From contig CAYPFA010000003.1 in assembly GCA_964410025.1 (NCBI GenBank), positions 85,259-149,258 of the forward strand: DNA of 64,000 nucleotides, in the 5' to 3' direction. Under the pieces are notes generated by a model that worked only from the letters and a program-made list of their open reading frames with translations, ran no database searches and had not been told where the DNA came from. The translations under genes and the position numbers were made by a program. Source of the DNA: Candidatus Woesearchaeota archaeon. GTDB lineage: Archaea > Nanobdellota > Nanobdellia > Pacearchaeales > GW2011-AR1. Each line of letters begins with the position of its first letter. Positions within the stretch are counted from its first letter, which is position 1. This document shows positions 1 to 64,000 of this stretch, in pieces.

Positions 1-106
1 CTTCGCCATTTTGCGAATAATTCATCAAAGTGCTGTTGTGTTTTGTCTATTGTCATTTTATTTCTAGAATTCTTAGGCGACTCTTAACCATCACCTTTTC
101 TTTTTA

Positions 107-237
107 TTGCCCACGAGGAATTGACTTCCCCCAGGAACGATCCCTTGCGGAAACCCCGAGCGATTCACTTTTCAAGATGAACAACTCAAACTAGTGAAAT
201 GTAAATCACGAGTATTGGGGTGAAATTCCTAGCCCTA
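107..237 (-). other. non-coding GC-enriched segment with a degenerate tRNA-like 3' fragment
   Basis: No ORF. Minus strand 135-109 reads CCTGGGGGAAGTCAATTCCTCGTGGGC, close to the T-arm/acceptor of the adjacent tRNA-Trp. No matching 5' acceptor strand found. Confidence 0.3.
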
Positions 238-309
238 TGGGCCCAGGAGGAATTGAACCCCCATCGCTAGCTTTGGAGGCTGGCAGATTAACCTTTATCC
301 TATGGACCC
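238..309 (-). tRNA. tRNA-Trp (anticodon CCA)
   Basis: 72-nt cloverleaf read by eye: acceptor GGGTCCA/TGGGCCC, D stem GGAT/ATCT, anticodon loop CTCCAAA, T arm GGGGG-TTCAATT-CCTCC, discriminator A. One C-A mismatch in the anticodon stem. Confidence 0.85.
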
Positions 310-348
310 TTAATTCTTTAAGATTTTCATCTCTTTTAAATATTTGTA

Positions 349-386
349 GAACCCCCCATCGCTAGATTTGAATGCAGTAGTTAACT
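349..386 (-). pseudogene. partial decayed copy of tRNA-Trp (D-loop/anticodon arm to 5' T-stem)
   Basis: Plus 349-386 gaaccccccatcgctagatttgaatgcagtagttaac aligns with tRNA-Trp 255-293 gaacccccatcgctagctttggaggctggcagattaac. No acceptor or complete T arm. Confidence 0.4.
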
Positions 387-440
387 TGTTTCTTACCAAA
401 TCACAACAATCTTTATATACTTTAAAAAATTCAAAAAAAC

Positions 441-719
441 ATGAGTGGATTAGTTCAAAAATTAAAACCCATCGATGGTGAAAAAGTAAGTATGAATGAA
501 GTATTAACTCGTTTTGCACCCGCTGTTCAAGAATTCTACGATTCTTGGGGAAAGCCAAAACTAGAAACAGATGAAGAAAAAATAATTGCACTTAAACTTG
601 AAACAGGAGTAATCCATTTTCATGCATATGGTCCAATAGGCACACCTGAAGAAGAAGCAAGAGTTGAAAGAGTATGTTTAGAATATCACTATCTTATCGA
701 TAAGGGTTACGTTCTTTAA
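441..719 (+). CDS. hypothetical protein
   Basis: 92-aa ORF with ATG start. No recognisable motif. The overlapping antisense ORF 310-591 is less plausible. Confidence 0.45.
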   Translation: MSGLVQKLKPIDGEKVSMNEVLTRFAPAVQEFYDSWGKPKLETDEEKIIALKLETGVIHFHAYGPIGTPEEEARVERVCLEYHYLIDKGYVL

Positions 720-730
720 ATTAATATATT

Positions 731-1438
731 TTAATATTGGCTTCGTGCCATAAGATTTTTAGGGTCTATTTCAAAAGAAACTAATTTTGGAAAGTCTAAA
801 TGCCTCGCATTATCTTTTTTAATAGTTAAAATATTTGCATGTCTGTCATGCTTGCCTTGTTTTATTATTTGTCTAGCTCCACTAATTAACTGGCCATTAT
901 TATGAAAAGAACAGAGTATATCATTAAAAGAAGGAGAGATATATTTATTTTCCAATCTGGATTCATTGCCATCATAGCTAGGTTTCAAATAATTTCCCAA
1001 ATCAATAATTCCAATTCCCCCAACTTTCAAAACCCGATGAGCTTCAGTCACCGCTTTTAACTTGTCCGGAATATAATTAAAAACGTGATATGAAAAAACG
1101 GAATCAAAAGAATTATCTTCAAACGGCAAGTTCTCAGCATTTCCTCTCGAAAAAGGTATTTTATTCACACCCTCCCTGCCAAGATGACGAGAATCATATC
1201 TATCTAATCCAAATGAACTAGTGTCATATCTTTCTTGCATATCCGCTAAAAAATTTCCAGAACCACAACCAACTTCAAGCAAGCTTTTCCCGCCAAAAGT
1301 TTTTTGCAAATCAATTCCTCTTAAAAAAGACTTAATTTCTTCGTCGTCTAATCCTCTACTTCTAGCCTGCGCAGGTAATCTTGCAATCAACTCGTCATAG
1401 TGGGTTTTTATTTCCATAAAAAAATTAATAAACTTCAC
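731..1438 (-). CDS. class I SAM-dependent methyltransferase
   Basis: Motif I LLEVGCGSGNF followed by FDSVFSYHVFNYI, typical of the Methyltransf_11 fold. Confidence 0.85.
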   Translation of the reverse strand: MKFINFFMEIKTHYDELIARLPAQARSRGLDDEEIKSFLRGIDLQKTFGGKSLLEVGCGSGNFLADMQERYDTSSFGLDRYDSRHLGREGVNKIPFSRGNAENLPFEDNSFDSVFSYHVFNYIPDKLKAVTEAHRVLKVGGIGIIDLGNYLKPSYDGNESRLENKYISPSFNDILCSFHNNGQLISGARQIIKQGKHDRHANILTIKKDNARHLDFPKLVSFEIDPKNLMARSQY

Positions 1439-1476
1439 TTTAAAAATCTTACTATTGTTACTACTTTATAGAAACA

Positions 1477-3066
1477 TCACTCGTAATCGCCCATCTGTCC
1501 CATATTTGCATTCTTTTGCTTTGGTCTTCCTGCAGCAATCACATCATCAATTCTCAAAATCATTATTGCAACCTCGCTCGCAGAGGAAATTGCCTGAGTC
1601 TTAACTCTAAGCGGTTCAATAATTCCACGGCTTAAAGTGTCTTCAATTTTTCCATTAAATAAATTCAATCCATGATTTTTATTTCCAGCTTCATGAGTAA
1701 CTTTCAAATCTGTTAAAATATCCAACGGATCAAGTCCAGCATTTTCAGCCAAAGTCGTCGGTATAAATTCAAGTGCTGATGCAAATTGTTCAACTGCAAA
1801 CTGTTCTCTTCCTCGAAGTGTTTGTGAAAACTCTCTAAGTTTTCTAGCAAGTTCAATCTCAACCGCGCCACCGCCAGCAACAACTTTTTGATCTTTTACA
1901 ACCGCAGCCAAATCTCCAAGCCCGTCTCTAATTGCTCTTTCAACCTCGTCTATAACATGCTCAGTTCCGCCTCTAACAAAAATTGTAATTGCCTTTGGAT
2001 TTTTGCAACCAGTAACATAAGTCATTCCCTCATCGCCCTCTCTAATTTCTTCAACGCATTCTGCGAATCCTAATTCTTTTTCACTCAATTCCTTAAGATT
2101 AGAAATAATTTTTCCGCCAGTTGCTTTTGAAAGTTTTTGCAAATCAGTTCGTGCAACTCTTCTGACGGCATAAATTCCTTTTTTCGCCAAATAAAATTGT
2201 GCAACATCATCAATTCCTTTTTGGCAAACCACAACATTTGCGCCAGATGAAATTACCTTTTCAACCATCGATTGCAAAATTTGTTCCTCTTGATTCAAAA
2301 AACTCTGAAGCTGTTCTGGGGATGAAATCGAAATTCTCGTTTCTCTTTCTGGAGTTTTTATTTCCAAAGCACAATCGATTAAAGCAATTTTAGCATTATT
2401 AATTCTCGTCGGCATTTCCATAGAAACTTTTTCTTTGTCTAAAATAATTCCCTGAATAAGTCTAGTATCTTCAATTGATTTTCCTTTTCTTTTTTCAATT
2501 CTAATATCTTCAAGATTAACTTTTCCATTGTCGGCAACAATTTTTACCGCCTGAACCATTAACTCAGAAAGTTTTTCTTTTGCATGTTCCGCGCCTTTTC
2601 CAGTAATAGCTGTTTGTGCAATTTTAATAAGTTCATCTTCCGTTGTAATTTCAACACAAAGAGTCTTTAAAATTTCCTGCGCTTTTTCTTCCGCAAATCT
2701 ATATCCTCGAGTAATAATTGTTGGATGAATTTTTTGATCCAAAAGTTTTTCAGCATTTTCCAATAATTTTCCAGCCAACATTACAGCGGTCGTTGTTCCG
2801 TCGCCAACTTCAGCTTCCTGAGTTTTTGCAATTTCCACAAGCATTTTTGCAGCGGGATGTTCGATTTCCATTTCAGAAAGAATAGTAACTCCGTCATTTG
2901 TAACGGTGATATTGCCTGCATTGTCTACAAGCATCTTATCCATTCCTTTCGGTCCAAGCGTTGTCTTAATAGTTTCAGCCAAAACTCGTGCAGCAAGAAT
3001 ATTATTTCTTTGGGCATCTCTTCCCATCGTTCTCTCTGTGTTTTCCGGTGAAATTCTATCTGCCAT
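1477..3066 (-). CDS. ths: thermosome subunit (group II chaperonin)
   Basis: [15 protein letters not shown] and VAGGGA motifs; ~530 aa. The ORF extends to 3108, but ATG at 3066 ([14 protein letters not shown]) gives the usual N-terminus and less overlap upstream. Confidence 0.95.
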
Positions 3067-3319
3067 CTTTTCTTCCAGTCGGCCAGACAATCGCATCAGC
3101 CTCGTCAAGTTTATTTTTTAAGGTATTATCATGAGGATATTTCGCAGAAATTTCAATCATTTTATCATAAGCTTCTCTTCTTTCCGGCATCAATATGGGT
3201 CTGCCTATTTTAATCAAACCTCGAGTTACATCAAAATAAGTATAGAATTTATTATAGTCTGTGGCTGCTTCCTTCCTGGTGTTTTCTTCAGTAGTTCGGG
3301 CATATTCTTTTTTTGTCAT
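3056..3319 (-). CDS. hypothetical protein
   Basis: ORF 3056-3334. First ATG at 3319 (MTKKEYART..), just downstream of the duplicated promoter/leader. Confidence 0.45.
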
Positions 3320-3331
3320 AAGCTTTTTATT

Positions 3332-3366
3332 CAACTTCTCTTTATAAAAATTATTGTGGTGAAGTT
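3332..3366 (-). promoter_or_regulatory. 35-bp promoter/leader repeat, copy 1, with TATA-like TTTTTATAAA
   Basis: caacttctctttataaaaattattgtggtgaagtt is identical to 3769-3803. It sits immediately upstream of the minus-strand ORF start. Confidence 0.4.
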
Positions 3367-3410
3367 TTGTTTAGAATAGATTATTTCATTTCAAGACCAA
3401 CTGCTATGAC

Positions 3411-3756
3411 TTATTGTAGCTTCTCAACTACAGTTAGACTCTCAGAAATTTTCCAATGTAATTTCTCTGGCTTTCCATATTTTATATAATCACGGAAATC
3501 AATTTGTTTTTCGAATTGTCCAGCATTATCAGAATAACAAGCTGACGTGATATAGCAGGTTGGAAAGGTTTCTTGAGTTGCAATAAATGAGACCCCATAA
3601 AAGACTCCAGAATCTTCTATGTTTTTTGATATAAAACCCAATCTCATGTCCTAAATGACAGGGCCTATGTTCTTCGCATTCACGACCAAAAAAACGACGG
3701 AGTGTTAAAACCATATCTTGTTCTACTTTAAGTACGTTTTCTAAATCTTTTTCCAT
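3411..3756 (-). pseudogene. possible frameshifted ORF (two overlapping frames)
   Basis: ORFs 3529-3771 and 3411-3647 overlap in different frames on the same strand. One frameshift near 3640 would join MEKDLENV.. to ..ISKNIEDSGVFYG.. as a ~115-aa product. Confidence 0.3.
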
Positions 3757-3768
3757 AAAAAACAACCC

Positions 3769-3803
3769 CAACTTCTCTTTATAAAAATTATTGTGGTGAA
3801 GTT
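3769..3803 (-). promoter_or_regulatory. 35-bp promoter/leader repeat, copy 2
   Basis: Identical to 3332-3366. Lies 13 nt upstream of ATG at 3756. Confidence 0.4.
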
Positions 3804-3852
3804 CAATTAAATCAAAAACATTTATATATAGCCGTTTTATTATATTTAAAAG

Positions 3853-4350
3853 ATGGCAGAAATAGAATCAATATTTAAGGAAACAATAAAGCATAAAAGT
3901 TTTTTCAATTATACAGAACTGTATACTTTTTGTTATAATTGGTTCAAGAATGAGGACTATCTACTTTCGGAGGAAGAATATCTAGAAAAATTTACTGGAG
4001 TAAAAGAAGTTCAAATAAAGTGGAAAGCAAGGAAAAAAATCTCTGATTATTATCGTTATATTTTCGACGTTAAGTGGCATATATTAGTAATGACAGATGA
4101 AGTAGTTGAAGAAAACGGTAAAAAAATAAAAACAAATAAAGGAGATTTGAAAATAGTATTTGAAGCAAGTCTTGAAAAAGATTGGGAAAATAGTTGGGAT
4201 AAGCATCCATTCTGGAAATTTATGCGAGGAGTGTATGACAGATATATTATAAGAACAACAACTGACAAATATGAAACAGAGCTTATAGACAAGGCGCAAA
4301 CCCTCGTTGAAGAAGTTAAAGCATTTCTTAATCAAGAAGGTAAGAGATAA
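3853..4350 (+). CDS. hypothetical protein
   Basis: 165-aa ORF with ATG start. No recognised domain. Confidence 0.5.
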   Translation: MAEIESIFKETIKHKSFFNYTELYTFCYNWFKNEDYLLSEEEYLEKFTGVKEVQIKWKARKKISDYYRYIFDVKWHILVMTDEVVEENGKKIKTNKGDLKIVFEASLEKDWENSWDKHPFWKFMRGVYDRYIIRTTTDKYETELIDKAQTLVEEVKAFLNQEGKR

Positions 4351-4387
4351 TAAAAAGATTTATAAAAGGAGTTATGTAAAAAATATT

Positions 4388-5761
4388 ATGAAAAAGAGCA
4401 TTTTATTATTACTGGTATTGTTCATTGCAAGTTTTGCATATGCACTTGAAGTAAAACAGGATTCTTTAGATGTTGCAATTATTCCAGAATTTAATCAACC
4501 AGCAAGAATAGGTCTTTCTATAACTGGTGCTCAACCTGGAAACTATAATATATACACTTTAACTGCAGTTAAAATTTTACCTTCCGATTCTTTTTATCTT
4601 AATAGCGGAACAAATCAAATGACCGTTGATGTTTATCCGACTTCTGAATTAGTTGCTTACGGTCCAACAGCTTATGCATTTTCTTTTAATTTAAGAGGAA
4701 CAGATACTGCAACAACAGACGAAGGAAGAATGACCGTTCGTGTCGTCGGTTTAAGTGATGCATTTTCACTTTCTTCAGATTATAATAATCCAGACTCGGA
4801 CAAGGTTTCTTTTTATATAAAAAATAGAGAAACAATAGATCTTTCAAAAATTCACGCAAAATTCACTTCCATTTTCTTTGACGTAGAACAAACATTTGAT
4901 ATTAAAGCAAATGAAAAAAAAGAATTTAGCATTTCGGTAGACAAAGAAAAACTTAAAAAAATTGAAGCAGGTTCTTATTTATTAAAAGCAGAAATACAAA
5001 CCGATAGAGGAGTTAAAACTCTTGAAGGAAGAATTCTTCTTGGCGAAAAAAAGGGAGTTGTAACAAAACAAGAATCAAGAGGATTTTTTATAACAACAAA
5101 TGATTTAACAAAAACAAACAACGGCAACGTTGTTGAACAAGTTTCTATTACGGTTACAAAAAATATTTTTAACAGATTATTTACTTCTTTTAGTATTCAA
5201 CCAGAGACGGTAAATAGAGATGGGTTTAGAGTTACCTACGTTTGGAATCAAAAACTAATGCCAGCAGATTCTTTTAAAATAACAACAAGAACAAATTACC
5301 TATTCCCTCTTTTAATTATTCTTGCTATCGCTTTGCTTGTAATAGGATTTAAGAGATATACAGAAACAAAATTAGAAATTGAAAAATCCGTTGTTCCAGT
5401 AAAAACAAAGAATGGACAATTTGCATTAAAAATAAAATTACACTTAAGAGCAAAGAAATCTGCAAAGAATGTTTCCGTAGTTGATAGAATACCAGGAATA
5501 GTTCAAATATATGAAAAGTTTGGTTCAAATATTAAACCATCAAGAATAGACGTTAAAAACAGAAGAATCCAATGGGACTTTGGCGATTTATCTGCTGGCG
5601 AAGAAAGAATTTTTAGCTACATGGTTTATTCAACCGTTGGCGTTGTTGGAAAGTTTTCCCTACCGCAAACACTTGCAGTATTCGAGAAAGATGGACAAAT
5701 ACATGAAGTAGAATCAAACGAAGTTTACTTCTTAGCCGAGCAAAGAGCTCCTGAGCTTTAA
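4388..5761 (+). CDS. secreted, C-terminally membrane-anchored surface protein
   Basis: ATG at 4388 gives signal peptide MKKSILLLLVLFIASFAYA. One TM segment (LFPLLIILAIALLVIGF) lies near residue 310. ORF track starts at 4307. Confidence 0.6.
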   Translation: MKKSILLLLVLFIASFAYALEVKQDSLDVAIIPEFNQPARIGLSITGAQPGNYNIYTLTAVKILPSDSFYLNSGTNQMTVDVYPTSELVAYGPTAYAFSFNLRGTDTATTDEGRMTVRVVGLSDAFSLSSDYNNPDSDKVSFYIKNRETIDLSKIHAKFTSIFFDVEQTFDIKANEKKEFSISVDKEKLKKIEAGSYLLKAEIQTDRGVKTLEGRILLGEKKGVVTKQESRGFFITTNDLTKTNNGNVVEQVSITVTKNIFNRLFTSFSIQPETVNRDGFRVTYVWNQKLMPADSFKITTRTNYLFPLLIILAIALLVIGFKRYTETKLEIEKSVVPVKTKNGQFALKIKLHLRAKKSAKNVSVVDRIPGIVQIYEKFGSNIKPSRIDVKNRRIQWDFGDLSAGEERIFSYMVYSTVGVVGKFSLPQTLAVFEKDGQIHEVESNEVYFLAEQRAPEL

Positions 5762-5859
5762 AATTCTTAAATTTCTTACAGAATTCACAATCGAAATCAT
5801 TAAAAAGCCCCTAATCCTCTGAATAGTAGTATATTTATATTTGAAAGGAGGTATTATTT

Positions 5860-6060
5860 ATGGCAAAAGAAAAGAGTGTTGTTGATTGGATTGCGCTTGT
5901 ATTGGTAATTGTTGGTGCTCTTAATTGGGGACTAATAGCTATTAACGCAAATTGGAATCTAGTAAGTTTGTTATTTGGTAACTGGGCATTGATTGAAAGA
6001 ATAGTTTATGCTTTAGTGGGATTATCCGGTCTTTGGGCAATCAAAATAGCTGCTGAATAA
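5860..6060 (+). CDS. DUF378-family small membrane protein
   Basis: 66 aa with two TM helices. The VGALNWGLI..LVGLSGL pattern is typical of DUF378. GGAGG sits upstream. Confidence 0.7.
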   Translation: MAKEKSVVDWIALVLVIVGALNWGLIAINANWNLVSLLFGNWALIERIVYALVGLSGLWAIKIAAE

Positions 6061-6167
6061 GTACAAAAATTTAATTTAATTTTTTTTATTTTATACGCCG
6101 CGAATTATTTTTTAATATATTGAATATACGAAAGAGTTAAAAACTTAGTTGCTCAAATATTATTTTG

Positions 6168-7088
6168 ATGGACCTTAATCATTTCATAGAAGCGCAGCAG
6201 CTCACGCCAGATTTACTATTCTCATTATTTCAAGAGGCAGATGATATCCGATGTGATAGAAAAAAATACTCTTCTAGCCTTCAGGGAAAGATTCTAGCAA
6301 CACTTTTCTACGAACCCAGCACAAGAACTCGACTAAGCTTCGAATCAGCCATATTGCGTCTTGGTGGCAATCTGATAAGTACAGAAAATGCAAAAGAATT
6401 CTCATCCGCAATTAAAGGCGAAAGCATAGAAGATACAGTTAGAGTGGTTGGAAGCTATGCAGATTTTGTCGTAATTAGACATTATGAGGAAGGTACTTCA
6501 AAAAAAGCTAGCGAAGTTTCTAGGGCACACATTATAAATGCGGGAGATGGCAAGGGTCAACATCCGACACAAGCATTACTAGATCTATACACAATCTATC
6601 GTGAAACCGAAAAAATAGAAGGACTTAAAATTGCCATGGTGGGTGATTTAGCATCGGGAAGAACAGCTAGAAGTTTGTGCTATCTTCTTGGAAAATTTAA
6701 AAATAATGAACTTACATTTGTTTCGCCAGAAAATTTGAGAATGCAGAATGATATTAAGGAATATCTTGCAAGACATAATGTTCGCTTTAGAGAAGATGAT
6801 AATCTCAATAACGTTTTACAAAATTCCGATATAATTTACATGACTCGAATTCAGAAGGAAAGAATTTCTCCAGAAGCTTATGAAAAAGCAAAGGGAAGAT
6901 TTGTAATTAACGAAGAAAATCTGCAACTAGTAATGCCCAACGCAAGAATTCTTCATCCGCTTCCGCACGTAGAAGAAATTTCACTTCCTCTTTCCGTAGA
7001 ACAAAACGACAAAAGAGTGGCTTATTTTCGTCAATCAGAAAACGGACTTTATATTAGAATGGCTTTACTTAAACACATGAGTTCGTAA
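6168..7088 (+). CDS. pyrB: aspartate carbamoyltransferase catalytic subunit
   Basis: STRTR, HPTQ and HPLP motifs; ~306 aa. ATG at 6168 follows the TTG at 6165. Confidence 0.9.
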   Translation: MDLNHFIEAQQLTPDLLFSLFQEADDIRCDRKKYSSSLQGKILATLFYEPSTRTRLSFESAILRLGGNLISTENAKEFSSAIKGESIEDTVRVVGSYADFVVIRHYEEGTSKKASEVSRAHIINAGDGKGQHPTQALLDLYTIYRETEKIEGLKIAMVGDLASGRTARSLCYLLGKFKNNELTFVSPENLRMQNDIKEYLARHNVRFREDDNLNNVLQNSDIIYMTRIQKERISPEAYEKAKGRFVINEENLQLVMPNARILHPLPHVEEISLPLSVEQNDKRVAYFRQSENGLYIRMALLKHMSS

Positions 7089-7119
7089 GCTTTTTAAGCA
7101 CACTTTCCTTCCTATAGTT

Positions 7120-7407
7120 ATGAATAAGTCTTTGAAAAACTCACAAAATCAAGATAAAAAACTTTGGTTTAAAGCTAAATATTATGGCTGGGGATGGTAT
7201 CCTTGCTGCTGGCGTGGAGGTTTGGTTTTACTTTTATTTATTCTTTTGTTTATACCAATACTTAAATTCCTAATTAATGCAACAACAACTCTAGAGATCG
7301 TAAGTGGTATTATGGCTGAATTAATTTTATTATTAATACTACTTATTGTTTGTTATAAAAAAGGCGAAAAACCCGGATGGCGATGGGGTTGTTCTAAGAA
7401 TCAATAA
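7120..7407 (+). CDS. hypothetical membrane protein
   Basis: 95-aa ORF with two hydrophobic segments. Confidence 0.5.
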   Translation: MNKSLKNSQNQDKKLWFKAKYYGWGWYPCCWRGGLVLLLFILLFIPILKFLINATTTLEIVSGIMAELILLLILLIVCYKKGEKPGWRWGCSKNQ

Positions 7408-7453
7408 TTATCTCTTTCAAAACGCTTTTAAACACGCAATTTCTTGATTGAAC

Positions 7454-7609
7454 ATGATAAAAAAACGAACTTGTCCTGATTGTAAAAAAGAATTTGATTT
7501 CGATACACTAGCTCATTTTAAAAAAAGATATTGCCCAGCATGTTCAAAAGAAAGAAAGAAAGCATACGAAAGCATTCATGAAATTTCTATCGAAGATTGT
7601 GACGACTAA
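7454..7609 (+). CDS. small zinc-ribbon protein (51 aa)
   Basis: Read by eye, below the ORF-track cutoff: MIKKRTCPDCKKEF..YCPACSKERKK.. carries two CxxC pairs. Confidence 0.35.
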   Translation: MIKKRTCPDCKKEFDFDTLAHFKKRYCPACSKERKKAYESIHEISIEDCDD

Positions 7610-7688
7610 TTTTTAATTTTTTTTATTTCAAGAATTATTTTTTCGAGCATTCATGCATTAATTGAAACACTAAATCTACCCATCTAAA

Positions 7689-7832
7689 TTAATATCTTCT
7701 CTGGCTATTCGAGCTGGAGCTAGAAGGTTGGCTTTCGCCCTGTGTCTGTTGTTTCATCTCTGCTTTCATTCTTTTGAATTCTGCTAATCTTCGGTCGTAA
7801 TCCGGATCAACAAAATCTGATGCTCTTACCAT
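7689..7832 (-). CDS. hypothetical small protein
   Basis: ORF 7689-7880. First ATG at 7832 (MVRASDFVDPDY..). Ser-rich tail. Confidence 0.3.
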   Translation of the reverse strand: MVRASDFVDPDYDRRLAEFKRMKAEMKQQTQGESQPSSSSSNSQRRY

Positions 7833-7937
7833 AAAATAATTTGTAATGTCCTGCTTAAAAAGGTTTCTAAGAAATCGCAACTACTTATTAGTTATTATAA
7901 TTTATTTTAGCTAATGACTTTTTAAAATTATAAAGAA

Positions 7938-8411
7938 TTACTTTTCTGCTTCTTCTTCGTTCTCTTCTTCCTCTTCGCCTTCTTCAACCATCTCAAGAGA
8001 ATTTAAGATTTCTAAAATTTGATCTAATTTTTTATTCATTTGTTGAAATTGTTCTACTGAAATAGCTGGAGCTGATGAAGCACTAGTTGCTTCTGGCCCT
8101 CTATAATTATCTCTTCCGCCACCTGCACCTGCGCCAAAACATTCACTGCAATAAACTGGTTTATCACCTGTTGGTTTAAAAGGAACTTGACAATTTTTTC
8201 CACACTTAGCACAAACTGCATCACATTTAGGCATATCTCTTCGATCTCTTCCACCGCCGAATCCGCCTCTGCTTCCGCCGAAACTTCTTCCGCCACCGCT
8301 AGTAAATTTTCTACCTCGTCCGCCAAAATTACTTTCAGAATCTCTTCCGCCAAATCTAGGCCGGCTATCTCTATCTCCTCTGTCTCGTTCAAATGATCTA
8401 AAGTCTCCCAT
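7938..8411 (-). CDS. RGG-rich protein with CxxC-x17-CxxC zinc-ribbon and acidic tail (putative nucleic-acid binding)
   Basis: N-terminal RGG/GGR repeats, CAKCGKNCQVPFKPTGDKPVYCSEC (CxxC, 17 residues, CxxC), and a C-terminal EEEEENEEE tail. Confidence 0.7.
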   Translation of the reverse strand: MGDFRSFERDRGDRDSRPRFGGRDSESNFGGRGRKFTSGGGRSFGGSRGGFGGGRDRRDMPKCDAVCAKCGKNCQVPFKPTGDKPVYCSECFGAGAGGGRDNYRGPEATSASSAPAISVEQFQQMNKKLDQILEILNSLEMVEEGEEEEENEEEAEK

Positions 8412-8494
8412 AAAAATATAGAGAAATGAGGCATTATAAAGCTATCTTATTGTAAAAAATGAGAAATTTAAATTCCTAAAGAATAAAAATCTTA

Positions 8495-8646
8495 TCCCCT
8501 CACCAGGAGTTGAACCGGGGTTTCGCGGGTCCTGCCGACATCATATTCTAACGAATACAATCTAATCACATTTCATCCTTTGCCGTTGGGCAATGTCCAT
8601 GCTAGTAAACTACAGCCACGCGCACTAACCGTTGTGCTATGAGGGG
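8495..8646 (-). tRNA. tRNA-Tyr (anticodon GUA) with 80-nt intron at 37/38
   Basis: Exon 1 is 8646-8610: CCCCTCA TA GCAC AACGGTTA GTGC G CGTGG CTGTAG. The intron is 8609-8530. Exon 2 is 8529-8495: C CCGCG AAAC CCCGG TTCAACT CCTGG TGAGGGG A. C1-G72 is typical of archaeal tRNA-Tyr. One C-U mismatch in the T stem. Confidence 0.85.
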
Positions 8647-8724
8647 ATAAATTAAGTGGGGAAAATTGGTTTTTAAATACTTCGAATTGCACAAATTTAT
8701 AAAACAAAATATACTCCCTATTTC

Positions 8725-9825
8725 ATGGAATCATTTTTTATACTAGGCAGAAATCCTAAACTTTCCTATGCAGAAATCTATTCTTACTTAGAAGCTCGTG
8801 GAATAAAACTCGAGAAAATTTCGTTCGAACAGAATTTTTTGATAATTTCAACTAAAGAAGACCTCAATTTAAACATTCAAGATTTCGGCGGAACAATCGG
8901 TTTCGGAAAAATTTTATTTTCTGGAAAACAAAAGGATTTTGAAAAATATTTTGAAGGATATTTTATGCCCGAGGAAAAATTTACATTTTCAGTTATGGGT
9001 AATTTAATAGATGATATTGAAGAAGTTATGATGAAAAAATTTAAAACAGAAAAACTTAAGGCACAAGTTCGGCACGTTCAGACAAGATTAAAACTTCAGG
9101 ACGGAGATTCAATCGGAATTCTTAAAGCCGATGCGCAATTTTTTTGTTATGAAATTGGAAGCAAGATTTATTTTGGAAGAGTTGATCAGGAATATTCTAG
9201 TAAGGAAGTAAAAGAAAGAGATATGAAAAAACCCATGAGGAGAGAATCTCTTGCAATCTCTCCAAGACTGGCGAAGATTTTAATTAATTTATCTCAAACA
9301 AAAAAAGGAGATTTATTACTAGACCCATTTTGCGGCGTTGGCGGTATAATTCAGGAAGCACTTCTAAAAGAAATTGATTGTTTTGGTTGTGACAAAGATA
9401 GAGAAGCAATAATTGGCGCAAGACAAAATTTATCTTGGCTAACAAATAATTATAAAATAAAAGCGACCTATCGTCTTCTAAACGCAGATTCAAAAAATCT
9501 TCCGGACCTAAATGTTGACGGGGTTGCCACAGAACCAGCTCTTGGTGAATTAGTTAGAAGAAAAATGGACAGCTATGATGCTAAAAGATTTATTTCTGAA
9601 TTTGAACATTTAATCGTCCCAATTCTAAGAAGAATAAAAGAAATAAAAAGCCCTAAGGCGAAAATTGTTTTAACTATGCCTTCGGTGAGAAATGTTTCTG
9701 TTGATTTGGAAAAACTTTGTGATGCCACAGGATTAATGGTTTATCAAATTCCAGAAATAGAAATGCCAATAAAGGAATTCAGAGAAGAGCAATATGTTGC
9801 CAGAGACATCGTAATTTTATACTAA
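8725..9825 (+). CDS. putative RNA (tRNA guanine-N2-type) methyltransferase, UPF0020/Trm11-Trm14-like
   Basis: SAM motif LLDPFCGVGGIIQEA followed by a DGVATEPALG motif IV-like segment. The N-terminal ~170 aa could be THUMP-like. Confidence 0.65.
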   Translation: MESFFILGRNPKLSYAEIYSYLEARGIKLEKISFEQNFLIISTKEDLNLNIQDFGGTIGFGKILFSGKQKDFEKYFEGYFMPEEKFTFSVMGNLIDDIEEVMMKKFKTEKLKAQVRHVQTRLKLQDGDSIGILKADAQFFCYEIGSKIYFGRVDQEYSSKEVKERDMKKPMRRESLAISPRLAKILINLSQTKKGDLLLDPFCGVGGIIQEALLKEIDCFGCDKDREAIIGARQNLSWLTNNYKIKATYRLLNADSKNLPDLNVDGVATEPALGELVRRKMDSYDAKRFISEFEHLIVPILRRIKEIKSPKAKIVLTMPSVRNVSVDLEKLCDATGLMVYQIPEIEMPIKEFREEQYVARDIVILY

Positions 9826-10923
9826 TTATTTTCTTTTTTTCAAATCAGCAAGCCATTCTTCGTATGACTGTGCGTTGTCTTTTGCGTGTTGTATAAGCCC
9901 GTTGGGATCAACCCTGTCTAAAATAGACCTTTCTGCGACATACGATTTTGCCAATCCCACCGTAGTATCCGAAACAAAATCTTTAATTCTCAGGTGCACA
10001 TATCCAACATAAACATTTCCAGAATTACAATTATAAATAATATTTGTAAGTTGCTTATGCTGTTCTGGTTTTGCTAATTCTAATCCGGCTCTCAGTTGTT
10101 TTTTTGCCCAACTCTCAAGTTTGTCAGTTCCCGCGATTCCAAGATTCAACCATCTTCCCGGAGCTTCTATGTCCATTAGTTTTTCAGCTCTTAATGCAAC
10201 ATATTTTGGCAAAACATTATTCCATGTAAAATTTTCCAAAGCCTCCAAATCACCGTCGGCAGTTAAAACAACAGAAGCAGATCTGGAGCTGAAAAAATTT
10301 ATTCCAAAATTTGTTAAAGTAAGAATTTTATCTGCAACATAATTAGTTTCATTTCCTTTCTCTTTATTTTTAAGTAAATCTGTAAACATAGAATGATATG
10401 CTTGTTGCATACCTTCTTTGAATTTCATTTTTTGTGATTTCATAAAATCTTGTGCAGCTACTCCATTTTTTAAATCACCATGCATATCATGAAAGCGAAA
10501 TAAAGACGAAACAATTCCAGAATATGATTGTGTAGCAATATCATAGAATTGACGCACTTCTTCTTTTAATTCAGAGGGCATAATACATTTTGATAAAAGT
10601 GCTTTCTCTCCTCTAAATAAGCATTCCGGAAGATTATTATTATATTTTTTTAAACCATCTTGTTGAAGTTCTTCATCAATTATCGTTAGCTTGTCTATTT
10701 CTATTTTTGCAGGATGATTCCTAGCTTGAAAATTCAAGCAATCAATGAATTCTTTTTTATTGCTATAAATATTTGTATCGGGAAAAATTCTAACTGTAGG
10801 CTCTCCAAAAAATTCATCCCATTGTCTAGCTTCTGGTCTCAAGAGTGATTTAAACTCAGGAGATGCATTGCTAACATCACAAAGTATTTTTTCTAGGTCT
10901 AATCCATCAATTAATTTTACCAT
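9826..10923 (-). CDS. hypothetical protein
   Basis: ORF 9826-10944. ATG at 10923 (MVKLIDGLDLEK..). No recognised domain. Confidence 0.55.
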   Translation of the reverse strand: MVKLIDGLDLEKILCDVSNASPEFKSLLRPEARQWDEFFGEPTVRIFPDTNIYSNKKEFIDCLNFQARNHPAKIEIDKLTIIDEELQQDGLKKYNNNLPECLFRGEKALLSKCIMPSELKEEVRQFYDIATQSYSGIVSSLFRFHDMHGDLKNGVAAQDFMKSQKMKFKEGMQQAYHSMFTDLLKNKEKGNETNYVADKILTLTNFGINFFSSRSASVVLTADGDLEALENFTWNNVLPKYVALRAEKLMDIEAPGRWLNLGIAGTDKLESWAKKQLRAGLELAKPEQHKQLTNIIYNCNSGNVYVGYVHLRIKDFVSDTTVGLAKSYVAERSILDRVDPNGLIQHAKDNAQSYEEWLADLKKRK

Positions 10924-10991
10924 AAAAATCAAGAGAATACACACTTTTTAAATTTGCTTATTTGTAACTTCTTTGTAGTAAATACAAAGTT

Positions 10992-13256
10992 TTATTTTCC
11001 CTGAGTCAAATTACTTTCCAATTCCCTTACGTATTCAGAAATTTCCTTTGCAGCATCCGCATTTACCGAAATAGAATCAATTCCCTTTTCAACCAAATAT
11101 TTAACCATTTCCTTATTACTTCCAGCCTGTCCACAAATAGATGTTTCAACTTTAAAATCCTTGCAGGTATTTATTACTCTTGAAAGTTGCTTCAAAACAG
11201 CGGGATTGGTTTCATTATATAAATATTGAACTCCATCATTTCCCCTATCTAGCGCTAAAGTAAATTGAGTTAAATCATTTGTTCCGAAAGATATAAATTG
11301 AATTCCTTGTTCACAGATTTCTTTGATTACTATCGATGCCGCCGGTGTTTCAATCATGACTCCGAATTTTATATTTGGAGTATTAAGCATATGTAAATCA
11401 CTCAAATATTTTTTAGCAGCTTGAACTTCTTCAACTGAAATTATTTGTGGAAACATTACTCCGAATTTATGTCCTTTGTCTGCAAGTTCCTTGATTGCCA
11501 TAAGCTCTGCTTTGAAAATCTTAGGATGTTTCAATGAAAATCTAATTCCATGCAAACCAAGCATAGGGTTTCTTTCAATCTCTTTCGGCGCACCTTCAAG
11601 ATGAGAATATTCATCGGTCCTAATGTCTGAAGTTCTAACCCACATTTCCTTTCCGATAAAATTATGAGCAATTTTTTCAAATCCTCTCTTTAACATTTCC
11701 TTATAATCATCAAGAGTATCATTGTTTTCATAGTATAATGGATGTTTACCGCTAGAAGCAATTATTCCTTCCATTCTAACAAGTCCGACACCATAAGCTT
11801 TCGTTTTCGCAGCTCTTTCAGCAAATTCAGGCAAGTCTACCAAAACTTTTATTTTTGTTTTCGTTTCAACAATCGGTAAAACTTCAACACTTTTACTTTG
11901 AGCCTTTCCTAAAAATACTTTTCCATGAAAACCATCAACTGTAACTTCTTGACCATCTTCTAAAACAGAAGTTGCAGTTTCAGTTCCAACGACAGCAGGG
12001 ATTCCCATTTCACGAGAAACAATTGCAGCGTGAGCAGTTATTCCGCCTTCATCCGTAACAATTGCAGCGGCCCTTTGCATTGCAACTACCATGTCAGGAT
12101 TTGTCATCTGCGTTACCAAAACATCACCTTGTTTTATTTTATCCAAATCTTCCATTAATCTAATAATTCTTACCGGTCCAGAACCAATTCCAGGACTAGC
12201 AGCAAGGCCAGAAACTAAAATTTTTCCTTCAAGTTGTTCAGATTTAACCATTTCTTTTAAAGTTGTAATCGCTCTAGTCTGCACAATGTATATCGTCCCA
12301 TTTTCAATCGCGAATTCAATATCTTGCGGTTGCTTGTAATGCTCTTCAAGTTTCATAGCGTATTCAGCAAGTTCTTTAATTTCGGAAGTTCGTAAAACTT
12401 TTTGTTTAGATTTTTCTTCATTTAACGTAATGGTTTTTGTGGCGCCAGAAGAATCTCTAACAATTGCAATTTTTTTATCATTAATTTTTTCACTTAATAT
12501 ATCCAAGTCTTTAGATACAACATAATTATCTGGTTTAATTCTTCCCGAAACAATTCCCTCGCCCTGTCCAAAAACAGCTTCGATTAAAATATTTTCTTGT
12601 TTTACGGGATCAACGGAAAATATAACACCAGATTTGTCTGAATTAATCATTCTTTGAACAACTGCTGCAATTCCAACTCTTGCATTAAAACCTTTTTTAA
12701 GTCTATAATAAATTGCTCTTGCTGTAAAAGCAGACGCGAAAACTTTTTTTACCGCTTCAATAACTTCATCTTTTCCCTTAATATTTATGAAACTATCTTG
12801 CTGTCCAGCGAATGAAGCATCTTTCAAATCTTCCGCAGTTGCTGAACTTCTAACCGCAACAAAAACTGGTTCTCTAGCGGTTCGCATAATTGCAAGCGCA
12901 TTTGGTGATCCTTTCATTTCTCCAAAATCAACATTAAAATTATCATAGGCTTCCAAAATTTCCTCTCTTAAATCGTTGGGTATTTGAGTAGCGATAATAA
13001 GTTCCCTAATCTCTTCAGCTTTTTTTGTTAGTTGCGCCGTGTCCTCAACTTTTATTTTAGAAAGTAAATGATCAATCTTTTCAATTAAACCTGTTGTTCC
13101 TAAAAAGTGTTCATGAGCTTTAGTTGTAACGACGAACGCAGGTGGAACGGGAAATTTAGAATTATACATTTCGCCAAGATTAGCGCCCTTGCCACCGGCA
13201 ATCGGCACATCATTTTTAGAAAGCTCAGTTAGCCAAGCCACAAACCCCTTTTCCAT
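10992..13256 (-). CDS. ppsA: phosphoenolpyruvate synthase (pyruvate, water dikinase)
   Basis: 754 aa. ATP-grasp N-terminus, phosphohistidine motif TDEGGITAHAAIVSREMGIPAV, and C-terminal PEP-utilising TIM barrel. Confidence 0.95.
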   Translation of the reverse strand: MEKGFVAWLTELSKNDVPIAGGKGANLGEMYNSKFPVPPAFVVTTKAHEHFLGTTGLIEKIDHLLSKIKVEDTAQLTKKAEEIRELIIATQIPNDLREEILEAYDNFNVDFGEMKGSPNALAIMRTAREPVFVAVRSSATAEDLKDASFAGQQDSFINIKGKDEVIEAVKKVFASAFTARAIYYRLKKGFNARVGIAAVVQRMINSDKSGVIFSVDPVKQENILIEAVFGQGEGIVSGRIKPDNYVVSKDLDILSEKINDKKIAIVRDSSGATKTITLNEEKSKQKVLRTSEIKELAEYAMKLEEHYKQPQDIEFAIENGTIYIVQTRAITTLKEMVKSEQLEGKILVSGLAASPGIGSGPVRIIRLMEDLDKIKQGDVLVTQMTNPDMVVAMQRAAAIVTDEGGITAHAAIVSREMGIPAVVGTETATSVLEDGQEVTVDGFHGKVFLGKAQSKSVEVLPIVETKTKIKVLVDLPEFAERAAKTKAYGVGLVRMEGIIASSGKHPLYYENNDTLDDYKEMLKRGFEKIAHNFIGKEMWVRTSDIRTDEYSHLEGAPKEIERNPMLGLHGIRFSLKHPKIFKAELMAIKELADKGHKFGVMFPQIISVEEVQAAKKYLSDLHMLNTPNIKFGVMIETPAASIVIKEICEQGIQFISFGTNDLTQFTLALDRGNDGVQYLYNETNPAVLKQLSRVINTCKDFKVETSICGQAGSNKEMVKYLVEKGIDSISVNADAAKEISEYVRELESNLTQGK

Positions 13257-13298
13257 AATTAAATTAGATGATTTGAATATTTAAAGGTTTGGGAAAAT

Positions 13299-15434
13299 TT
13301 ACATTACCTTGCTGCCGTTTTCAATTCCCTTTTCTGGAGAAAGTAAAATAACTTTCGTGTCTTCCTTGTTAGCCGCAGCCAAAAGCATTCCCTGAGATTC
13401 TTGCCCTTTCATTTTTCTATACTCCAAATTTGCGATTACAATGATCTGTTTTTCAGAAAGCTCTTCTTTTTTGTAATATTTTTTTACTCCAGCAAGAATT
13501 GTTCTTTGACCTATTTCATTTCCCAAATCTACAGTTAGTTTAAATAATTTATCAGCTCCTTCGATATCTTCGACTTTCTTTATTGTTCCAACTCTTAAAT
13601 CAAGCTTTGCAAAATCGTCGTATTTTATCATGTCTGCCATTGTAGCCACTCCAACTATTTTAGTTTCCTGAGGTTTATTAATATTCTGCTTTTGTTTAAA
13701 TAATTCAGAAATATCACTTGTATCTGAAGCAATTTTTTTAAAGTTAGCCAAAGATTCTTCAGTTATTTTTTCAAATAAAATTTGCGGCTCATTTACCTTG
13801 TGTCCAGATTTGAGTGTTATTTCAGAAGCACTGTCCCATATTTCTGGAGAATCTACTTTGTCTGTTAAATTTAGTTGGCTCCAAATATTTTGCGCAGTTT
13901 TTGGTAAAAATGGTGCAGAAAGTATTGCCAGCGTTCTGCATAAATTAGCACAATTGTAAAGTATTTTTTTAGTTTTATTTACATCCGATTTAACAATGTC
14001 CCAAGGTTTAGTATCGTCAAAATATTTATTTCCCTCATTTGAAAGCAAAAGCATTTCTAAAAATGCCTCCCTTACTCTAGAAGCTTCAAGTAAATCAGTT
14101 ATTTTTTTCGTCCTTTCTTTTATGGAAGAGTATAATTTTTTATCAATATCTGTTAATTCTGAATCCTTCGGTTTAATTATTTCGCCATCGAGTCTTTTAG
14201 CAATAAAATTTATAGTTCTATTTATTAGATTACCATAATTACCAATTACATCTGAGTTAACTCTTCGTTGAAAATCTTCCCATTTAAATTCTGTATCGTC
14301 CGTCTCAGGAATAATAAATGTTAAATATGCCCTTATTAAATCCACATCTATTCCCGCTTCTGGAAGTTTCTCACAGAAAACTCCTCTTTTTTGGCTCTTA
14401 GAAAACTTTCCGCCTTCGTAATTTAAATATTGAAGTCCGATTACATTGTACGGTAAATTTATTTCCCCCCTAGCTAATAAAATTGCCGGCCAAAAAATTG
14501 TATGAAACGGAATATTATCCTTTCCTAAAAAATGATAAACTTTAGAGTCGCCAGTCCAAAATGAATCATTGTGTGTAATTTCTCGTGCAAAAGAAACATA
14601 TCCTATCGGCGCATCAAACCAAACATAAAAAACTTTATCCTCGTAGCCTTTTAATAAAACCGGAACTCCATGTTTCAAATCTCTTGTGATGCATCTTTCC
14701 CTTAATCCTTCTTTTATCCAACCGAGCGCAAGAGCACTTACCTGACTTCTCCACATTGTTTGTTTTTTAATCCATTTTTCAAGTTGTGGACTAATTTTAT
14801 CCAATCTTAGAAATAAATGTTTTGTTTCTCTGAGTTCCAAACTGCTTCCAGAAATTAATGACTTAGGATCTAACAATTGCGAAGGATCTAATACCGTTGT
14901 GCATTTTTCACATTGATCTCCGTTAGCTTTTTCGTAACCGCATTTCGGACAAGTTCCAATTATATATCTGTCAGGTAAAAATCTTTTTTCTTTTGGAGAG
15001 TAAAAAACTTTCATTTTTCCCTCTTTTATAAAACCATTATCATATATTTTTTTAAAAAATTCTTGCGTTGTTTGATAGTGTATTGGCTTAGGTGTTCTAG
15101 AAAAATTATCATAAGAAATATTAAACCATTCATATATTTTTTTATGTTCTGCATATAATTTATCTCCAAAAGTTTTTACATCCACTCCGCATTGTTCGGC
15201 GGCAATTTCCGTTGTTGAACCATGCTCATCCGTTCCACCGACAAAAAGAGTTTCATAGCCTTTCGCACGACAGAATCTTGCAAATATATCTGCAGGCAAA
15301 TGAGAACCAACAATATGTCCCAAATGGGGGATATTATTAATATATGGCAAAGCTGCGGTAACTAATCTTTTCCCCGAGATTTTCTCTTTCAATTTTGAGG
15401 GTTTTTTCACTTTTGTTGCTTTCTTTTTCTCCAT
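13299..15434 (-). CDS. metG: methionine--tRNA ligase with C-terminal tRNA-binding (Trbp111-like) domain
   Basis: HLGH motif (NNIPHLGHIVG), KFSKS, zinc knuckle CPKCGYEKANGDQCEKC, and a C-terminal OB domain (LRVGTIKKVEDIEGADKL). Confidence 0.95.
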   Translation of the reverse strand: MEKKKATKVKKPSKLKEKISGKRLVTAALPYINNIPHLGHIVGSHLPADIFARFCRAKGYETLFVGGTDEHGSTTEIAAEQCGVDVKTFGDKLYAEHKKIYEWFNISYDNFSRTPKPIHYQTTQEFFKKIYDNGFIKEGKMKVFYSPKEKRFLPDRYIIGTCPKCGYEKANGDQCEKCTTVLDPSQLLDPKSLISGSSLELRETKHLFLRLDKISPQLEKWIKKQTMWRSQVSALALGWIKEGLRERCITRDLKHGVPVLLKGYEDKVFYVWFDAPIGYVSFAREITHNDSFWTGDSKVYHFLGKDNIPFHTIFWPAILLARGEINLPYNVIGLQYLNYEGGKFSKSQKRGVFCEKLPEAGIDVDLIRAYLTFIIPETDDTEFKWEDFQRRVNSDVIGNYGNLINRTINFIAKRLDGEIIKPKDSELTDIDKKLYSSIKERTKKITDLLEASRVREAFLEMLLLSNEGNKYFDDTKPWDIVKSDVNKTKKILYNCANLCRTLAILSAPFLPKTAQNIWSQLNLTDKVDSPEIWDSASEITLKSGHKVNEPQILFEKITEESLANFKKIASDTSDISELFKQKQNINKPQETKIVGVATMADMIKYDDFAKLDLRVGTIKKVEDIEGADKLFKLTVDLGNEIGQRTILAGVKKYYKKEELSEKQIIVIANLEYRKMKGQESQGMLLAAANKEDTKVILLSPEKGIENGSKVM

Positions 15435-15576
15435 GAAATCTTAAATAGAAACACATATAAAAACCTAACTACTTTTTAAAAAATGAGCGCGATTAGTATA
15501 TCGGTAGTATGGAGCCTTCCCAGGTGCAAAACAAGTTAGCTCATGTTTCATAACGGAAAAAGGCTCAGAGGCGGGT

Positions 15577-15909
15577 TTAATTCCCGCATTGCGCATCTTT
15601 TCTTTCATATCTCTGGTTGTCTCTCTTATAACATTTATCCATAACTTTCTTAAAACTTTCATCCAAATCAATTTTTTGAGAATTTGCAAAACCAAGGATA
15701 GTAAATAAAATATCTCCCAACTCATCTTCAATAGAGTTTTCTTTTTCTCCTACTTTTTTATTTTTCGGACCATAGGCGCAATTAACTTCTCTAGCTAACT
15801 CGCCAGTTTCTTCTACCAATCTAGCAAGAATTTCGTGTGGCGTCCAATAAGGAACCTTAAATTGATTCATCCAAACGTCCACTTCACTTTGTAATTCTTT
15901 CAAGCCCAT
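15577..15909 (-). CDS. MazG-like nucleotide pyrophosphohydrolase
   Basis: 110 aa. LVEETGELARE..EDELGDILF matches the EExxE/ExxD pattern of the MazG family. Confidence 0.8.
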   Translation of the reverse strand: MGLKELQSEVDVWMNQFKVPYWTPHEILARLVEETGELAREVNCAYGPKNKKVGEKENSIEDELGDILFTILGFANSQKIDLDESFKKVMDKCYKRDNQRYERKDAQCGN

Positions 15910-16111
15910 TAATTTTTTCCAGCAACCTCCGTAAGTTATTTTGTATGTTTTTTAAATTTGGCGTAGGGTTCATCATATAATCATATATTTTATCACATTC
16001 TCTAGGATTTAGTGTTGTGCAATGTCCAGACTTTTTTCCTTTTGATTCTTCATATTTCCACGAAGGACATTCGTAGCAAACGTTTTCTATGGTATCTTTA
16101 TTTATTATCAT
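15884..16111 (-). CDS. hypothetical small Cys-containing protein
   Basis: 75-aa ORF with ATG start. Overlaps the MazG start by 26 nt. Confidence 0.4.
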   Translation of the reverse strand: MIINKDTIENVCYECPSWKYEESKGKKSGHCTTLNPRECDKIYDYMMNPTPNLKNIQNNLRRLLEKINGLERITK

Positions 16112-16162
16112 AAAAATATTCTGATTAATTATTATTTAAACTAGAAAGTCAAAAGCAATTGA

Positions 16163-16837
16163 CTAAAGCATTTCTATCTTAGTTTCTTTTGTGTTCTTTA
16201 TAATTCGATAGTTTCTAGGTTTAATATTGTATATCGCTTTCTCTAAAAAAAACTTGTTATCTAAAAATAAATCCTTAGGCAGTTTCTTCAAAGAATACCA
16301 CTTTCCATTTTTAGGTTCTTCAATGGTTTTTGCAGTGAACAAATAAACAATCCAGTGCTGATTAATTTTAGTACCATTTACAACAAGACTCTCGCTTATT
16401 GCCCTAAGCTTAAGATTGCTAATTTTAACGCCAATTTGTTCGAATACTTTTTGTTTAGCAGAATCTTCTATACTTAGTTGAAAAGGAGCAGTTCCCCCAG
16501 TTAAAATCAAATTTCCCCTTCCAGGCTCACCAGGTTTATTTTGTAAAAAAACTTTATCATCGCGAATAATAGCAACTGCTGTGACCGGCATAATTGGAAT
16601 TTGTTTCTGGGTAATTATTTTACGATATGGAAAGAAATTTTTACACTCTTCTGTTAATTTGTAAATCCCATTTTCAACAAAAATAAAATTTGCGCCAGAA
16701 AGTTTTTTTAAATGGTATGTGAGTTTATTAGAATCAATTTTAATCTCTTTCCTAATGTCGTTAAATTTGCATATTCCACGATTAAGTATGTCTAAAATAT
16801 GTTTTCTTATGGGATCATCAAGAAGGCCAATTTCCAT
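16163..16837 (-). CDS. winged-helix (ArsR-like) regulator fused to a Nudix-like domain
   Basis: N-terminal HILDILNRG..KLTYHLKKL is wHTH-like. The C-terminal half (VTAVAIIRDDKVFLQNKPGEPGRGNLILTGG..) resembles a Nudix fold with a degenerate Nudix box. Confidence 0.55.
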   Translation of the reverse strand: MEIGLLDDPIRKHILDILNRGICKFNDIRKEIKIDSNKLTYHLKKLSGANFIFVENGIYKLTEECKNFFPYRKIITQKQIPIMPVTAVAIIRDDKVFLQNKPGEPGRGNLILTGGTAPFQLSIEDSAKQKVFEQIGVKISNLKLRAISESLVVNGTKINQHWIVYLFTAKTIEEPKNGKWYSLKKLPKDLFLDNKFFLEKAIYNIKPRNYRIIKNTKETKIEML

Positions 16838-16911
16838 AATTTACCAAGTCCAATAGTATTTTTAAAGATATATAAAAAATAAAAAAGAGCCATATTTCAG
16901 GCTCATTGTTT

Positions 16912-17400
16912 TTAACCAATCAAGATGCTTCTTTCGCCGTCATCTCTTTTTCTAGAGATACTTCTACTTGTATCCATTAATGGACCGTAAAGAGTTCTTG
17001 CTTGCGTCTCTGTAAATCCAAGATTTGCCATTACGCCCAGATAATCATCTGCTGTTAATCTGCATCCTGGTTGCATTCCAAAGTGCAAATATGTTTCGCT
17101 TATGGATCTCTTGTCTTCAATCAGTTGTGTCAAAACTTTTCCTTGTGCAGGATATGTTTCGCAATATTCGCTAACTGCGTCCGACATAGATCTTGCTTTT
17201 AGTCTATCTTCAACTTCAATTCTTGCATAAACTCTACCGCCTCGAAATTCTCCAGTAGGAAGATTAATTGCATCTGCAATTTTGGGCTTCATTCTTTTCA
17301 ATTTTCCGTCAAGGCTTGAGAGTGGTATGTGTAATCTGTCTACTGCGACCAATTCAAGTAACTGTGTTTCTGTGTTTTGTGTCATTTTATTTTCCTCCAT
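16912..17400 (-). CDS. hypothetical protein
   Basis: 162-aa ORF. No recognised domain. Confidence 0.5.
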   Translation of the reverse strand: MEENKMTQNTETQLLELVAVDRLHIPLSSLDGKLKRMKPKIADAINLPTGEFRGGRVYARIEVEDRLKARSMSDAVSEYCETYPAQGKVLTQLIEDKRSISETYLHFGMQPGCRLTADDYLGVMANLGFTETQARTLYGPLMDTSRSISRKRDDGERSILIG

Positions 17401-17499
17401 GTTATTTTAATTATTTATTAAAGAAAAAATGACTAAATGAATTTATGAGGTGATAGTTGATACCACAAGTTTTATATATTAAGCCCTATTGGCTATCCT

Positions 17500-18219
17500 A
17501 TGACAATTCGTAACAATCTAAAATCAGCTGGACTTACAGAAAACGAAGCAATAGTTTATGAAAAATTATTAGAGCTTGGTTCTAAACCAATAGGTTCCAT
17601 TTCTAAAAAAACTGGTTTACATAGACGAGTAGTTTATGATGTTACTGATCGATTAATTCAGAAGGGATTGGTTGGATATATTGTTGAAAACGGGAGAAAA
17701 ATATTTAGCGCTTCAAATCCAGAAAGATTTAAAGAAATACTCAGAGAAAAAGAAAACGAAATCTCGCAAGCCATTCCCGCAATGATGGAATTATTTAATT
17801 CAGCAAAAGAAAAGCAAAAAGAAGACACACTATTTTTTAAAGGTAAAGAAGGTTTAAAATCAATTTTTGAAGACCAATTAAGCGAAGGAAAAGAATTGTT
17901 TATTATGGGTGCTTCGCCTGAAGCCTACGAAATATTTCCGTTTTATTTCGGCTGGTTTGACAAGGCAAGGGTAAGAAAAAAAATGAAAGCGAAAATTATA
18001 TTCGATAAATTAGATAAACAGGTTAAAATAAATTTAGCTGAAATAAGATATCTTCCTGAAAAATATTCTTCAAATCTCGCAATAAATATTTACGCAGACA
18101 AAGTTGCAATAATTCTGTGGAGTAGAGAAAATCCATTTGGAATTTTAATAAAAAATAAGGAAATTGCAGAAGGCTACAAAAAACAATTTGAAATGATGTG
18201 GAAAATTGCTAAAGATTAG
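17500..18219 (+). CDS. TrmB-family transcriptional regulator
   Basis: N-terminal LTENEAIVYEKLLELGSKPIGSISKKTGLHRRVVYDVTDRLIQKGLV is a typical TrmB wHTH. ~240 aa. Confidence 0.8.
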   Translation: MTIRNNLKSAGLTENEAIVYEKLLELGSKPIGSISKKTGLHRRVVYDVTDRLIQKGLVGYIVENGRKIFSASNPERFKEILREKENEISQAIPAMMELFNSAKEKQKEDTLFFKGKEGLKSIFEDQLSEGKELFIMGASPEAYEIFPFYFGWFDKARVRKKMKAKIIFDKLDKQVKINLAEIRYLPEKYSSNLAINIYADKVAIILWSRENPFGILIKNKEIAEGYKKQFEMMWKIAKD

Positions 18220-18278
18220 TCTTCATTATAAACAAAATTATTTAAATACCCATTTCTTAATCAAATCATAGGTGAAAC

Positions 18279-18899
18279 ATGTCAAAAATAATTTGTCCTA
18301 ATTGTAGCAAAAAAATTGAATCTGAATTTCATTTTTGCCCCTGGTGCGCATTCGCAATCAAAAAAGCAAAAGAAGCAGAGAATTACGGTATGCTTGGATT
18401 GAACGATGAAATTGAAAAAGCTTTAGCTCAGCCTGGCTTACCATTTGGTTTGCAAGGAATGATTGGTGGATTAATGAAGCAATTAGAAAAAGAATTGTCT
18501 GGTATGGACGTGGCTCAAAATCCGATGCCAAAAGGATTCAAGGTGCAAATTTCTCGAGGAATTCCACAGAATATGAACATGATAAATCAATCACAAAAGC
18601 AAGAAAGAATGGAAGTCGCTCCAAAAGTTTCTCCAGAAGAAAATGAACGAAGGTCAAAGTTGCCGAAAGCAGAAGCAAAATCTGTTGTTAGAAGATTGCC
18701 GGAAGGAATTATTTATGAAATTGAAACGCCAGGAGTTATTTCAAAAAAAGACGTTGTAATAACAAAGCTTGAGAATGCCATAGAGGTTCGTGCCTATTCT
18801 AAAACAAAATGTTTTATTAAATCAGTTCCTATTAAAGCTGACGTCTTAGGATTCGAAGTTGAAAACGAAAAAGTTCTCGTAAAATTTAAAGGAAATTAG
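18279..18899 (+). CDS. zinc-ribbon protein with C-terminal HSP20/alpha-crystallin-like domain
   Basis: CPNCSKKIESEFHFCPWC zinc ribbon. The C-terminal beta-rich segment (IIYEIETPGV..VVITKLENAIEVRAY) looks HSP20-like. Confidence 0.55.
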   Translation: MSKIICPNCSKKIESEFHFCPWCAFAIKKAKEAENYGMLGLNDEIEKALAQPGLPFGLQGMIGGLMKQLEKELSGMDVAQNPMPKGFKVQISRGIPQNMNMINQSQKQERMEVAPKVSPEENERRSKLPKAEAKSVVRRLPEGIIYEIETPGVISKKDVVITKLENAIEVRAYSKTKCFIKSVPIKADVLGFEVENEKVLVKFKGN

Positions 18900-18946
18900 T
18901 AAATCAACAATTTTATAAACGCCCATTTTCTGTCAATATTAACAGT

Positions 18947-19020
18947 GAGCCCATAGCGCAGCCTGGTAGCGCATCGCTCTGATACGGCGAGGGTCCTCAG
19001 TTCAAATCTGAGTGGGCTCA
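18947..19020 (+). tRNA. tRNA-Ile (anticodon GAU)
   Basis: GAGCCCA TA GCGC AGCCTGGTA GCGC A TCGCT CTGATAC GGCGA GGGTC CTCAG TTCAAAT CTGAG TGGGCTC A. All stems are perfect and a T-run follows. Confidence 0.95.
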
Positions 19021-19575
19021 TTTTTTCTATTGAACGAAGTGAAATAGAATTGAACTTCATATTATGAAGCTACGAAGTAGCTTTTCAAATCCGAGCAAAG
19101 AGGCTTTCATAATATTTTTAGAAATTTTTTAACATTAGAAAGAGCTCTTCGCGAGCCGAGTGGGCTCATTTTAGCATATTGAGTAAAACGAAATATGCCT
19201 TAAACTTCCTCATATTATTAATCAGACTTGACCAATGCAACTTGTTGCACTAATTTGTTCTTTTGATTTTCTGCAGAGCTGACTTTCGGCCAGGGCGAAC
19301 AAAACGCCTTTGTCTTCAAAATTTGAATTGCATAATTGCAAATGCATTTTGCGAGTTGAACTTTTCTTCAAAAGAAAAGTAAGCCTAGTTCTTTCTGAGT
19401 GGGCTCATTTTAGCATATTGAGTAAAACGAAATATGCCATGAATTCTCTCATATTATGAAGTGAATCGCATTCACATTTCAAATCCGAGCAAAGAGGCTT
19501 TCATAATATTTTTAGAAATTTTTTAACATTAGAAAGAGCTCTTCGCGAGCCGAGTGGGCTCATTTTCTATTTCAA
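19010..19575 (+). repeat. array of four copies of the tRNA-Ile 3' end (gagtgggctca+tttt) separated by modular hairpin-containing units
   Basis: Copies lie at 19010-19020, 19158-19168, 19397-19407 and 19552-19562. Block 19084-19172 is near-identical to 19478-19566, and block 19158-19200 to 19397-19439. Confidence 0.85.
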
Positions 19576-19608
19576 AAAGTTTTTAAATCACATTGTCAAA
19601 AAAAATTA

Positions 19609-19821
19609 ATGACATTAGTAATTTCAGAACTTAGGGCAATTGCTGGAATAGAAGGATTAATTATAGATGGAGAGTTAGATAATTTACAAGATAGCGGAAA
19701 ATGTAATATTGCAAAATTGAATTTTTATTTAGATAATTTAAAAATTGGCGGAAAAATGAAGTCCTACGAATTTTATGTTGGAATATTTAATGATTTAATG
19801 CCGCAGATTTCCGTTTATTAA
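19609..19821 (+). CDS. hypothetical small protein
   Basis: 70-aa ORF with no motif. Confidence 0.3.
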   Translation: MTLVISELRAIAGIEGLIIDGELDNLQDSGKCNIAKLNFYLDNLKIGGKMKSYEFYVGIFNDLMPQISVY

Positions 19822-19864
19822 TCATCACCATTAATTTTATAAATACAATTTTTATTTTTTTAGT

Positions 19865-20170
19865 ATGAAACATGTAGTTAGCGGAAAATATGATTCAAGT
19901 ACGTCCGGAGTAGACTTGAGTGAAAGAGTGCTGACTAGGCTTTTTTATTCCAGAGAGGACAGGGAAGTGATGATACAAGCTGTTAAAAAAAGAGCAGAAT
20001 ATGCCGACGGGGATCCCGTAAGAATGTCGTCCGATGGATGGACAGAAATAAAAAGAGACGGCAAATGGAGCAGTGGATATTTTAATCATGATCTGAGAAC
20101 GGCGTTAGAAAAACGACAGCGTAATCAAATAGAGATTCTTCTAGACGAGATTGCACAGCATATACTTTAA
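19865..20170 (+). CDS. hypothetical protein
   Basis: 101-aa ORF with ATG start. Confidence 0.45.
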   Translation: MKHVVSGKYDSSTSGVDLSERVLTRLFYSREDREVMIQAVKKRAEYADGDPVRMSSDGWTEIKRDGKWSSGYFNHDLRTALEKRQRNQIEILLDEIAQHIL

Positions 20171-20215
20171 ACTACTAACCGAAGTCTTTAAAAACCCATT
20201 TTTGATAAATGATTT

Positions 20216-20791
20216 ATGGTAAAAGGACTAGCTTATTATTTGAGACAAGCATGGAGAAAGCCAGACACAGAAACTCTTAGAAAGAGAATGATTGAATGGA
20301 GAGCTTCTGAAGCTATTGTTAGAGTTGAAAATCCATTAAGATTAGACAGGGCACATTCACTTGGGTACAAGGCGAAAAAAGGCGTTTTCGTAGTTAGAGT
20401 TAGACTTATTAGAGGCGGACACGTAAGACCAAGACCGAATAAGGCAAGAAGATCAGCAAGACTTCACACAAGAATTAGTTTAAAGATGAATTATAGACAA
20501 ATTGCAGAAGCAAGAGCTGCTGTTAAATATCCTAATTGCGAAGTTTTAAATTCATACTGGATTGGAAAAGATGGAATGAATTATTTCTATGAAGTTATAC
20601 TTGTTGATAGAACTGCTCCAGAAATAAAAACAGACAAAGAATTAGGCTTCTTAGCAAAACCTGCAAATTACAAAAGAATTTTTAGAGGATTAACTTCCGC
20701 TGCATCAAAAGCAAGAGGACTTAGAAATTCAAACTTTAAGGTTCCAAAAGTTAGACCTAGCCTAAGAGCAAACAATAGACAAGGAAATTAA
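20216..20791 (+). CDS. rpl15e: 50S ribosomal protein L15e (eL15)
   Basis: YLRQAWRKPD..RKRMIEWR..RVRLIRGG is the characteristic eL15 sequence. 191 aa. Confidence 0.95.
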   Translation: MVKGLAYYLRQAWRKPDTETLRKRMIEWRASEAIVRVENPLRLDRAHSLGYKAKKGVFVVRVRLIRGGHVRPRPNKARRSARLHTRISLKMNYRQIAEARAAVKYPNCEVLNSYWIGKDGMNYFYEVILVDRTAPEIKTDKELGFLAKPANYKRIFRGLTSAASKARGLRNSNFKVPKVRPSLRANNRQGN

Positions 20792-20836
20792 TTCTACCAC
20801 ATAAATATTTTTAAACTATAATTTAGTGTATATTTC

Positions 20837-21346
20837 ATGGGAGAGCTCTATAAAGCATACCATCTGATGATGAACGATTTAGATAATTCTGGATTAATAG
20901 TTCCCTCCAAAATGGTAGATTATTTATGCGTCATTCCCATGTCAACTCTTGTAGGATACAGTCATTTTAATAATTCTAAAAAAGGTTCAATTTCAAATCC
21001 ATTTGATTTGGTTAATTTTATTAAAGCAAAAAGACTTATTGATACAGGGATTTATATGGGGAAAAAAATAGAGATTGCCAATAACCCAGGGTTTTATAAA
21101 ACATCTCAAGAGGGAGTATGTGTTAACGATAAAATAAAAGGACTAGACTCTCATGGAATGCCGAATGGAATTGAATTATTATCTATTGATTCAGAAATAA
21201 TTAATGAAATTTCTAGAATACCCGATGGTTTTAAAGTCGAACTTCAAAAAGAATATGATTATTCATTAAACGGACTTGTTGACATTTTGTCTGGCATAAA
21301 TATGACTTCAAAAACAAGATTCAGAAAATTTTGGAAAACATTATAA
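20837..21346 (+). CDS. hypothetical protein
   Basis: 169-aa ORF with no recognised domain. Confidence 0.5.
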   Translation: MGELYKAYHLMMNDLDNSGLIVPSKMVDYLCVIPMSTLVGYSHFNNSKKGSISNPFDLVNFIKAKRLIDTGIYMGKKIEIANNPGFYKTSQEGVCVNDKIKGLDSHGMPNGIELLSIDSEIINEISRIPDGFKVELQKEYDYSLNGLVDILSGINMTSKTRFRKFWKTL

Positions 21347-21394
21347 TAAAGACTTAAACCAAGTTTTTATAAACGGAGAAATCTTTATTTACTT

Positions 21395-22378
21395 ATGATA
21401 AAAGAGGCTGAAAAGGATTTAGGTAAATACCTTCTATTGGGAATTATTATAATTCTTGTCGTTTTGTCCTATAAAATTCTTGCCCAGTATATAGTCGTTT
21501 TGATTTCTTCATTTGTATTTACTTATCTACTTAGACCAGTCTATAAATTTTTTAATAAGCATTTTAACAAATATATTTCAGCCATTATCTGTATATTAAT
21601 TATACTTTTTATTTTTGTCCTTCCAATGACAATTGTTATAACCAATGTGGGAATGCAAGCCTATTCTTCTTTTGATACACAATCATTTAATGATGCGGTA
21701 GAAAAAATTTCATCCATGAAAATTTTCGAAAAGATAAATATAGACTTTCAAAAGGTTTTGTATGATGGCGGAATGTTTTTTGTTTCGCTTCTTGGTTCAG
21801 CAGCCTCATACATTCCATCAATTATTATTAGTTTTATAGTATTTTTGTTTGCAGCTTATTACTCATTTATTAATTGGGATAGTCTAGTAAAACTTGTTAG
21901 TCGTTTTATTCCATTTGATAAAAAAACATCAGTAATAAAAGAAATAAAAAATTCAACAGATGGAATTATTCACGGCTATCTTTTATTAGCTCTAATTGAA
22001 TTCGTAGTTTCTGCTGCAGGGTTTTATCTTTCGGGAGTTCAATATTATCTTCTTTTGTCATTTATTATCGCAATTTTAGTTTTTATTCCAGGACTAGGAG
22101 CGATAGCAGTAATTATTCCAATGTTAATTTATTATTTTGTTCTCGGCAATTGGTATTCTTTTATTGGAGTTTTAATTACGGGCATAATAGTTTCATTTTT
22201 TATAGAGATTATTCTTTCAGCAAAACTTTTAAGTGAAGATTCGGCGGTTCATCCGATGATTATGTTATTAGGAATACTTGGCGGAACTGCAGTTTTCGGA
22301 TTATTTGGTTTTATAATCGGCCCACTTGTTTTAGTTTACACGTTAAAAATCCTTAAAGATTTGCTCAGTAGAATTTAA
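21395..22378 (+). CDS. AI-2E family transporter (PerM/UPF0118 permease)
   Basis: 327 aa, ~8 TM helices. Layout and the GLFGFIIGPL C-terminal motif are typical of the family. Confidence 0.8.
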   Translation: MIKEAEKDLGKYLLLGIIIILVVLSYKILAQYIVVLISSFVFTYLLRPVYKFFNKHFNKYISAIICILIILFIFVLPMTIVITNVGMQAYSSFDTQSFNDAVEKISSMKIFEKINIDFQKVLYDGGMFFVSLLGSAASYIPSIIISFIVFLFAAYYSFINWDSLVKLVSRFIPFDKKTSVIKEIKNSTDGIIHGYLLLALIEFVVSAAGFYLSGVQYYLLLSFIIAILVFIPGLGAIAVIIPMLIYYFVLGNWYSFIGVLITGIIVSFFIEIILSAKLLSEDSAVHPMIMLLGILGGTAVFGLFGFIIGPLVLVYTLKILKDLLSRI

Positions 22379-22406
22379 TTCTTTAAATAATTAATTAATT
22401 ATTTAA

Positions 22407-23024
22407 TTATTTAACCTCTATTATTTTTCCCCTTCTTCCAACTTGAAACACCTTTGTCTTACCTATTTTTTGCTCAAGCCCTTCCGCTTCATGAATGTGT
22501 GAGGAAATTAGTATATCTGGATGAAAATATTTTATGGCTTTTCTTACTGCGCTGTCTCCAGGTATGCCTGAGAATTCCGCTATTCCACCTTCCGGGTGCA
22601 AATGTGAAACAAGTATCTTTGTAGAATTTTTATCTTTAATTTTATCAAATACTTTTACTAATTTATCAAGTGTTTTTTTCTCATCAAGTTGCAACCTAAA
22701 ATCAGGACTCCCAATTCCAACAATATCAACTCCATTGTAATTAACATGATATCCATCTATATTTTTTATCCCATACTCATCTCTTATCGAATTTGCTTCA
22801 ACAGTAGTATCCCAGTTTCCCGGTAAAAAAACTACCTTTTGTCCTCGTTTTTTAAAAGGATAAATCATTCCCTTCGTAGCCTGCCCACCATTAATATCTC
22901 CAGAAAGAATTACCAAATCAACCCCAGATTTTTCAGCCTTCTCTGCCAGCTTTTCCGCAACTCGAGAATCTCCATGCAAATCTCCTGCAGCGAGAATTTT
23001 TAGACCCCTTTTTTGTTTATCCAT
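22407..23024 (-). CDS. calcineurin-like metallophosphoesterase
   Basis: Motifs AAGDLHG, SGDING, GNWD, SHLHP and SHIHE. Confidence 0.85.
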   Translation of the reverse strand: MDKQKRGLKILAAGDLHGDSRVAEKLAEKAEKSGVDLVILSGDINGGQATKGMIYPFKKRGQKVVFLPGNWDTTVEANSIRDEYGIKNIDGYHVNYNGVDIVGIGSPDFRLQLDEKKTLDKLVKVFDKIKDKNSTKILVSHLHPEGGIAEFSGIPGDSAVRKAIKYFHPDILISSHIHEAEGLEQKIGKTKVFQVGRRGKIIEVK

Positions 23025-23100
23025 TTTAGTAATATGTTAGAGAGTTATATAAAACTTCCCATAAACAAATCTTTTTAAACAATATTTAGCTGGGGTTTGT

Positions 23101-25494
23101 ATGGCAGAACCTAAAATTACAGCGATTAAAAATTGGAGTCCGGATGTTGAAAAAACAATAACTCCAGTCTGGCAGAAGGCTGAAAGATATAATTTTAATC
23201 CTAAAACAAAGAAAAAAATTTATTCAGTTGATACTCCGCCGCCATACGTTAATTCACCAATTCACATGGGACATGCAATAACTTATTGTTTCATGGATTT
23301 TTTTGCTCGTTACAGAAGAATGAAGGGCTTTGAAGTTTTATTCCCGCTTGGGTTGGATAATAATGGTTTGCCAATTGAAATGGGCGCTGAAAAAAAATAT
23401 AACGTTTCGCCCTTTATTGTCGGAAGAGAAAAATTCGTCGAATATTGCAGACAACTTTTAAATGAAGCTGGAACAGAATCTATTGATAGTTTTGCGAAGT
23501 TAGGAATTTCTTTTAGTTCATACAAAAGGGGAAATGAAATCGGAAGCATTTACGAAACAGATTCTCCGGAATATCGAGCATTAACGCAATCTACTTTTAT
23601 TGATTTATATAAGAAGGGATTAATTTATGAGGACAACAGAATTAACAATTGGGATCCAAAACTCAGGACAACAATTGCTGACTCTGAAATTGATTACAAA
23701 GATATTCCGTCTACTTTTAATGATATAAAGTGGACAGTTAAAGAAACTGGAGAGGAAATCGTAATTGGCACAACTAGACCCGAATTAATTTGTTCATGCG
23801 GAATGGTTATTTTTAATCCAGAAGATAACAGATATAAAAAATTAGCAGGCAAAACTGCAGTTGCTCCTCTGTTCAATATTGAAGTTCCTATAAAAGCTCA
23901 TCCTGTCGCCCAAATTGACAAAGGCACAGGTTTAGTTATGATGTGTTCTGCAGGAGATTTAACGGATATTCAATTTTTCAGAGAACAAAAAATCAAACCA
24001 ATTATTTCTATCAATCAAGATGGAACAATGAATGAAAACGCAAAAGAATTTGTAGGGTTAAAAGTCAAAGATGCAAGACAAAAAATTATTGATGTATTAA
24101 AAGAAAAAGGTTTACTCGTAAAACAATCTCAAATTACTCATAGAACTCCTGTTTCAGAAAGGGGTGGGGCTGAAATTGAATTTATACAAATGCCTGAATT
24201 TTATTTGAAGCAACTAGATTTTAAAGATGAAATGAGAAAACTTGCAAAGCAAATTAATTTTTATCCAAAAACATCTAAGAAAATACTTGACGATTGGATT
24301 GATTCTGTTTCTATTGATTGGCCAATTTCCCGTAGAAGATATTATGCAACTCCCGTTCCCTTGTGGTTTAGTGAAGATAAAAAACTTGTCGCAATTCCAA
24401 AAGCAGGTAGCTATTGCCAGCCATGGAAAGAAGATGCTCCAAAAGATGCCGAAGTTTGGGAGAAGGGTAAATCAACTAGCAAAGAAGTTTCAGGTTTTAA
24501 GGATGTAAAATGGATAGGAGATGCAAGGGTTTTAGATACTTGGATGGATTCTTCTATTTCAGAATTATATATTTTAAAATACAAATCAAATGATGAATTT
24601 TTTAATAAAGCTTATCCCGCAACCTTGAGACCTCAGGGAAAAGAAATTGTTAGAACTTGGTTATATTATACAATTTTAAGAGGATATCTAGAAACTGGAA
24701 AAGTTTGCTTTAGGGATGCTTGGATACATCAACATATTTTGGATGAAAAGGGAAGAAAAATGTCAAAGTCACTTGGGAATGTTATTAATCCGCAGGATTT
24801 GTTAAAAGAATTTGGGGCAGAAGCTATGAGATTTTGGGCAGGAATTGAAGGAGATTTGTCTCGAGGAGATGTTCTTTGTTCTAAGGAAAAAATTAGAGCT
24901 GAATTAAAAACTTTAAACAAATTGCTCAATGTTTCAAAATTTATTTTACAATTTGAAAAACCAAAACTAAAACCACAAAAAATTAGCCAGATTGATCAAC
25001 TATTTATTGATTGCATTGAAGATTTAACAGAAAGAGCAGACAATGCCTTTGATGCCTATGAATTTCAAGATATAATGAAAGAACTTAGGACTTTTATGTG
25101 GGAAAACTTTGCATCACATTATTTAGAAATTGTAAAAAACAGAGCCTATAATCAAGATAAGAATTATTCTCAGGAAGAATCTGACTCCGCCAGATATTCA
25201 CTTTATTTTTTACTTGAAAGATTTTTACATTTAGTTTATCCAGTTATTCCTCAGATTAGCTCATTAATCGGAGATGATTTAGGATTAAATTTATTGGATG
25301 CAGAATTCCCAAAAGCAAAGATGGGAAAATCAGATTTGAGTTTAATTAAGCAAATAATGGATTTTAATAGTGATGTTTGGAAACAAAAGAAAGAAAAACA
25401 AATTTCATTAAATCAAGAAATTTCCGGCATTGAAGTTCCTAAAGAGCTGAAAGATTTTGAAAAAGAGCTAAAGATTTGTCATAAACTGAATTAA
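23101..25494 (+). CDS. valS: class Ia aminoacyl-tRNA synthetase, most likely valine--tRNA ligase
   Basis: The HIGH region reads PIHMGHA, and KMSKS is present. The editing-domain segment reads TTRPEL..KGTGLVMMCSAGDLTD. 797 aa is too short for IleRS or LeuRS. Confidence 0.7.
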   Translation: MAEPKITAIKNWSPDVEKTITPVWQKAERYNFNPKTKKKIYSVDTPPPYVNSPIHMGHAITYCFMDFFARYRRMKGFEVLFPLGLDNNGLPIEMGAEKKYNVSPFIVGREKFVEYCRQLLNEAGTESIDSFAKLGISFSSYKRGNEIGSIYETDSPEYRALTQSTFIDLYKKGLIYEDNRINNWDPKLRTTIADSEIDYKDIPSTFNDIKWTVKETGEEIVIGTTRPELICSCGMVIFNPEDNRYKKLAGKTAVAPLFNIEVPIKAHPVAQIDKGTGLVMMCSAGDLTDIQFFREQKIKPIISINQDGTMNENAKEFVGLKVKDARQKIIDVLKEKGLLVKQSQITHRTPVSERGGAEIEFIQMPEFYLKQLDFKDEMRKLAKQINFYPKTSKKILDDWIDSVSIDWPISRRRYYATPVPLWFSEDKKLVAIPKAGSYCQPWKEDAPKDAEVWEKGKSTSKEVSGFKDVKWIGDARVLDTWMDSSISELYILKYKSNDEFFNKAYPATLRPQGKEIVRTWLYYTILRGYLETGKVCFRDAWIHQHILDEKGRKMSKSLGNVINPQDLLKEFGAEAMRFWAGIEGDLSRGDVLCSKEKIRAELKTLNKLLNVSKFILQFEKPKLKPQKISQIDQLFIDCIEDLTERADNAFDAYEFQDIMKELRTFMWENFASHYLEIVKNRAYNQDKNYSQEESDSARYSLYFLLERFLHLVYPVIPQISSLIGDDLGLNLLDAEFPKAKMGKSDLSLIKQIMDFNSDVWKQKKEKQISLNQEISGIEVPKELKDFEKELKICHKLN

Positions 25495-25547
25495 ACTATA
25501 TCTTCCAGTCTCTAAATATTTAAAAAGAAGGATATTTTTATTAAAGA

Positions 25548-25904
25548 ATGAGCATTCCCGAAATACCAAACTGTCCGCCACAAGAAAAAATATTCTATAA
25601 AAATTCTAAACCATTAACAACGAGTCAATACTTCAAAGCAAGAGACGCTATGCTTGAGCATGGCCTACAACTTATTACCTTCGCAAAAGATAAGTATTGG
25701 GTAGTTCCGAAAGAAGCCGACTCCTCTTGCAGACTTCCAAACCCTGAAGATATTTACGCATTAATAGAACCAGATTACATTACGGTTGCTGATATGTGTC
25801 CCGAAGATCTAGACTTTGTGGGACAGGCCCGGAGAAAATCTTTGGCAGATGCACTTGTAGATATTTTAGAAGGCAAAAATAATCTTAAAGTTGAGTCTTT
25901 ATAA
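25548..25904 (+). CDS. hypothetical protein
   Basis: 118-aa ORF with ATG start. Confidence 0.5.
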   Translation: MSIPEIPNCPPQEKIFYKNSKPLTTSQYFKARDAMLEHGLQLITFAKDKYWVVPKEADSSCRLPNPEDIYALIEPDYITVADMCPEDLDFVGQARRKSLADALVDILEGKNNLKVESL

Positions 25905-26262
25905 TAAAATTAATTTTTCAGATTGGGTTTCTATAATTATCATTATATTATTTATTTATTATTTTATGTTAAGAAACTTTTTTTTAAAATTTAGAAAATT
26001 TAAATGTTTAAGGTGTGGTCAATGCTGTAGATTAAGGGTAAGTCTATCGAAAGAAGATATAGAGAGGTTAAAGAAGTCAGGGCATAAAGATTTTATTGAA
26101 AATAAAAATTCATTAAAAAGAATAAACGGTTATTGTAAATTTTTAGAAATAAAAAATGGAAAAGCACGTTGCTCCGTATATAAATCTAGACCAGAAGTTT
26201 GTAGATGGTGGCCAGTGGCTAAATTTTTATGCGACGGAAGATGTAAAAGTTATGGAATTTAA
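25891..26262 (+). CDS. YkgJ-family (UPF0153) cysteine-cluster protein
   Basis: CLRCGQCCR (CxxCxxCC) plus later Cys residues. The ORF starts at TTG 25891; alternative ATG at 25966. Confidence 0.65.
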   Translation: MSLYNKINFSDWVSIIIIILFIYYFMLRNFFLKFRKFKCLRCGQCCRLRVSLSKEDIERLKKSGHKDFIENKNSLKRINGYCKFLEIKNGKARCSVYKSRPEVCRWWPVAKFLCDGRCKSYGI

Positions 26263-26265
26263 TTC

Positions 26266-28182
26266 TTAAAACCAACCATTTCCAATTTTTCTCATTTCTT
26301 CGTTAATAAAATAAGTTGGCTTTTTACCAGAATAACTTATAAATAATTTTTCCTTTGCTCTTGAAATAGCGACGTAAAATAATCTTTTTTCCTCTTCTTC
26401 TTTATCATATTCTTGCATTCCCATTTTCACAATTTCAATTACCGGATGGTCAGATGCCTTACAGGGAAAATTCTGTTCATTGCAACCAATTATGAAAACA
26501 ATTTTTGCTTCCAGTCCTTTTATCGCATGGATTGTCGCAAGAGTAACATCACCATTATTGCTCTCAGTAGGTTTTTTCAGTTCATCTGTTTTTACAACAT
26601 GTGGAATATTGACAATTTTTAATTTTCTTGAAAGTTCCATAAGTTGTCTATTTGTTCTAGCTAAGACAAATATCTCTTCTCCAAAAATTCCATTTTTAAT
26701 ATAATTAGAAATTTCTCTCAAAACAAAATCGTGCTCAGATATTTCCGAATCAAAGTCTAAAAGTTTTATCTCAGCTTCGCCAAAGCCGCACGCCTCCAGA
26801 TCTGGCATTTTCATATCTTGTATTGAGTGATTCATAAAATTTACAATCTTATTAGCACTTCTATAATTCTTTGTAAGATTTACAATTTCACTTTCAGGAT
26901 ATTTTTCCTGAAACTTAAGAATATAATTCACATCGCTTCCTCTCCATCCAAAAATAGACTGTCTAGGATCGCCAACTGCAAATAATCTAATATTCGGACT
27001 TTTTGAAATTAAGATATCTAGCAACTCAATCTGCATAGCGTTAACATCCTGGTATTCATCAACTAAAATATTTTCAAATTCAGGAACAAAATTTTTAAAT
27101 TTTCCAAATAAATTAATTGTATCTATAATTTGATCTGTATAATCCCTTAATCCTTGCATTCTCATCTGAAGCTCTAAATTTTGGCAAATTTGTGAGATCA
27201 TTCTGGCGCTATCTTTATCTTTCTCATCATCAACATCATTCGAAAAATCATATAATTTTTCTTTTTTGGACTTAAAATATTCTATAACCGAAAAACAATC
27301 ATTCATGAAAATATTTGCGAGTTGTCCAGGTTCCTTATTTCTTTTTTGGCTTTCGGAAAAATACTTATTTACTGCAGTTTCTAAATCAGTTCCCATATTA
27401 GATAAGGCAAAGTTCATCGCAAAAATTTTATCTTGGTATGTCATTACTCTTTTTGGAGAATCATAAAACAAATGCCCATATTTTTGCAAAATCTTTTCAC
27501 TAAATGAATTAAATGTTTCAATTTGAACACCCTGAATTCCCAGCTTCTCTAACCTATGTTCCATCTCCTGACGAGCCTTTCGCGTAAAAGTTATCGCTAA
27601 AATTTTATTTGGATTTGCCGATTGGTATTTAACAAGAAACTCAATTCTTTTCACAAGTACAGTTGTTTTACCGCTACCAGCACCAGCGATACAAAGTATT
27701 TTTGATTTTTGAAGAATAATCGCTTTTTTCTGCTCGTCATTATATTTTGAAAGAAAAAAGTCAAGTTCTTTAAATAAAACTCTTTCGTCGTCGGTAATAT
27801 TTGTCTTACATTCCAAGTTATTTACCAATTTCTTTTTTTGCAAACTCGGGCTAATTAATTCTTCATTTCCTTTTTGTGTAATTCCCAAAACTTGCGCAAA
27901 TTTATTTCCAATCAAAGAGCTAGATTCAACCATCCCATTTACAATTAAATTATCTAACATAGCACGAACTTCTGATTCGGAATATTTTCTAAGCGCTCTA
28001 AAATTGTGCAATATGAAAAGTTCATTTTTCTTAATTGAAGGATTTTTCATATCTCCAAGTAGAAAATCAATGATTAATCCTTTTCCGACAGGAAATTGAA
28101 TTTCATTTAGCGCTCTTAAAATATAAAGATAATCCATGTCTTTACTTGGGCCCAATTCACCAATCACTTCCTTTTTTTCCAT
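26266..28182 (-). CDS. UvrD/Rep-type superfamily 1 helicase with N-terminal winged-helix (RQC-like) domain
   Basis: Walker A AGAGSGKTT, DEYQD motif (VDEYQDVN), and TIHAIKGLEA near the C-terminus. The N-terminal ~110 aa are wHTH-like. Confidence 0.85.
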   Translation of the reverse strand: MEKKEVIGELGPSKDMDYLYILRALNEIQFPVGKGLIIDFLLGDMKNPSIKKNELFILHNFRALRKYSESEVRAMLDNLIVNGMVESSSLIGNKFAQVLGITQKGNEELISPSLQKKKLVNNLECKTNITDDERVLFKELDFFLSKYNDEQKKAIILQKSKILCIAGAGSGKTTVLVKRIEFLVKYQSANPNKILAITFTRKARQEMEHRLEKLGIQGVQIETFNSFSEKILQKYGHLFYDSPKRVMTYQDKIFAMNFALSNMGTDLETAVNKYFSESQKRNKEPGQLANIFMNDCFSVIEYFKSKKEKLYDFSNDVDDEKDKDSARMISQICQNLELQMRMQGLRDYTDQIIDTINLFGKFKNFVPEFENILVDEYQDVNAMQIELLDILISKSPNIRLFAVGDPRQSIFGWRGSDVNYILKFQEKYPESEIVNLTKNYRSANKIVNFMNHSIQDMKMPDLEACGFGEAEIKLLDFDSEISEHDFVLREISNYIKNGIFGEEIFVLARTNRQLMELSRKLKIVNIPHVVKTDELKKPTESNNGDVTLATIHAIKGLEAKIVFIIGCNEQNFPCKASDHPVIEIVKMGMQEYDKEEEEKRLFYVAISRAKEKLFISYSGKKPTYFINEEMRKIGNGWF

Positions 28183-28258
28183 TTCTTAGAAAACTTTTGA
28201 ATGTTTTTAAGTATTGAGGTATCACAAGATTTAAATAATATGTAAATTATTAATCACT

Positions 28259-28840
28259 ATGAAATCTGCAATGGAATCCCTAAAAGGAAAATAGGGATTA
28301 GCTATCGGAGTATATCTTACCTACTGCATTATTACAATGGGAATATCTTTTTCTCTAAGCGCCGCAGGGTTTGAGTTTATTAATTTTATTATATCACTGA
28401 TAATTGGCGGGCCGTTCGCACTGGGGCTAGTATTTTTCTCATTGTCAATATTAAGAAATAAGAATCCTAAATTTGAACAATTATTTTCAGGATTTAATTA
28501 TTTTTCAAAAGCTTTTGTAGCTAATCTACTCGTAATGATATTCACTTTCCTATGGATGTTGCTTTTAATAATACCAGGCATCATCAAATCTTTGGCATAT
28601 TCTATGACATTTTACATAATTGCAGATAATAAAAATATTGAACCCAGTGAAGCCATTGACAAGAGTATAAATTTGATGGATGGTCACAAATGGGAATTGT
28701 TTGGTTTATGGTTGTGGTTTTGTTTACTAGGTATTTTATGTATCTTCACCATCGGAATTGGTTTTCTATGGCTTGCTCCGTATGTAGGGGTTAGACTTGC
28801 TAATTTTTATGAAAATATAAAATCTTCTAGAAGGGGCTAA
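28259..28840 (+). pseudogene. DUF975-family membrane protein interrupted by an in-frame TAG (28292-28294)
   Basis: ATG 28259 gives MKSAMESLKGK-TAG-GLAIGVYLTY.., in frame with ORF 28337-28840. By recollection, DUF975 homologues have LKGxWG here, so TAG replaces TGG. Confidence 0.55.
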
Positions 28841-29079
28841 GTATACTATGTTCATTCTATTAGAATAATAAATACAAATTTCTAAAACCTTTATAAATCC
28901 CGAATAACTTGGTATTTTAACACGAGTTCGTGTTGATAACTCAAATTGCGATAGGAAAATATCAACGAAAGTTGATGAATAAAATAACATGGAATAATGT
29001 ATTTTGAGCAATTTGTACTATAGATTTGCAGAGCAAGTAAATAGGAAGGTTGTCAGCAAGGAAACTATGTGTCCTTACG

Positions 29080-30180
29080 ATGGCATTTAGCGAAGCAGAA
29101 AAATATGAATTTGAAGAAACGGTAAAAGAACTAGCTGGCTATAGAGGAAGACACACTGAACTAATTAGCGTCTTAATTCCGGCAGACTATAACATTAACA
29201 ACGTAGTTAGACAAATAGACACTGAAAAAGGTACGGCAGAAAACATCAAATCAAAAAACACAAGAAAAGCAGTTTTAGATTCACTTGAAAGAATTTCTAG
29301 ACAATTAAAACTAATCGGTCAAAAACTTCCGAAAAACGGACTTGCGCTTTATGCTGGAAATGTTTCAGAAGTTGAAGGACAAGAAGATGTTAGAATTTGG
29401 TGCATAGAGCCCCCAAAAGAAATGAGAGTGAAAATTTATCGATGTGATCAAACTTTTGTCGTTGAGCCATTGCAGGAAATGCTTCAAACTGACGAGGTTT
29501 ATGGCCTACTATTAATTGAAAGAAAAGAAGCAACAATTGGAATTCTTGAGGGAAAAGCAATAAAACTTTTGCAAACAATGTCGTCCGGAATTCCATCAAA
29601 GGTTAGAGCTGGTGGCCAGTCTGCAATGAGATATCATCATTTAGCCGAAGATGCTGCAAAAGAATTTTTCAGAAAAGTTGCGGATGAAATGAAGAAACAA
29701 TTTTTTGAAAATAAAAAACTCAAGGGAATTTTAATCGGCGGACCAGTTCCTACAAAAGACGAGTTTTTAGCAACAGGAAATTTAACAACCCAGTTAAAAG
29801 ATAAAGTTATTGCCGTAAAAGACATTGGCGATACCGAAATGCATGGACTTAAAATGCTTGTTCAGGCTTGTGAAGACGTTTTAGCAGAACAAGAAGTCAC
29901 AAAACAAAAACAAATCTTAGATGAATTTTTTGCAGCACTAGGAAAAGAACCAGAAAAAGTTGCCTACGGAGAAGCAGAAGTTGAGGAAAGATTAAATCAA
30001 GGAGCAGTCGGAAAATTAATTTTATCCAAATCATTAGCAAGAGAAAAAATCAAACATTTCGAAGTACTTGCAAAAAAAACATCTGTAGAAATTCATATTG
30101 TTTCCAACGAAAGCCATGAGGGAGTTCAGTTTATGAACATCGGCGGCGTCGGAGGCCTTCTTCGTTTCGCTATGTCTTAA
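29080..30180 (+). CDS. prf1: peptide chain release factor aRF1
   Basis: NIKS and GGQ (GGQSAMRY) motifs. ATG at 29080; the ORF track starts at TTG 29050. Confidence 0.93.
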   Translation: MAFSEAEKYEFEETVKELAGYRGRHTELISVLIPADYNINNVVRQIDTEKGTAENIKSKNTRKAVLDSLERISRQLKLIGQKLPKNGLALYAGNVSEVEGQEDVRIWCIEPPKEMRVKIYRCDQTFVVEPLQEMLQTDEVYGLLLIERKEATIGILEGKAIKLLQTMSSGIPSKVRAGGQSAMRYHHLAEDAAKEFFRKVADEMKKQFFENKKLKGILIGGPVPTKDEFLATGNLTTQLKDKVIAVKDIGDTEMHGLKMLVQACEDVLAEQEVTKQKQILDEFFAALGKEPEKVAYGEAEVEERLNQGAVGKLILSKSLAREKIKHFEVLAKKTSVEIHIVSNESHEGVQFMNIGGVGGLLRFAMS

Positions 30181-30332
30181 GAAGGCCGGAGACTGTAGGT
30201 GGCGAGCTGTTTGGCTTTTTGAACAAATTAAAATTGTAGAAAAATCAAGAAGAGCAGACATCGAGAAATTTTTAGATTTGCGATGAGCTAATACTTCAAA
30301 AAGCTTATAATAGCTATTTTCTTATCAATTTT

Positions 30333-30968
30333 ATGCCAGAAGAACAGTTTGAACACATGAAAAAAGAGCCAGTTATTACGGAAGAAACTACCGGAGAGCT
30401 AGATAATCTTTTTGAAGAAAAGGAAAAGGAATCAGAAGAAAGAGTTGAGGCAGCACTTTTCATTTCTGGTAGGTTTCTAAACATTCAAGATTTAATTATG
30501 CTAACCGATATTAATCCAATTATGCTCAAAGAAATTCTTGCCAGACTTGAAAAAAAATATTCTAGAGGCGCATTAAGACTAGTTAATAGAAGCAGTTCTT
30601 GGAAAATGGATGTGGCTGAAAAATATTCTTATATGACCAATAAACTTGCCTCGGGAAGCGCCGAATTTACAAAGGCAGAACAAGAAACTCTCGCGGTGAT
30701 TGCTTACAAACAACCGATAAAACAATCTGTCGTTATAAAAATAAGAGGAAATAAAGCCTACGAACATATTCATAAATTTATAGAACTCGGATTGGTTCAG
30801 GCAAAAAAAGTAGGGCACACAAATGATTTATTATTATCCGAAGAATTTTATGAATATTTTAGCGTGCAAAAAAAACAAATTGTGAAAGAAGATTCTGAAG
30901 AGTTAGAGGCCAAGGAAGGTCGTGTCGCCGAGAAAGAAAAAATAGAAGATGATTCTACGGAGGAATGA
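30333..30968 (+). CDS. scpB: segregation and condensation protein B
   Basis: EAALFISGRFL..LSKAEQETLAVIAYKQPI..IRGNKAYEHI matches the tandem wHTH pattern of ScpB. Confidence 0.8.
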   Translation: MPEEQFEHMKKEPVITEETTGELDNLFEEKEKESEERVEAALFISGRFLNIQDLIMLTDINPIMLKEILARLEKKYSRGALRLVNRSSSWKMDVAEKYSYMTNKLASGSAEFTKAEQETLAVIAYKQPIKQSVVIKIRGNKAYEHIHKFIELGLVQAKKVGHTNDLLLSEEFYEYFSVQKKQIVKEDSEELEAKEGRVAEKEKIEDDSTEE

Positions 30969-32197
30969 TGGAATTTTTAACAATTATTTATTTCGTCTAT
31001 ATGTTTTTTTCTATTTATTTTTTATCTTTTTTCTTAATTTTGTATTTAAAAAATAGAAATATTTTATTTGGACATCCTATTGCAAAAAGAGAATATTCCG
31101 TAAGTGTTTTAATTCCATGTTACAACGAGGAGGATGCCATAGAAGGTACATTAGAATCAGTAATGAATTTAGACTATCCGGGGGTAAAAGAAGTAATAGC
31201 AATTAATGATGAAAGCAGGGACAGAACATTGGAAATATTAAAAAAATTGCAAAAAAAATATCCAATGTTGAAGATTCTAGATAAAAAAAATTCTGGTAAA
31301 GCAGACTCGCTAAATCAGGCAATAAAAATTGCGAAAGGTGAACTCATTGTAGTTGTTGATTCAGACTCTTTTCCAAAATCCGATGCCCTAACAAAAACCG
31401 TAGGATTTTTTGACGATCCAGAAGTTGGCGTTGCTACAATTCCAATTTTAGTGAGAAACACAAACACTCTTTTGGGCAGAATGCAGGCACTAGAATATGC
31501 AACCATTGCCTTCACCAGAAAACTTTTACAATCAATAAATGCAATTTATGTAACACCTGGCCCATTCGCTGTTTATAGAAAAAAAGCTCTTCTTGACGTT
31601 GGCGGTTTTGATTCAAAAAATATTACGGAAGACGTAGAAATCACCTGGCATTTAGCATCGAGAAATTGGAAAAGAATGATGACGCTAGACACCGAAGTAA
31701 CAACCATCGCTCCAGAGAAATTAGGTGGCTGGTGGAAGCAAAGAAATCGGTGGGACGTAGGTGGTTTCCAGTGCATCGGAAAATATTCAAATCAAATGAT
31801 TAAAAATCCCAGAAATATTATTGCCTATTTCATAGTACCATTTTTTACAATTTCCATTTTTCTAGGTTTTTTAGGAATGGCAGTTTTATTTTTTATACTA
31901 ACCAGAGGACTCATTAGTAAATATATTTTCGCAAAATATTCCATACTAGCGCATACCGCCATTTTCAGTACAAACTCCTTTCTTTTTACGCCCTCTATTT
32001 TAACATATTTTGGGATCATTCTTTTTGTTGCAGGACTAATTTTCTCCGGAATGATATTGCTATTGATGGAAGTAGATCTGTTTAGGGGAAAAAGATTTGG
32101 CGAATTTTTATTCTATTTGGTGGCATATTTGATGCTTTACCCGCTTGTTTTGATTACCGCAACATTTAAATTTATAAGAAAAGACATGAGATGGTAA
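30965..32197 (+). CDS. family 2 glycosyltransferase (processive, membrane-embedded synthase type)
   Basis: The protein shows VLIPCYNEE, a DSD motif and QRNRW (QxxRW). TM helices flank the catalytic domain. Confidence 0.85.
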   Translation: MMEFLTIIYFVYMFFSIYFLSFFLILYLKNRNILFGHPIAKREYSVSVLIPCYNEEDAIEGTLESVMNLDYPGVKEVIAINDESRDRTLEILKKLQKKYPMLKILDKKNSGKADSLNQAIKIAKGELIVVVDSDSFPKSDALTKTVGFFDDPEVGVATIPILVRNTNTLLGRMQALEYATIAFTRKLLQSINAIYVTPGPFAVYRKKALLDVGGFDSKNITEDVEITWHLASRNWKRMMTLDTEVTTIAPEKLGGWWKQRNRWDVGGFQCIGKYSNQMIKNPRNIIAYFIVPFFTISIFLGFLGMAVLFFILTRGLISKYIFAKYSILAHTAIFSTNSFLFTPSILTYFGIILFVAGLIFSGMILLLMEVDLFRGKRFGEFLFYLVAYLMLYPLVLITATFKFIRKDMRW

Positions 32198-32853
32198 TGG
32201 AAAAAAGATTAAGCGATAATCATGTGTTTTGGGAGGCACTTATAGTTGCACTTTTCATTTTCGCATTCGGTTTTCTCATCGGAGTATTTATAGAAAACTC
32301 CAGAAGCGCCGATATTGATTCCCTTTATTTTTCATCCGAAACCAACCTTCTTGATGTTCAGATGTTCGCAGGATTAATAGGAGCGGACAATATAAGTTGT
32401 GACTATAGAATTCAAAAGAATATTGAGTTTGCTGACTCAATCTATAGCGAAGCAGTAAAGCTTGATGAATATGAAACAGTAAGTAAGCTAACTGATGAAT
32501 TGGTAGTACAGCACAAAAGATATGACCTATTAAGATTACAATTTTGGATTAACAGCATAAATCTTAAGAAATCTTGCGGAGGAGTTCATACGGTAGTTTA
32601 TCTTTATAATTATTATAATAAATCTCTTCAGGATAAGCAAGAGCAGCAGGTTTTTTCAAGATTTTTAACTGAGTTGAAAGGAAGGAATGAAGAGAATGTT
32701 TTTTTAATACCGATAGCAAAAAATATAGAAATTTCAAGTCTTGATTTAATGCTGAGACCATATAATATCACAGAGGATGACACTGCAGCTATAATAATAG
32801 ATGAAAAAGATGTTTATTCTGATGTGGAAAGCTTATATCAAATAAAATTTTAG
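32191..32853 (+). CDS. hypothetical membrane-anchored protein
   Basis: 220 aa with an N-terminal TM. Overlaps the GT2 stop by 7 nt, so probably co-transcribed. Confidence 0.5.
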   Translation: MVMEKRLSDNHVFWEALIVALFIFAFGFLIGVFIENSRSADIDSLYFSSETNLLDVQMFAGLIGADNISCDYRIQKNIEFADSIYSEAVKLDEYETVSKLTDELVVQHKRYDLLRLQFWINSINLKKSCGGVHTVVYLYNYYNKSLQDKQEQQVFSRFLTELKGRNEENVFLIPIAKNIEISSLDLMLRPYNITEDDTAAIIIDEKDVYSDVESLYQIKF

Positions 32854-32904
32854 CTAATACTTCACCACCACAATACTTAAAAAAAGAATTTTGCAGTTAT
32901 CTTT

Positions 32905-33783
32905 ATGGCAAAATGTGCAGTTTGTAATAAACAGGAAGAGCAAGTTCAATTATTTGACGGAGTTTACGACGGAAGAGTGTCTAAAATCTGTTTTCATTGT
33001 TCTCAAAGAGAAGGCATAGTTTTAATTAAAAAACCAACGCCAGAACAACTTGCTGAAGCGCAAAAAAGGCATTCTGTAAGAGAGTTAATGGAAAAAATTT
33101 CCTCTCCGCAGAAAAAAATTATGGTTAAGGATCAAATGATTGCGCATAAAAATCTTGCAAAATTAAAATTTCCAGGAATGAAGCAAGAACATGGAGATTT
33201 AGTTCAAAATTATGATTGGGTTTTAAAACAAGCCAGAAGACATGCAAAGTTTTCCACAGCACAAGTTTCTGAAAAAATAGGCTTTAAAAAAGAACAAATA
33301 GAGGCTTTAGAGTCTGGACAATTATTCTCTGGTTTTGAAAGAGTAGCCTACGCGCTTGAAAACTTATTCGATATAAAGATTTTAAAAAATAATGAAGTCT
33401 CTGCCAAGTTTGTGAAGCAAAACCCGAAAATTCAAGAAGAAAAAAAAGAAATAGGTAGCAAGCAGAGATCAATCATAGATTCGGTTCGTGCAACAATGCA
33501 AAGACACAATTTTTTAGTTAAAAACAAATCCCTTGACCAAATAGATAAAGAAATGGAGCGAGACGAAGAGACATCACATGAAGTTATAGATTTGGATGAA
33601 TTAAGACAACAAAAAAAGCAAGAACGATCAGAAAAATCACAAAGACATCATGAGCTTTCTGAAGACATGGAATCTGGAAAATTTGATTTTTCTAGAAAAG
33701 AGAATTTGGATAAAATAAGAATCCAGGATTTGACTGAACTTAAAAAAATGAAACAAGAAAAGGAAAGACTTAGACAAGATTAA
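32905..33783 (+). CDS. zinc-ribbon plus XRE-type HTH protein with charged C-terminal tail
   Basis: CAVCNK..CFHC N-terminal ribbon, an HTH segment (AKFSTAQVSEKIGFKKEQIEALESG), and a Lys/Glu-rich tail. Confidence 0.55.
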   Translation: MAKCAVCNKQEEQVQLFDGVYDGRVSKICFHCSQREGIVLIKKPTPEQLAEAQKRHSVRELMEKISSPQKKIMVKDQMIAHKNLAKLKFPGMKQEHGDLVQNYDWVLKQARRHAKFSTAQVSEKIGFKKEQIEALESGQLFSGFERVAYALENLFDIKILKNNEVSAKFVKQNPKIQEEKKEIGSKQRSIIDSVRATMQRHNFLVKNKSLDQIDKEMERDEETSHEVIDLDELRQQKKQERSEKSQRHHELSEDMESGKFDFSRKENLDKIRIQDLTELKKMKQEKERLRQD

Positions 33784-33852
33784 AAAATGATTAGAGAAGA
33801 AACTTTTTTAGAACTAAATTTTTTGAACAATGACTGACTAATTTTTTAAGAA

Positions 33853-34128
33853 ATGAATAGAGAATCAGTTCAATCAATAGATACTCCAGAGGGATATTGG
33901 AGCGTCTTTAGAGAAAAATTTCTTAAGATGTATGGAGGAAGAGGCTTTGTTATCTTGGAAGATGAAAGGAATTTCGGAGCACAGTCAACCTATTATCCAA
34001 CGATAGATTCTCTAAGGGCAGTTTATAAAAAATATTCTCAAAAAAATCCCACATCAATTGACGGAGTTATTGTGAAAGACCTTGAGAGAGAAATTGAAGA
34101 GTGGAAAATGGAAAGACGCAGAGTATAA
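33853..34128 (+). CDS. hypothetical protein
   Basis: 91-aa ORF with ATG start. Confidence 0.45.
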   Translation: MNRESVQSIDTPEGYWSVFREKFLKMYGGRGFVILEDERNFGAQSTYYPTIDSLRAVYKKYSQKNPTSIDGVIVKDLEREIEEWKMERRRV

Positions 34129-34752
34129 TTATCCTAAATATCTCAAAACACCAGGTCTAGGTTCATATATCATCCCATCTTCTAAAAGATGTTTTATTTC
34201 AGCGTTAATCAAGTCTGGAGAGGCTTCCGTGTCTAGGATTAATTGTTCCTTATCTATTCCACCCTTTGAGTCTGATGTTTTAATTTTTTCAAGAATTACG
34301 TCTCTAATCGGAGCATTTGAGGGAAGCGGGATATCTTTTCTTAAATTCTGAATCTCAAGTTTTCTAACTAGAAGCCATTTTGGATCAACTTTTTTTGTAA
34401 TTTCCGGAGTAACGTAAAGTTCGCTATTATATTCTCTCATGACACCAATAATCTGTAAAGTATCTCCCTGTGTTATGTCCTTAAGGTTCGCAACATCATC
34501 ACCAAATGCCTTTAATTTTAATTGTCCCGAAGCATCATCAACAGTAATGGAAGCATATTTTTTCTCCCCATCATTAAAATATTTATCAACCACATTCGCA
34601 ATTACATTCACTCTAATAATTTTTTTATCTCCCAATTCAAGAAAAAGTAATCTTCCTTCGTTAACTATTGGTTTTGCTTTTAGAATGTCTCCAATCCTAA
34701 GCTTGTAAGCAATATTCCTCTTTCTCTGTTCTGAATCACCTATTTCTGGCAT
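34129..34752 (-). CDS. RPA-like OB-fold ssDNA-binding protein with C-terminal winged helix
   Basis: OB segment (IRVNVIANVVDKY..ASITVDDASGQLKLKAF..LQIIGVMREYN), then a C-terminal wHTH-like segment as in RPA32. Lies downstream of mcm. Confidence 0.65.
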   Translation of the reverse strand: MPEIGDSEQRKRNIAYKLRIGDILKAKPIVNEGRLLFLELGDKKIIRVNVIANVVDKYFNDGEKKYASITVDDASGQLKLKAFGDDVANLKDITQGDTLQIIGVMREYNSELYVTPEITKKVDPKWLLVRKLEIQNLRKDIPLPSNAPIRDVILEKIKTSDSKGGIDKEQLILDTEASPDLINAEIKHLLEDGMIYEPRPGVLRYLG

Positions 34753-34835
34753 GCTCTAAGCAGATTTTTTAGTTTTATAAAGATTTATGTTGTAAAGTAA
34801 TCTATCTTAGAGTATTCACCAAATAGAATTTTTAT

Positions 34836-35285
34836 TTATTTCTTTTTTATCTGCGTCTTATCATTAAGTATTTTTACAAGTTCGCTTTCCCTAGTTTCAT
34901 ATCTTTTTGATTTTTGAACGGCATTATATAGCAAAAGAAATTCTCTAGCAAATTCTTCATCGTATTTTCTCAATTCGCCAAGAGTTCGAACATACAATGA
35001 ATCCGTTTCTGTTTTTTTGTCCACAGGTTCTTCCAGAGAACGAACGAGTAATTTAGAAAGTTCCGTTGCAATTTCTCTTATTTCGTCAATATTTTTTTGT
35101 CTTCTAACTATTTTAATAATGTCTTCAAGCTCAGGATGGTTTTCATTAGTTTTTTTGATAGAATTATATCCATTCATATAATTATTATATTCTAACAAAT
35201 TACAGACTCCTCTTGAAATTGGATTTGCCATTCGATCAGATAATGCGTCCGACTTTCCCCTATTATACCAAATTTCAGTCATCAC
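34836..35285 (-). CDS. hypothetical protein
   Basis: 149-aa ORF. Its start overlaps the upstream stop by 4 nt (ATGA). Confidence 0.5.
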   Translation of the reverse strand: MMTEIWYNRGKSDALSDRMANPISRGVCNLLEYNNYMNGYNSIKKTNENHPELEDIIKIVRRQKNIDEIREIATELSKLLVRSLEEPVDKKTETDSLYVRTLGELRKYDEEFAREFLLLYNAVQKSKRYETRESELVKILNDKTQIKKK

Positions 35286-35710
35286 TCAATATCTCCATCT
35301 TTTAAATTATATCCCAAAGTCTTTGCATATTTTTTATACTGCATCAGTTTTTCATTCAAAGATATTGCCCTTTCAGCAAACGGATATTTTAATCTACTTA
35401 AATCTCCTACACTATATGGGATTTCCATTCCATCATCTCTTTTTACAATAATTCTTCCACTTTCTCCATTAACATTATATGAAATAATATAGCCCTCTCT
35501 TCCCGTGCCGGTGATAACCATACATCCCTCTTGCTTGTTTTTTTGTCCACTAATAAATTCCTCTAAGCTTAGAAGTCTTGCTCTGACCGGTGACTCTTTT
35601 GAAACTTCTAGATGTTCGACTTTTTGTGCAGGCACAGGTATAACTTTTTCAGATTTTCCTAATTGCGATGAAGGAATATTCGCTTTGGCTGGTTCTTTTT
35701 TGCCAAACAT
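35282..35710 (-). CDS. hypothetical protein
   Basis: 142-aa ORF between mcm and the RPA-like gene. Confidence 0.5.
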   Translation of the reverse strand: MFGKKEPAKANIPSSQLGKSEKVIPVPAQKVEHLEVSKESPVRARLLSLEEFISGQKNKQEGCMVITGTGREGYIISYNVNGESGRIIVKRDDGMEIPYSVGDLSRLKYPFAERAISLNEKLMQYKKYAKTLGYNLKDGDIE

Positions 35711-35828
35711 AAAAACATAAGGATTGTTCCATTTTTAAGGATTTATGAGATAAATAAACAGAATAGATTCGCAGTATTAAACTATATACTAGAACATATA
35801 TATTACAAAATATACTTTAGACTATATA

Positions 35829-37907
35829 TTACATTCTTTGAACATAACCCTTTCGCGGTCTAAATAAATCTCCAGCTCTAACTAATTTATCCATCGCCTC
35901 TTCAATTTCATCTGGCTTAAGTTTTCCTTCTGACGCTTTCTCAACTTCTTCCATCGGAATTAATTTACCAAGTCTTACTTCCAACTGCTCAAGAATTTCT
36001 TTTAGTGTAAATATTTTATTTCTCTTTGATGCCGGATTACCACCAATTTTATCAATATCAAAACTTTTAGATTCTTCATCGTAACCAACTTGCATCATAT
36101 AATATTTCATCAAATCAATTGCGCTCTGAGCATCTTCTTCAGTCACAAATTTTGCCAGTCTAGCCTTTGCAGTTGCCTCGGCTAATCTAACTAATGCCTC
36201 CAGCTGTCTTGCCGAAATTGGTATTGGTCTAGTTTCGCCACCACCAGCAATCGGCTGATTTCTTAATCCTACGTAAAATGTTTTGATTACTTTTATAGCC
36301 TCATCAGATAATGCAGGATGACATTTTTGTTTCGCATAAGAAATATATTTTCTAAGTAAATCTTTTTCTATAATATCTGTTCCACCATGTGATTTATGCT
36401 GATGTTCCTGCAACACGTGAGCCGCAATACTTTCATCTCTAATTCTGTTCGGGAGATCTCTTAGGATAAATAAAACGTCGAATCTGTTTAACAAAGAGGG
36501 AGCCAAATTAACCTGCTTAGCAATCATTTCATGTGGATCAAATCTACCAAATTTTGGATTCGCTGCTGCAAGAACTGAAGTCTGCGCCCTCAAAGTTGCC
36601 TGAACATTTGCTTTAGAAATTGTAACCGTCTGCTGCTCCATGGCTTCATGCATCGTCGATCTATCATTCTCATCCATTTTTTCTAACTCGTCAATACAAA
36701 CTAAACCCTTATTAGACAAAACCATCGCTCCCGCTTCTAAAGCCCAACCTCTTAAAAATTCATCCTTAACCACAGTAGCTGTAAGACCAGCACCCGATGC
36801 AGATTTACCGGAAACATATCTTCCCTTTGGAGCAATGCCAGAAATAAATTTCAGCATAACGGATTTCGCTACACCCGGATCACCCACAAGTAAAATATGC
36901 ATATCTCCTCTAGTCAATGTTCCATCGCTCTTTTTCTTTTGAACTCCACCGAATAATTGTAATGCCAAAGCTTGTTTAATTTCAGGATAACCCCAAACCG
37001 AAGGAGCAATACTTGCGACAAGTTTTTTATAAATATCCGGACTAGCAGCAAGTTCCTTTATTTCTTGCTCCTCATCTTCATTAATCTTAATATCTTCATA
37101 ACTTTCTTCTAGGGGAATTACATTGTTCGCCTCAATCGCTAAATCAAAACGCGTTAAAATTCCACCAGTTTTTGCCGGCAAAGGAACTTCTTTCAAAACT
37201 CCAATAACTAAAACTTTACTACCAGGAGTTGTTCTCTCTTCCATTTTCGGATCTACTAAATCTTCCTTAAGAAAAACTTGCATTCGTTTCGGCTGTTCAC
37301 CGCCAGAAAGCGCATCAGGAGATTCTTCAATAACAATTCTTTGGGCGTCAACCATTTCTTTGCTTAATTCCTTAAATCCACCACGTCTTCCACAAGAACA
37401 TCTTGAAGGCTCTCTAAATTTTTCGTCAATCTGTAAAACGCTTAAAATAGTTCCACAAGCAGGACATTCAAAACGCGCATTTGTAACTCGCGGTCTAACC
37501 TCGGAAGCCTGTCTGACAATTCCCTCAATAGAAATCATCGTATTAAGGTTTTTTGCTCTAATATTTCTAATCTTTACGTCTTGCGTTTTTGATAAACTAA
37601 TCAGTCTAACTCTAGCATTTGAAATTAAACCACCCTCATGTAAGGCTAGCTCTAAAACCTGTATAGCTTCATCTGGGGAAATAATTAATCTTTCCGCGAG
37701 TTCAGGTGACTGCTCAGAAAGTTCGTCAAAATTAACCTTAACAATTTTTTCAGAAGATTTCGCGCTTTCACCAAGTTGCTTTCTTTGAGTATTGAAGAAA
37801 CTCTTTGCCTCATTGATTAAATCCTCTTGATTAACCTTTCCAGGAGCAGAAGGCATATTATCTGAATCATCTTCCGCTATCTCCTCATTTCCAAAGTCCT
37901 CTTCCAT
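35829..37907 (-). CDS. mcm: MCM replicative helicase
   Basis: The protein has a zinc motif CPACG..CSCG and Walker A GDPGVAKS. It also has Walker B CIDELEKM and an arginine-finger region LLNRFDVLF. 692 aa. Confidence 0.97.
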   Translation of the reverse strand: MEEDFGNEEIAEDDSDNMPSAPGKVNQEDLINEAKSFFNTQRKQLGESAKSSEKIVKVNFDELSEQSPELAERLIISPDEAIQVLELALHEGGLISNARVRLISLSKTQDVKIRNIRAKNLNTMISIEGIVRQASEVRPRVTNARFECPACGTILSVLQIDEKFREPSRCSCGRRGGFKELSKEMVDAQRIVIEESPDALSGGEQPKRMQVFLKEDLVDPKMEERTTPGSKVLVIGVLKEVPLPAKTGGILTRFDLAIEANNVIPLEESYEDIKINEDEEQEIKELAASPDIYKKLVASIAPSVWGYPEIKQALALQLFGGVQKKKSDGTLTRGDMHILLVGDPGVAKSVMLKFISGIAPKGRYVSGKSASGAGLTATVVKDEFLRGWALEAGAMVLSNKGLVCIDELEKMDENDRSTMHEAMEQQTVTISKANVQATLRAQTSVLAAANPKFGRFDPHEMIAKQVNLAPSLLNRFDVLFILRDLPNRIRDESIAAHVLQEHQHKSHGGTDIIEKDLLRKYISYAKQKCHPALSDEAIKVIKTFYVGLRNQPIAGGGETRPIPISARQLEALVRLAEATAKARLAKFVTEEDAQSAIDLMKYYMMQVGYDEESKSFDIDKIGGNPASKRNKIFTLKEILEQLEVRLGKLIPMEEVEKASEGKLKPDEIEEAMDKLVRAGDLFRPRKGYVQRM

Positions 37908-38018
37908 GATTCTTTATAACATTCCCTTCTTTTAAGCTTTTGTGGTTTTTGAGATATATATTCAGAAGATATTCCTTAGTATACAATTATTTAAATAACA
38001 AAATATAATTAATTTAAT

Positions 38019-38252
38019 ATGCGACAAACTCGGCCATCACAATATGAATTACAAAATCAATTCTATGAGTGGACACTTAAAGAAGCACGAAAAGCTGGTG
38101 TTGGTCAGGATGTTTTTTATTTTAGGCATATGAGAGAATATTATGCAAAATTTGATAATAGATGTGAATGTGGAGATAAAATTTCTCCATTTGAAGTTCG
38201 TTGTGCGGGTTGCATATTGGATGGATTAAAAAAAGCAAAAAACTTTAGTTAA
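38019..38252 (+). CDS. hypothetical small Cys-containing protein
   Basis: 77-aa ORF with CECGDK..CAGC. Confidence 0.4.
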   Translation: MRQTRPSQYELQNQFYEWTLKEARKAGVGQDVFYFRHMREYYAKFDNRCECGDKISPFEVRCAGCILDGLKKAKNFS

Positions 38253-39090
38253 ACACAAACTCAGACTTTCCAACAATATCACCTTGGTCTGCGAATTTGT
38301 ATATTCCTATGAATTTATTCTTACAGAATATTGCAAATTGTTCATCTGTGATTCTTTTTTTCTCCACCAGGTCTCTTGCAAACAAGGGTTTACCACTTTT
38401 CAAAGCGAATAAAGCAGCTTCCCTAACTTCATAGAATGGCATAACTTTCTTTATGGATTCCTCGGCTGGGATAATTATTTTTCTCAACTTTGTGAAATTT
38501 CCCTTTTCCGATTCTTGTACTGCCTTATCAAAGTCATATAGTTTTACACACTGACTTTCATTAAATATGCCAGCCTGAGTTCGTCTCAATTCAGCCATAT
38601 GAGCTCCGCCAATCATTTCGCCCAAGTCCGAACATAGTTTTCTAATGTAGGTTCCGCCCTGAACTTCTGTAATAAATAAAAAATCTTTTTTACTTTCTGA
38701 CTGCTCAACCAATTCAAATCTCATTATTTCTCTTTCTCTCAGCTGTCTTTTCACCCTAGATTTTTGCGGAGGAAGTTGCATTATTTTCCCCATAAAATTT
38801 TCATTAATAAGCTTCTGAAGTGTTTCCATATCTTGTTCTTTATGTGTATGCATAATTCCGACATAAGTTTTATCATGTCCTAAAAAAACTCCTGTTAACT
38901 TGCACGCTCTTCCAAGTGCGACTGGCAAAACACCCGTTACCATCGGATCTAGAGTTCCAAAATGGGAAGTTTTAGTTAAACCTAAGGTTTTTCTAACATA
39001 ATCAGAAACACTGAAACTAGTCGGCCCAGTTGGCTTATCAATTACAATAACTCCAAAATTCAAAAGCTCCTTCATTAATTTCTCGGCCAT
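38245..39090 (-). CDS. cbf5: tRNA/rRNA pseudouridine synthase Cbf5 (TruB family, with PUA domain)
   Basis: VIDKPTGPTS..GTLDPMVTGVLPVALGRA catalytic region and a C-terminal PUA-like segment. ATG at 39090; the ORF track runs to 39111. Confidence 0.9.
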   Translation of the reverse strand: MAEKLMKELLNFGVIVIDKPTGPTSFSVSDYVRKTLGLTKTSHFGTLDPMVTGVLPVALGRACKLTGVFLGHDKTYVGIMHTHKEQDMETLQKLINENFMGKIMQLPPQKSRVKRQLREREIMRFELVEQSESKKDFLFITEVQGGTYIRKLCSDLGEMIGGAHMAELRRTQAGIFNESQCVKLYDFDKAVQESEKGNFTKLRKIIIPAEESIKKVMPFYEVREAALFALKSGKPLFARDLVEKKRITDEQFAIFCKNKFIGIYKFADQGDIVGKSEFVFN

Positions 39091-39167
39091 AAAATATCTC
39101 AGATTAATCAATTTAAAAGCATGTGGGTTTCCATTAACTTTTTATATCTTCTAAAGCTCATTATTTT

Positions 39168-40154
39168 ATGACATTAGATTTTCAAGAAGACTATTTAATT
39201 ACAGAGCTTAAAAAACAAAAGCCGAAGAAAGTTCTAGTTCAACTACCGGAGGGAATTAAAACTAAAGCAATTGAGTTAAAAGAAAAAATCGAGAAACTTG
39301 GTATTGAAGTTGTTTTTTCAGGAGAAACTGTTTGGGGCGGCTGTTGTTTAGCTGTTGATGAGGCGAAAAACATTGGCGCCGATTTAATTGTGCATTTCGG
39401 ACATTCGGAATATATAAAATCAAAAACTCCTGTTATTTACGTTGAGATGCAAGATAGACTTGATTTGTCATCAATATTAAATAAATCTCTTGATAAATTG
39501 AAGAAATTAAAAACTTTAGGACTGAGCTATTCTGTTCAACACAAAGACGATGCACAAAAAATAAAAAAATTCTATGAAGATAATAAAAAGAAAATTATTT
39601 TTAGTAAAAACAAGGGAAGAATAAGTTACGAAGGACAAATTATTGGTTGCGAATATTCTGGATTAAAAGAAATTCAAGATAAAGTTGAAGCATTTTTGAT
39701 TGTGGGTAATAGATTTCATTCGCTTGGAGCTGCATTAGCTTTAAACAAGCCAGTTTATCTTTTGGATGTTTATAATGATGAAGTTTCTGAAATGGGCGAA
39801 GCAAAAAATAAAATTGTTCAGCAAAGATTCGCCGCAATTGAAAAAGCTAAAAAAGCACAAAACTTCGGAATTATTATTGAAGGAAAAATTGGACAGAAAT
39901 TTGGAAATCAAGATGAACTTATTAAAAAATTAAAAAAAGCTGGCAAAAATCCTCTTTTAATTACAATGAATGAAATTTCACAAGATAAATTGACTAATTT
40001 TTACAACATGGATGCCTTTGTTGAACTTGCTTGTCCTAGAATTGCCATTGATGATTTTGCTATTTACAAAAAACCTCTGATAACTTTCAAAGAAGCTTTG
40101 GTTGTTATTGGTGAGAACTCCTGGGAAGAATTATTGGAAAAAGGTATGTTGTAA
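39168..40154 (+). CDS. dph2: diphthamide synthesis protein Dph2 (2-(3-amino-3-carboxypropyl)histidine synthase)
   Basis: VLVQLPEGIK..VWGGCCLAVDEA..LIVHFGHS..ELACPRIAIDD is the typical Dph2 pattern. Confidence 0.88.
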   Translation: MTLDFQEDYLITELKKQKPKKVLVQLPEGIKTKAIELKEKIEKLGIEVVFSGETVWGGCCLAVDEAKNIGADLIVHFGHSEYIKSKTPVIYVEMQDRLDLSSILNKSLDKLKKLKTLGLSYSVQHKDDAQKIKKFYEDNKKKIIFSKNKGRISYEGQIIGCEYSGLKEIQDKVEAFLIVGNRFHSLGAALALNKPVYLLDVYNDEVSEMGEAKNKIVQQRFAAIEKAKKAQNFGIIIEGKIGQKFGNQDELIKKLKKAGKNPLLITMNEISQDKLTNFYNMDAFVELACPRIAIDDFAIYKKPLITFKEALVVIGENSWEELLEKGML

Positions 40155-41273
40155 TTAAAGTTTTATCTCTTTATCATTTTTCATAATACAATTATCCAAT
40201 TCTTTTTCAGTTATTTTCTTTTCATTTTCTTGGAATGTTTTTGTAAATTTCACAAGTTCTTTTATTAGCATTTCTTTCATTTGCCCACTTAATATTTCTC
40301 CTTTTCTATATTTTTTCTCAACATCTTCAGCTTCTTTTTCAGATAAGAAAAATGATTTTAAATATTGGAAAGACATGTCTACATCAGGATTTCCGCCTAG
40401 TCTTTTATGCTCTTCAGCTGTGTCTCGTCCACCTGAAAATGCGCTGTTTACTTTTTTCTTTATTGTTTTTTCGTCATCTTTAAGATAAATTGCATTACCC
40501 CTTGATTTTGACATTTTTTCTCCATTTATTCCCGGGAAAAATTTTAAATGAACTGTAGCTGGTTTATTCATCTTCATTCTGTCTGCAATATCTCTGCAAA
40601 TTCTAAAATGAGCATCTTCATCAGGTCCAATTGGAACAAGTACATTTTTTATTCCAAATCTTTCTTGCGGAAATAAAATATGAGCCGATTGTACAGCTGG
40701 ATAAAAATGTAAACCAATGTTATTGTCTGGAGAATAACCATAGGTGGATTTTATTTCAGAATAATTTATTTTTTTAGATAATTTAAAAGCAAAATTGTAA
40801 ATGTTTGTGTAAATTTGGTCAATAATAAAAAATGTTTTATATGGATCAAATCCGTAGGCAAGGAATTGTTTTGCTAATTCCTTTGAAAATGCAAGCGCTT
40901 GTTCTTGCGACTCAACCTTGCCAGCAACATAACTTTCGTCATCCGATATCGGCACAAAAACCGGAAGCCCGAATTTTTTTTGGAAATATAAATTTGTATC
41001 AAAAACAACCTTGTGCCCAAGATGCAATGTTCCCGAGGCATTTACGCCAGATACAATAGCACATTTTTCTCCCTTTTTCAATGCTAAAAGAAATTTATCA
41101 AAATCTCTATGTGAGTACAACAATCCTTTTTTTAGCGTGTATAAATCATCAAACCCTTCAATTTTAGGCATCCTGCTAGCTCCGAAATCTTTCACTAATT
41201 TTTCATTATCTTCCAGGATTGATTCTACCATAATATTTATAACAACAAATCCTTTATAATTCTTTTTAATCAA
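40155..41273 (-). CDS. trpS: tryptophan--tRNA ligase (archaeal/eukaryotic type)
   Basis: The HIGH-like motif is SGTLHLGH. ISDDESY and KMSKS are also present. An alternative ATG at 41231 (MVESILED..) may be the true start. Confidence 0.88.
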   Translation of the reverse strand: MIKKNYKGFVVINIMVESILEDNEKLVKDFGASRMPKIEGFDDLYTLKKGLLYSHRDFDKFLLALKKGEKCAIVSGVNASGTLHLGHKVVFDTNLYFQKKFGLPVFVPISDDESYVAGKVESQEQALAFSKELAKQFLAYGFDPYKTFFIIDQIYTNIYNFAFKLSKKINYSEIKSTYGYSPDNNIGLHFYPAVQSAHILFPQERFGIKNVLVPIGPDEDAHFRICRDIADRMKMNKPATVHLKFFPGINGEKMSKSRGNAIYLKDDEKTIKKKVNSAFSGGRDTAEEHKRLGGNPDVDMSFQYLKSFFLSEKEAEDVEKKYRKGEILSGQMKEMLIKELVKFTKTFQENEKKITEKELDNCIMKNDKEIKL

Positions 41274-41358
41274 GAAATATTTTTCATTTCAGAATCATAT
41301 TATTGATCAGTTGTCTTATCATACAAATCCTTAAAAGTTCAGGCATGCCATCTATTTC

Positions 41359-42429
41359 ATGGAAGAATGGCATATTCCCCTGGTGGAAATTGGTGGAAGA
41401 AAATTAAAACTTTTTCAAGGAGCCATGGGTGTAGCAATTTCTGGAGCAAATCTTGCATCTGCAGTAGCCAACGAAGGTGGTTTGGGAATTATTGCTTCTG
41501 TCGGATTAAACGAATCAAAGAGATATCTAGGTCGATATGAAGAGTCCAGCGCGCAAGCTCTCCGAGACGAAATTGAACTTGCAAAAAGCAATATGAATGG
41601 CAACGGAGCACTCGGTGTAAATATTATGCGGCCACTAACAAACTATGAATCTCTAGTAAGAACCTCGATAGAATCGGGCATAAAATATATTATTTCTGGA
41701 GCCGCCCTACCACTCGATTTACCAAAATACATTGGCGATAATCGCGATGTCAATCTAATTCCAATCGCTTCTTCAGCTCAAGCCGCAAGTATTATAATGA
41801 AAAGATGGAAGACTAAATTTGATTATACTCCTGCCGCGATTATAATTGAGGGTCCAAAAGCTGGCGGACATCTTGGGTTTAAATTGGAAGAAATTTTCGA
41901 TCCAAAATATTCTTTAGAAAATATTATTCCAGAAGTTGTTGAAGTAGTGCAGGGAATTCCTGTAATTGCAGCCGGAGGAATTTATTACGGAGGGGATATA
42001 AAAAAATTCTTACAACTCGGAGCATCCGGCGTTCAAATGGCAACGCGTTTTGTTCCAACGCATGAATGTGATGCAAACATTAAATTTAAACAAGCATATC
42101 TAAATTGTAAAAAGGAAGATATAATAATAATTCAAAGTCCCGTAGGTTTGCCAGGAAGAGCAATAAGGAATAAGTTTTTAGATGAAGTAAAAGCCGGCCA
42201 AAGACATCCAGTGGAGTGTCCTTATTTTTGTCTTCTTTCGTGTAAACAAAATGAATCACCCTACTGTATAGCTAAAGCACTAGTAGAAGCATCGCAAGGA
42301 AAATTCGATAATGGTTATGTTTTTGTAGGCGCAAATGCCTGGCGATGTAAAGAAGATGGAATTATTAGCGTCAAAAATATTTTTGAAAAATTGGACAAAG
42401 AATATATAGATGGGAAGATTAGTTCATAA
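41359..42429 (+). CDS. NAD(P)H-dependent flavin oxidoreductase, nitronate monooxygenase/FabK-like
   Basis: GAMGVAISGANLASAV..GGLGII and IIEGPKAGGHLG motifs of the NMO TIM barrel. Confidence 0.8.
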   Translation: MEEWHIPLVEIGGRKLKLFQGAMGVAISGANLASAVANEGGLGIIASVGLNESKRYLGRYEESSAQALRDEIELAKSNMNGNGALGVNIMRPLTNYESLVRTSIESGIKYIISGAALPLDLPKYIGDNRDVNLIPIASSAQAASIIMKRWKTKFDYTPAAIIIEGPKAGGHLGFKLEEIFDPKYSLENIIPEVVEVVQGIPVIAAGGIYYGGDIKKFLQLGASGVQMATRFVPTHECDANIKFKQAYLNCKKEDIIIIQSPVGLPGRAIRNKFLDEVKAGQRHPVECPYFCLLSCKQNESPYCIAKALVEASQGKFDNGYVFVGANAWRCKEDGIISVKNIFEKLDKEYIDGKISS

Positions 42430-42484
42430 ATTTCTAAACCAAATAATTATTAAATAGCAGTTTCCTATAAAATAAGAGGTGTAT

Positions 42485-43873
42485 ATGGAAATAAAAGTTT
42501 TAGGTGCTGCAAAAGAGGTTACTGGTTCTTGTTATAGCCTATCAGCGGGCGATGATCAGCTTCTTGTTGATTGCGGAATGTTTCAGGGAAGTAAAGAAAT
42601 GGAAAAATTAAACTATGAAAAGTTTAGTTTTAACCCGCGGAAATATAAAGCATTATTATTAACTCACGCGCACCTAGATCATTGCGGCAGAATTCCTCTT
42701 TTGGTTAAGTCCGGATTTAGAGGAAAAATTTATTCTACTGACGCTACAAAAGCCCTGGCATTTATTATTATGGCAGACTCTGCAAAAATTGCAGAAGAAG
42801 ACACGAAGAACGAAAATAAAAGACGAGTAATGGAAAAACTTCCACCGAGAAATCCAATTTATACAATCGGCGATGTAAACGATGCAATGAAACTTTTTGT
42901 TACGGTTAGGTATGAAGAAGATGTCAGAATAACAAAAAATATTTCTGCAAAATATTATGACGCTGGACATATTTTAGGTTCATCATCAATTCAAGTTAGT
43001 ATAAACGAGAATGGCAAAACTAGAATAGTAGTTTTCTCCGGAGATTTAGGACAAGATGGCTCCATTCTTGTAAAAAATACCGCACCCATATCTCAAGCCG
43101 ATTATGTTTTCATGGAATCCACATACGGAGACCGATTGCACGACCCAATTGAGAAACGTAAAATGGATCTCATAAGAGTAATTAACGAAACCTACAAACG
43201 TGGAGGAAAAATTATGATTCCCTCCTTCGCCATTGAAAGAACTCAAGAATTACTTTATTATATCGGTCAATTTATGGAGGCCGGAATTATACCAAATATG
43301 CAGGTTTATTTAGATTCGCCAATGGCAATAAGGGCCACTGAAGTTTTCCAAAAATTTATGAAATATTTTAATGCTGAGGTTCAAGAAAGACTGAAAAAAA
43401 TTGATAACGTTTTTGGTTTTCCAGAGCTAATTCTTGCCAGAAGCCGTGAAGAGTCAAAAGAAATTAATGGAGTTACAAAACCATGCATAATAATTGCTGG
43501 AAATGGAATGTGCTCTGCGGGAAGAATTAAGCACCACATAGCAAATAACATAGAAGATAAAAGAAATACATTATTATTTGTAGGTTTTCAGGTAGAGGGC
43601 ACATTAGGTTATTGGATTAAAAAAGGTGAAAAGAAAATTCGTTTACTCGGCAGAGAAGTTGTTGCAAATGCAAGAATAGAATCCATCGAAGGATTTTCAG
43701 CCCATGCAGACAGGATTGGACTTTTGAAGTGGCTAAATAATTTTTCCACAAAACCAAAAAAAGTTTTTATAACTCACGGAGACGAAGATCAGCAAATTGC
43801 ACTATCTAAATTTTTAGCAAAAGAAAAATTTGTAAGTTATGTACCAAGTTTGGGTGAAAGTTTAAAATTATAA
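42485..43873 (+). CDS. MBL-fold beta-CASP ribonuclease (aCPSF2/RNase J-like)
   Basis: The protein has HAHLDHCGRIP. MESTYGDR matches beta-CASP motif A, and a late SAHAD motif is present. ATG at 42485; the ORF track starts at GTG 42479. Confidence 0.88.
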   Translation: MEIKVLGAAKEVTGSCYSLSAGDDQLLVDCGMFQGSKEMEKLNYEKFSFNPRKYKALLLTHAHLDHCGRIPLLVKSGFRGKIYSTDATKALAFIIMADSAKIAEEDTKNENKRRVMEKLPPRNPIYTIGDVNDAMKLFVTVRYEEDVRITKNISAKYYDAGHILGSSSIQVSINENGKTRIVVFSGDLGQDGSILVKNTAPISQADYVFMESTYGDRLHDPIEKRKMDLIRVINETYKRGGKIMIPSFAIERTQELLYYIGQFMEAGIIPNMQVYLDSPMAIRATEVFQKFMKYFNAEVQERLKKIDNVFGFPELILARSREESKEINGVTKPCIIIAGNGMCSAGRIKHHIANNIEDKRNTLLFVGFQVEGTLGYWIKKGEKKIRLLGREVVANARIESIEGFSAHADRIGLLKWLNNFSTKPKKVFITHGDEDQQIALSKFLAKEKFVSYVPSLGESLKL

Positions 43874-43875
43874 AA

Positions 43876-44562
43876 TTATTTTTTATTAAGTGGCCAAAGT
43901 TCTTCTCTTAATTCTGCATAACTAAGAGCTGCGCTTCCATCTTTCGAAAAGTTTCTCTTCAATAATTCTCTTATTTCAGATTTTCTAATTTTTCCAGAAA
44001 TATAAGAATAAAAAAGTCTATCTCCAAGCCCATAACCTTGTGCATGAATCATTATATCTCGGATGTTATCTAAGCCATATCCCTCTCTTTTATTATCTTC
44101 ATATAATTTGGCAATCTTTTCCTTTGAAAAATTTCCATAATCTGGTAAATTATGAAAAACGTTTTTTGTTGATGGATCTAATATCTTCGAGCCAAAAAAT
44201 CCGAACATTTCAACCAAAGCACATAGAGCAAACCTATCTAATTTGATTTTATTACGAAAATTTATTTTTGCAATATTTAAATGAAAACAATGAGCAGCTT
44301 CCTCATGAAAATCTCTAGAATCATTCGAACCAATTACAATAACATTATGTTCTGGTAAATAAAAACTCTGTTGCGCATTTATACGTTTTCTAATGGATGA
44401 TTGTTCGTTCTCGGCTAAATTTAAACCTTCTATCTGCCCACTTCTCCCTATCCATCTCACTTCTGGATAGCTAGGTAAATCAATGTTAAATTCTTCCTCT
44501 AGATCTTCGAGAGCTTCGTAAACTTTTTGCTCAACAAGCGCGGATTTTTTATCCCACCTCAT
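43876..44562 (-). CDS. hypothetical protein
   Basis: 228-aa ORF. Contains HEEAAH, which is not a canonical HExxH. Confidence 0.5.
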   Translation of the reverse strand: MRWDKKSALVEQKVYEALEDLEEEFNIDLPSYPEVRWIGRSGQIEGLNLAENEQSSIRKRINAQQSFYLPEHNVIVIGSNDSRDFHEEAAHCFHLNIAKINFRNKIKLDRFALCALVEMFGFFGSKILDPSTKNVFHNLPDYGNFSKEKIAKLYEDNKREGYGLDNIRDIMIHAQGYGLGDRLFYSYISGKIRKSEIRELLKRNFSKDGSAALSYAELREELWPLNKK

Positions 44563-44650
44563 AAAAAAACATAGTGAGTAGAGTTAATAAGTATTGTTGT
44601 GATAAATTTTCAAAGCCAATATGTCAGACAGCTAAATTATTAAACACTCA

Positions 44651-45277
44651 ATGTTTGAAATAACTATAGTGATAGATATTTTTGTGTATACTTTTATAGG
44701 AGTTTTCCTAGTAAATCTTATTCCCGTGTTCGGACCACCAACCTGGATGGTTCTTTCCTACATAGGGCTATTTTATGAAATACCATCAATACCTCTTTTT
44801 GTTCTGACTGCGCTTTTGGCAGCAGTTTGTGGAAGATTTTTACTTATACTTTTCTCTAAGAATATAATACGAAATAATTTATTTCCAAATAAGTACAAAA
44901 AAAATATGGACTATTTGCGAAATCGTTTTGAGAATAAACCATACTGGATATCCTTAATATTTTTTATTGATGCAGTCACGCCGCTTCCTTCAGATCAACT
45001 TTTTATTGCCTACGGATTAACAGGACAGAAAGCCCGATATGCACTTATTCCATTTGCATTAGGAAGATCCTTTACATACACTTTCTGGGCGATTACATCG
45101 ATAACTATTGCAAAACAAGCAACACTAAAAGCGCTCACAAACTTTTCATTTTTTAGCACCACATTCATCCTGATGGAAATTTTGCTTTGTTTTCTTTTAT
45201 ATTTTTATGTAAAGATTGACTGGCAATATCTAATTGTGAATCATCGTTTGAGATTAATTAATCACAATAAAAATTAG
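44651..45277 (+). CDS. DedA/SNARE-associated (VTT-domain) membrane protein
   Basis: 208 aa, multi-TM, with a GPPTW..L motif typical of DedA. Its stop codon overlaps the left att repeat by 2 nt. Confidence 0.7.
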   Translation: MFEITIVIDIFVYTFIGVFLVNLIPVFGPPTWMVLSYIGLFYEIPSIPLFVLTALLAAVCGRFLLILFSKNIIRNNLFPNKYKKNMDYLRNRFENKPYWISLIFFIDAVTPLPSDQLFIAYGLTGQKARYALIPFALGRSFTYTFWAITSITIAKQATLKALTNFSFFSTTFILMEILLCFLLYFYVKIDWQYLIVNHRLRLINHNKN

Positions 45278-45291
45278 AACGCCCAAACCGG
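45276..45291. repeat. att site, distal copy (orphan tRNA-Asp 3' end)
   Basis: agaacgcccaaaccgg is identical to 52975-52990. It contains the complement of CCGGTTTGGGCG, the tRNA 3' end. Confidence 0.8.
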
Positions 45292-45366
45292 ACGATTAGA
45301 GAAAGTATAACGCTCAACGTTATTTTGATAAATATAACAAGCTATACGACTATATAAACATTCACA

Positions 45367-46434
45367 TCACTTGTCTAATATCTTTTTTAGATTATCTAAA
45401 AACTCCTTTGTGTCTGCAAAATAATTGGGGTAAGCTTTCCTTAAATCGTTTGACGCGTCAACGCCAACAAGAACCACATCATATTCTTTTTTCCCTTGGT
45501 TTCTTTTTTCAGCTTTGGCGTAGTCTTCTACAGCCTTTTCTTCTTGTCCATATTGATAACCAGTAATATTTAACTTTTCTTCAAGGATATTCAGTTCTAA
45601 TAAAAAAAGTTTTAAATTTGGTGTCTCCTTAGATGCTCTTTCAAAAACCTGAACTGCCTTTGTCCAGCCATCCATAACTTTGATTACGTTTAATTCTTTC
45701 GCTATACGTTTAATTTCCAAATATAGCTCTTGCGGATCTGTAGGTGTATCGGGAATAAGAGGAGTGTTTTCCATAATAGCGAATGCAGAACTAACTAATT
45801 TGAAAAAATCCATCCATTCTTTTTTACCCTCATTAGACTTAATAGCCTGTCCTGTAAAAAAATCGGCAGTTTCTATAGCTGTAGCCCACAGATGCTGTAA
45901 CTTTGATCTTATCTGTACTTCTACGAGCAACCCATTGTATTCCTTTTTTCCTTCCTTATCACTCTTATATCTATAAATCAAATGAATACTTCTATAGCCA
46001 TCCTTCTTAGGGTAGGTTATATAGTCCTTCTCGTTTACTTTTTTATGTTTTAAGTCTCCACGGATGTACCCTTCTTTGTATAATTTTTGAGCCAGCTCTA
46101 CATTTGATGTAACGACCCTACATCCTCCAATATCTTGCATTTGAGATAATTTCATAGTTGGCTCTTGACCACCATATTTTCTTCCAAGTTTTTTTAATAT
46201 AGAAGGCAGTCTTTTTAGTCTTTGAACAGCCAATGAGTCCTTATCTATTTTTTCAGAAACATCTTTTAATCTTTTTTTAAATATATGCATAGGATATCGG
46301 TGAATTGCCCTCCAATTGTCCAAAATAGTTAAGGCTTTATCCAGCTCCTCGGAGGTGCTTTTTTCATCCAACAAGATATCTCCTGCCCAGTCTACTCTTG
46401 ACTTACTATATCCTTTTGGCTTTGCCCATACCAT
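45367..46434 (-). CDS. RelA/SpoT-domain nucleotide pyrophosphokinase (small alarmone synthetase / toxSAS-like) with extended C-terminal domain
   Basis: Synthetase motifs are RLKRLPSILKKL (RxKxxxSxxxK), DIGGCRVV, GYRSIHLIY and EVQIRSKLQHLWA. A ~150-aa helical C-terminal extension follows. Confidence 0.85.
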   Translation of the reverse strand: MVWAKPKGYSKSRVDWAGDILLDEKSTSEELDKALTILDNWRAIHRYPMHIFKKRLKDVSEKIDKDSLAVQRLKRLPSILKKLGRKYGGQEPTMKLSQMQDIGGCRVVTSNVELAQKLYKEGYIRGDLKHKKVNEKDYITYPKKDGYRSIHLIYRYKSDKEGKKEYNGLLVEVQIRSKLQHLWATAIETADFFTGQAIKSNEGKKEWMDFFKLVSSAFAIMENTPLIPDTPTDPQELYLEIKRIAKELNVIKVMDGWTKAVQVFERASKETPNLKLFLLELNILEEKLNITGYQYGQEEKAVEDYAKAEKRNQGKKEYDVVLVGVDASNDLRKAYPNYFADTKEFLDNLKKILDK

Positions 46435-46545
46435 AGAATATTGCGGATGAATAGATATTTAAATGTTGGTATTGCGCGGAAGTCTATCGAATATATAAAT
46501 TATAAATATAATGGTTTTACTTTTTTTGCGCGGTTATTTATCTTT

Positions 46546-47031
46546 TTATTGTTTTTTTGCGCAGTTATGTTTTACCGGCACCCTTTGCTCGTGTAAGTTT
46601 TCTTTTCTTGTAGACAATATTTCTTTTTGAGTGTTTCTGAATTCTTCCCACATTCTTTTAACGTTAGGATGCATTTTGTGATTAGAAATATACTTGCTGC
46701 TTTTTTTAATATTACATTTTAATCTGTCGATACTTCTCATTTGCGCAACCTTATCAGAAGAAATCATACCTTTCTCTTTTTTTATTGAAGTAAGTGGAAA
46801 ATCATATTTAATGAATTCTTTCCTGCTCATTGGTTTAAAGTCATAGCGAATAAATCTTTCTCTTAAATTTCGTATATATGAAACTCTACATTTGGAATTA
46901 TGATCTATTCCCAATTCTTCGACGACTTTCTTAGGTATTTGTATAGTCAGAGTAAAGTATTCCTTCTCGTTTTTTATGTGCTTTTTTCTTGAAGGGATTA
47001 CTGACTTATCCAAAACCCTTATCTTATCCAT
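46546..47031 (-). CDS. hypothetical protein with N-terminal AbrB/SpoVT-like segment (candidate antitoxin/regulator)
   Basis: 161 aa. FTLTIQIPKKVVEELGIDHNSKCRVSY resembles the swapped-hairpin DNA-binding motif. Lies directly upstream of the RelA/SpoT gene on the same strand. Confidence 0.45.
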   Translation of the reverse strand: MDKIRVLDKSVIPSRKKHIKNEKEYFTLTIQIPKKVVEELGIDHNSKCRVSYIRNLRERFIRYDFKPMSRKEFIKYDFPLTSIKKEKGMISSDKVAQMRSIDRLKCNIKKSSKYISNHKMHPNVKRMWEEFRNTQKEILSTRKENLHEQRVPVKHNCAKKQ

Positions 47032-47065
47032 ACTGGTAGATGCTTTGTTTGTTTAAATACCTTAT

Positions 47066-47081
47066 TTTTCTGCGCAGAAAA
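47066..47081. promoter_or_regulatory. perfect 16-bp palindrome in a divergent promoter region (candidate operator)
   Basis: ttttctgcgcagaaaa is its own reverse complement. Lies 35 nt upstream of the 47031 start and between divergent genes. Confidence 0.4.
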
Positions 47082-47209
47082 TTTTTATGAACAATGAGAA
47101 ATTAAATAAATTATGAGCGTTAGAAAAAATGCAAACTGGGTGGATGTAATAATTAGCTTAATTAAATATGAGAAGAAGCCTCACGAGGAGGCTCCTTCGG
47201 ATAAGATAG

Positions 47210-47473
47210 ATGTTAAAACAAACACGGGCTCTTAAACCACGAGGCTTGTATTCCAAGTTTATAGAAAGACTTAGAGAAGCGGAGAAGTCTATTCCGCTTG
47301 GGTCTAAGAAAGATTATATTCCTTTTCCAGTTATATTTGAAAAAGTGTGTAGAAACTTTTCTCTCAAAAAAGACGATGCATTTGAAATTTTATTTATGCT
47401 GAGGGATTTCGGATTCATTGAAGTCGTTCCTTTTCACGGAATTAAATTGAAGTATGAGGTGAAAAATGTCTGA
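47210..47473 (+). CDS. hypothetical small protein (possibly wHTH)
   Basis: 87-aa ORF on the element. Confidence 0.45.
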   Translation: MLKQTRALKPRGLYSKFIERLREAEKSIPLGSKKDYIPFPVIFEKVCRNFSLKKDDAFEILFMLRDFGFIEVVPFHGIKLKYEVKNV

Positions 47474-47675
47474 TAAGATTTGGGGAGTAGATATCACTTC
47501 TGATTTGCCAATCTATGAAGACGAAATAGATGCCTTCTTAGAAAGAGAGAGACGAGCCTCAGGTAAGAAGAGAAAAAAGAAGAATAAACATAACTCTTCC
47601 AACTATAATATATATTATATTTTGTATTACATTTTTAATATAATTATACTAATTAAAGGAGTATCTTTTATTTAA
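47466..47675 (+). CDS. hypothetical small protein
   Basis: 69-aa ORF overlapping the previous stop by 8 nt. Basic patch, then a hydrophobic tail. Confidence 0.3.
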   Translation: MSDKIWGVDITSDLPIYEDEIDAFLERERRASGKKRKKKNKHNSSNYNIYYILYYIFNIIILIKGVSFI

Positions 47676-47685
47676 TCTTTTCTTT

Positions 47686-47943
47686 ATGGTGTATCATCCA
47701 GACAAAATAGTTTTTAGAAAGAGCCTTTCTTTTAGATTAAAAAAAGAGCACTTCGAAGCATTGGACGAGTTATTAGAAAGACATCGAGATCAATATGACT
47801 CTTGGAGCCATATAGTGCGGTGTGCAATTATACATTTACTAAATTATGAGCGAGAGCAGGAGGAAAAACAAAATGCAAGAAATAAAAAATCTAAACATTT
47901 CGGAAAAGGACAAAATCTGTTTCGAGGAACTAAAAATTCCTAA
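47686..47943 (+). CDS. ribbon-helix-helix (CopG-like) protein
   Basis: LSFRLKKEHFEALDELLERH is a typical RHH N-terminal strand-helix. Confidence 0.5.
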   Translation: MVYHPDKIVFRKSLSFRLKKEHFEALDELLERHRDQYDSWSHIVRCAIIHLLNYEREQEEKQNARNKKSKHFGKGQNLFRGTKNS

Positions 47944-48091
47944 GACTATTGCCGAGATTGCCGTAATCTTAGATACAACGTATAATTATGCGTTTACAAA
48001 GGTGAAAGTGTGGGAAGCGAGAGGCTGGGTAAAAAGAATTCAGTCTAAACGCGCTGTTAAATACTATCTTAATGGAGACGAACTTCAATAA
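47873..48091 (+). CDS. winged-helix DNA-binding protein
   Basis: TIAEIAVILDTTYNYAFTKVKVWEARGWVKR is wHTH-like. ATG 47873 is preceded by GGAGGA; the ORF track starts at 47846. Confidence 0.5.
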   Translation: MQEIKNLNISEKDKICFEELKIPKTIAEIAVILDTTYNYAFTKVKVWEARGWVKRIQSKRAVKYYLNGDELQ

Positions 48092-48373
48092 GAATAAACC
48101 TGTCGAATAGATCTTTCCCAATGTAAGTAAGAAAAGGAAAGAAAAGGAAAGAAGCACAAAACAAAGTATAAAACGCTCACTCTGGACATTGTCAAAGTAG
48201 GCACGGGCTTCCATTTTGAAAAGTTGTCGCAATCGTATCTTGATGACACGATGATTTTTGGGAATTTTTTAAAATAAACAGCGTTTTATTAAGTATTAAA
48301 GAGCCTTATGTTTCGCGGAGTATATCTTACTGCTTAATAAAACATTTAAAAACTTGTAAATGTTAAAAAACAA

Positions 48374-49252
48374 ATGAGTAAAACGCAAGTTCTTGCATTT
48401 ATTTTAAGTATTCTTGGACTAATAATCCCAGTAGTAGGCTTAATATTCTCCGTTCCAGCGCTACTAATGAGCATTGCTCAACTAAAAAAGAATAAGAGCG
48501 GGATGATTGTCGCCACAAGAATTATTTCCATAGTTGCCATAATCGTTTCTGTGGTTGTCTTAATCTCATTTTATTTCTTCTTTTCTTATTTGCCAGAAAA
48601 ACAATTCCAAGAAACTAAGGTATCTTTAATTCTTACTCCGGAGAGTAGCTCTGCAAATATGCCGTATGATTTAGATGTTCTAATGTCAAGGTTCGCTATG
48701 TCCTCTGGAAAAGTTGAAGGAGTGATTAAAGAGAACAAAATTCTACTAAACGTAAGTTTATCTGATTTTGATAGCCAAATATATAGATACCTTATCAATA
48801 CTTCGTTCTTTGAAGCAAAAATTGGTAATGACGTTGTTTTTACGGGCGGAGAGGATATTACCTACGTGGGCACAACTGGTCAAGATGCAGGAATCTATTC
48901 CTGTGATCAATATAGTGAGGGCTATTCGTGTCAATTTAGATTTATAATCTATTTGTCTAATTCCGCGGCACAAAGGCAAGCTACGTTAACCTCTGACCTT
49001 TCTACGAATCCATCTTATGGCGGAAAATACTTAGATAAACCACTCGATTTATATGTTGATAATAATCTAGTTGATACGCTACAAATTGGCACAGATTTGA
49101 GAGGCAAGTTTGTTTCACAAATTCAAATTTCTGGTTCTGGAAATGGGCTAACAACCGAAGAGGCATACGAGAATGCAAAGATAAATATGAAAAAATTGCA
49201 GATCTCATTAAAATCAGGCAGACATCTTTCTTCTAACTATTTAGTTAATTAA
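48374..49252 (+). CDS. membrane-anchored protein with extracellular domain
   Basis: 292 aa. Two N-terminal TM helices, then a soluble domain. Confidence 0.55.
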   Translation: MSKTQVLAFILSILGLIIPVVGLIFSVPALLMSIAQLKKNKSGMIVATRIISIVAIIVSVVVLISFYFFFSYLPEKQFQETKVSLILTPESSSANMPYDLDVLMSRFAMSSGKVEGVIKENKILLNVSLSDFDSQIYRYLINTSFFEAKIGNDVVFTGGEDITYVGTTGQDAGIYSCDQYSEGYSCQFRFIIYLSNSAAQRQATLTSDLSTNPSYGGKYLDKPLDLYVDNNLVDTLQIGTDLRGKFVSQIQISGSGNGLTTEEAYENAKINMKKLQISLKSGRHLSSNYLVN

Positions 49253-49273
49253 GCACTAATCGAAACTCTCTCT

Positions 49274-50464
49274 TTATGGAGTTAGTGTTTTTATTAAGTA
49301 TGTCGCATTTTGTGAATTTGGATTATATACTACTAGTCCTCCGGTGCTCACATTACAATTCATCTGTTTATTTCTTTGATTGTAGAAAGAACAACCTGGA
49401 TAACTGCTATAGTCAGACCCTTGCATAAAATTATTGTAATCTTGCTCAGAAAGAACAAAATGAACCGTTATAGGTAAGGTGCTATTAAATTCAAGTCTAA
49501 GTTCGTTTGTCTTTGTTGTATCGGTAAATGGATAATATGCAACATATCCTGCTCGTAAAGTATCATTTGTTACTGCAGGTATAAGCGTTATTTTTTTAAT
49601 TGGAGGAATATAATATTGAGAAGAAATAATATTTTGCGGAATAACTTTTGTGCTAATGACTGTACCCAAATCATCTAAACACTGACATTCCATATCTTGG
49701 GTATTTGGATTATAGATATAAGAGAATTTTGTGGCAGCAGGTATATCTTGACAATAGCTTTCGCAAAATGAATCCATATTACTTATCTGCTGTGGGGTAA
49801 AAATATCTTCTGCGGAAGATACATTCATAGACGCAATACTGAAAATTCCCCATATCAAACTCAATGCTATGAAAATAATTATGATTGAATTGACAATACC
49901 TAATTTTGTTTTCTTAAATGTATTGGCAACTCTTTCTGAAAAATTAAAATAAAGCAACCAAAATATCGCGACAATAACATTCCTACCATCACTACTATAA
50001 ACATCACCAATTAAATAAGATGGCAAACCAAATGAAGAAATAACACTATAAATGCTGCTTGTTAATAAAAATAAATAAAATCCCTTCGCGAATCTTATAG
50101 CATTTTCAGACTCATTGAAAATACTTACTCCACAAAAAATACTCAAACCGATAACAAAGAGGTTGTATATTATAACCACTCCGCTATTATCTCCTGAAAA
50201 TAAACTAAATAATATAAACACGGGAGAAATAACTGTTAAAACAAATGCAGCAAACCAAAGCCATCCTCCGACGCCAGATTTCTTTTCGTCTTTCTTGCTC
50301 TTTTCTTCTTTTTTATCTTCGGTTTTTGTAACAGATAATCTATCGCTTATTCGTTTGGGAGAATCTTTAATCTTGCTCCAACAGTCTTTACAAAAATAGC
50401 TATCATTATCTGAGAAAGAATCCCAAAGCGAAGTTTTTTTCTTGCACCTTGAACATAAAACCAT
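49274..50464 (-). CDS. multi-pass membrane protein with N-terminal zinc ribbon and Cys-rich extracellular C-terminal domain
   Basis: The N-terminal zinc ribbon reads CSRCKK..CKDC. It is followed by ~5 TM helices and a C-terminal domain with several Cys. ATG at 50464; the ORF track starts at GTG 50473. Confidence 0.55.
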   Translation of the reverse strand: MVLCSRCKKKTSLWDSFSDNDSYFCKDCWSKIKDSPKRISDRLSVTKTEDKKEEKSKKDEKKSGVGGWLWFAAFVLTVISPVFILFSLFSGDNSGVVIIYNLFVIGLSIFCGVSIFNESENAIRFAKGFYLFLLTSSIYSVISSFGLPSYLIGDVYSSDGRNVIVAIFWLLYFNFSERVANTFKKTKLGIVNSIIIIFIALSLIWGIFSIASMNVSSAEDIFTPQQISNMDSFCESYCQDIPAATKFSYIYNPNTQDMECQCLDDLGTVISTKVIPQNIISSQYYIPPIKKITLIPAVTNDTLRAGYVAYYPFTDTTKTNELRLEFNSTLPITVHFVLSEQDYNNFMQGSDYSSYPGCSFYNQRNKQMNCNVSTGGLVVYNPNSQNATYLIKTLTP

Positions 50465-50556
50465 AGTTTTCACTATATTAGTTACTATTTAAATTATTTG
50501 ATATTATAAGCACCAGATTAAGAAACATTTTAATATCTTCTTATATACTAAATTTA

Positions 50557-51687
50557 ATGGTTCATTGTGATGAATGCGGGAAGAAAATTGAAGGATTACC
50601 CTTTCATTGTAAATATTGCAAGGAGAATTTTTGTGATATTCACAGATTACCAGAAGACCACCATTGCACCGGAATTGATAGAAGCAATATTTTTTATAAA
50701 TTAAAAAAAGAAAATATAGAAAGAACAGATTGGTCAGCAGACAATGAGGCAGAAAAAAATGTATTGCACAACAAAGAAAAACATTCTGGAAAGAAGAAGA
50801 ATAGGTTTTCAGAAATTTTGGACAAAAATCTTGATTGGTTAAACGATCGTGAGCATCATTCATATGACTGGAAGGGAAGGGCAAATTATCTTCTAACTAT
50901 TTTAGTCGTATTTGTTGTTTCTATAATTGCCTACAAGATATTTTATGATAATGCTATAAAATTGAATAGTTTTAATTTTTGGATAATCAATCTCGCAGGA
51001 GTTCTTCTTTTGATCTCTATTTTTTTTATAATTAAGTATGGATGGAAAATTATAACAGAAATCCCAAATGTAATCAAGAGGCAAAGGAATTGGTTAAGGT
51101 GGTTGATTATTATTCTAATTTTAATTGCTGTGTGGCAAGCATATGAGAATAGAGATACGCTATTCAATCCCATATTGGATTTTAAAGAAAAAACAAATTT
51201 TTCATATTTTAATCCTCTTGATATAAACTATACGAGTGCAGGAGAAAAAACAAAAGACGTCTCAGGAAGCTTGTTTGAGAATTTGAAAAATACGGTTACC
51301 GTTCCAGAAAGAGACTATGATCTCATCGAAACCCGAATTTTTGAATTGGTCAATGAGGAGAGAACAAGATATAATGCCAGACCATTAAAATTAAGCTCTA
51401 ATCTTGACAGTCTTGCAAGAAAATGGAGTGAAAAGATGATTGCAGAAAACTTTTTTGAACATAGCGGATATAATGTTGGAGAAAATATTGGAGAGGTGCC
51501 AATACATTATAATGTTGTTGGCTGCGGATCTACCTACACAAATGAAGCTATGGCACAATGTTTTGTTACTGGATGGATAGAAAGTCCCGGGCATCATCAA
51601 AATATGATTGATAAGTCATATTCAGTTACGGGAGTAGGTATTGCTTGTGATATCTCGCAGTGTAGAGCAACTCAAATGTTTAGTTAA
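50557..51687 (+). CDS. AN1-type zinc finger / 3-TM / CAP (SCP/PR-1, YkwD-like) domain fusion protein
   Basis: The N-terminus CDECGKK..FHCKYCKENFCDIHRLPEDHHC matches the AN1 pattern, and three TM segments follow. The C-terminal domain (RYNARPLKLS..LARKWSEKM..FEHSG..SPGHHQNM..VGIA) matches CAP. Confidence 0.7.
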   Translation: MVHCDECGKKIEGLPFHCKYCKENFCDIHRLPEDHHCTGIDRSNIFYKLKKENIERTDWSADNEAEKNVLHNKEKHSGKKKNRFSEILDKNLDWLNDREHHSYDWKGRANYLLTILVVFVVSIIAYKIFYDNAIKLNSFNFWIINLAGVLLLISIFFIIKYGWKIITEIPNVIKRQRNWLRWLIIILILIAVWQAYENRDTLFNPILDFKEKTNFSYFNPLDINYTSAGEKTKDVSGSLFENLKNTVTVPERDYDLIETRIFELVNEERTRYNARPLKLSSNLDSLARKWSEKMIAENFFEHSGYNVGENIGEVPIHYNVVGCGSTYTNEAMAQCFVTGWIESPGHHQNMIDKSYSVTGVGIACDISQCRATQMFS

Positions 51688-52985
51688 AACTTACGTATTG
51701 TCTTTATTTTCTTCTTAATTAACTCCAAAATTTCTGGATCTTGAAGAAGTTTATTCATTGTGTCATCCGCAACACTTTTCTGAGTTTCTGCTTCAACAAT
51801 CTTATTCGCTTCTTCTTCATTTAAACTCATTCCACACTTCTTGCAAAATATACTGGTAGACTCGTTTACTTCCTTACATCTAATACAAACAATGTTTTTC
51901 AAAACATCTTTTGGCTTCTGCTTCTTAACTTCTAATCCATTTTCTGCAAGAATAACATTATCCGTCTCCCTTCCGTTCATATGAATGTAAACTCCGCACA
52001 TCTTGGACGATTGAGCCCAACCGAGATATTGTTTCATACCTGCCTCAGGCATTACAGAAGCTAATTCAGTTGCTCTCGAATGCCTAAAAAGATGGTTGTA
52101 TATTCGTTTAGTTATTCCTGCTCTTTTGGCACTATTCTTAATTATGGAACTAAGTCTCGAATAACTTAATATATGGTCTGACTGCGTGTTATACCAAAGC
52201 GACGCTTCTCTATCTGTATTCAACGGATGCTGGTTTATCCATTCTTTTAGATATGGCATTGACTTAACCAGAAGGACTTGTCTCATCCCCGTTTTACCTT
52301 CTGGAAACATTATTCTTGCGCCATAATCTTCAAAAGAAATATTTTTAATTTTTAGACTACCAACTTCTGAAATTCTTCCTCCACTTTCTGCAAGAACAGA
52401 AACAAAACATTTGTCTCTTGTTGTTTTACAAAACTGGATTATCTTCTTAATTTCTTCTGGGGTTAGAAGCTCTTCTGGGAGTTTAGATTTATTTTGTGCA
52501 ATATTTATGTTAATCCACTTAACCCTTTCCGGAAGCGCATCGCCTCTTTCTGAGCCTTCAATAAATCGATAAAGTTTTCTAATCATTATCTTAATTCCTT
52601 TTTTTGTTTCTTCTGCAAAAGGTTCGGCATTTAACTCAGAAACAACACGCCTTAGATCTTCTTTTGTAGCCTCTTGAAAATCTTTCTTTAAATGTCTATC
52701 AAACCAAACAATATCAACTAAATATCTTCCAACTTTGGCATAACCAATATTTTCACTTAGTAAATAGTTCTTGAAAGAAATTGCTGTCTTTTTATTATTT
52801 TCAGAATAGAAATATGTTGGCTTACTTCTCTTGCTTGTTTCTTTTAGAACTTCTTCTGGATGTTCAATTCTAAAAACAATTCTTTCAAGTTGGTGTTTGT
52901 AGTTGTGTATGCTCATATCGACGATAAAATCGTCCCAGCTTATAAAGGACGACCGTCGAGCATATAACTTTTCCAGAACGCCCAA
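51684..52985 (-). CDS. int: tyrosine recombinase / integrase with C-terminal zinc ribbon
   Basis: Catalytic pattern GGRISEV (Arg), HLFRHSRAT (HxxR) and GVYIH (Tyr), plus C-terminal CIRCKE..CKKCG. The ORF reaches into the tRNA-Asp 3' end, so the true start is probably internal. Confidence 0.88.
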   Translation of the reverse strand: MGVLEKLYARRSSFISWDDFIVDMSIHNYKHQLERIVFRIEHPEEVLKETSKRSKPTYFYSENNKKTAISFKNYLLSENIGYAKVGRYLVDIVWFDRHLKKDFQEATKEDLRRVVSELNAEPFAEETKKGIKIMIRKLYRFIEGSERGDALPERVKWININIAQNKSKLPEELLTPEEIKKIIQFCKTTRDKCFVSVLAESGGRISEVGSLKIKNISFEDYGARIMFPEGKTGMRQVLLVKSMPYLKEWINQHPLNTDREASLWYNTQSDHILSYSRLSSIIKNSAKRAGITKRIYNHLFRHSRATELASVMPEAGMKQYLGWAQSSKMCGVYIHMNGRETDNVILAENGLEVKKQKPKDVLKNIVCIRCKEVNESTSIFCKKCGMSLNEEEANKIVEAETQKSVADDTMNKLLQDPEILELIKKKIKTIRKF

Positions 52986-52990
52986 ACCGG
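52975..52990. repeat. att site, tRNA-proximal copy
   Basis: agaacgcccaaaccgg overlaps tRNA-Asp positions 62-73 plus 4 nt downstream. Confidence 0.8.
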
Positions 52991-53050
52991 GAATCGCACC
53001 CGGGTCCTCGCCGCGACAGGGCGATGTACTGACTACTATACTATTTGGGC
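52979..53050 (-). tRNA. tRNA-Asp (anticodon GUC)
   Basis: GCCCAAA TA GTAT AGTAGTCA GTAC A TCGCC CTGTCGC GGCGA GGAC CCGGG TGCGATT CCCGG TTTGGGC G. All stems pair. The T-loop has G rather than U at position 55. Confidence 0.9.
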
Positions 53051-53104
53051 AGTTAGATAAAAAATCATAACAAAATTCCTTTTTAAAATTATCTTTTTGA
53101 ATTA

Positions 53105-53434
53105 TTACTCATATAGAACAGTTTCTGTAACAACCTTTCTTGGTGTTTTACTTGTCTTCTTTTCAGTCTTTTTTGTTTTTTTCAAAATCTTTTTTTCAAC
53201 TTTTTTTGTAGCTTTAGCGACTTTTTTTTTAGAACCAACATCTGTTTTTTTTGCAGAAACAATTTTTTCCAGTTCAGCAATTTTTTCAAGTAACATTGCC
53301 TGATTCAAACTTAAATGTTGTATTTTGTCATGTAATTCGGAAACTGAGTCATTAACCATCAATAAATCTTTTTTAACATATCCAAAACTTACAGAAACGT
53401 TTTTTTCAAATTGTCCAACAGATTGTGCTTTCAT
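53105..53434 (-). CDS. hypothetical protein with coiled-coil N-terminus and Lys-rich tail
   Basis: 109-aa ORF with a KKTEKKTSKTPRK-type basic C-terminus. Confidence 0.5.
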   Translation of the reverse strand: MKAQSVGQFEKNVSVSFGYVKKDLLMVNDSVSELHDKIQHLSLNQAMLLEKIAELEKIVSAKKTDVGSKKKVAKATKKVEKKILKKTKKTEKKTSKTPRKVVTETVLYE

Positions 53435-53497
53435 ATTTTTTCAAATCTCTCAAGCTTTATAAACCTTTTGATAGTAGTAACTCTAGAGTTAATACAC

Positions 53498-53797
53498 ATG
53501 ATAAATATTTCAAAAAATAGACTAGCTGGAGAAAAAGATTTTAGGGCAAATATTGTTTTCGAGAGTAATTTGGAGATAAAAGCCAGAAATAATTTTTATA
53601 CCTGTTCAGATCTAAAAACAGGAATGTTAATCTACAAGGACGATGAATATTTTTCCCTAGTAATGCCAGACGGAGAGGAAAGAAATCTTATGTGGAATCA
53701 AAGAGATTTTTGCGTAGCCAATCAGCAGGAAATAGACCAGTATATTGTTTCAGTAAGAGACGAAATATCTTCAGAAGTGTTTTCCGATTCTCTTTAA
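53498..53797 (+). CDS. hypothetical protein
   Basis: ATG at 53498 (MINISKNRLAGEK..). The ORF track starts at 53411 and overlaps the divergent gene. Confidence 0.45.
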   Translation: MINISKNRLAGEKDFRANIVFESNLEIKARNNFYTCSDLKTGMLIYKDDEYFSLVMPDGEERNLMWNQRDFCVANQQEIDQYIVSVRDEISSEVFSDSL

Positions 53798-53841
53798 TCA
53801 ATTATATAAATATTTAAAAAGAAAATAAAGAAAGTATTATC

Positions 53842-54096
53842 ATGGGAATAAATTATATGCGAATATGCACAGCTGGAACAGATCTGCAAGAGGCATTGCC
53901 AAAAATCTACAAAGGAAAACAGTATCGAGATGAAAAAACAAATGACGTTTATGAATTTATTTCATTTATTGATTACTGCAGTGGGCAAGTTCGTGCAAGA
54001 AATGTTACCAAAGACATAACAGAACTACTAACTTCTAAAGAATGGTTTTCTTTACATTCTATTCCAAAAGAAAGAAGAAAAAAACAGAAACAGTAA
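53842..54096 (+). CDS. hypothetical protein
   Basis: 84-aa ORF with ATG start. Confidence 0.45.
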   Translation: MGINYMRICTAGTDLQEALPKIYKGKQYRDEKTNDVYEFISFIDYCSGQVRARNVTKDITELLTSKEWFSLHSIPKERRKKQKQ

Positions 54097-54127
54097 CCCT
54101 TAAAATCCCCCTAGACTTCTAGATTTT

Positions 54128-55339
54128 ATGAAAACTATATACGAACTTTTATCACCTGTAGGAAATTTTCCCATGCTTCATGCAGCTATAGACGCGGGAG
54201 CAGATGCGGTTTATCTAGGATTGGATGAATTCAATATGCGAGCAACAGCCAGAAATTTTTCAATAAAAGATTTAGATGAAGTAAAAAAAATCTGTAAAGA
54301 AAAAGCCCTGCGAGGGTCATCTCGGAAGATTAAAATCTATCTAACTTTAAACGTAATAATCTATCAAAACGAACTAAAAAAATTAGAACAGGCAATAAAG
54401 AAAGTAAAGAATAAGGTAGACGCCATAATCTGCTGGGACCTATCTGTAATCAATCTATGTAAAAAATATAAAATTCCCTTCCATGTTTCAACTCAAGCTT
54501 CCATCTCGAATTTAGAATCCGCAAAATTTTACGAAAAACTAGGAGCAAAGAAATTAGTTTTAGCAAGAGAATTATCTCTAAGGCAAATTAAAGAAATATC
54601 CAAAAAAATAAAAATTGGCATAGAGTGTTTTTGCCATGGGGCCTTATGCGTTTCAGAATCAGGAAGATGTTTTACATCCCAATTTTTACATTGTAAGTCA
54701 GCAAATAGAGGCGAATGCGCCCATCCCTGCAGAAGAGCCTACAAAATAACAGAAATAGGTTGTGAAGAAAACGAGTTAGTCTTAGAAAATAATAGAGTTA
54801 TGTCTGCGAAAGATTTATGCACACTACCCTTTATAGAAAAAATGAAACAAGCAGGAATAACTTCATTTAAAATTGAAGGCAGAAATAGAAATCCAGAATA
54901 TGTTTACACAGTTACAAAAGCTTATAGAAAAGCACTTGACAAGAAATTATCTCAAAAAGAAATTGAAGAATCGCTAGAAGAATTAAAAAAAGTTTACAAT
55001 AGGGGACTGTCTTCAGGGTTTTATTTGAAAATGCCAACAGCAGACGACTTTTCTTCCTCTGAAAACGGCGAGCAAACAGAAAAGAAAGTATTCGTTGGGA
55101 AAGTTGAGAAATATTGGCCGAATATCCAGGTTGCAGAAGTTTACATTAATGGAGCCTCAATAAAAATTGGTGACGAGCTTTATGTTCAAGGTGACAAAAC
55201 AGGAGTCAAAAGAACAAAAATAGAAAGTATGGAGATTGAAAAAGTAAAAATAGAAAAAGCCGATAAAAAACAAAGAGTTGGAATCAATTTCCCAGAATGT
55301 AAAACTGGCGATGATATTTATTTGATTACGAAGAAATAA
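54128..55339 (+). CDS. peptidase U32 family protein
   Basis: ELLSPVGN..AAIDAGADAVYLG and E.FCHGALC..SGRC.. are typical of the U32 family. 403 aa. Confidence 0.88.
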   Translation: MKTIYELLSPVGNFPMLHAAIDAGADAVYLGLDEFNMRATARNFSIKDLDEVKKICKEKALRGSSRKIKIYLTLNVIIYQNELKKLEQAIKKVKNKVDAIICWDLSVINLCKKYKIPFHVSTQASISNLESAKFYEKLGAKKLVLARELSLRQIKEISKKIKIGIECFCHGALCVSESGRCFTSQFLHCKSANRGECAHPCRRAYKITEIGCEENELVLENNRVMSAKDLCTLPFIEKMKQAGITSFKIEGRNRNPEYVYTVTKAYRKALDKKLSQKEIEESLEELKKVYNRGLSSGFYLKMPTADDFSSSENGEQTEKKVFVGKVEKYWPNIQVAEVYINGASIKIGDELYVQGDKTGVKRTKIESMEIEKVKIEKADKKQRVGINFPECKTGDDIYLITKK

Positions 55340-55360
55340 CTATTCATCTTCCATTACGGG

Positions 55361-56194
55361 CTATCCGTCTATAAAAACAGAAGGCAAACCAAGATTTCTG
55401 AAATAATTGCACATTGCTTGACACGCAAATTTTTCCGTAGAATAATGAGTTCCGCCAAGAACATTTATACCATTCGCTTCTTCGTAGACATGTGTTTTTT
55501 CAGAATGAGGATTTCTAGAGCTAATACCAGTTACTACGGTTTTGATGCCAGAATCGAATACTTGTTTTAAAATATCTTCCTCGTTTCCACCTCCAGCAAG
55601 AACAGCCACTTTATTTCCAGGAATTTTATCTTCACCATATTTGTATAGTTTCACCTTGTGTCCAACAGCTCCTTCGAAAATTTGTTTCAATTCACTAACT
55701 GTTCTGCAAGAAGTTTTTCCAATAACTCCAGCCAATGAACCATAATAAGGTACACACGGCTCTAGCTCAGTCATGTTTAATGATTTAGCCAAAGTTACGC
55801 CAGTTGAATATTCTCCGAAATTGTCCAACGGAACATGTAAATTATATATTGAGATTTTTTTATCTTTTAATTTTGCCAACAGTGTTCCGTCCATTTGCTG
55901 AAAAACATTCGGGGCTTTTCTTATGTCCCAAATACTCGGATGATGTACAAAAATCATAGAATTGCCTATACCATCAGCCAAAACCTTTTCTAAGACTTTA
56001 TTTGAGGGGAAAACGGCACAATAAACTTTCGTAATTATTTCTGGAGCAAAATCACAAACCAAACCCATACTTCTTTTTTTAAAGTTATCACTAAGAAAAC
56101 ATTCTATTTCCTTCATGTGTGGCGCCCAGTCATCACTCAAGCCCGGCTTTATAAAATCTTTTTCAAGCCTAGCATATAATTTCTTTGCTTCCAT
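55361..56194 (-). CDS. Nif3-like dinuclear metal centre protein
   Basis: FVHHPSIW, NLHVPLD and GGTHYSTE motifs of the NIF3/DUF34 family. Confidence 0.8.
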   Translation of the reverse strand: MEAKKLYARLEKDFIKPGLSDDWAPHMKEIECFLSDNFKKRSMGLVCDFAPEIITKVYCAVFPSNKVLEKVLADGIGNSMIFVHHPSIWDIRKAPNVFQQMDGTLLAKLKDKKISIYNLHVPLDNFGEYSTGVTLAKSLNMTELEPCVPYYGSLAGVIGKTSCRTVSELKQIFEGAVGHKVKLYKYGEDKIPGNKVAVLAGGGNEEDILKQVFDSGIKTVVTGISSRNPHSEKTHVYEEANGINVLGGTHYSTEKFACQAMCNYFRNLGLPSVFIDG

Positions 56195-56275
56195 ATTATT
56201 CTAATAAATTGGTTATATAAAAAACTTTCTATCCAAAACTTTATAAATCTCAAATCCTTCATTGTTTTATATAAG

Positions 56276-56779
56276 ATGGCATCAAAACTAGCACTTTCAA
56301 TTTTAATAAGTATAATTTTAACGGCAATTTTAATTGCAACTGTAAATGTCGGAACAAGCCTTTTTATGAATGAACCAGATTATAATAATTATTGTAATAT
56401 GACAAAATCTATACCGCTTGAAAGTGAAAATATTACATTGCAAATCTGTGAAGAAAATAATGGAACATGGGTTCCAAGCTCACCAAAAGGCTATTGTGAT
56501 TTTTACACAAAATGTAGTCAGGTATATAACGATGCACAAAAACCCTATAACCAAAATAGATTTTACGTTTTCGCAGGATTAGGATTTATTCTATTATTAA
56601 TTGGCTTATTCGCAAAAGAAAATCTAATTCAAATAACTGGTTTAGCAACAGGCGGAATTTTAGTCTTAGAAGGGATTGTAATGAATATTCAGAATAAGAC
56701 AGTCGTGTTCTTCTCACTTATTGCGATATTAATAATCTTCGGAATTCTCGCTTGGAGAGTTATTAATAAAAAGAAGTAA
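56276..56779 (+). CDS. hypothetical membrane protein
   Basis: 167 aa. An N-terminal TM, a Cys-containing loop, then three further TM helices. Confidence 0.55.
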   Translation: MASKLALSILISIILTAILIATVNVGTSLFMNEPDYNNYCNMTKSIPLESENITLQICEENNGTWVPSSPKGYCDFYTKCSQVYNDAQKPYNQNRFYVFAGLGFILLLIGLFAKENLIQITGLATGGILVLEGIVMNIQNKTVVFFSLIAILIIFGILAWRVINKKK

Positions 56780-57062
56780 TTATTTTTAATTTATAAATTT
56801 TAAGAATTAATTTTTATCTAGCCCTGATTCGTGCAGTATCTTTTCGATCTCTGTCTTGTTCAAGCTCATTTCTTTTAATTTTTTCTGTTTCTTTTACAAA
56901 AAAATCATTATATCCATTATACTGACACTTCTCTGCGTCAATCATCTTAACCCATTTTGCTCTTACGTCCATGTATTTTTGCTAAATTTCACTAGAAGCC
57001 TAGTTAATTAACAAAAGCGTTACTACTATATAAACATATCGAAAATTATGTATAAAATAACC

Positions 57063-57455
57063 TCAACCCATTAAAACGGTAAAATTGTCTAGAATTCTTT
57101 TTTGGTCTTCTGGCGACAAATCTTTGTCAAGCATTGGATAAAAATCAGTATCTTCGAGTTTTATGTGAGTCTTTAATAGGATTTCAAATTTCTTAGCAGC
57201 TGTATTGTCTTCTTGCATTACCTTCACATACTCTCTAAGTTGTTCATGTTGTTCTAATATTATAGATAGCACTTTCAGATTTTTCTTGTCTTTGTAAAAA
57301 ATAAAAATTGCCTTTTCCTCGGCATATGCATGTTTCTCCTGTAATTCTTTAAGTTGTTCATAAGAATTCTTTTTGCCTTTAGTAAAATCGTCAAGAAGTT
57401 TAAGCATTTTTCCATGCTCTTTCAGCATTCTTTGCGATATCAACTCTTTTGCCAT
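57063..57455 (-). CDS. hemerythrin-like domain protein
   Basis: The spaced H/E pattern (LKEHGKM.., HAYAEE.., LEQHEQL.., HIKLEDTDFYP) resembles the HHE cation-binding domain. ATG at 57455. Confidence 0.55.
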   Translation of the reverse strand: MAKELISQRMLKEHGKMLKLLDDFTKGKKNSYEQLKELQEKHAYAEEKAIFIFYKDKKNLKVLSIILEQHEQLREYVKVMQEDNTAAKKFEILLKTHIKLEDTDFYPMLDKDLSPEDQKRILDNFTVLMG

Positions 57456-57501
57456 AAAATATACAGTATTTACCATTATTTAAAGTTTGCTAAAAATAGG
57501 C

Positions 57502-57556
57502 GGTGCTAGGGCGCCGCGAGCCCTAGCACCAATCATCCCAGCCTAAGTTGGGATGA
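57502..57556. other. GC-rich tandem hairpin element (candidate small structured RNA or palindromic element)
   Basis: A perfect 11-bp stem pairs GGTGCTAGGGC (57502-57512) with GCCCTAGCACC (57520-57530). An 8-bp stem pairs TCATCCCA (57533-57540) with TGGGATGA (57549-57556). Confidence 0.5.
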
Positions 57557-57623
57557 ATATGAAGCTCAGTTGAGCATTGTGATAAAATTAAGCAAGAATT
57601 TGTATTATTAAAGGTTTGGAAAG

Positions 57624-58373
57624 CTACCTAATAAAACTCAAAACGATTGTTACAATTCCAATAAAGAAGCAGTAAAAACTAAACATCCAGAATTTATTAG
57701 CTATCAATATCTTTTCTAAAAGTTTTAAACAAAATAAACTCAAGACAAAACAGACTAAAAAAGGAATCAATACCAAGTAAGAAAAATTAGCAATTTGATT
57801 TATATCCAGTAAAACAGCACCAAGCGTCAATGGAATTAAAAGTAAAAATGAAAATTTAAATGCGTCATTGTTTTTTACGCCCATTATTTTTGCGGTCGAA
57901 ATAGTCATCGCGCTTCTAGATATTCCAGGAAATAATGCCAATATTTGCGCAAATCCTATGGCAATCGAACTAGTTAAATTAATTTTAGAAATTTGTTTTG
58001 TTTCTTTTGTCATCAATAAAACGCTTCCTGTAAATATAAAAGCAACCCCCGTAAATAAAAGCGAATTAAATTGTGATTCAAAAATAGATTTTAAAAATAA
58101 GCCAGCAAGTCCAGCAGGAATAATACCAATTATCAAATAAATCAGATATTTTCTGTCTTCTTTTTTAAAATGAAGCAATCTCCAAATTTCTTTTCTTGTA
58201 TAAATAATCACTGCAAAAAGAGATGCGAAATGTAATAATATTATGAATGCCAAATTTGGACTTCCGATTAAATTAGAAAAAAGAGATAAATGACCATCTG
58301 ATGAAATTGGTAAAAATTCTGTCACAGATTGTATAATCGCAAGAAAAATTCCAACAAACATTTGATTTATCAT
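57624..58373 (-). CDS. uppP: undecaprenyl-diphosphate phosphatase
   Basis: FLPISSDGHL and PGISRSA motifs; 8-TM BacA/UppP layout. Confidence 0.9.
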   Translation of the reverse strand: MINQMFVGIFLAIIQSVTEFLPISSDGHLSLFSNLIGSPNLAFIILLHFASLFAVIIYTRKEIWRLLHFKKEDRKYLIYLIIGIIPAGLAGLFLKSIFESQFNSLLFTGVAFIFTGSVLLMTKETKQISKINLTSSIAIGFAQILALFPGISRSAMTISTAKIMGVKNNDAFKFSFLLLIPLTLGAVLLDINQIANFSYLVLIPFLVCFVLSLFCLKLLEKILIANKFWMFSFYCFFIGIVTIVLSFIR

Positions 58374-58403
58374 GTTTTAATTATGGTTTTTAGGTATATA
58401 AAT

Positions 58404-59123
58404 TTAATATCTTTCAAATACTAATAATCCTTTTTTATCCCAAATAAATAATGTGTCTCCAGCATCATTCCAAACGCAAGAAAAATTTTCGCTATAAATT
58501 CCATTAGGAATATTTATGAATTCATCATGAGTCGCATCGTCTTTCAAATAAATTTCCATCGCATCGCAGGAATTTTGTAAAACAAGTTTTTCTTTATTCG
58601 TGCACCTTTCCCCGTCCTCAATATATTTAAATTCCATAATAGAAATGCAGCCAAAGTTCGGAGATTTTTTCCAGAGTCCGATTTCCATATTCCTAGCTTC
58701 TTCTTCAGCTTTTCTCAGCCTGTCTGAATATTTATCGTCTTTATAAATAAAAACATGCGCAAGACCATTTTTCAAAATTTTTTCATTAAATAATTTACCC
58801 TCATTAAAAATATAACCCAAGTTTCTTCCGTACTTATCTTTCTCAACGCTTTCAATCAAAACGGTTTTATTTAAAAGTTGTCCAGTAAAACTCGCCGATT
58901 CATTTGAAAGAAAAGTTTTCTTTTCTGGTGTATTTATTCCCAAAAGACGATAATGCTGTCCATTCTGCCCAACAATTGTGTCGCCATCTATGACTCTCAC
59001 AACTAGAACTTCCTCGCTAGTAGAAATAGTATTTCCAGTTGCTGAAAAATCTCGGATATAAATATAATAAAGACAGCCCGAGAGCAAAAATAGTAGAAAT
59101 AAAATAAGACTGGATTTTCTCAT
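58404..59123 (-). CDS. secreted/lipid-anchored thermonuclease (SNase-like) with C-terminal beta domain
   Basis: ATG at 59123 gives MRKSSLILFLLFLLSGC, a lipobox-like signal. SNase motifs VVRVIDGDT..RLLGINTPE..DKYGR are present. The longer ORF to 59378 overlaps the divergent gene. Confidence 0.8.
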   Translation of the reverse strand: MRKSSLILFLLFLLSGCLYYIYIRDFSATGNTISTSEEVLVVRVIDGDTIVGQNGQHYRLLGINTPEKKTFLSNESASFTGQLLNKTVLIESVEKDKYGRNLGYIFNEGKLFNEKILKNGLAHVFIYKDDKYSDRLRKAEEEARNMEIGLWKKSPNFGCISIMEFKYIEDGERCTNKEKLVLQNSCDAMEIYLKDDATHDEFINIPNGIYSENFSCVWNDAGDTLFIWDKKGLLVFERY

Positions 59124-59187
59124 GATAATTTGATATACTATATTCAACTTAATAAATGCTTTTAAGCGCAGGATTTTATGCTTTAAT

Positions 59188-60153
59188 ATGGCTAACCCAG
59201 TTTTAGAATCAACAGAATTTTTAACAATCAATCCACAATATGCTAAAATAAATAATGATAAAATAAAGCAGCAGGCTGAAATTTTCTCAAAAAAACAATT
59301 CTCAATTCCCTCTTGGCAAGAATGTTTTCCTGGAAAATCCTCTACACAAGCAGTTAATCTTTTCTGTTTAGCTAACACGACTAATTTTGCTTTTACTAAT
59401 TTTGAAACAGGTGAAAAATATTTAGCAAAATGGCAAGGAAAAGATTGGACTGGCGCCTATGGAATGTATGCTTCAATCAACAAGGCACTAGAGAGAGGAG
59501 TTCCCTTTACATCACCACAATATTTAGCGCAAATGTCTTTATATGATGTTAATAAAATATTTTCAGAAGATTCGCAGATTCCTCTCGCGCAAGAAAGAAA
59601 AGAAGTTTTTAATGAAGTTGGGCAAATACTTTCAAAACAATACGGGAGTTTTTTAAAATTATTCCTAGATTCAAATCGAAGAGCATTTAATAATGGCAAG
59701 GGTTTTGTCGAGCGATTAGTTTCTGCCTTCCCATCTTTTAATGACTCAGCGGTTATCGACGGGAAAAAGGCAATCTTTAATAAAAGAGCCCAGCTAGCCG
59801 CAGCCGAAATTCAAGGCAGATTTTTAGCAGATGAGATGAATGCATTTGATGATATAGATCAGTTGACAGTCTTTGCTGATTATGTTTTGCCAAAAGGTTT
59901 ACGAGCAGTAGGTATTTTAGAATATTCTCCAGATTTGGCCGCAAGAGTTGATGCTGGAAATTTAATTCAAAAAAATTCGCGAGAAGAATTAGAAATTCGT
60001 GCATCTTCGGTTCATGCATTTGACAGGCTTCTGAATAATGTTAACTCCCTAAAAAAAGACAAAATTAATGTCCTCCATTTAGATTACGCAATTTGGTCAG
60101 AATTTAGAAAAGCTCCAGGAAGACATCATTTAACAAAAACAATTTTCTATTAA
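59188..60153 (+). CDS. queuosine salvage family protein (DUF2419-like)
   Basis: 321 aa. The N-terminal INxxKI, FCLANTTNFAF and C-terminal HHLTKTIFY patterns recall DUF2419, from memory only. Confidence 0.55.
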   Translation: MANPVLESTEFLTINPQYAKINNDKIKQQAEIFSKKQFSIPSWQECFPGKSSTQAVNLFCLANTTNFAFTNFETGEKYLAKWQGKDWTGAYGMYASINKALERGVPFTSPQYLAQMSLYDVNKIFSEDSQIPLAQERKEVFNEVGQILSKQYGSFLKLFLDSNRRAFNNGKGFVERLVSAFPSFNDSAVIDGKKAIFNKRAQLAAAEIQGRFLADEMNAFDDIDQLTVFADYVLPKGLRAVGILEYSPDLAARVDAGNLIQKNSREELEIRASSVHAFDRLLNNVNSLKKDKINVLHLDYAIWSEFRKAPGRHHLTKTIFY

Positions 60154-60177
60154 AGCTAAAGAAAAGCTATTTTTATT

Positions 60178-61386
60178 TTAAGAAATTTTATGACTTTCTA
60201 GCTGACCATGTTCTAAAAGTGGGCTGCCAATTAACGGTCTCGCATATTCAACAAACGCCGGCATAATATCATTTCCATTTTCATTTATAAATTCTAGGGG
60301 CATCTTTCGTGGAGTTCTAGCAACTGACTCCAGGGATGTTAATGTGAGGTTGTATCCATATTTTTTTTCTTGATTTCTTAGTATTGCAATACTTCCTTCC
60401 AAATTTCCCGCTACTACTAGCCTAACAGCCTCAACACCGACTGCTGTGGCTTCTTCCCAATCCTGTTCGGAAATAGTTTCTAAATATGATCTTTGCATAT
60501 ATCCCAATGTGTCGGCTCTTATTCTTTTTGTAATTCCACTTTTTTCAATTAGATGTGTCAATTTTTCCGCAAGTAAAGTTGATCCGGCAAATTGAGGATT
60601 ATTATGACTGTCAAGAGTTTTTCCATCCCATGCAAGCGGAAATCCTTTTTCGTCTTCTATCCCTTCAGATATTGCGACAACAGCTCGCCCATATTTTTTC
60701 ATAGTAGATTCAATATCATCTAAAAAATTTTCTGTTCTAAATGGCTTTTCAGGAACATAAATCAAATGAGGAGCATCGCCTTCCCCTTGTCTTGCCAATG
60801 AAGAGGATGCTGTCAAAAATCCCGCACTTCTTCCCATAATAATATTTAATTTTACTCCCTTAAGGGAAAGATTATCATAATTATCTCCGACAAAAACGTT
60901 AGCCACATATCGTGCCGCACTTCCAAATCCAGGCGTATGATAGTTTACTCTCAAATCATTATCAACTGTTTTTGGAATATGAAAACAAGCTAAATCATAA
61001 TTATGTCTTTTGGCTATTTCATTAACAGTCTTGGCATTATCCGCTGAGTCATTTCCACCGATGTAAAAAAAGAATCGTATATCTTTTTTTCTCAACGCAT
61101 CAAAAACCGCTTCTTCAGAAATCTCCTTACCTATTTTTTTCCTCGAAGAATAAAGCGCCGCCCAAGGTGTTCTGGAAACGCGAGATAGTGTTGCGGAACT
61201 TTGAGAAAATAAATCTATAAAATCATTTTTAACTAAACCTTCCGGTCCATGAAGCGAGCCCCATAATTCAGTTATTTGTCCTTTGTTTTCTGAAGCTTCT
61301 CTAATTGCTCCGACTAAACTAGCATTTATAACTCTCGTTGGTCCGCCACTTTGCGCAATCACCGCACGTCCTTTCAGTCTAACCAT
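60178..61386 (-). CDS. 6-phosphofructokinase (ATP- or PPi-dependent PFK-A family)
   Basis: GGPTRVINA, IGGNDS, PKTVDND and MGRSAG motifs. 402 aa. Confidence 0.9.
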   Translation of the reverse strand: MVRLKGRAVIAQSGGPTRVINASLVGAIREASENKGQITELWGSLHGPEGLVKNDFIDLFSQSSATLSRVSRTPWAALYSSRKKIGKEISEEAVFDALRKKDIRFFFYIGGNDSADNAKTVNEIAKRHNYDLACFHIPKTVDNDLRVNYHTPGFGSAARYVANVFVGDNYDNLSLKGVKLNIIMGRSAGFLTASSSLARQGEGDAPHLIYVPEKPFRTENFLDDIESTMKKYGRAVVAISEGIEDEKGFPLAWDGKTLDSHNNPQFAGSTLLAEKLTHLIEKSGITKRIRADTLGYMQRSYLETISEQDWEEATAVGVEAVRLVVAGNLEGSIAILRNQEKKYGYNLTLTSLESVARTPRKMPLEFINENGNDIMPAFVEYARPLIGSPLLEHGQLESHKIS

Positions 61387-61488
61387 TAAATTTGATTGTT
61401 TTAAAGGTATAAAAGATTAATCAATATAAAGTATATATTAAGGGCCATAAAAAAGCAACATTTAAAATAGCATTAACTTCGGCTAATT

Positions 61489-61980
61489 ATGGACATTATT
61501 GGAATTCATCATGCGTCAGAAATGCTAGAACCATTAGATAAATATCTTAAAGAAAGTTATCCTCGCGGAATAGAATCAATGGCACTGGAGATACATTCAA
61601 GAGAGAAATTAAGTTCAAGTCAAGAGGGTTGCTTCTTTTCGAGACTGGGCAATCTTTGGCAAGACAGGGGAACAAAAATAATTCCTGCAGATATTTATCG
61701 GCTGCCCGAAAGAAATAATTTTGAATATTTAATTAATATCTTCCCAAGAAAATTTTTGACGGCCATGAGAATTATAGATAAGGGCATATTGAGAACACTT
61801 ACGGAGAAAAAACCACAAGTTGTAGTTCTTGGCCAATATCACGCAGATTATCAAAAAAGAGTTTTTCCAAACGCCAGATATATTGCATTGTTACCAATAA
61901 ATCCAGAAGAAAAACCCAAGACAGCAGATGAAATTGTTACACTGGACTGTTTTATAAAATATTCCGGAGACGGCATATAA
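61489..61980 (+). CDS. hypothetical protein
   Basis: 163-aa ORF with ATG start. Confidence 0.5.
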   Translation: MDIIGIHHASEMLEPLDKYLKESYPRGIESMALEIHSREKLSSSQEGCFFSRLGNLWQDRGTKIIPADIYRLPERNNFEYLINIFPRKFLTAMRIIDKGILRTLTEKKPQVVVLGQYHADYQKRVFPNARYIALLPINPEEKPKTADEIVTLDCFIKYSGDGI

Positions 61981-61988
61981 ATCTTTTA

Positions 61989-62519
61989 TCAAATACTAAA
62001 AAGCAATTTTTTAATAAATTTATCTTTTGTTTCAGCTCTTTTTATTCTCAAAAATCTCCTAAAATAACTCTTTTTTATAGATGGTGATAATTCCCCAAAC
62101 TCATCTAGTTTTTTATTTTCCACTAAAAGTTTTTTCATTTCTCTGGGCATTTTTGGATTTTTCGGAATGCCGGCATCATGCGGTTTTTTCAACAAACCTT
62201 CTTTATACATTTTAATTCCATGCGGACTCATTAAACCTTTTTTTAGAAGTTCTTTTCCGTAAGACAATGTGTTAATGCTCCACTTACTATTTTTATTTCT
62301 TTTTACATAAGTTGTAGCCCATCTATCTTCATCAATTCTTTGAGCGGTAGTGTCAATCCAACCAAAACATATAGCTGTTTTCATAGAGTCCATATGATGA
62401 ATTATTGGTTTTCCTGTATGTTTTTTATCCTTAATTAAAAGAACCCTATTCTCCTTAAGATGATTTTTCTCTAGCCAGTTTCTCCAGTCATTCAAATCTT
62501 TAGCATAAAACTTTTCCAT
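61989..62519 (-). CDS. YdeI/OmpD-associated family protein
   Basis: DWRNWLEKNH..AICFGWID..RIDEDR is the pattern of the YdeI family. Confidence 0.6.
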   Translation of the reverse strand: MEKFYAKDLNDWRNWLEKNHLKENRVLLIKDKKHTGKPIIHHMDSMKTAICFGWIDTTAQRIDEDRWATTYVKRNKNSKWSINTLSYGKELLKKGLMSPHGIKMYKEGLLKKPHDAGIPKNPKMPREMKKLLVENKKLDEFGELSPSIKKSYFRRFLRIKRAETKDKFIKKLLFSI

Positions 62520-62605
62520 AAATTAAGAAAGAGAAAAGATTATTTAAATCTTCTATATACTAAAACCCAACAAACTATTTAAACTAAGAAACATATCCCC
62601 TTTTT

Positions 62606-62932
62606 ATGGAAACAGACTATGTAGATAAACCTGTTATTAAGACAGTGGGTTTGATTGTAGAAGAAGCAAAAAGAAAGGGTGTTAGAAGCATATTGTTTGA
62701 GACACAAGATAAGTATACTAATGTTTTTTATGATGGAAAATTATCCGAAAGAATCTCTCGGAGACTTTATACTCCAATTACATCTAGGATAAAAATTCTT
62801 GCAGATATGCCACTAGCATCACAAGATCCAATTCAAGAAGGTCGTCTTAATCTCGATGAGAAGTTTGGTAATTGGGATGTCCCCTCAATGTATTCTGGTG
62901 ACTGGAAAGCTTTAGAATTAAATAGAGTATAA
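62606..62932 (+). CDS. stand-alone GspE/PilB-type ATPase N-terminal-like fragment
   Basis: RSILFETQD..FYDGKL..SRIKILADMPLASQDPIQEGRLNL parallels ASDIHxEP..R.DG..SR.K.ma.ldi.e.R.PQDGR. The ORF stops before any Walker A. Confidence 0.5.
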   Translation: METDYVDKPVIKTVGLIVEEAKRKGVRSILFETQDKYTNVFYDGKLSERISRRLYTPITSRIKILADMPLASQDPIQEGRLNLDEKFGNWDVPSMYSGDWKALELNRV

Positions 62933-63020
62933 TTCGAAAATTTTCTTTTATCAAAACCTTTAAAAAGGTTCTTTTTTTCATACCATTACTCATAGATAGC
63001 ACGCTATCGTGAACACCAAT

Positions 63021-63329
63021 ATGTCAAAGGTAAGAATAAAATTGCAAAGTGTAGATATTGAAAAACTTAATTTAGTAATTGAAAATATTAAAAGCATTGC
63101 ATCAACTGCTGGCGTATTGATTTCTGGTCCTATTCCACTTCCAACAAAAAGATTAAAAGTCACAACTAGAAAATCTCCTTGTGGAAACGGAACAGCTACA
63201 TTCGACAATTTCGAAATGAGAATTCATAAAAGAGTTATGGATTTACCAGGAAACGATAAAGTTCTTCATAACATTATGAGAATCCAAATTCCAAGAACAG
63301 TTTCTATCAAGATTGAAATGTTAGACTAA
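63021..63329 (+). CDS. rps10: 30S ribosomal protein S10 (uS10)
   Basis: KVRIKL.S.D...L......I......G..ISGPIPLPTK is the typical uS10 pattern. ATG at 63021; the ORF track starts at GTG 63009. Confidence 0.93.
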   Translation: MSKVRIKLQSVDIEKLNLVIENIKSIASTAGVLISGPIPLPTKRLKVTTRKSPCGNGTATFDNFEMRIHKRVMDLPGNDKVLHNIMRIQIPRTVSIKIEMLD

Positions 63330-64000
63330 ATCGTCCCATTCAAATATTCCAATCTTTTCTTTTCTTCAAATCTCTCAATAGCATACCTTAGCATAGTTCT
63401 TGGCATTTTCTTATAGTGTTTTTTCAAAAAATCTTCCTCAATTTTTAAATCTTTCTTGCCGACTTCTCTCAATGCCCAGCCAACCGCCTTGTGAATTAAA
63501 TCATGTTTATCATTTAATAAAATCTCAGAAATTTTTAAGGTATCTTTAAAATCATTATTTCTAATAAACCAAAATGTAGAAATAATAGCAATTCGTTTTT
63601 TCCATAAATTACCAGATTTTGCAAACTCAAACAGAACCTTCCTGTCCTTATTAATTAAATATTTACCAACAACATTCGGCGCACTTAAATCAACCAAATC
63701 CCAATTATTGATATTATTGTAATTTCTCAAATACATATCGCACAAATCTTTTTTAATATATTCATTAGCTTTCTTTGTTCTCAAAACCATAATGATTAAA
63801 GCACACAATCTCTCTTCATGAATTTTAGACTTAAGTAGTTCCTGCAAATCATCTAAATTTAGATCAAAATATTTCTTAGCCAAAGTCCGAATCTCAGGCA
63901 CACTCAATCCATAAAATACATCACCCTCTCCATACTCGCCTTTCCCAGTTTTAAAAAATCTTTTAGAATGCTCGGCCCTAATCGGCTCGAATTTTGACTT
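63326..64000 (-). CDS. DNA alkylation repair (AlkD-like HEAT-repeat) protein, 5'-truncated by window edge
   Basis: The frame stays open from 63907 to the window end (..KRFFKTGKGEYGEGDVFYGLSVPEIR..). NNWDLVD and HKAVGWALRE motifs are typical of the family. Confidence 0.75.
   Translation of the reverse strand, partial: KSKFEPIRAEHSKRFFKTGKGEYGEGDVFYGLSVPEIRTLAKKYFDLNLDDLQELLKSKIHEERLCALIIMVLRTKKANEYIKKDLCDMYLRNYNNINNWDLVDLSAPNVVGKYLINKDRKVLFEFAKSGNLWKKRIAIISTFWFIRNNDFKDTLKISEILLNDKHDLIHKAVGWALREVGKKDLKIEEDFLKKHYKKMPRTMLRYAIERFEEKKRLEYLNGTI

What the first reader, a model, noticed from the sequence alone, without database searches (positions are those of the whole stretch)
19010..19575. Four copies of the tRNA-Ile 3' end in modular units whose hairpins differ in sequence but conserve pairing
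The 3' end of tRNA-Ile plus a T-run (gagtgggctcatttt) recurs at 19010, 19158, 19397 and 19552. After copies 1, 2 and 3 comes a 7-bp hairpin with an 11-nt loop that begins and ends with GA. The stem after copy 1 is TTCTATT/AATAGAA (19025-19049). The stem after copies 2 and 3 is GCATATT/AATATGC (19174-19198 and 19413-19437). Units 1 and 3 then share tcatattatgaag and a second hairpin with unrelated stem sequences. That hairpin is AAGCTAC-gaa-GTAGCTT (19067-19083) in unit 1 and GTGAAT-cgc-ATTCAC (19461-19475) in unit 3. A near-identical ~90-nt block follows in both (19084-19172 and 19478-19566). Fully compensatory stems in two hairpins argue for selection on RNA or DNA structure rather than neutral decay. 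Copy 4 is followed by ttttctatt, like the native tRNA trailer ttttttctatt, so copies 1 and 4 also look like an attL/attR pair. Possible explanations are stacked remnants of tRNA-targeting integrative elements, a tRNA-linked family of small structured RNAs, or miniature mobile elements using the tRNA end as target.
Basis: seen in the sequence. Interest (0 to 1): 0.7.

Follow-up and report, generated by a model that had tools for sequence, protein, structure and literature searches.

The report
tRNA-end-bounded hairpin cassette array
Downstream of a tRNA-Ile gene in a small DPANN archaeon lie three short non-coding, hairpin-rich cassettes, each ending in a copy of the tRNA's last 15 bases; they belong to a widespread, apparently undescribed family of such cassettes that come and go behind tRNA genes in related archaea.

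Summary
GAGTGGGCTCATTTT occurs exactly four times, and three independent assemblies give the same arrangement.

The array is not a local oddity. Related DPANN (Nanoarchaeota/Woesearchaeota-like) genomes carry 70-240-nt non-coding units behind tRNA-Ile, tRNA-Gly, tRNA-Ser and, in this window, tRNA-Trp. Each unit ends in a copy of that genome's own tRNA 3' end. Most contain a long imperfect hairpin ("H") with strong covariation. Window unit 2 is a clear H member. The 90-nt block of units 1 and 3 is only a weak, diverged match.

Units are absent in close relatives. Their number differs between 99%-identical genomes. H types do not track host relatedness.

The same window holds a 7.7-kb element with a tyrosine integrase at tRNA-Asp, bounded by a 16-nt repeat of the same geometry.

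Best reading (confidence about 0.5): miniature, non-autonomous integrative cassettes stacked at a tRNA att core, with hairpins kept by selection. Rivals are a tRNA-linked structured RNA and inert scars of larger elements. No expression or recombination data exist.

The parts
18947..19020 (+). tRNA-Ile(GAT), intact; its last 11 nt plus TTTT form repeat copy 1 (t1, 19010-19024)
   Evidence: ARAGORN and Rfam; pattern search
19025..19049 (+). Hairpin 1, variant a: TTCTATT-GAACGAAGTGA-AATAGAA
   Evidence: Sequence; hairpin scans; covariation with variant b and the L117 variant
19057..19069 (+). Shared 13-mer TCATATTATGAAG (also 19449-19461; diverged copy TCATATTATTAA at 19210-19221)
19067..19083 (+). 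Hairpin 2, variant a: AAGCTAC-GAA-GTAGCTT
19084..19157 (+). Core of the 90-nt block. It has a T-loop-like TTCAAATCCGAG (19084-19095) and a long imperfect hairpin H' (19095-19151). GAGCC (19153-19157) pairs with the following tRNA-end copy to form a micro-hairpin at 19153-19167.
   Evidence: Identical second copy; RNA fold. The architecture matches the L117 and L075 units. The match to the H covariance model is only weak: 10.4 bits, E about 2.
19158..19172 (+). tRNA-end copy 2 (t2), closing unit 1 (19025-19172)
19174..19198 (+). Hairpin 1, variant b: GCATATT-GAGTAAAACGA-AATATGC
19289..19372 (+). H hairpin of unit 2, a member of subfamily A (GGCGA-ACAAAACGC ... GCATTTTG-CGAG)
   Evidence: nhmmer with a model built only from other genomes, E 0.07. 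Full-length alignment to model R2, 52.5 bits, but this sequence was among that model's seeds.
19360..19380 (+). Perfect 9-bp hairpin in unit 2, followed by a decayed right arm AAAGTAAGCCTAG (19376-19388)
19394..19411 (+). tRNA-end copy 3 (t3, TCTGAGTGGGCTCATTTT), closing unit 2 (19173-19411)
19413..19437 (+). Hairpin 1, variant b, second copy
19461..19475 (+). Hairpin 2, variant b: GTGAAT-CGC-ATTCAC
19477..19551 (+). Second copy of the block core: T-loop-like 19478-19489, H' 19489-19545, GAGCC 19547-19551
19552..19571 (+). tRNA-end copy 4 (t4) plus CTATT, matching the trailer of copy 1. It closes unit 3 (19412-19566) and the whole array.
107..237 (-). Same kind of feature behind tRNA-Trp (238-309, minus strand). 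It has an inverted H hairpin (157-214 on the + strand), an inverted T-arm-like piece (217-235) and a decayed direct copy of the tRNA-Trp T-arm and acceptor end (107-133).
   Evidence: nhmmer; model R2, E 4.6e-4; sequence reading
45276..52990 (-). 7.7-kb integrated element at tRNA-Asp(GTC) (52979-53050, minus strand). It is bounded by the 16-nt repeat CCGGTTTGGGCGTTCT (52975-52990 and 45276-45291) and encodes a tyrosine integrase (51687-52916). It is a candidate source of the recombinase activity, not part of the array.
   Evidence: integrase PF00589, 88 bits

Best explanation
The array is a stack of three miniature, non-coding integrative cassettes (148, 239 and 155 nt) inserted one after another at the 3' end of tRNA-Ile.

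**What the parts are**
- The repeated 15-mer is the last 3 bases of the T stem, the acceptor 3' strand, the discriminator base and a 4-nt trailer. I read it as the recombination core (att core).
- Every insertion regenerates this core, so further cassettes can stack.
- Each cassette is built from exchangeable structured modules. Hairpin 1 sits just after the core. A long imperfect hairpin (H) sits just before the next core.

**Shown**
- Pairing in these modules is conserved while the sequence changes.
- The cassettes are members of a family found behind tRNA genes across related DPANN archaea.
- Cassettes are gained, lost and swapped.

**Inferred**
- They carry no genes, so they must be moved in trans. 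The most likely agent is a tRNA-3'-end-targeting tyrosine integrase like the one in the 7.7-kb element at tRNA-Asp in this window.
- The hairpins would be the parts of the site that the recombination machinery needs, as double-stranded palindromes or as folded single strands.
For: **Real repeat**
- Exact four-fold repeat, far above chance; identical in three independent assemblies.

**Empty and occupied sites in relatives**
- L041 and L071 have tRNA-Ile followed directly by the L15e gene.
- L037 has one different 82-nt unit.
- L072 (112-nt insert) and L075 (empty) share a homologous flank.

**Family census**
- In 75 non-redundant loci (321 kb), an H hairpin lies within 250 nt downstream of 15 of 49 tRNA-Ile, 1 of 13 tRNA-Gly and 1 of 3 tRNA-Ser.
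- In the window, H occurs only at tRNA-Ile and tRNA-Trp.
- Each unit ends in its own host's tRNA end: 17-18 nt starting at the T-loop AAAT, 10 nt at tRNA-Gly, 11-14 nt plus TTTT here.

**Structure**
- 92.6% of cells pair against 72% in shuffles and at most 54% when partners are slid. 20 of 26 pairs have double changes.
- Hairpin 1 has three variants; all stem cells pair, and 4 of 7 pairs are compensated.
- 5 of the 7 hairpins of this class in 470 kb lie right after a tRNA end.

**Turnover**
- L067 and L070 have flanks 99% identical but differ by exactly one unit of another H type.
- H similarity is incongruent with flank similarity.

**Integrase link**
- Window element 45276-52990 has a 16-nt repeat of the same geometry and a PF00589 integrase.
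- L152 has tRNA-Glu plus an integrase in a 7.8-kb element. L150 and L151 have two tRNA-Asp-like ends 85 nt apart, with a hairpin between them, just upstream of the integrase.
Against: - No integrase lies in or next to any cassette.
- No H was found at the ends of the integrase-bearing elements examined.
- No H was confirmed in IMG/VR viral contigs by two degenerate exact-match pattern scans, which would miss diverged copies.
- No circular or excised form, and no empty site within the same population, was seen.
- The duplicated tRNA segment varies from 10 to about 65 nt between loci, more than one fixed core would give.
- The 90-nt block of units 1 and 3 matches the H model only weakly, E about 2.
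- G.U sites outnumber A.C sites on the tRNA-sense strand by roughly 16 to 7. This would also fit an RNA role.
- Conserved loop bases with covarying stems point to a single-stranded form. That is unusual for a simple tyrosine-integrase att site.
Confidence: 0.5

Rival explanations
1. The units are genes or cis-elements for small structured RNAs linked to tRNA genes. They would be co-transcribed with the tRNA or made from their own promoter. The hairpins and the tRNA-end mimic (T-stem halves plus the acceptor 3' strand) would act in processing, termination, protein binding or as a tRNA decoy or guide. The repeated tRNA end would be kept identical by selection or gene conversion.
For: - Stems covary while loop and internal-loop bases stay conserved.
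- G.U pairs exceed A.C pairs on the tRNA-sense strand.
- 14 of 15 H copies behind tRNA-Ile have the same orientation as the tRNA.
- In many units the copy of the T-stem 5' strand tracks the host tRNA, including G.U-compatible variants.
- Each tRNA-end copy in the window is followed by a T-run, the archaeal terminator signal.
Against: - H is inverted relative to the tRNA at window tRNA-Trp, in L045 and probably in L082.
- Units 1 and 3 fold better on the minus strand: z -3.5 against -1.9.
- Units are absent from many close relatives, and their number varies within a species, so they are dispensable.
- A T6 run directly after the tRNA should stop most read-through.
- No Rfam family matches, and I saw no C/D boxes.
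- The T-stem pairing is broken in some units, e.g. L095 and L113.
Confidence: 0.22
2. The units are inert scars. Larger tRNA-targeting integrative elements or proviruses integrated repeatedly and were then deleted down to their att-proximal ends. The hairpins would be leftovers, such as former promoter or terminator palindromes, and gene conversion would explain the identical blocks.
For: - tRNA 3' fragments left by integrated elements are a well-known phenomenon in archaea (PMC9897764).
- The same window has an intact 7.7-kb integrase element with the same att geometry.
- L044 has a 2.1-kb insert at tRNA-Ile.
- L150 and L151 show stacked tRNA-like ends next to an integrase.
- The small ORFs between the array and L15e (70 aa and 101 aa) vary between relatives.
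Against: - Neutral scars should not keep pairing through 20 of 26 compensated pairs, nor stay recognisable between hosts whose neighbouring protein is only 42-50% identical.
- Sizes cluster tightly at 104-117 nt for most units.
- The same H types appear in distantly related hosts, and different types appear in close hosts.
- H was not found at the ends of the integrase elements examined.
Confidence: 0.18
3. H is a palindromic transposable element of the REPIN, PATE or MITE kind, moved as single-stranded DNA by a Y1 (IS200/IS605-type) or other transposase. It would prefer T-arm-like hairpins, so it accumulates in dispensable tRNA 3' fragments.
For: - H is a 60-65-nt imperfect palindrome flanked on both sides by (C/T)GAG.
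- It occurs in both orientations.
- It interrupts the tRNA-like fragment at different points: the T loop, the T stem, and the T-stem/acceptor junction.
- A Y1_Tnp gene exists in a related genome, L152.
Against: - The end hairpins of the L152 IS200/605 copy are unlike H, and no Y1 gene lies in the window or the other loci.
- H is almost never found away from tRNA ends: 18 of 22 copies lie within 250 nt of a tRNA 3' end.
- This model does not by itself explain the tRNA-end duplication that bounds every unit, or hairpin 1.
Confidence: 0.08
4. The array is an assembly artefact, such as a chimeric or mis-collapsed repeat.
For: Short-read unitigs break inside the 90-nt repeat.
Against: - Three independent JGI assemblies give identical sequence across the array. 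One is a 118-kb contig.
- Analogous arrays exist in other genomes: L063, L070 and L117.
Confidence: 0.02

Closest known systems
tRNA-gene-targeting integrative elements with tyrosine integrases, their tandem accretion, and integrase-less derivatives (CIMEs, cis-mobilizable elements); from my own knowledge. tRNA fragments in Thermococcaceae are described in PMC9897764.
   Same: Each unit is bounded by direct repeats identical to the tRNA 3' end, and the tRNA stays intact. Units stack in tandem at one tRNA, and empty sites exist in relatives. An integrase element with the same core geometry lies in the same window.
   Different: Units are 70-240 nt instead of kilobases and carry no genes. They are built from conserved, covarying hairpins. 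The same hairpin family recurs at several tRNA species.
MITEs, REPINs and PATEs (small palindromic non-autonomous mobile elements)
   Same: Short, non-coding and hairpin-forming, with several subfamilies. Presence is variable and both orientations occur.
   Different: There are no terminal inverted repeats at the unit ends and no fixed-length target duplication (10 to about 65 nt). Location is almost exclusively at tRNA 3' ends. No linked transposase was found.
Integron cassette arrays with attC sites, and Xer-exploiting elements such as CTX phage with a folded single-stranded attP
   Same: Arrays of short cassettes are separated by a short conserved core next to an imperfect palindrome whose structure, not sequence, is conserved. 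Insertion regenerates the target, so cassettes stack.
   Different: No IntI and no R'/R'' core sequences are present. The core is a tRNA end rather than attI or dif. The cassettes carry no ORFs. Recombination through a single strand is pure inference here.
tRNA-linked small RNAs and tRNA-like processing elements in archaea (C/D box sRNAs next to tRNAs, K-turn/K-loop motifs bound by L7Ae); from my own knowledge
   Same: Small structured elements sit next to tRNA genes. GA...GA loops and tandem G.A internal loops resemble K-loop/K-turn features.
   Different: There are no C/D boxes and no Rfam match. The elements occur in either orientation, are dispensable and are mobile between hosts.

Membership tests
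Integrated element at a tRNA att site (tyrosine-integrase type) | Insert bounded by direct repeats identical to the 3' part of an intact tRNA gene | tested here: met
   Four exact copies in the window. The same holds in L037, L063, L072, L067 and others, each with the host's own sequence.
Integrated element at a tRNA att site (tyrosine-integrase type) | Integrase gene inside the element | tested here: not met
   No ORF of note lies within 19021-19566. The only integrase in the window is at 51687-52916, in a separate element.
Integrated element at a tRNA att site (tyrosine-integrase type) | Unoccupied site in related genomes | tested here: met
   L041, L071, L075, L096 and L073 lack units. L067 and L070 differ by one unit at 99% flank identity.
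Integrated element at a tRNA att site (tyrosine-integrase type) | Excision or circular intermediate, and integrase-dependent recombination at the core | not testable with these tools
   Needs reads or an experiment.
MITE | Terminal inverted repeats at the element ends plus a fixed-length target-site duplication | tested here: not met
   The inverted repeat (H) is internal to the unit. The duplicated target ranges from 10 to about 65 nt.
IS200/IS605-derived PATE or REPIN | Hairpins matching those of a co-resident Y1 transposase element | tested here: not met
   The Y1_Tnp gene is found only in L152. Its end hairpins are unlike H, and there is none in the window.
Integron | IntI integrase and attC sites with conserved R''/R' (GTTRRRY) cores | tested here: not met
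   The array has no such cores; the boundaries are the tRNA end. No integrase gene adjoins the array. A window-wide IntI search was not done beyond tblastn with the window integrase.
Any described RNA family (Rfam 15) | Match to a curated covariance model | tested here: not met
   Only tRNA hits at the gathering threshold. Nothing credible at E up to 5 on the array or on L118.
H hairpin family defined here (models R1 and R2) | Significant match to the covariance model, placed just 5' of a tRNA-end copy | tested here: met
   This verdict applies to unit 2 and the tRNA-Trp copy only.
- Unit 2 (19289-19372): nhmmer E 0.07 with an independent model; 52.5 bits with R2, but it was a seed of that model.
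- tRNA-Trp copy (157-214): E 4.6e-4.
- The 90-nt block of units 1 and 3 is inconclusive: only 10.4 bits, E about 2. Its architecture is shared with L117 and L075.

The most novel reading that the evidence does not exclude
DPANN archaea may carry a tRNA-anchored cassette system. Short non-coding cassettes would be recognised through folded hairpins that are conserved in structure and variable in sequence, as with integron attC sites or the CTX phage attP. They would be captured, stacked and shuffled at the 3' ends of tRNA genes by a lineage-wide tyrosine recombinase. On this reading the tRNA end acts as an attI-like platform, and the hairpin modules are the mobile units themselves, not debris of larger elements.
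Probability: 0.2. Interest if true: 0.8.

Novelty: new variant of a known kind. Interest (0 to 1): 0.6.

Why it matters
**Genome biology.** DPANN archaea have tiny, streamlined genomes, so a recurrent, structured, non-coding element family kept behind essential tRNA genes is unexpected.

**If the cassettes are mobile.** They would be the smallest known site-specific integrative units. They would also give a handle on how tRNA-targeting integrases of uncultured archaea recognise their sites.

**If they are RNAs.** They would be a new tRNA-linked RNA class that mimics part of the tRNA.

**Practical points.** They generate tRNA-like fragments that can confuse tRNA annotation, and repeats that break short-read assemblies. 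Models R1 and R2 make a genome-wide census directly possible.

Tried and rejected
**Searches that found nothing relevant**
- The genome-contig scan for two tRNA-end copies 125-155 nt apart returned only bacterial tandem tRNAs and a coding repeat in a Woesearchaeota MAG.
- Viral-contig scans found no copies of the tRNA end.
- Pattern hits for two H signatures in viral contigs were not confirmed by the covariance models.
- No relatives of the window integrase were found in viral contigs.
- Rfam gave nothing for the units at either the gathering or E-value threshold.
- Three literature searches found no description of such units; a fourth search failed on syntax.

**Ideas tested and dropped**
- C/D box sRNA, bulge-helix-bulge intron and classical K-turn readings of H and hairpin 1 were considered from the sequence and predicted structures. 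None of the defining motifs is present.
- Promoter inside H: the AT-rich boxes turned out to be the arms of the hairpin.
- Origin of unit 3 by unequal crossing-over between units 1 and 2: the predicted unit order and hairpin 2 sequence do not match.
- A link to IS200/IS605 was rejected.
- H was not found at the ends of the integrase-bearing elements L150-L155.

Full report
**1.

- tRNA-Ile(GAT) lies at 18947-19020.
- Its last 11 bases plus TTTT (GAGTGGGCTCATTTT) occur exactly at 19010, 19158, 19397 and 19552. There are no further matches in the window, even with two mismatches; 0.15 are expected by chance.
- The block 19083-19172 is 100% identical to 19477-19566. The segment 19158-19221 is 91% identical to 19397-19460.
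- The region has six perfect hairpins with stems of at least 6 bp in 546 nt. The window average is 1.7 +/- 1.3.
- Three JGI assemblies from different samples are identical across the array. Logan unitigs stop 30 nt inside the 90-nt repeat, as a de Bruijn graph would at a true repeat. An assembly artefact is therefore very unlikely.

**2. Context**

The window is archaeal. It encodes ribosomal protein L15e, TrmB-type regulators and an intron-bearing tRNA. Homologues of its proteins are labelled Nanoarchaeota, Woesearchaeota or Pacearchaeota by their sources. G+C content is about 33%. The order DUF7575/Hsp20-like gene, tRNA-Ile, L15e is conserved in relatives.

**3. Relatives show empty, single and multiple states**

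I fetched about 90 related loci through the upstream protein.

- L041 (77% protein identity) and L071 (same tRNA end as the window) have the tRNA followed directly by L15e.
- L037 (80%) has one 82-nt unit of different sequence, closed by TTCTGAGTGGGCTCATTTT.
- L063 has two identical 78-nt tandem units.
- L072 has a 112-nt insert relative to L075, whose flank is homologous.
- L044 has a 2.1-kb insert at the same tRNA.

In every case the repeat is that genome's own tRNA end.

**4. A widespread hairpin family**

- The L072 unit has homologues in many loci. An HMM built from five units and two covariance models (R1, R2) find about 23 distinct copies in 321 kb.
- Eighteen lie within 250 nt downstream of a tRNA: 15 of 49 tRNA-Ile(GAT), 1 of 13 tRNA-Gly(CCC) and 1 of 3 tRNA-Ser(GGA). 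L114 has a second tRNA-Gly case.
- Three copies (L065 1235-1322, L129, L055) have no tRNA directly upstream.
- The typical unit is 104-117 nt. It consists of:
  - the tRNA trailer;
  - GGAC-N2-GTCC;
  - a copy of the host T-stem 5' strand;
  - CGA;
  - a 60-65-nt imperfect hairpin "H", in at least two subfamilies;
  - GAGTAAAAT;
  - the host T-stem 3' strand, acceptor strand and discriminator.
- The identity with the tRNA starts at the T-loop AAAT and runs for 17-18 nt in nine or more lineages.
- H is strongly supported as a structure. RNAalifold finds 10 and 11 compensated pairs in the two subfamilies.
- On the model-fitted alignment, 92.6% of cells pair against 72% in shuffles and at most 54% when partners are slid. 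20 of 26 pairs show double changes. This alignment leans towards the structure by construction.
- No Rfam family matches.

**5. The window array re-read**

- **Unit 2.** It contains a clear subfamily-A H at 19289-19372, a 9-bp hairpin and a decayed right arm before copy 3.
- **Units 1 and 3.** They share the plan of the L117 (tRNA-Ser) and L075 (tRNA-Gly) units: core, T-run, hairpin 1, spacer, T-loop-like TTCAAAT(T)CCGAG, long hairpin, (C/T)GAG, tRNA end. Their long hairpin matches model R2 only weakly (10.4 bits, E about 2), so I call this membership probable rather than shown.
- **A tRNA fragment in the block.** If the hairpin is removed from the block, TTTCAAATC-CGAG-TGGGCTCA remains. This is the tRNA's TTCAAATC-TGAG-TGGGCTCA with one change. 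This is my reading of the sequence.
- **tRNA-Trp.** In the window, H occurs only at tRNA-Ile and behind tRNA-Trp (157-214, E 4.6e-4). There it is inverted, and a decayed copy of the tRNA-Trp end lies at 107-133.

**6. Hairpins 1 and 2**

- **Hairpin 1 class.** Hairpins with a stem of at least 6 bp and a GA-N7-GA loop number seven in 470 kb searched on both strands; shuffles give about one. Five sit directly after a tRNA end or its copy: three in the window and two in L117.
- **Hairpin 1 covariation.** The three stem versions (TTCTATT, GCATATT, TGCTGTT) pair in all 21 cells, and four of seven pairs change on both sides. The loops are related: GAACGAAGTGA, GAATGAAATGA, GAGTAAAACGA.
- **Hairpin 2.** It has no homologue elsewhere. 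Its two versions share no stem sequence yet lie between a shared 13-mer and an identical 90-mer. Gradual compensatory change cannot produce that, so the units look like mosaics of exchanged modules. This is inference.

**7. Turnover**

- L067 and L070 are 99% identical in their flanks. They differ by exactly one unit, which carries the other H subfamily.
- H similarity does not follow host similarity. L095 and L102 have flanks 82% identical but H only 70% identical. L102 and L123 have flanks 69% identical but H 86% identical.
- H occurs in both orientations: at window tRNA-Trp, in L045, and by my reading in L082.

**8. A matching recombinase system**

- The 3' end of tRNA-Asp plus TTCT (16 nt) is repeated 7.7 kb away. 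The first gene of the enclosed element is a tyrosine integrase (PF00589, 88 bits).
- Its family is common in Nanoarchaeota, Woesearchaeota and Pacearchaeota MAGs at about 50% identity.
- L152 has tRNA-Glu, then an integrase, then a 7.8-kb element bounded by a 13-14-nt repeat.
- L150 and L151 have two tRNA-Asp-like ends 85 nt apart, with a hairpin between them, just upstream of the integrase.
- The core geometry is the same as that of the window 15-mer: a few T-stem bases, the acceptor strand, the discriminator and 3-4 trailer bases.

**9. Interpretation**

Shown:
- The repeat is real.
- Family membership of unit 2 is established.
- Structural conservation holds for H and hairpin 1.
- Units are absent from relatives, and their number varies.
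- An integrase element with like geometry lies in the same window.

Inferred:
- The 15-mer is an att core.
- The units are non-autonomous cassettes moved in trans.
- The hairpins are needed for that process.

The alternatives are a tRNA-linked structured RNA, inert scars of larger elements, and a palindromic transposon that favours T-arm-like targets. They are weighed in the rival list.

The main gaps are:
- no integrase or H association was found at the ends of full-length elements;
- there is no population-level evidence of excision;
- there are no expression data.

**10. Novelty**

tRNA-end duplications from integrative elements are well known (for example PMC9897764). I did not find a description of a conserved family of 70-240-nt gene-less cassettes, with covarying hairpins, stacked at several tRNA species in DPANN archaea. 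The searchable library is limited. I therefore rate this a new variant of a known kind.

Noticed in passing
window 45276-52990 (minus strand): A 7.7-kb integrated element at tRNA-Asp(GTC). It is bounded by the 16-nt repeat CCGGTTTGGGCGTTCT and carries a tyrosine integrase (51687-52916), a CAP/zf-AN1 protein (50557-51687) and a RelA/SpoT-domain protein (45367-46434). Right after the tRNA lies a long hairpin whose loop holds a TATA-like box and whose 3' arm holds the integrase start codon.
   Followed up: partly
window 107-237 (behind tRNA-Trp, 238-309 minus strand): An inverted H hairpin (157-214 on the + strand), an inverted T-arm-like piece (217-235) and a decayed direct copy of the tRNA-Trp T-arm and acceptor (107-133).
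   Followed up: partly
window 8495-8646 (minus strand): A 152-nt tRNA gene with a long intron (Rfam tRNA, 38.8 bits) that ARAGORN missed in its default run. No 3'-end duplication was seen nearby.
   Followed up: no
window 19609-19821 and 19865-20170: Two small ORFs (70 and 101 aa, no Pfam match) lie between the array and L15e. The 70-aa ORF contains a 27-nt internal repeat and is absent from L037. The 101-aa ORF has a 99-aa counterpart in L037, and both ORFs are absent from L041. This may be cargo of an older insertion.
   Followed up: partly
L044 2594-4771: A 5' fragment of tRNA-Ile (ATGAGGCTGTGGCGCAG) with its promoter is followed by a 2.1-kb insert (small membrane ORFs, an HNH protein) and then a complete tRNA-Ile. 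This element duplicated the 5' rather than the 3' part of the tRNA.
   Followed up: no
L150 4900-5040 and L151 1-165: Two tRNA-Asp-like 3' fragments lie 85 nt apart with a hairpin (CTCCCTT-TTCAAGA-AGGGAG) between them, directly upstream of an integrase gene. L150 differs from L151 upstream of the T loop, which marks the crossover point.
   Followed up: partly
window about 47101-47650: This stretch has the highest density of perfect short hairpins in the window (7 in 546 nt). It lies inside the integrated element at tRNA-Asp.
   Followed up: no
L152 18602-19042: An IS200/IS605-type Y1 transposase gene with GC-rich end hairpins, about 850 nt beyond the distal att of the tRNA-Glu element. It is unrelated to H.
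   Followed up: yes

Follow-up and report, generated by a model that had tools for sequence, protein, structure and literature searches.

Layout of the locus

The DNA analysed here, a stretch of 64,000 nucleotides (the window), includes a segment, E1, that is bounded by two copies of a 16-mer, AGAACGCCCAAACCGG, and whose host is a tiny symbiotic DPANN archaeon (Woesearchaeota/Nanoarchaeota). E1 occupies 45292-52974, a length of 7,683 bp that rises to 7,699 bp if one repeat is counted in. Features are listed with their strand and, in brackets, the basis of the assignment or a remark.

44651..45277, +, left-flank host gene, 208-aa multi-pass membrane protein (ORF list)
45276..45291, +, attL core, orphan 3' end of tRNA-Asp (last 12 nt) and 4 further nt (repeat search)
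45367..46434, -, CapRel-type RelA/SpoT protein, 355 aa (Pfam, PADLOC, PHROG and PDB matches)
46546..47031, -, orphan, 161 aa (upstream of the CapRel-type gene, same strand)
47210..47473, +, p87, small winged-helix DNA-binding protein (homologues, AlphaFold model)
47466..47675, +, orphan ORF, 69 aa (called in JGI and Logan contigs)
47686..47943, +, p85, ribbon-helix-helix-like small protein (sequence inspection by eye)
47846..48091, +, p81, small winged-helix protein (start uncertain, overlaps p85)
48374..49252, +, 292 aa, transmembrane segments at the N-terminus, large extracytoplasmic part (translation)
49274..50473, -, 399-aa protein with N-terminal zinc ribbon, DUF2569 membrane domain and extracytoplasmic C-terminus (Pfam DUF2569, E 1.2e-7)
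50557..51687, +, 376-aa protein with AN1 zinc finger, transmembrane region and CAP/SCP (YkwD-like) domain (Pfam, TIGR02909)
51684..52916, -, tyrosine integrase, 410 aa, with C-terminal CxxC...CxxC zinc ribbon (Pfam Phage_integrase, E 7.2e-25)
52917..52974, -, E1 right arm, core to integrase start (holds GGAAAAGTTATATGCTC)
52975..52990, +, attR core (repeat search, sequence reading)
52979..53050, -, tRNA-Asp(GUC), intact, the integration target (Rfam 62.4 bits; ARAGORN 52978-53051)
53032..53050, -, E3 attachment core, the first 19 nt of tRNA-Asp, GCCCAAATAGTATAGTAGT (contig junctions)

A preliminary description of this DNA had placed housekeeping genes on both flanks, and these are indeed present: a Trp/Tyr-class aminoacyl-tRNA synthetase, a beta-CASP RNase, a U32 peptidase and NIF3. 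The left-flank gene that it called DedA-like does encode a membrane protein; the VTT/DedA match is weak (E 0.026, under the Pfam cut-off, profile positions 3-118 of 123). The comparison of composition that it proposed sets E1 apart: at equal GC, the tetranucleotide distance between E1 and its host is 0.169, as against 0.098 +/- 0.010 (maximum 0.121) for host windows of the same size, a deviation of about 7 SD.

Integration at tRNA-Asp

Both copies of the 16-mer are exact, lie on the + strand at the positions first reported, and are the only ones in the window; the count stays at two even with two mismatches permitted. By chance 0.01 matches are expected, and none of 100 shuffles yielded two or more copies. 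The 16-mer marks the att junctions only, rather than being a dispersed repeat. Its right copy comprises, as had been described, the last 12 nt of tRNA-Asp (CCGGTTTGGGCG), a gene without encoded CCA, and 4 nt of trailer, read as TTCT. Its left copy is the orphan tRNA 3' end reported at the stop of the host gene, and in fact overlaps that stop (TAG, 45275-45277, of ORF 44651-45277). On the tRNA-sense strand the attL core is followed by TTCTAATTTTT, a T-run resembling a native tRNA trailer, which we read as probably the displaced original trailer. Independent contigs (L001-L007) match the window at 100% across attL, attR with the tRNA and right flank is matched by two independent assemblies (L002 and L011), and the complete arrangement of the window recurs in these same two.

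The integrase gene is whole, not split by integration, and all the catalytic residues, located from motifs, are present (R181, K208, H275, R278, W300 and Y310). That a tyrosine recombinase starts at the tRNA-proximal end had been recognised from the outset; the 433 aa given to it correspond to the maximal TTG-started frame, which extends into the repeat. Public gene calls place the start at an ATG at 52916, and the resulting 410-aa product begins MSIHNYKH, in agreement with the gene of the closest homologue, whose product starts MDIHRYK; the length is probably 410 aa, not 433, and homologues measure about 390-400 aa. The integrase belongs to an extensive DPANN family whose members have about 390-410 aa, homologues being 45-57% identical across about 99% of the length. 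Homologues adjoin a tRNA gene or a tRNA-3'-fragment-like sequence, near orphan or defence genes, in variable contexts: one directly follows tRNA-Ser(CGA) (L070), others follow a tRNA 3' fragment, read by eye, with three different upstream contexts (L072-L075). In E1 the core lies 59 nt upstream of the integrase ATG, and GGAAAAGTTATATGCTC in the intervening arm could be a BRE/TATA-like promoter for int; a motif, GGGCGTTCTG..AAA..TATA..TGCTC, is found also in the element with the closest integrase homologue. The reconstructed attP of E1 showed no significant inverted repeats or arm sites.

The repeat, the intact integrase, the flanks and the deviant composition support the original proposal of an element integrated in the 3' end of tRNA-Asp, and the presence or absence of two other integrase-bearing elements at the same tRNA-Asp within the same population supports integration independently. 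E1 is very probably an integrative element, mobile now or in the past, of its DPANN (Woesearchaeota/Nanoarchaeota) host. The data support a real integration at tRNA-Asp, and one of a known kind; present mobility of E1 is unproven.

The anatomy of the locus suggests how this may have come about. A circular E1 would have borne an attP sharing 16 identical nt with the 3' end and trailer of the host tRNA-Asp gene, and its tyrosine integrase would have recombined this site with the gene; the tRNA would now be completed by the element-borne copy (attR), the original 3' end having been displaced to the opposite end of E1 (attL), where it meets the stop codon of the membrane-protein gene. Retention of a whole int gene, whose probable promoter immediately adjoins the core, would correspond to the pNOB8-type rather than the SSV-type mode, and we take the integration to be pNOB8-type on the criterion that int is not split. 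SSV1-type elements resemble E1 in having an archaeal tRNA gene as their target; their integrases, however, end up in two fragments on integration, whereas in E1 int is intact with the core upstream of it. The integrase and the small DNA-binding proteins p87, p81 and p85 are the conserved backbone of E1, and three membrane or secreted proteins plus a CapRel-type fused toxin-antitoxin its cargo. E1 is fixed in the sampled strain, with newer elements stacked on its tRNA side.

Small DNA-binding proteins and cargo

Every integrase homologue examined in other DPANN (L070-L079) has a p87 homologue (34-45% identity) next to it, the two occurring together in all four independent contexts; p87 is the only non-integrase gene conserved across the element family of E1. 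Its own family numbers 174 representatives at E<=1e-3. The AlphaFold model (pLDDT 84.6) has an H-H-H-beta-hairpin topology, for which Foldseek returned generic wHTH matches only (E >= 0.1); p87 may be a regulator or a recombination directionality factor. The P0002 element carries a homologue of p81 (49% identity, E 1.7e-18), whose match to MarR_2 is weak (E 0.043), and a weak homologue of p85 (32% over 57 aa, E 8e-5), which to the eye looks ribbon-helix-helix-like.

Most E1 genes are, as the preliminary description had it, orphan, regulatory or membrane genes; the exception is ORF 45367-46434. Its product has the CapRel-type build, in which a C-terminal autoinhibitory domain is joined to a small toxin domain resembling alarmone synthetases, and matches Pfam RelA_SpoT (E 3.5e-19), phrog_4773 (E 2.6e-97) and, over its full length, PADLOC PDC-S33 (E 2.7e-118). 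CapRel SJ46 is a defence protein and serves as the model for its function: a prophage-encoded fused toxin-antitoxin (PDB 7ZTB), with the candidate PDC-S33 as PADLOC counterpart. Similarity to it is full-length (7ZTB/9ERV, E 5e-44, residues 9-351 against 15-368), the synthetase motifs DIGGCR and EVQ.R..LQH.WAT and the C-terminal AYPNYF are common to both, and both proteins are encoded on an integrated element. The E1 protein differs in being archaeal and in belonging to a subfamily unusually conserved even in its C-terminal half (mean column identity 74%), whereas CapRel sensors are expected to be variable. It differs also in that its homologues, 66-83% identical across many DPANN lineages, stand in ordinary chromosomal contexts; the gene is therefore not element-specific. 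By analogy with CapRel SJ46 its product might act as an abortive-infection defence or an addiction module.

The adjacent 161-aa orphan has no match in Pfam, PHROG, NCBIfam or PADLOC, is present in E1 copies only, and is unlinked to CapRel homologues elsewhere; the same four collections gave no family match for the 69-aa ORF. For the 292-aa protein there are sub-threshold matches only, including a SecD-like region (E 3.7e-7, far below cut-off). The gene at 49274..50473 encodes 396 aa in JGI calls as against 399 aa here. The 376-aa protein matches Pfam CAP (E 1.8e-14), zf-AN1 (E 5e-10) and TIGR02909 (E 4.8e-17).

Searches of Pfam, PHROG and NCBIfam revealed no virus, plasmid or T4SS hallmark in E1; the profile searches bear out the earlier remark that no replication or capsid gene is recognisable, and found no transfer gene either. 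E1 is accordingly labelled a "cryptic integrated element" (CIE), and is an ordinary type of genomic island: foreign DNA that brings its own integrase together with a CapRel-type toxin/defence gene. Among the integrated elements of Thaumarchaeota 57% of integrations are in tRNA genes, CIE range from 2.6 to 98 kb, and arrays of tyrosine-recombinase elements occur (PMC6563490). E1 resembles archaeal CIE in having a tyrosine integrase as sole hallmark, a tRNA target and a short direct repeat, in being smaller than 20 kb and orphan-rich, and in forming an array through a re-used att site (PMC6563490). Unlike the thaumarchaeal CIE it resides in a DPANN host, has an integrase from a distinct family (about 400 aa, zinc ribbon at the C-terminus) whose constant partner is the winged-helix p87, lacks a replication protein, and includes a CapRel-type toxin in its cargo.

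A shared site and alternative readings

Two further mobile elements, E2 and E3, use the same tRNA-Asp gene in sister strains. E2 is a 23.6-kb element inserted between E1 and tRNA-Asp in strains with 100% identical flanks. It uses the same 14-nt core as E1, its crossover region being the 14 nt at 52976-52989 inside the attR core, and among its genes are two of conjugation type, encoding a pilin of the TrbC/VirB2 family (58.8 bits) and an ATPase of VirB4/TraG type. The order is left flank, E1, core and one E2 end on contig L001, and the other E2 end, core, tRNA and right flank on L008; both are 100% identical to a 23,452-bp E2 contig that starts exactly at the core. Outside the core, E1 and E2 resemble each other in neither DNA nor protein, and their integrases are only 24% identical. 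E3 is absent from the window; its attP form is seen in L089-L093 and its integrated junction in L002. The tRNA-Asp site is clearly recombinogenic.

JGI metagenome contigs and IMG/VR yielded neither an empty E1 site (left flank joined to the tRNA) nor a circular E1 junction. An identical left-flank 208-aa gene occurs on 11 public contigs, followed by E1 in all 11; since these all represent one 100%-identical strain, the lack of empty-site variants is not evidence against integration. Logan contigs pass through attL without a break, which we read as absence of an alternative junction there in those samples. No other element resembling E1 and bearing its cargo turned up. Having no genes for replication, packaging or transfer, E1 cannot spread alone, and it may be an immobilised remnant.

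Decay from a larger provirus or plasmid, of which the integrase-proximal or the distal part would be left as an immobile island retained for its cargo, is a possibility that we entertain tentatively. The missing replication, capsid and transfer genes, the presence of E1 on all 11 contigs, the failure to find attP or attB, and the location of E1 furthest from the tRNA in the array, hence as the oldest insertion, are consistent with it; on the other side stand two exact repeats, a full-length integrase with every catalytic residue, intact p87, p81 and p85, and the observation that, in the partial contexts available, no obvious replication genes lie near the homologous integrases of other elements either. 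E1 might instead be an integrative mobilisable element, excised by its own integrase and transferred by the machinery of a conjugative-type element resident alongside it, such as E2, which it would meet by accretion at the same att site. The pilin and ATPase of E2, its tandem position with E1 at the 14-nt core, and an integrase without transfer genes in E1 fit such a partnership, but the dissimilarity of the two elements beyond the core, integrases included, together with the absence of a recognisable relaxase or oriT in E1 and of any sighting of excised E1, makes it rather unlikely.

It is very improbable that there is no element at all, the recombinase being a chromosomal XerA-type resolvase and the repeat a chance or dispersed one. 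Among solved structures XerA matches best (5HXY, E 3.6e-10), JGI labels family members XerD, and the family is widely conserved in DPANN; but that match is distant, the E1 integrase exceeds XerA by about 100 aa and carries a zinc ribbon, two paralogues occur on a single 681-kb contig, contexts are variable and rich in orphan and defence genes, composition is deviant, and a repeat so rare by chance coincides with a tRNA end. The resolvase identity against which the preliminary description had weighed its own proposal does not hold for this protein. As for metagenome assembly chimeras at the tRNA gene, contigs do part exactly at the core or at tRNA ends, but such an origin of the junctions is scarcely credible: the cores, of only 14-19 nt, are judged too short to fool an assembler, and identical junctions (100%) recur in JGI, NCBI and Logan assemblies from different samples. 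Moreover, assuming a Logan assembly word of 31 nt, the Logan ends match single-base branch points between junction types, at 52989/52960, 52976 and 53032, the last being where L009 and L010 end.

The tandem of E1 and E2 has a parallel in site-specific accretion, known from ICE/IME/CIME arrays in streptococci and from tandem proviruses in archaea. As in those arrays, E1, E2 and the tRNA are joined through one core, with the newest element adjoining the intact tRNA; unlike them, the integrases of E1 and E2 are unrelated, and E3 targets the tRNA 5' end.

The attachment site at tRNA-Asp and the E1 integrase

The 16-mer AGAACGCCCAAACCGG bounding E1, the 7,683-bp segment between the two repeats (45292-52974), has exactly two copies in the 64-kb window, at 45276-45291 and 52975-52990, and no more than these even when up to 2 mismatches are allowed; its chance expectation, estimated from shuffled sequences, is 0.01 matches, and none of 100 shuffles contained two copies. 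Motif search, Rfam and ARAGORN thus bear out as written the preliminary description, which had placed the 16-mer at both positions and identified the right copy as the end of tRNA-Asp. The two features on which integration centres are:

52979-53050, minus strand: tRNA-Asp(GTC) gene (Rfam 62.4 bits; ARAGORN)
51684-52916, tRNA-proximal: tyrosine integrase gene, 410 aa (Pfam Phage_integrase, E 7.2e-25)

Read from the sequence, the right repeat consists of the final 12 nt of the tRNA (CCGGTTTGGGCG) and 4 nt of trailer; CCA is not encoded. At the left, the ORF at 44651-45277 has its TAG stop within reach of the repeat, which overlaps it; on the tRNA-sense strand this copy is followed by TTCTAATTTTT, a sequence of the kind expected for the native trailer of an archaeal tRNA. 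Like elements of its class, E1 lies between direct repeats copied from part of the target tRNA gene, and its anatomy is that of tyrosine-recombinase integration into a tRNA 3' end: a circular E1 would have recombined via the 16-nt core with tRNA-Asp.

The enzyme is indeed a tyrosine recombinase, but the length of 433 aa first assigned to it, which depends on a TTG start inside the repeat, is probably too great: public gene calls begin at the ATG at 52916 (MSIHNYKH) and give 410 aa, a start that corresponds to MDIHRYK in the gene of the closest homologue, and homologues are ~390-400 aa long. Residues R181, K208, H275, R278, W300 and Y310, located from motifs, agree with the alignment to XerA; a CxxC...CxxC zinc ribbon lies C-terminal to the catalytic residues. 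The ORF is intact and the core begins 59 nt upstream of its ATG, which places E1 in the non-split mode of integration and not the SSV1 type. A motif beside the core, GGAAAAGTTATATGCTC, is common to E1 and the element of the closest integrase relative, and would act as the int promoter. A scan for bacterial promoters and terminators was uninformative, the host of E1 being an archaeon.

The E1 attB would read CACAATAAAAATT-AGAACGCCCAAACCGG-GAATCGCACC and its attP CATATAACTTTTCC-AGAACGCCCAAACCGG-ACGATTAGAGAAAG; the junction of E2, a second integrase-bearing element found at this tRNA-Asp in sister strains, would read AAAGTCCC-GAACGCCCAAACCG-CCGTGACAGG. The search pattern MWWDWYYMGAACGCCCAAACCGSVVDDHBM, which covers every combination of known arms, had three matches in JGI metagenome contigs, none of them an E1 attB or attP and only one, on contig L067, relevant; in IMG/VR it had none. 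The reconstructed E1 attP shows no significant inverted repeats or arm sites (best score 8, shuffle mean 7.6).

Gene content and class of E1

Besides the integrase, E1 encodes the following proteins:

376-aa protein: AN1 finger, transmembrane segment, CAP domain
399-aa membrane protein: zinc ribbon and DUF2569
292-aa membrane-anchored protein
four small ORFs, named by length: p87 (47210-47473, plus strand), p69, p85, p81
161-aa orphan
355-aa RelA/SpoT protein, at the end far from the tRNA (45367-46434)

The small proteins, p87 and others that bind DNA, would regulate integration or excision.

Profile searches of all 10 ORFs (Pfam, PHROGs, NCBIfam, PADLOC) returned no match to capsid, terminase, Rep or other replication initiator, primase, relaxase, or T4SS/secretion functions, so that the initial impression of an element with no recognisable replication or capsid gene holds; by these four databases E1 is cryptic, that is, without viral, conjugative or plasmid-replication hallmarks. 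The proposed comparison of its composition with that of the flanks gave a divided answer: tetranucleotide usage is deviant (L1 distance from host 0.169, against 0.098 +/- 0.010 and a maximum of 0.121 for host windows of equal size), but GC content is that of the host (0.330 vs 0.332 and 0.322 in the flanks).

Several other identities for E1 and its recombinase were considered. A provirus should carry structural genes, yet the only PHROG matches are the integrase, phrog_4773 (the CapRel-like protein, in a PHROG listed as of unknown function) and the CAP-domain protein, classed as a 'moron'; profile scans found nothing in the PHROG structural category, no major capsid protein and no packaging ATPase. 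An SSV-type provirus is contradicted further by an int gene that is not split and by the absence of an int fragment from the left end of E1. An integrative conjugative element would need transfer functions, and a VirB4-type ATPase, a pilin and a coupling protein are all absent by Pfam and NCBIfam. The recombinase itself might be a chromosomal XerA/XerCD resolvase, since its closest solved structure is XerA (E 3.6e-10). A Xer resolvase would be a housekeeping orthologue present in one copy, ~280-330 aa long, with stable neighbours and no link to tRNA repeats; the E1 enzyme has 410 aa, with extra N-terminal sequence and the zinc ribbon, and its homologues include two paralogues on one 681-kb contig (loci L070 and L071) and sit in variable contexts rich in orphan or defence genes. 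On length, copy number, context and tRNA repeat, then, the recombinase is an element integrase, as had been proposed, and not a chromosomal XerA. Its family, which is element-associated, is large: 450 of the scored candidates matched, with 45-57% identity across ~99% of the length, nearly all in DPANN MAGs; no relatives were found in IMG/VR.

As a cryptic element, E1 belongs with the archaeal cryptic integrated elements reported from Thaumarchaeota, which target tRNA genes more often than any other site and were noted to form arrays at a single site (PMC6563490); it differs from these in host lineage, integrase family and cargo. E1 has no replication or transfer genes and is fixed in all contigs that carry the left flank; it is a non-autonomous element or else an island that has become immobilised.

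The 355-aa RelA/SpoT protein is homologous over its full length to CapRel, with an N-terminal RelA/SpoT-type pyrophosphokinase domain and a C-terminal CapRel regulatory domain: it matches PADLOC PDC-S33 (E 2.7e-118, profile positions 1-342 of 349), phrog_4773 (E 2.6e-97) and the structures 7ZTB/9ERV (E 5e-44, residues 9-351, the C-terminal AYPNYF included), the first of which we take to be CapRel SJ46. The product is thus predicted to be a CapRel-type fused toxin-antitoxin. By analogy its N-terminal domain would pyrophosphorylate tRNA 3' ends, halting translation, once the C-terminal domain lets go, and the protein would give abortive-infection defence or post-segregational stabilisation; CapRel SJ46 pyrophosphorylates the tRNA 3'-CCA when set off by a viral capsid protein, and so protects from infection (bioRxiv 10.1101/2024.10.26.620412).

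Full-length homologues 66-83% identical to this protein are present in many Nanoarchaeota, Woese-, Pace- and Aenigmatarchaeota MAGs, and the C-terminal 'sensor' half is conserved as strongly as the N-terminal half, mean column identity being 74% (alignment A1). In two other genomes the gene lies in ordinary chromosomal contexts without an integrase, in one between giant surface proteins, in the other immediately ahead of the ribosomal L3 operon. Conservation to this degree is unusual in a defence sensor and may point to a conserved role in the cell, or else to very recent spread. RelA/SpoT is recorded in 41.7% of Woesearchaeota, where it has been interpreted as a stringent-response enzyme (PMC8407392), and a survey of RSH proteins assigns capRel to bacteria and describes the RSH proteins of archaea as rare (PMC3153485). 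The present locus gives evidence that the 'RelA/SpoT' genes of PMC8407392 are full-length CapRel-type fused toxins, which would change how their function is understood.

Two further elements at the same tRNA-Asp

Eleven public contigs (JGI, NCBI, Logan) encode the exact left-flank protein; every one is 100% identical to the window and runs on into E1, and none has an empty E1 site. The right side of E1 is polymorphic among contigs. L001 (JGI 3300045131) matches the window to 52989 and continues into an unrelated sequence, X; L008 (JGI 3300044990) carries the right flank and tRNA at 99.99% identity over 10.5 kb, its sole mismatch being C for A at 52975, and continues into another unrelated sequence, Z; and other contigs end at 52989 (L003), 52960 (L011), 52976 (L012) or 53032 (L009 and L010). 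The contig CAZKZU010000027.1 (23,452 bp) starts exactly with AGAACGCCCAAACCG-CCGTG and aligns at 100% identity with X (2,303 nt) and with Z (3,852 nt): a single element, E2, ends in X on one side and in Z on the other. If Logan assemblies use, as we presume, a 31-nt word, the ends at 52989/52960 and 52976 coincide with single-base branches between junction types.

E2, ~23.6 kb: loci L081 and L083 (CAZKZU010000027.1); junctions at L001 18325-20627 and L008 10445-14456

Two other explanations of these junctions were examined. Z might have been ancestral chromosome, since contig L067 keeps 27 of 29 nt; this is ruled out by its being the end of a 23.5-kb element with an integrase, a pilin and a VirB4-type ATPase. 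An inversion between inverted att sites, which might have produced the L001 junction, is ruled out by geometry, and the E2 contig fits exactly. Since X and Z are the ends of E2, some strains have the order left flank, core, E1, core, E2, core, tRNA-Asp, right flank, the window strain being without E2; because E1 is distal to E2 in this array, it would have arrived first.

E2, whose presence varies among strains, uses the same 14-nt core as E1, and its tyrosine integrase is 24% identical to that of E1; beyond the core the two elements have no DNA or proteins in common, oriT-like sequences included. The reconstructed E2 attP has significant inverted repeats around the core (22/27 nt, score 12-13 against a shuffle maximum of 11). 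Its genes include a TrbC/VirB2-type pilin (58.8 bits), a 987-aa VirB4/TraG-P-loop ATPase with a PrgI-like N-terminus, two DNA methyltransferases, a TIR protein and an AIPR protein, making E2 a candidate conjugative or DNA-transfer element in a DPANN archaeon. A full-text literature search combining DPANN, conjugative elements and VirB4 returned no paper except one on Patescibacteria. An inverted 75-nt repeat of 87% identity (E2 contig 92-164 and 3733-3806) brackets the first 3.8 kb, which encodes 261-, 163- and 160-aa proteins and a response-regulator-like gene and may be an invertible or separately acquired module. The contig L067 (Ga0172378_10007985, positions 1-160) has 27/29 nt of an E2-type arm directly after its tRNA-Asp; it comes from a related species, with ~73% nucleotide identity in the syntenic right flank, so E2-like elements occupy this site in more than one species.

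A third element, E3, enters from the other end of the gene. Contig L002 matches the window across the whole tRNA and diverges at the tRNA 5' end into a sequence, Y, that is the end of E3, whose genes specify a MarR-like regulator, a 365-aa integrase and an AEP-type primase. Its attP contains the first 19 nt (5' end) of tRNA-Asp, window 53032-53050; it is found free and uninterrupted in five samples (L089-L093; L089 10560-10800), the integrated junction being at L002 18382-18400. The attachment of E3 at the tRNA 5' end accounts for the contigs that end at 53032. E3, like E2, is thus polymorphic at this tRNA gene. Integration there would part tRNA-Asp from its native upstream region.

Relatives of E1, and its host

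A homologue of p87 (34-45% identity) adjoins the integrase in four of four contexts of homologous integrases (L070, L071, L072-L075, L076-L079), while homologues of p81 and p85 are present in one. Integrase and p87 are therefore the conserved backbone of an element family, the rest being variable cargo. The p87 family comprises 174 representative clusters; p87 has no Pfam or PDB sequence match, a word-index search found 2 relatives only, and its model is a winged helix (pLDDT 84.6) whose structural matches are generic. The contexts, seen in part only, are those of mobile elements. In L070, from another DPANN genome, the integrase gene directly follows tRNA-Ser(CGA), no distal repeat being found within the 11 kb available; L071 holds the second paralogue of the same contig. 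The closest homologue, at 56% identity (L072-L075), has upstream a sequence that, read by eye, resembles a tRNA T-arm and acceptor 3' fragment, with three different sequences beyond it across contigs, and downstream small ORFs, an HsdR-like helicase and a UvrD helicase; in L076-L079 small ORFs and an RnlA-toxin-like protein come after the integrase. Scanned leniently with Rfam, the surroundings of homologous integrases gave no tRNA-fragment match.

Two of these loci have further features. In L070 (9856-21197), downstream of the integrase, lie p87, a reverse transcriptase (RVT_1), an AAA_5 protein, an RHH protein and orphans, which may be a defence island of E1's element family. Directly upstream of the tRNA-like fragment before the closest-homologue integrase in L074 is a second integrase-family gene (1-894, minus strand), 40% identical, which suggests another tandem array.

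A broader proposal, which we consider rather unlikely, is that elements of the E1 type form an undescribed, widespread family of small Woese- and Pacearchaeota integrative elements, built on a ~400-aa zinc-ribbon integrase and p87, which carry single defence or toxin genes from one DPANN genome to another (CapRel; in relatives RnlA-like, HsdR/UvrD, reverse transcriptase) and are mobilised in trans by co-resident T4SS-bearing elements stacking at the same tRNA.

DPANN mobile elements are barely catalogued, and the tiny genomes and host-attached life of these archaea leave their gene flow and antiviral defence poorly understood. The locus provides a coordinate-level example of tRNA-targeted integration in a Woesearchaeote, and of a natural population in which three elements, cryptic, conjugation-like and primase-bearing, compete for one tRNA gene; the integrase and winged-helix module is a possible marker for finding such elements in DPANN MAGs. 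E1 leaves known principles of site-specific integration unchanged, and of more interest than E1 itself are the integrase/p87 module across DPANN, a conjugation-type pilin and ATPase in a Woesearchaeote, the 5'-end-targeting element at the same tRNA, and the CapRel-type identity of a widespread DPANN 'RelA/SpoT'.

The genes flanking E1 are housekeeping genes: a Trp/Tyr-class aminoacyl-tRNA synthetase, a nitronate monooxygenase-like enzyme, a beta-CASP RNase, a U32 peptidase and NIF3, with MCM, TruB and diphthamide synthase farther to the left. The 208-aa membrane protein of the left flank had been called DedA-like; its resemblance to VTT/DedA is only weak (E 0.026, under the Pfam cut-off). The beta-CASP protein is 76-78% identical to those of Candidatus Woesearchaeota MAGs and 56-60% to those of Nanoarchaeota MAGs, from which the host is taken to be a DPANN archaeon, of ~33% GC; the Woesearchaeota MAGs at 76-78% amino acid identity have no tRNA-Asp near this gene. 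Elsewhere in the window, at 8495-8646 (minus strand), a tRNA-model match missed by ARAGORN (Rfam, 38.8 bits) extends over 152 nt against 71 model positions, which points to an intron-containing tRNA gene and therefore indicates an archaeal host.

Follow-up and report, generated by a model that had tools for sequence, protein, structure and literature searches.

The 355-amino acid ORF on the minus strand of the window, i.e., of the whole 64,000-nucleotide stretch of DNA that was analyzed, is a real gene and is homologous over its full length to the fused toxin-antitoxin protein CapRel, which is among the best understood cases of a bacterial immune protein that directly senses a viral protein. 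The gene product is probably an archaeal, self-inhibited toxin of this fused type that has no partner gene and itself reads the boxes of its own promoter. It belongs to a large and highly conserved archaeal branch of fused CapRel proteins, previously undescribed, that is spread across DPANN lineages. With it, CapRel reaches beyond bacteria into another domain of life, in hosts that have tiny genomes and few known defenses. The branch stands out by core-gene conservation that includes the sensor, by a private array of phased operator-like boxes, and by a covariation between one residue and one base pair that held true in every prediction test. The gene and its two parts are as follows.

45367..46434, minus strand: CapRel-type fused toxin-antitoxin gene, 355 amino acids (Pfam, PADLOC, PDB, and PHROG matches)
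45835..46233, minus strand: toxic synthetase (toxSYNTH) core, residues ~68-200 (Pfam match, strands and helices of the model)
45370..45822, minus strand: C-terminal antitoxin/sensor module, residues ~205-355 (AlphaFold secondary structure, superposition on CapRel-SJ46)

The initial annotation had described this ORF as a RelA/SpoT synthetase without a hydrolase domain, and this is borne out; all four synthetase motifs are present, and the Pfam search places RelA_SpoT (PF04607) on residues 71-185 (E=3.5e-19) and detects no hydrolase (HD) domain in the protein. The suggested toxSAS-like character is likewise sustained and can be sharpened to the fused CapRel type, which had been named as one option. 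In the phage database, phage SJ46 provides the top match with its CapRel gene, and phmmer against the PDB aligns CapRel-SJ46 (7ZTB/9ERV) across residues 9-351 with E=5e-44 and ~30% identity. The AlphaFold model (pLDDT 82.8, pTM 0.79) is superimposed by Foldseek on 7ZTB with a TM-score of 0.79-0.81 across ~360 columns. The protein is also matched over its full length by the PADLOC candidate family PDC-S33 (E=2.7e-118) and end to end by PHROG 4773 (E=2.6e-97), a catalogued defense candidate family found in phages; both are profile-only catalogue entries without a stated function, and no mention of PDC-S33 was found in the literature searched. The housekeeping synthetases RelQ and RelP (YjbM/YwaC) have the synthetase fold in common with the protein over ~120 residues (E ~1e-11 with phmmer against the PDB, core only; TM-score to the target ~0.7), but they are single-domain proteins of ~200-230 amino acids without the additional C-terminal module, and their structures cover only the N-terminal half of the model (TMq ~0.4). 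The NCBIfam YjbM model NF053588 gives 59.9 bits versus a cut-off of 320, and the protein sits with CapRel rather than with RelQ/RelP.

The C-terminal module is composed of helices 234-270, 326-334, and 342-354, strands 274-282, 287-294, and 318-324, and helix 298-311. These elements make up two anchor helices, a pseudo-zinc-finger-like β-β-α-β unit (274-324), a YPNY hinge (335-338), and a terminal helix, in agreement with the published C-terminal domain of CapRel (PMC9712102). The ~150-amino acid extension that had been predicted does exist and its topology matches the CapRel pseudo-zinc-finger, but it is not purely helical, since it contains a three-stranded sheet with an inserted helix besides a two-helix tail. 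The hinge (333-337) is modeled with low pLDDT.

Alignment equates R79, R116, Y155, A351, and Y352/Y355 of CapRel-SJ46 with R72, R106, Y147, A334, and Y335/Y338 of the archaeal protein, so that Y335-P-N-Y338 is found opposite Y352-P-N-Y355; E172 and Q174 of the catalytic strand (ExQ) align as well. R72, R106, the G-loop residue Y147, E172, Q174, and Y335/Y338 are invariant in 120 of 120 homologues, while A334 is kept in 118 of them. Substitutions of catalytic residues, which would have spoken against the assignment, are thus not found. In length and architecture (toxSYNTH, anchor helices, pseudo-zinc-finger, terminal helix), the protein corresponds to CapRel-SJ46 of the Salmonella phage SJ46 and to other fused CapRels such as CapRel-Ebc, with which it also shares the R/R ATP pocket, the G-loop tyrosine, the EVQIR catalytic strand, the YXXY plug, and the organization as a single gene lacking a separate antitoxin that can be carried on an integrating mobile element. 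It differs in its archaeal (DPANN) host and in the loop following the G-loop strand, which is lysine-rich here and acidic in CapRel-SJ46.

In the proposed mechanism, an N-terminal RelA/SpoT-type pyrophosphokinase (toxSYNTH) and a C-terminal pseudo-zinc-finger antitoxin/sensor would act within one polypeptide. By homology, the resting enzyme would be closed, the YPNY hinge plugging the pocket for the ATP donor, which R72 and R106 form. Binding of a trigger protein by the C-terminal module would open the enzyme, which would then transfer pyrophosphate from ATP onto the 3′ CCA end of tRNAs; translation would consequently be shut down, leading to abortive infection or growth arrest. For the archaeal members, the tRNA pyrophosphorylation, the toxicity, the autoinhibition, and the trigger are all predicted from proteins ~30% identical, as only bacterial members are known to pyrophosphorylate tRNA 3′ CCA ends, to be toxic on activation, and to be released by a viral trigger (PMC9712102, PMC11782079). 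A pZFD/YXXY element that inhibits the enzyme at its donor site is a typical feature of toxSAS enzymes that pyrophosphorylate tRNA (PMC11782079). The bicistronic toxSAS systems (split CapRel, PhRel, and FaRel2 with antitoxins of the ATfaRel2-type pZFD) possess the same toxic domain and share the logic of neutralization, which is a YXXY-bearing pseudo-zinc-finger placed at the ATP-donor site. In contrast to these, the neutralizing domain is fused in the 355-amino acid protein and a conserved neighbor gene does not exist; a separate antitoxin would be unnecessary and the ORF upstream of the gene would be unrelated to it. That ORF is the following.

46546..47031, minus strand: 161-amino acid orphan ORF, of doubtful reality as a gene and unpaired with the toxin gene (no homologues, weak coding signal)

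The initial annotation had taken it for an AbrB/SpoVT-type antitoxin, which in a two-gene module would neutralize and co-regulate the RelA/SpoT toxin. Its position is confirmed, both ORFs lying on one strand with a gap of 111 nucleotides, and on inspection its stretch IQIPKKVVEELGI superficially resembles AbrB/SpoVT/MazE motifs; several short strands are also modeled in its N-terminal half, albeit with very low confidence. Against this stands that among 5.8 billion proteins the ORF matches only itself and that it is found at none of the 84 other loci carrying the toxin gene. It has no match in NCBIfam, PADLOC, PHROG, or PDB, nor in Pfam even at E<=10, where its N-terminal fragment likewise retrieves neither PF04014 nor any other family; its single-sequence AlphaFold model, which has a pLDDT of 50 and values under 50 throughout the first 90 residues, is of too low a quality to speak for or against an AbrB/SpoVT swapped hairpin, and its codon score is 0.08, compared with at least 0.23 for long genes. 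Its last codons (N-C-A-K-K-Q-stop) overlap box 1 of the promoter of the 355-amino acid gene, i.e., the conserved box at -130, and the toxin has a TATA box of its own together with an already fused antitoxin domain. The AbrB/SpoVT resemblance is without support, the lack of genetic linkage largely refutes the two-gene reading, and such a module is considered highly improbable.

In this genome, the gene is carried by a 7.7-kb element that has integrated at tRNA-Asp, and lies at its distal end. The parts of the element are listed below.

45276..45291, unstranded: distal attachment-site repeat AGAACGCCCAAACCGG, left element boundary (exact 16-nt repeat of the 3′ end of tRNA-Asp)
47210..51687, unstranded: other element cargo, namely four small plus-strand ORFs, two membrane proteins, and a zf-AN1/CAP-domain protein (ORF calls, domain searches)
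51684..52985, minus strand: tyrosine integrase with C-terminal zinc ribbon (PF00589, E=7e-25; PHROG 1 integrase)
52975..52990, unstranded: proximal attachment-site repeat AGAACGCCCAAACCGG, overlapping the 3′ end of tRNA-Asp
52978..53051, minus strand: tRNA-Asp(GTC), integration target (ARAGORN)

The location on an element, which had been proposed before, follows from the 16-bp direct repeat, the integrase, and the tRNA-Asp taken together. The repeat was located by a k-mer scan and occurs in two copies in none of 100 shuffles; its copies delimit an element of 7,715 bp, in which the integrase abuts tRNA-Asp. The true start of the integrase is probably that of the 410-amino acid form of the JGI gene call. 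Long tRNA-derived attachment-site patterns are without a match, an exact-pattern search of metagenomes returned no empty integration site, and the integrase has no relatives in viral contigs. In the closest relative according to MCM (94% identity), synteny is rearranged and the tRNA-Asp integration site is not visible. One of the four small cargo ORFs is weakly MarR-like; apart from a 292-amino acid protein that matches an SecD P1-like region in one locus (L009), the element cargo has no relatives near other homologues of the toxin gene.

Carriage on an element is the exception, most DPANN copies being solitary and chromosomal. RelA/SpoT-type enzymes have long been held to be nearly absent from archaea (PMC3153485), and the initial annotation had accordingly regarded the gene as an unusual, horizontally acquired rarity. 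This does not apply to DPANN archaea, where the family is widespread, slowly evolving, and mostly chromosomal. Species-representative genomes yielded 159 matches, of which 80 were retained, almost all of DPANN type; the family is carried by no fewer than 150 species-level genomes, almost exclusively of DPANN archaea, and is present in at least seven DPANN lineages. Most copies are embedded in mixed housekeeping genes, including ribosomal protein operons, and not in defense islands, while some adjoin VapBC, HicAB, or HEPN/MNT pairs. The upstream neighbor is on the same strand in 33 of 68 loci at a median gap of 238 nucleotides; strand and gap statistics are those of unlinked genes, and no recurrent partner or separate cognate antitoxin gene is seen in ~70 loci. 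Among viral contigs there is one match at 64%, on a contig that is binned as giant virus and carries the archaeal boxes, and that is probably a DPANN contig; the remaining matches are CapRels of bacterial phages at 35-41%.

The rate of evolution of the family is as low as that of MCM and of ribosomal protein L1. Along the top 120 clusters, identity drops from 83% to 66% for both the 355-amino acid protein and MCM, and between syntenic genomes it is 76-91% for the former versus 74-80% for L1; a conservation exceeding that of core genes was considered and rejected, as these two controls show about equal values. Among 120 homologues, the top residue has a mean frequency of 0.79 in the sensor (residues 263-325), in comparison with 0.88 in the catalytic core and 0.77 in the N-terminus. 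Thus, the fast-evolving and least conserved pseudo-zinc-finger sensor that is typical of, although not defining for, CapRel is not found in the archaeal family, whose sensor domain is conserved instead of hypervariable (PMC9712102), and which further differs from CapRel in its mostly chromosomal copies, its housekeeping context, and its core-gene rates. At one locus (L015), TrpRS is 34% identical in comparison with 77% for the CapRel-type protein, but the TrpRS pair may be paralogous.

A conserved sensor, a core-gene rate of evolution, and a housekeeping context are a poor match for an antiviral sensor engaged in an arms race and leave room for physiological growth control. The protein could accordingly be a physiological synthetase that produces (p)ppGpp, (pp)pApp, or low-level tRNA modification for growth control of DPANN archaea, the C-terminal domain sensing a conserved cellular ligand, and would then be neither a toxin nor a defense protein. 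The conservation equal to that of MCM and L1, which extends to the C-terminal domain, the neighborhoods with ribosomal protein operons, the spread over DPANN lineages, and a promoter that is both dedicated and elaborate are in favor of this possibility. It is nevertheless unlikely, because CapRel is by far the closer relative over the full length while RelQ/RelP align in the core only, the YjbM score falls far below the cut-off, and the retained YXXY donor-site plug is tied in the literature to tRNA-targeting toxins. Moreover, an alarmone hydrolase partner is absent from among the neighbors, the gene can travel on an integrative element and in some genomes adjoins toxin-antitoxin pairs, and the closest relatives according to MCM (92-94% identity) have no correspondingly close CapRel-type homologue in the database, the best being at 83%.

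The self-inhibited CapRel-type toxin would be transcribed from a promoter with the following elements.

46456..46463, minus strand: TATA box TTTAAATA, -29..-22 from the ATG (near -30 in almost every locus of the archaeal clade)
46439..46446, minus strand: box 4, degenerate CCGCAATA, between TATA and ATG (copy at -12 to -15 in many loci)
46472..46479, minus strand: box 3, CCGCGCAA at -45, just upstream of BRE/TATA (most frequent box position)
46526..46533, minus strand: box 2, CCGCGCAA at -99 (box scan)
46557..46564, minus strand: box 1, CTGCGCAA at -130, overlapping the end of the 161-amino acid ORF (box scan)

The position of the TATA box implies a leaderless or near-leaderless transcript. 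The gene always comes with this promoter of its own, in which the TATA box is flanked by two to four helically phased copies of a ACCGCGCAAAA box, which occupy fixed positions at -130, -99, -45, and -14 across loci; the copies at the box 4 position co-vary with the others, and of 111 spacings, 85 fall near a multiple of 10.5 bp. Windows from -160 to -1 contain 11.8 boxes per kb, in comparison with 0.08 per kb in 1.29 Mb elsewhere, which amounts to a ~150-fold enrichment. Strict copies are essentially confined to the region upstream of the CapRel-type gene, and this gene is the only constant companion of the boxes across dozens of differing neighborhoods. A regulon of boxes is not seen in the sampled DNA, which covers ~1-6% of each genome and contains six scattered strict matches elsewhere, all of them inside ORFs.

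The central base of the boxes tracks residue 159 of the protein. D159 occurs with GCGC in 47 of 47 loci, and N159 occurs with GCCC in 14 of 14 distinct loci, which comprise five of five from the genome set, three of three fetched to test the prediction, and seven of seven readable loci fetched by promoter pattern alone, one of the latter duplicating a genome locus. Residue 159 is the sole discriminating protein column, with no exception in 61 loci; in neighbor-joining trees, its state changes at least six times in 100 of 100 bootstrap replicates, and all three to four boxes change type together in each lineage. This covariation suggests that the protein binds its own operator. We infer that it would contact the boxes, arranged on one face of the helix, via the lysine-rich loop that includes residue 159, and would thereby regulate its own transcription in the manner of a classical type II toxin-antitoxin system. 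The pairing of an Asp-to-Asn exchange with a G:C to C:G swap would be chemically sensible for direct base readout.

Alternatively, the boxes might be read by a separate DPANN transcription factor or act as RNA, the link to residue 159 then reflecting two old allelic lineages rather than direct contact with the protein. DNA binding is not known from CapRel proteins, a neighbor-joining tree carries noise when its sequences are this alike, and recombination between the two old types could both preserve the linkage and inflate the count of independent switches; with the sampled share of each genome, further targets of such a factor could also have been missed. This alternative is nonetheless regarded as distinctly improbable, since across neighborhoods no gene but that of the CapRel-type protein is constantly linked to the boxes, exactly one protein column follows the box type in 61 of 61 loci, the boxes of each lineage switch jointly, and the exchanged residue and base pair would fit direct readout. 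An RNA element upstream of the gene was also considered and rejected; an Rfam search is without a match, and the helical phasing argues for DNA.

Binding of the boxes by the CapRel-type protein itself would have a parallel in autoregulated type II operons, whose promoters contain repeated operators that are bound by the antitoxin or the complex. As in these, the operator-like repeats overlap or flank the toxin-antitoxin promoter and co-evolve with the encoded protein; unlike in these, the 355-amino acid protein has no recognizable RHH, AbrB, or HTH domain, and the co-varying residue is located in a loop of the toxin domain rather than in the antitoxin part. For CapRel, no counterpart of the phased array co-varying with residue 159 is described in the literature searched. 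If the protein does bind its own operator, toxSAS enzymes would gain transcriptional autoregulation as well as sequence-specific nucleic-acid recognition.

As a tentative extension, which may well prove too far-reaching, the DPANN CapRel-type protein could be three in one, i.e., a toxin, an antitoxin/sensor, and a sequence-specific repressor that reads the central base pair of the phased ACCGCGCAAAA operators via the residue-159 loop, kept at core-gene conservation in most DPANN lineages. If this were true, the module would control translation or dormancy of DPANN symbionts in response to a conserved viral or cellular trigger instead of being a dispensable, fast-evolving defense; it would be the first conserved system of RelA/SpoT type in archaea and would provide the first case of sequence-specific nucleic-acid recognition by a toxSAS domain. 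The conserved sensor would point to a conserved trigger, and could help to find DPANN viruses or a signal of host dependence.

Mimicry of the tRNA acceptor stem by the boxes was considered as well and dropped as unsupported; of the 26 tRNAs in the sampled DNA, only this tRNA-Asp starts with GCCCAA and none with GCGCAAA. The idea had originated from the observation that GCCCAAA is the 5′ strand of the acceptor stem of this tRNA-Asp, which is the one in the window.

The 355-aa ORF is real, and all four RelA/SpoT motifs quoted for it are found. The initial annotation had placed it among the toxSAS-like proteins, with CapRel as one example; by several independent searches it is a fused CapRel-type protein along its whole length. 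The features of the locus are the following:

45367..46434, minus strand: 355-aa ORF, fused CapRel-type gene (ORF call and profile matches)
45958-45960: codon 159 of this gene, covarying with the boxes
46439-46564, minus strand: promoter region of the gene, the same region being present in the homologue-carrying stretches L009-L075 and L097-L108
46456-46463, minus strand: TATA box (match to the conserved TATA)
46557-46564, 46526-46533, 46472-46479 and 46439-46446, minus strand: boxes (match to the box consensus)
46546..47031, minus strand: 161-aa ORF, 111 nt upstream of the 355-aa ORF on the same strand
51684..52985, minus strand: tyrosine integrase (PF00589, E=7e-25), adjoining tRNA-Asp
52978..53051, minus strand: tRNA-Asp(GTC), adjoining the integrase

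In Pfam, PF04607 (RelA_SpoT) covers residues 71-185 (E=3.5e-19) and no hydrolase domain is detected, as had been proposed; among the curated NCBIfam models, the housekeeping YjbM model stays far under threshold (59.9 bits, cut-off 320). Residues 1-353 match the PADLOC defence-candidate profile PDC-S33 (E=2.7e-118) and residues 9-352 match the phage protein family PHROG 4773 (E=2.6e-97). The top solved structures by sequence are 7ZTB and 9ERV of CapRel-SJ46 (E=5e-44, residues 9-351), with RelQ/RelP reaching only ~1e-11 in the same PDB search, over the catalytic core only; among 50,697 phage genomes, the top match is the CapRel gene of Salmonella phage SJ46. An AlphaFold model built from 64 homologues (pLDDT 82.8, pTM 0.79) superposes on 7ZTB, labelled "Structure of the Salmonella tRNA pyrophosphokinase CapRel" in the fold search, with a TM of 0.79-0.81 over ~360 columns, while housekeeping synthetases cover just its N-terminal half. 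The C-terminal 150 residues are not the plain helical extension originally described, since the model gives two anchor helices followed by a beta-beta-alpha-beta unit and a pair of terminal helices with a low-confidence hinge between them; PMC9712102 describes this topology for the pseudo-zinc-finger antitoxin/sensor of CapRel.

Alignment of the protein with the functionally tested residues of CapRel-SJ46 gives these equivalences:

R79 and R116 (ATP adenine pocket): R72 and R106
Y155 (G-loop): Y147
A351 (interface): A334
Y352 and Y355 (YXXY plug): Y335 and Y338

Substituted catalytic residues had been named as an observation that would speak against the proposal; R72, R106 and Y147, as well as Y335 and Y338, are invariant in 120/120 database homologues, and A334 is kept in 118/120. 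A YXXY-bearing pseudo-zinc-finger that blocks the ATP-donor site is the hallmark of the tRNA-pyrophosphorylating toxSAS class (PMC11782079), which supports tRNA as the acceptor; by this analogy, the substrate would be tRNA and not a nucleotide. The 355-aa protein is probably a CapRel-type tRNA pyrophosphokinase that acts as a single protein and inhibits itself; a trigger would open it and it would then shut down translation, the gene here being presumably mobilised on a tRNA-Asp integrative element.

The 161-aa ORF upstream, for which an AbrB-like antitoxin role had been suggested, is not a partner of the toxin gene. Among 5.8 billion proteins it matches itself only; no match is found in NCBIfam, PADLOC, PHROGs or the PDB, nor in Pfam, where a cut-off as loose as E<=10 was applied to the N-terminal fragment, and its single-sequence model is uninformative (pLDDT 50). 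Its codon-usage score of 0.08 per codon lies below that of every long gene of the window (>=0.23) and also under the median of all short ORFs. Its last codons (N-C-A-K-K-Q-stop) coincide with a conserved promoter box of the downstream gene. By tblastn, it is present in 0/84 other loci carrying the RelA/SpoT gene. Want of genetic linkage across homologues had been stated beforehand to count against the proposal; such linkage is missing, so that the two-gene AbrB model is essentially excluded while the CapRel reading stands.

Alignment of the DNA upstream of the start codons, as a test for an independent promoter, reveals a TATA box, TTTAAATA, conserved at ~-30 of the homologues, together with a GC-rich box of consensus ACCGCGCAAAA at ~-130, -99, -45 and often ~-14, in 2-4 copies per promoter. 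Such a promoter precedes every DPANN homologue. Copies of the core [CT]GCGCAA number 125 in 66 upstream windows (11.8 per kb) as against 103 in 1.29 Mb elsewhere (0.08 per kb), corresponding to a ~150-fold enrichment, and at least one copy is present in 52/66 loci. Fifteen strict copies lie outside the -170..0 windows, nine of them further upstream of the same gene and six scattered in unrelated ORFs; the array is essentially private to the RelA/SpoT gene. In the upstream alignment, bacterial homologues are without it. The distance between neighbouring boxes is 31-33 nt in 46 cases and 53-55 nt in 37; 85/111 spacings fall within 1.6 nt of a multiple of 10.5 (~30% expected), so that the boxes face the same side of the double helix. 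Such an arrangement suggests a protein that binds DNA cooperatively and speaks against an RNA element; a search of Rfam gave no match. Since the array stands upstream of the homologues, including the element copy, the gene brings its own regulatory region everywhere.

In five loci, which are not each other's closest relatives, all boxes read CCGCCCAAA and not CCGCGCAAA, including the copy between TATA box and ATG. Residue 159 is the sole column of 355 dividing these GCCC loci from the 47 GCGC loci, being Asn in 5/5 of the former and Asp in 47/47 of the latter. Two predictions were tested. Three more N159 proteins from the database search, once located on contigs, have GCCC boxes throughout; a metagenome scan with the GCCC promoter pattern gave nine loci, at which 7/7 readable downstream genes encode homologues with Asn at position 159, five of them new proteins. 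There is no exception in 61 loci, with at least six independent switches: with column 159 left out, a neighbour-joining tree requires eight changes of the D/N state, with a minimum of six in 100 bootstrap replicates. Residue 159 belongs to a loop rich in lysine, R155-Y-K-S-D-K-E-G-K-K164, which follows the G-loop strand and precedes the catalytic EVQIR strand. The docking model of FaRel2 with tRNA has, just past the G-loop tyrosine, a residue that adds to the acceptor-stem interface, so that a nucleic-acid-binding location would be plausible by analogy. On the simplest reading, the RelA/SpoT protein would recognise the boxes and control the promoter of its own gene, and residue 159 would read the central base pair; replacement of Asp by Asn along with a G:C to C:G swap is chemically sensible for such direct readout. 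That a separate factor reads the boxes appears improbable; alternatively, two old allelic types kept together by selection could lie behind the link.

The initial annotation had regarded RSH proteins as rare in archaea, and a 2011 survey of the superfamily reported only sporadic archaeal members (PMC3153485). The CapRel-type family is anything but rare in DPANN archaea. A search with the 355-aa protein returned 4,412 matches, with >120 clusters at 66-83% identity over full length, those named by source being mostly Nanoarchaeota, Woesearchaeota, Pacearchaeota or Aenigmatarchaeota. Relatives are encoded by 159 stretches in species-representative genomes; among the 80 loci retained are some labelled Woese-, Pace-, Nano-, Aenigm-, Micr-, Iain- and Nanohalo-archaeota (47-83% identity), below which identity falls to 41-47% in bacteria, e.g., Acidobacteria and Chitinophaga. 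In the literature searched, no description was found of the DPANN clade, of PDC-S33 or of an operator array for CapRel. What is new is a branch of CapRel that spans the DPANN archaea, evolves slowly and has a phased operator array of its own, which covaries with one protein residue.

Homologues of 53-76% identity also occur in loci labelled as bacteria or methanogens, namely in L045, L046, L047, L053, L059 and L077 (titled Gammaproteobacteria, Patescibacteria or bacterium) and in L021, L027, L038, L039, L060 and L073 (Methanosarcinales/Methanoperedens), most with the TATA/box promoter of the archaeal type; a recognisable TATA is missing from L053, L059 and L073, which do have boxes, and L077 has neither. 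Mis-binning of DPANN contigs could explain these labels, and so could transfer to host organisms. L091, a giant-virus-MAG contig (IMG/VR GVMAG-S-1041346-124_000001, 4425-5575) carrying a 64% identical homologue with archaeal boxes upstream, is probably a DPANN contig mis-binned as viral. The Nitrososphaera provirus Pro-Nvie1 (FR725450.1, 5837-6256) codes for a protein whose N-terminal domain is Rel/Spo-like and 30% identical to residues 22-184, by sequence a further archaeal mobile-element RelA/SpoT protein of a different (thaumarchaeal) lineage.

A physiological, non-toxic signalling role of the 355-aa protein is the main rival to the trigger-opened toxin and is considered unlikely. It would be favoured by core-gene-like conservation, by the conserved sensor domain and by housekeeping genomic contexts. 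Over the top 120 clusters, identity to this protein declines from 83% to 66%, and likewise for the MCM helicase of the window from 81-84% to 66%; in four genomes with ribosomal L1 as divergent neighbour, pairwise identity is 76-91% for this protein as compared with 74-80% for L1. The entire chain is conserved, with a mean top-residue frequency of 0.88 for the catalytic core and 0.79 for the pseudo-zinc-finger region; in bacterial CapRels, by contrast, this sensor region varies most and is presumed to be caught up in an arms race (PMC9712102). Outside this strain the gene has ordinary chromosomal surroundings, such as beside PCNA/primase, adjoining the L1/L10/P1 cluster, directly upstream of the L3-L4-L23-L2 operon, or between NDK and SecDF. 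Across ~70 loci, the upstream neighbour is on the same strand in 33/68 cases (median gap 238 nt), and a Pfam tally of flanking genes yields mixed housekeeping families, the commonest being ribosomal L1 at 4 loci, and no recurrent partner gene. Most copies lie outside toxin-antitoxin or defence clusters, though a minority may be part of one; homologues adjoin VapBC in L005 (11720-12321), HicAB and VapBC in L097 (1-1227), and MNT/HepT in L099 (1-617).

The location on an integrated element was borne out by the integrase, the tRNA-Asp gene and an exact 16-nt direct repeat, AGAACGCCCAAACCGG, found by k-mer scan at 52975-52990 and 45276-45291 (two copies in 0/100 shuffles). The distal repeat lies 75 nt past the stop codon of the RelA/SpoT gene, which is therefore the outermost cargo of the 7,715-bp element. 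The remaining content is the 161-aa orphan ORF, four small ORFs, two membrane proteins, a zf-AN1/CAP protein and the integrase. A related integrase fragment is found near a homologue at one locus only; no empty integration site was found in the metagenome search and no relatives of the integrase in the viral contigs of IMG/VR. The nearest homologue of the RelA/SpoT protein is 83% identical and MCM relatives reach 92-94%, which is compatible with a gene absent from the closest relatives and brought by the element. Several close MCM relatives (protein matches P0139, P0142, P0182, P0213 and P0219) are ~1,130 aa long with intein/LAGLIDADG domains; the window MCM (35829-37907, 692 aa) is intein-free.

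A double zinc-ribbon stands at the C-terminus of the integrase, whose longest ORF runs 8 nt into the tRNA-Asp gene; the form called by JGI is shorter, at 410 aa. The protein encoded at 50557-51687 (plus strand) has a zf-AN1 zinc finger at its N-terminus, transmembrane segments and a CAP/SCP domain at its C-terminus. It matches the 'sporulation protein' moron family of PHROG and is unusual as cargo of an archaeal element. The 292-aa membrane protein of the element (48374-49252, plus strand), with 43% identity to the periplasmic P1-like part of a SecD homologue (L009, 7074-8690), resembles a piece of SecD that is truncated or has diverged. The GCCC box variant has 8 nt in common with the attachment repeat and the 5' acceptor strand of tRNA-Asp, CGCCCAAA; this likeness is probably a coincidence, because the boxes of the window are of the GCGC type and no other sampled tRNA fits.
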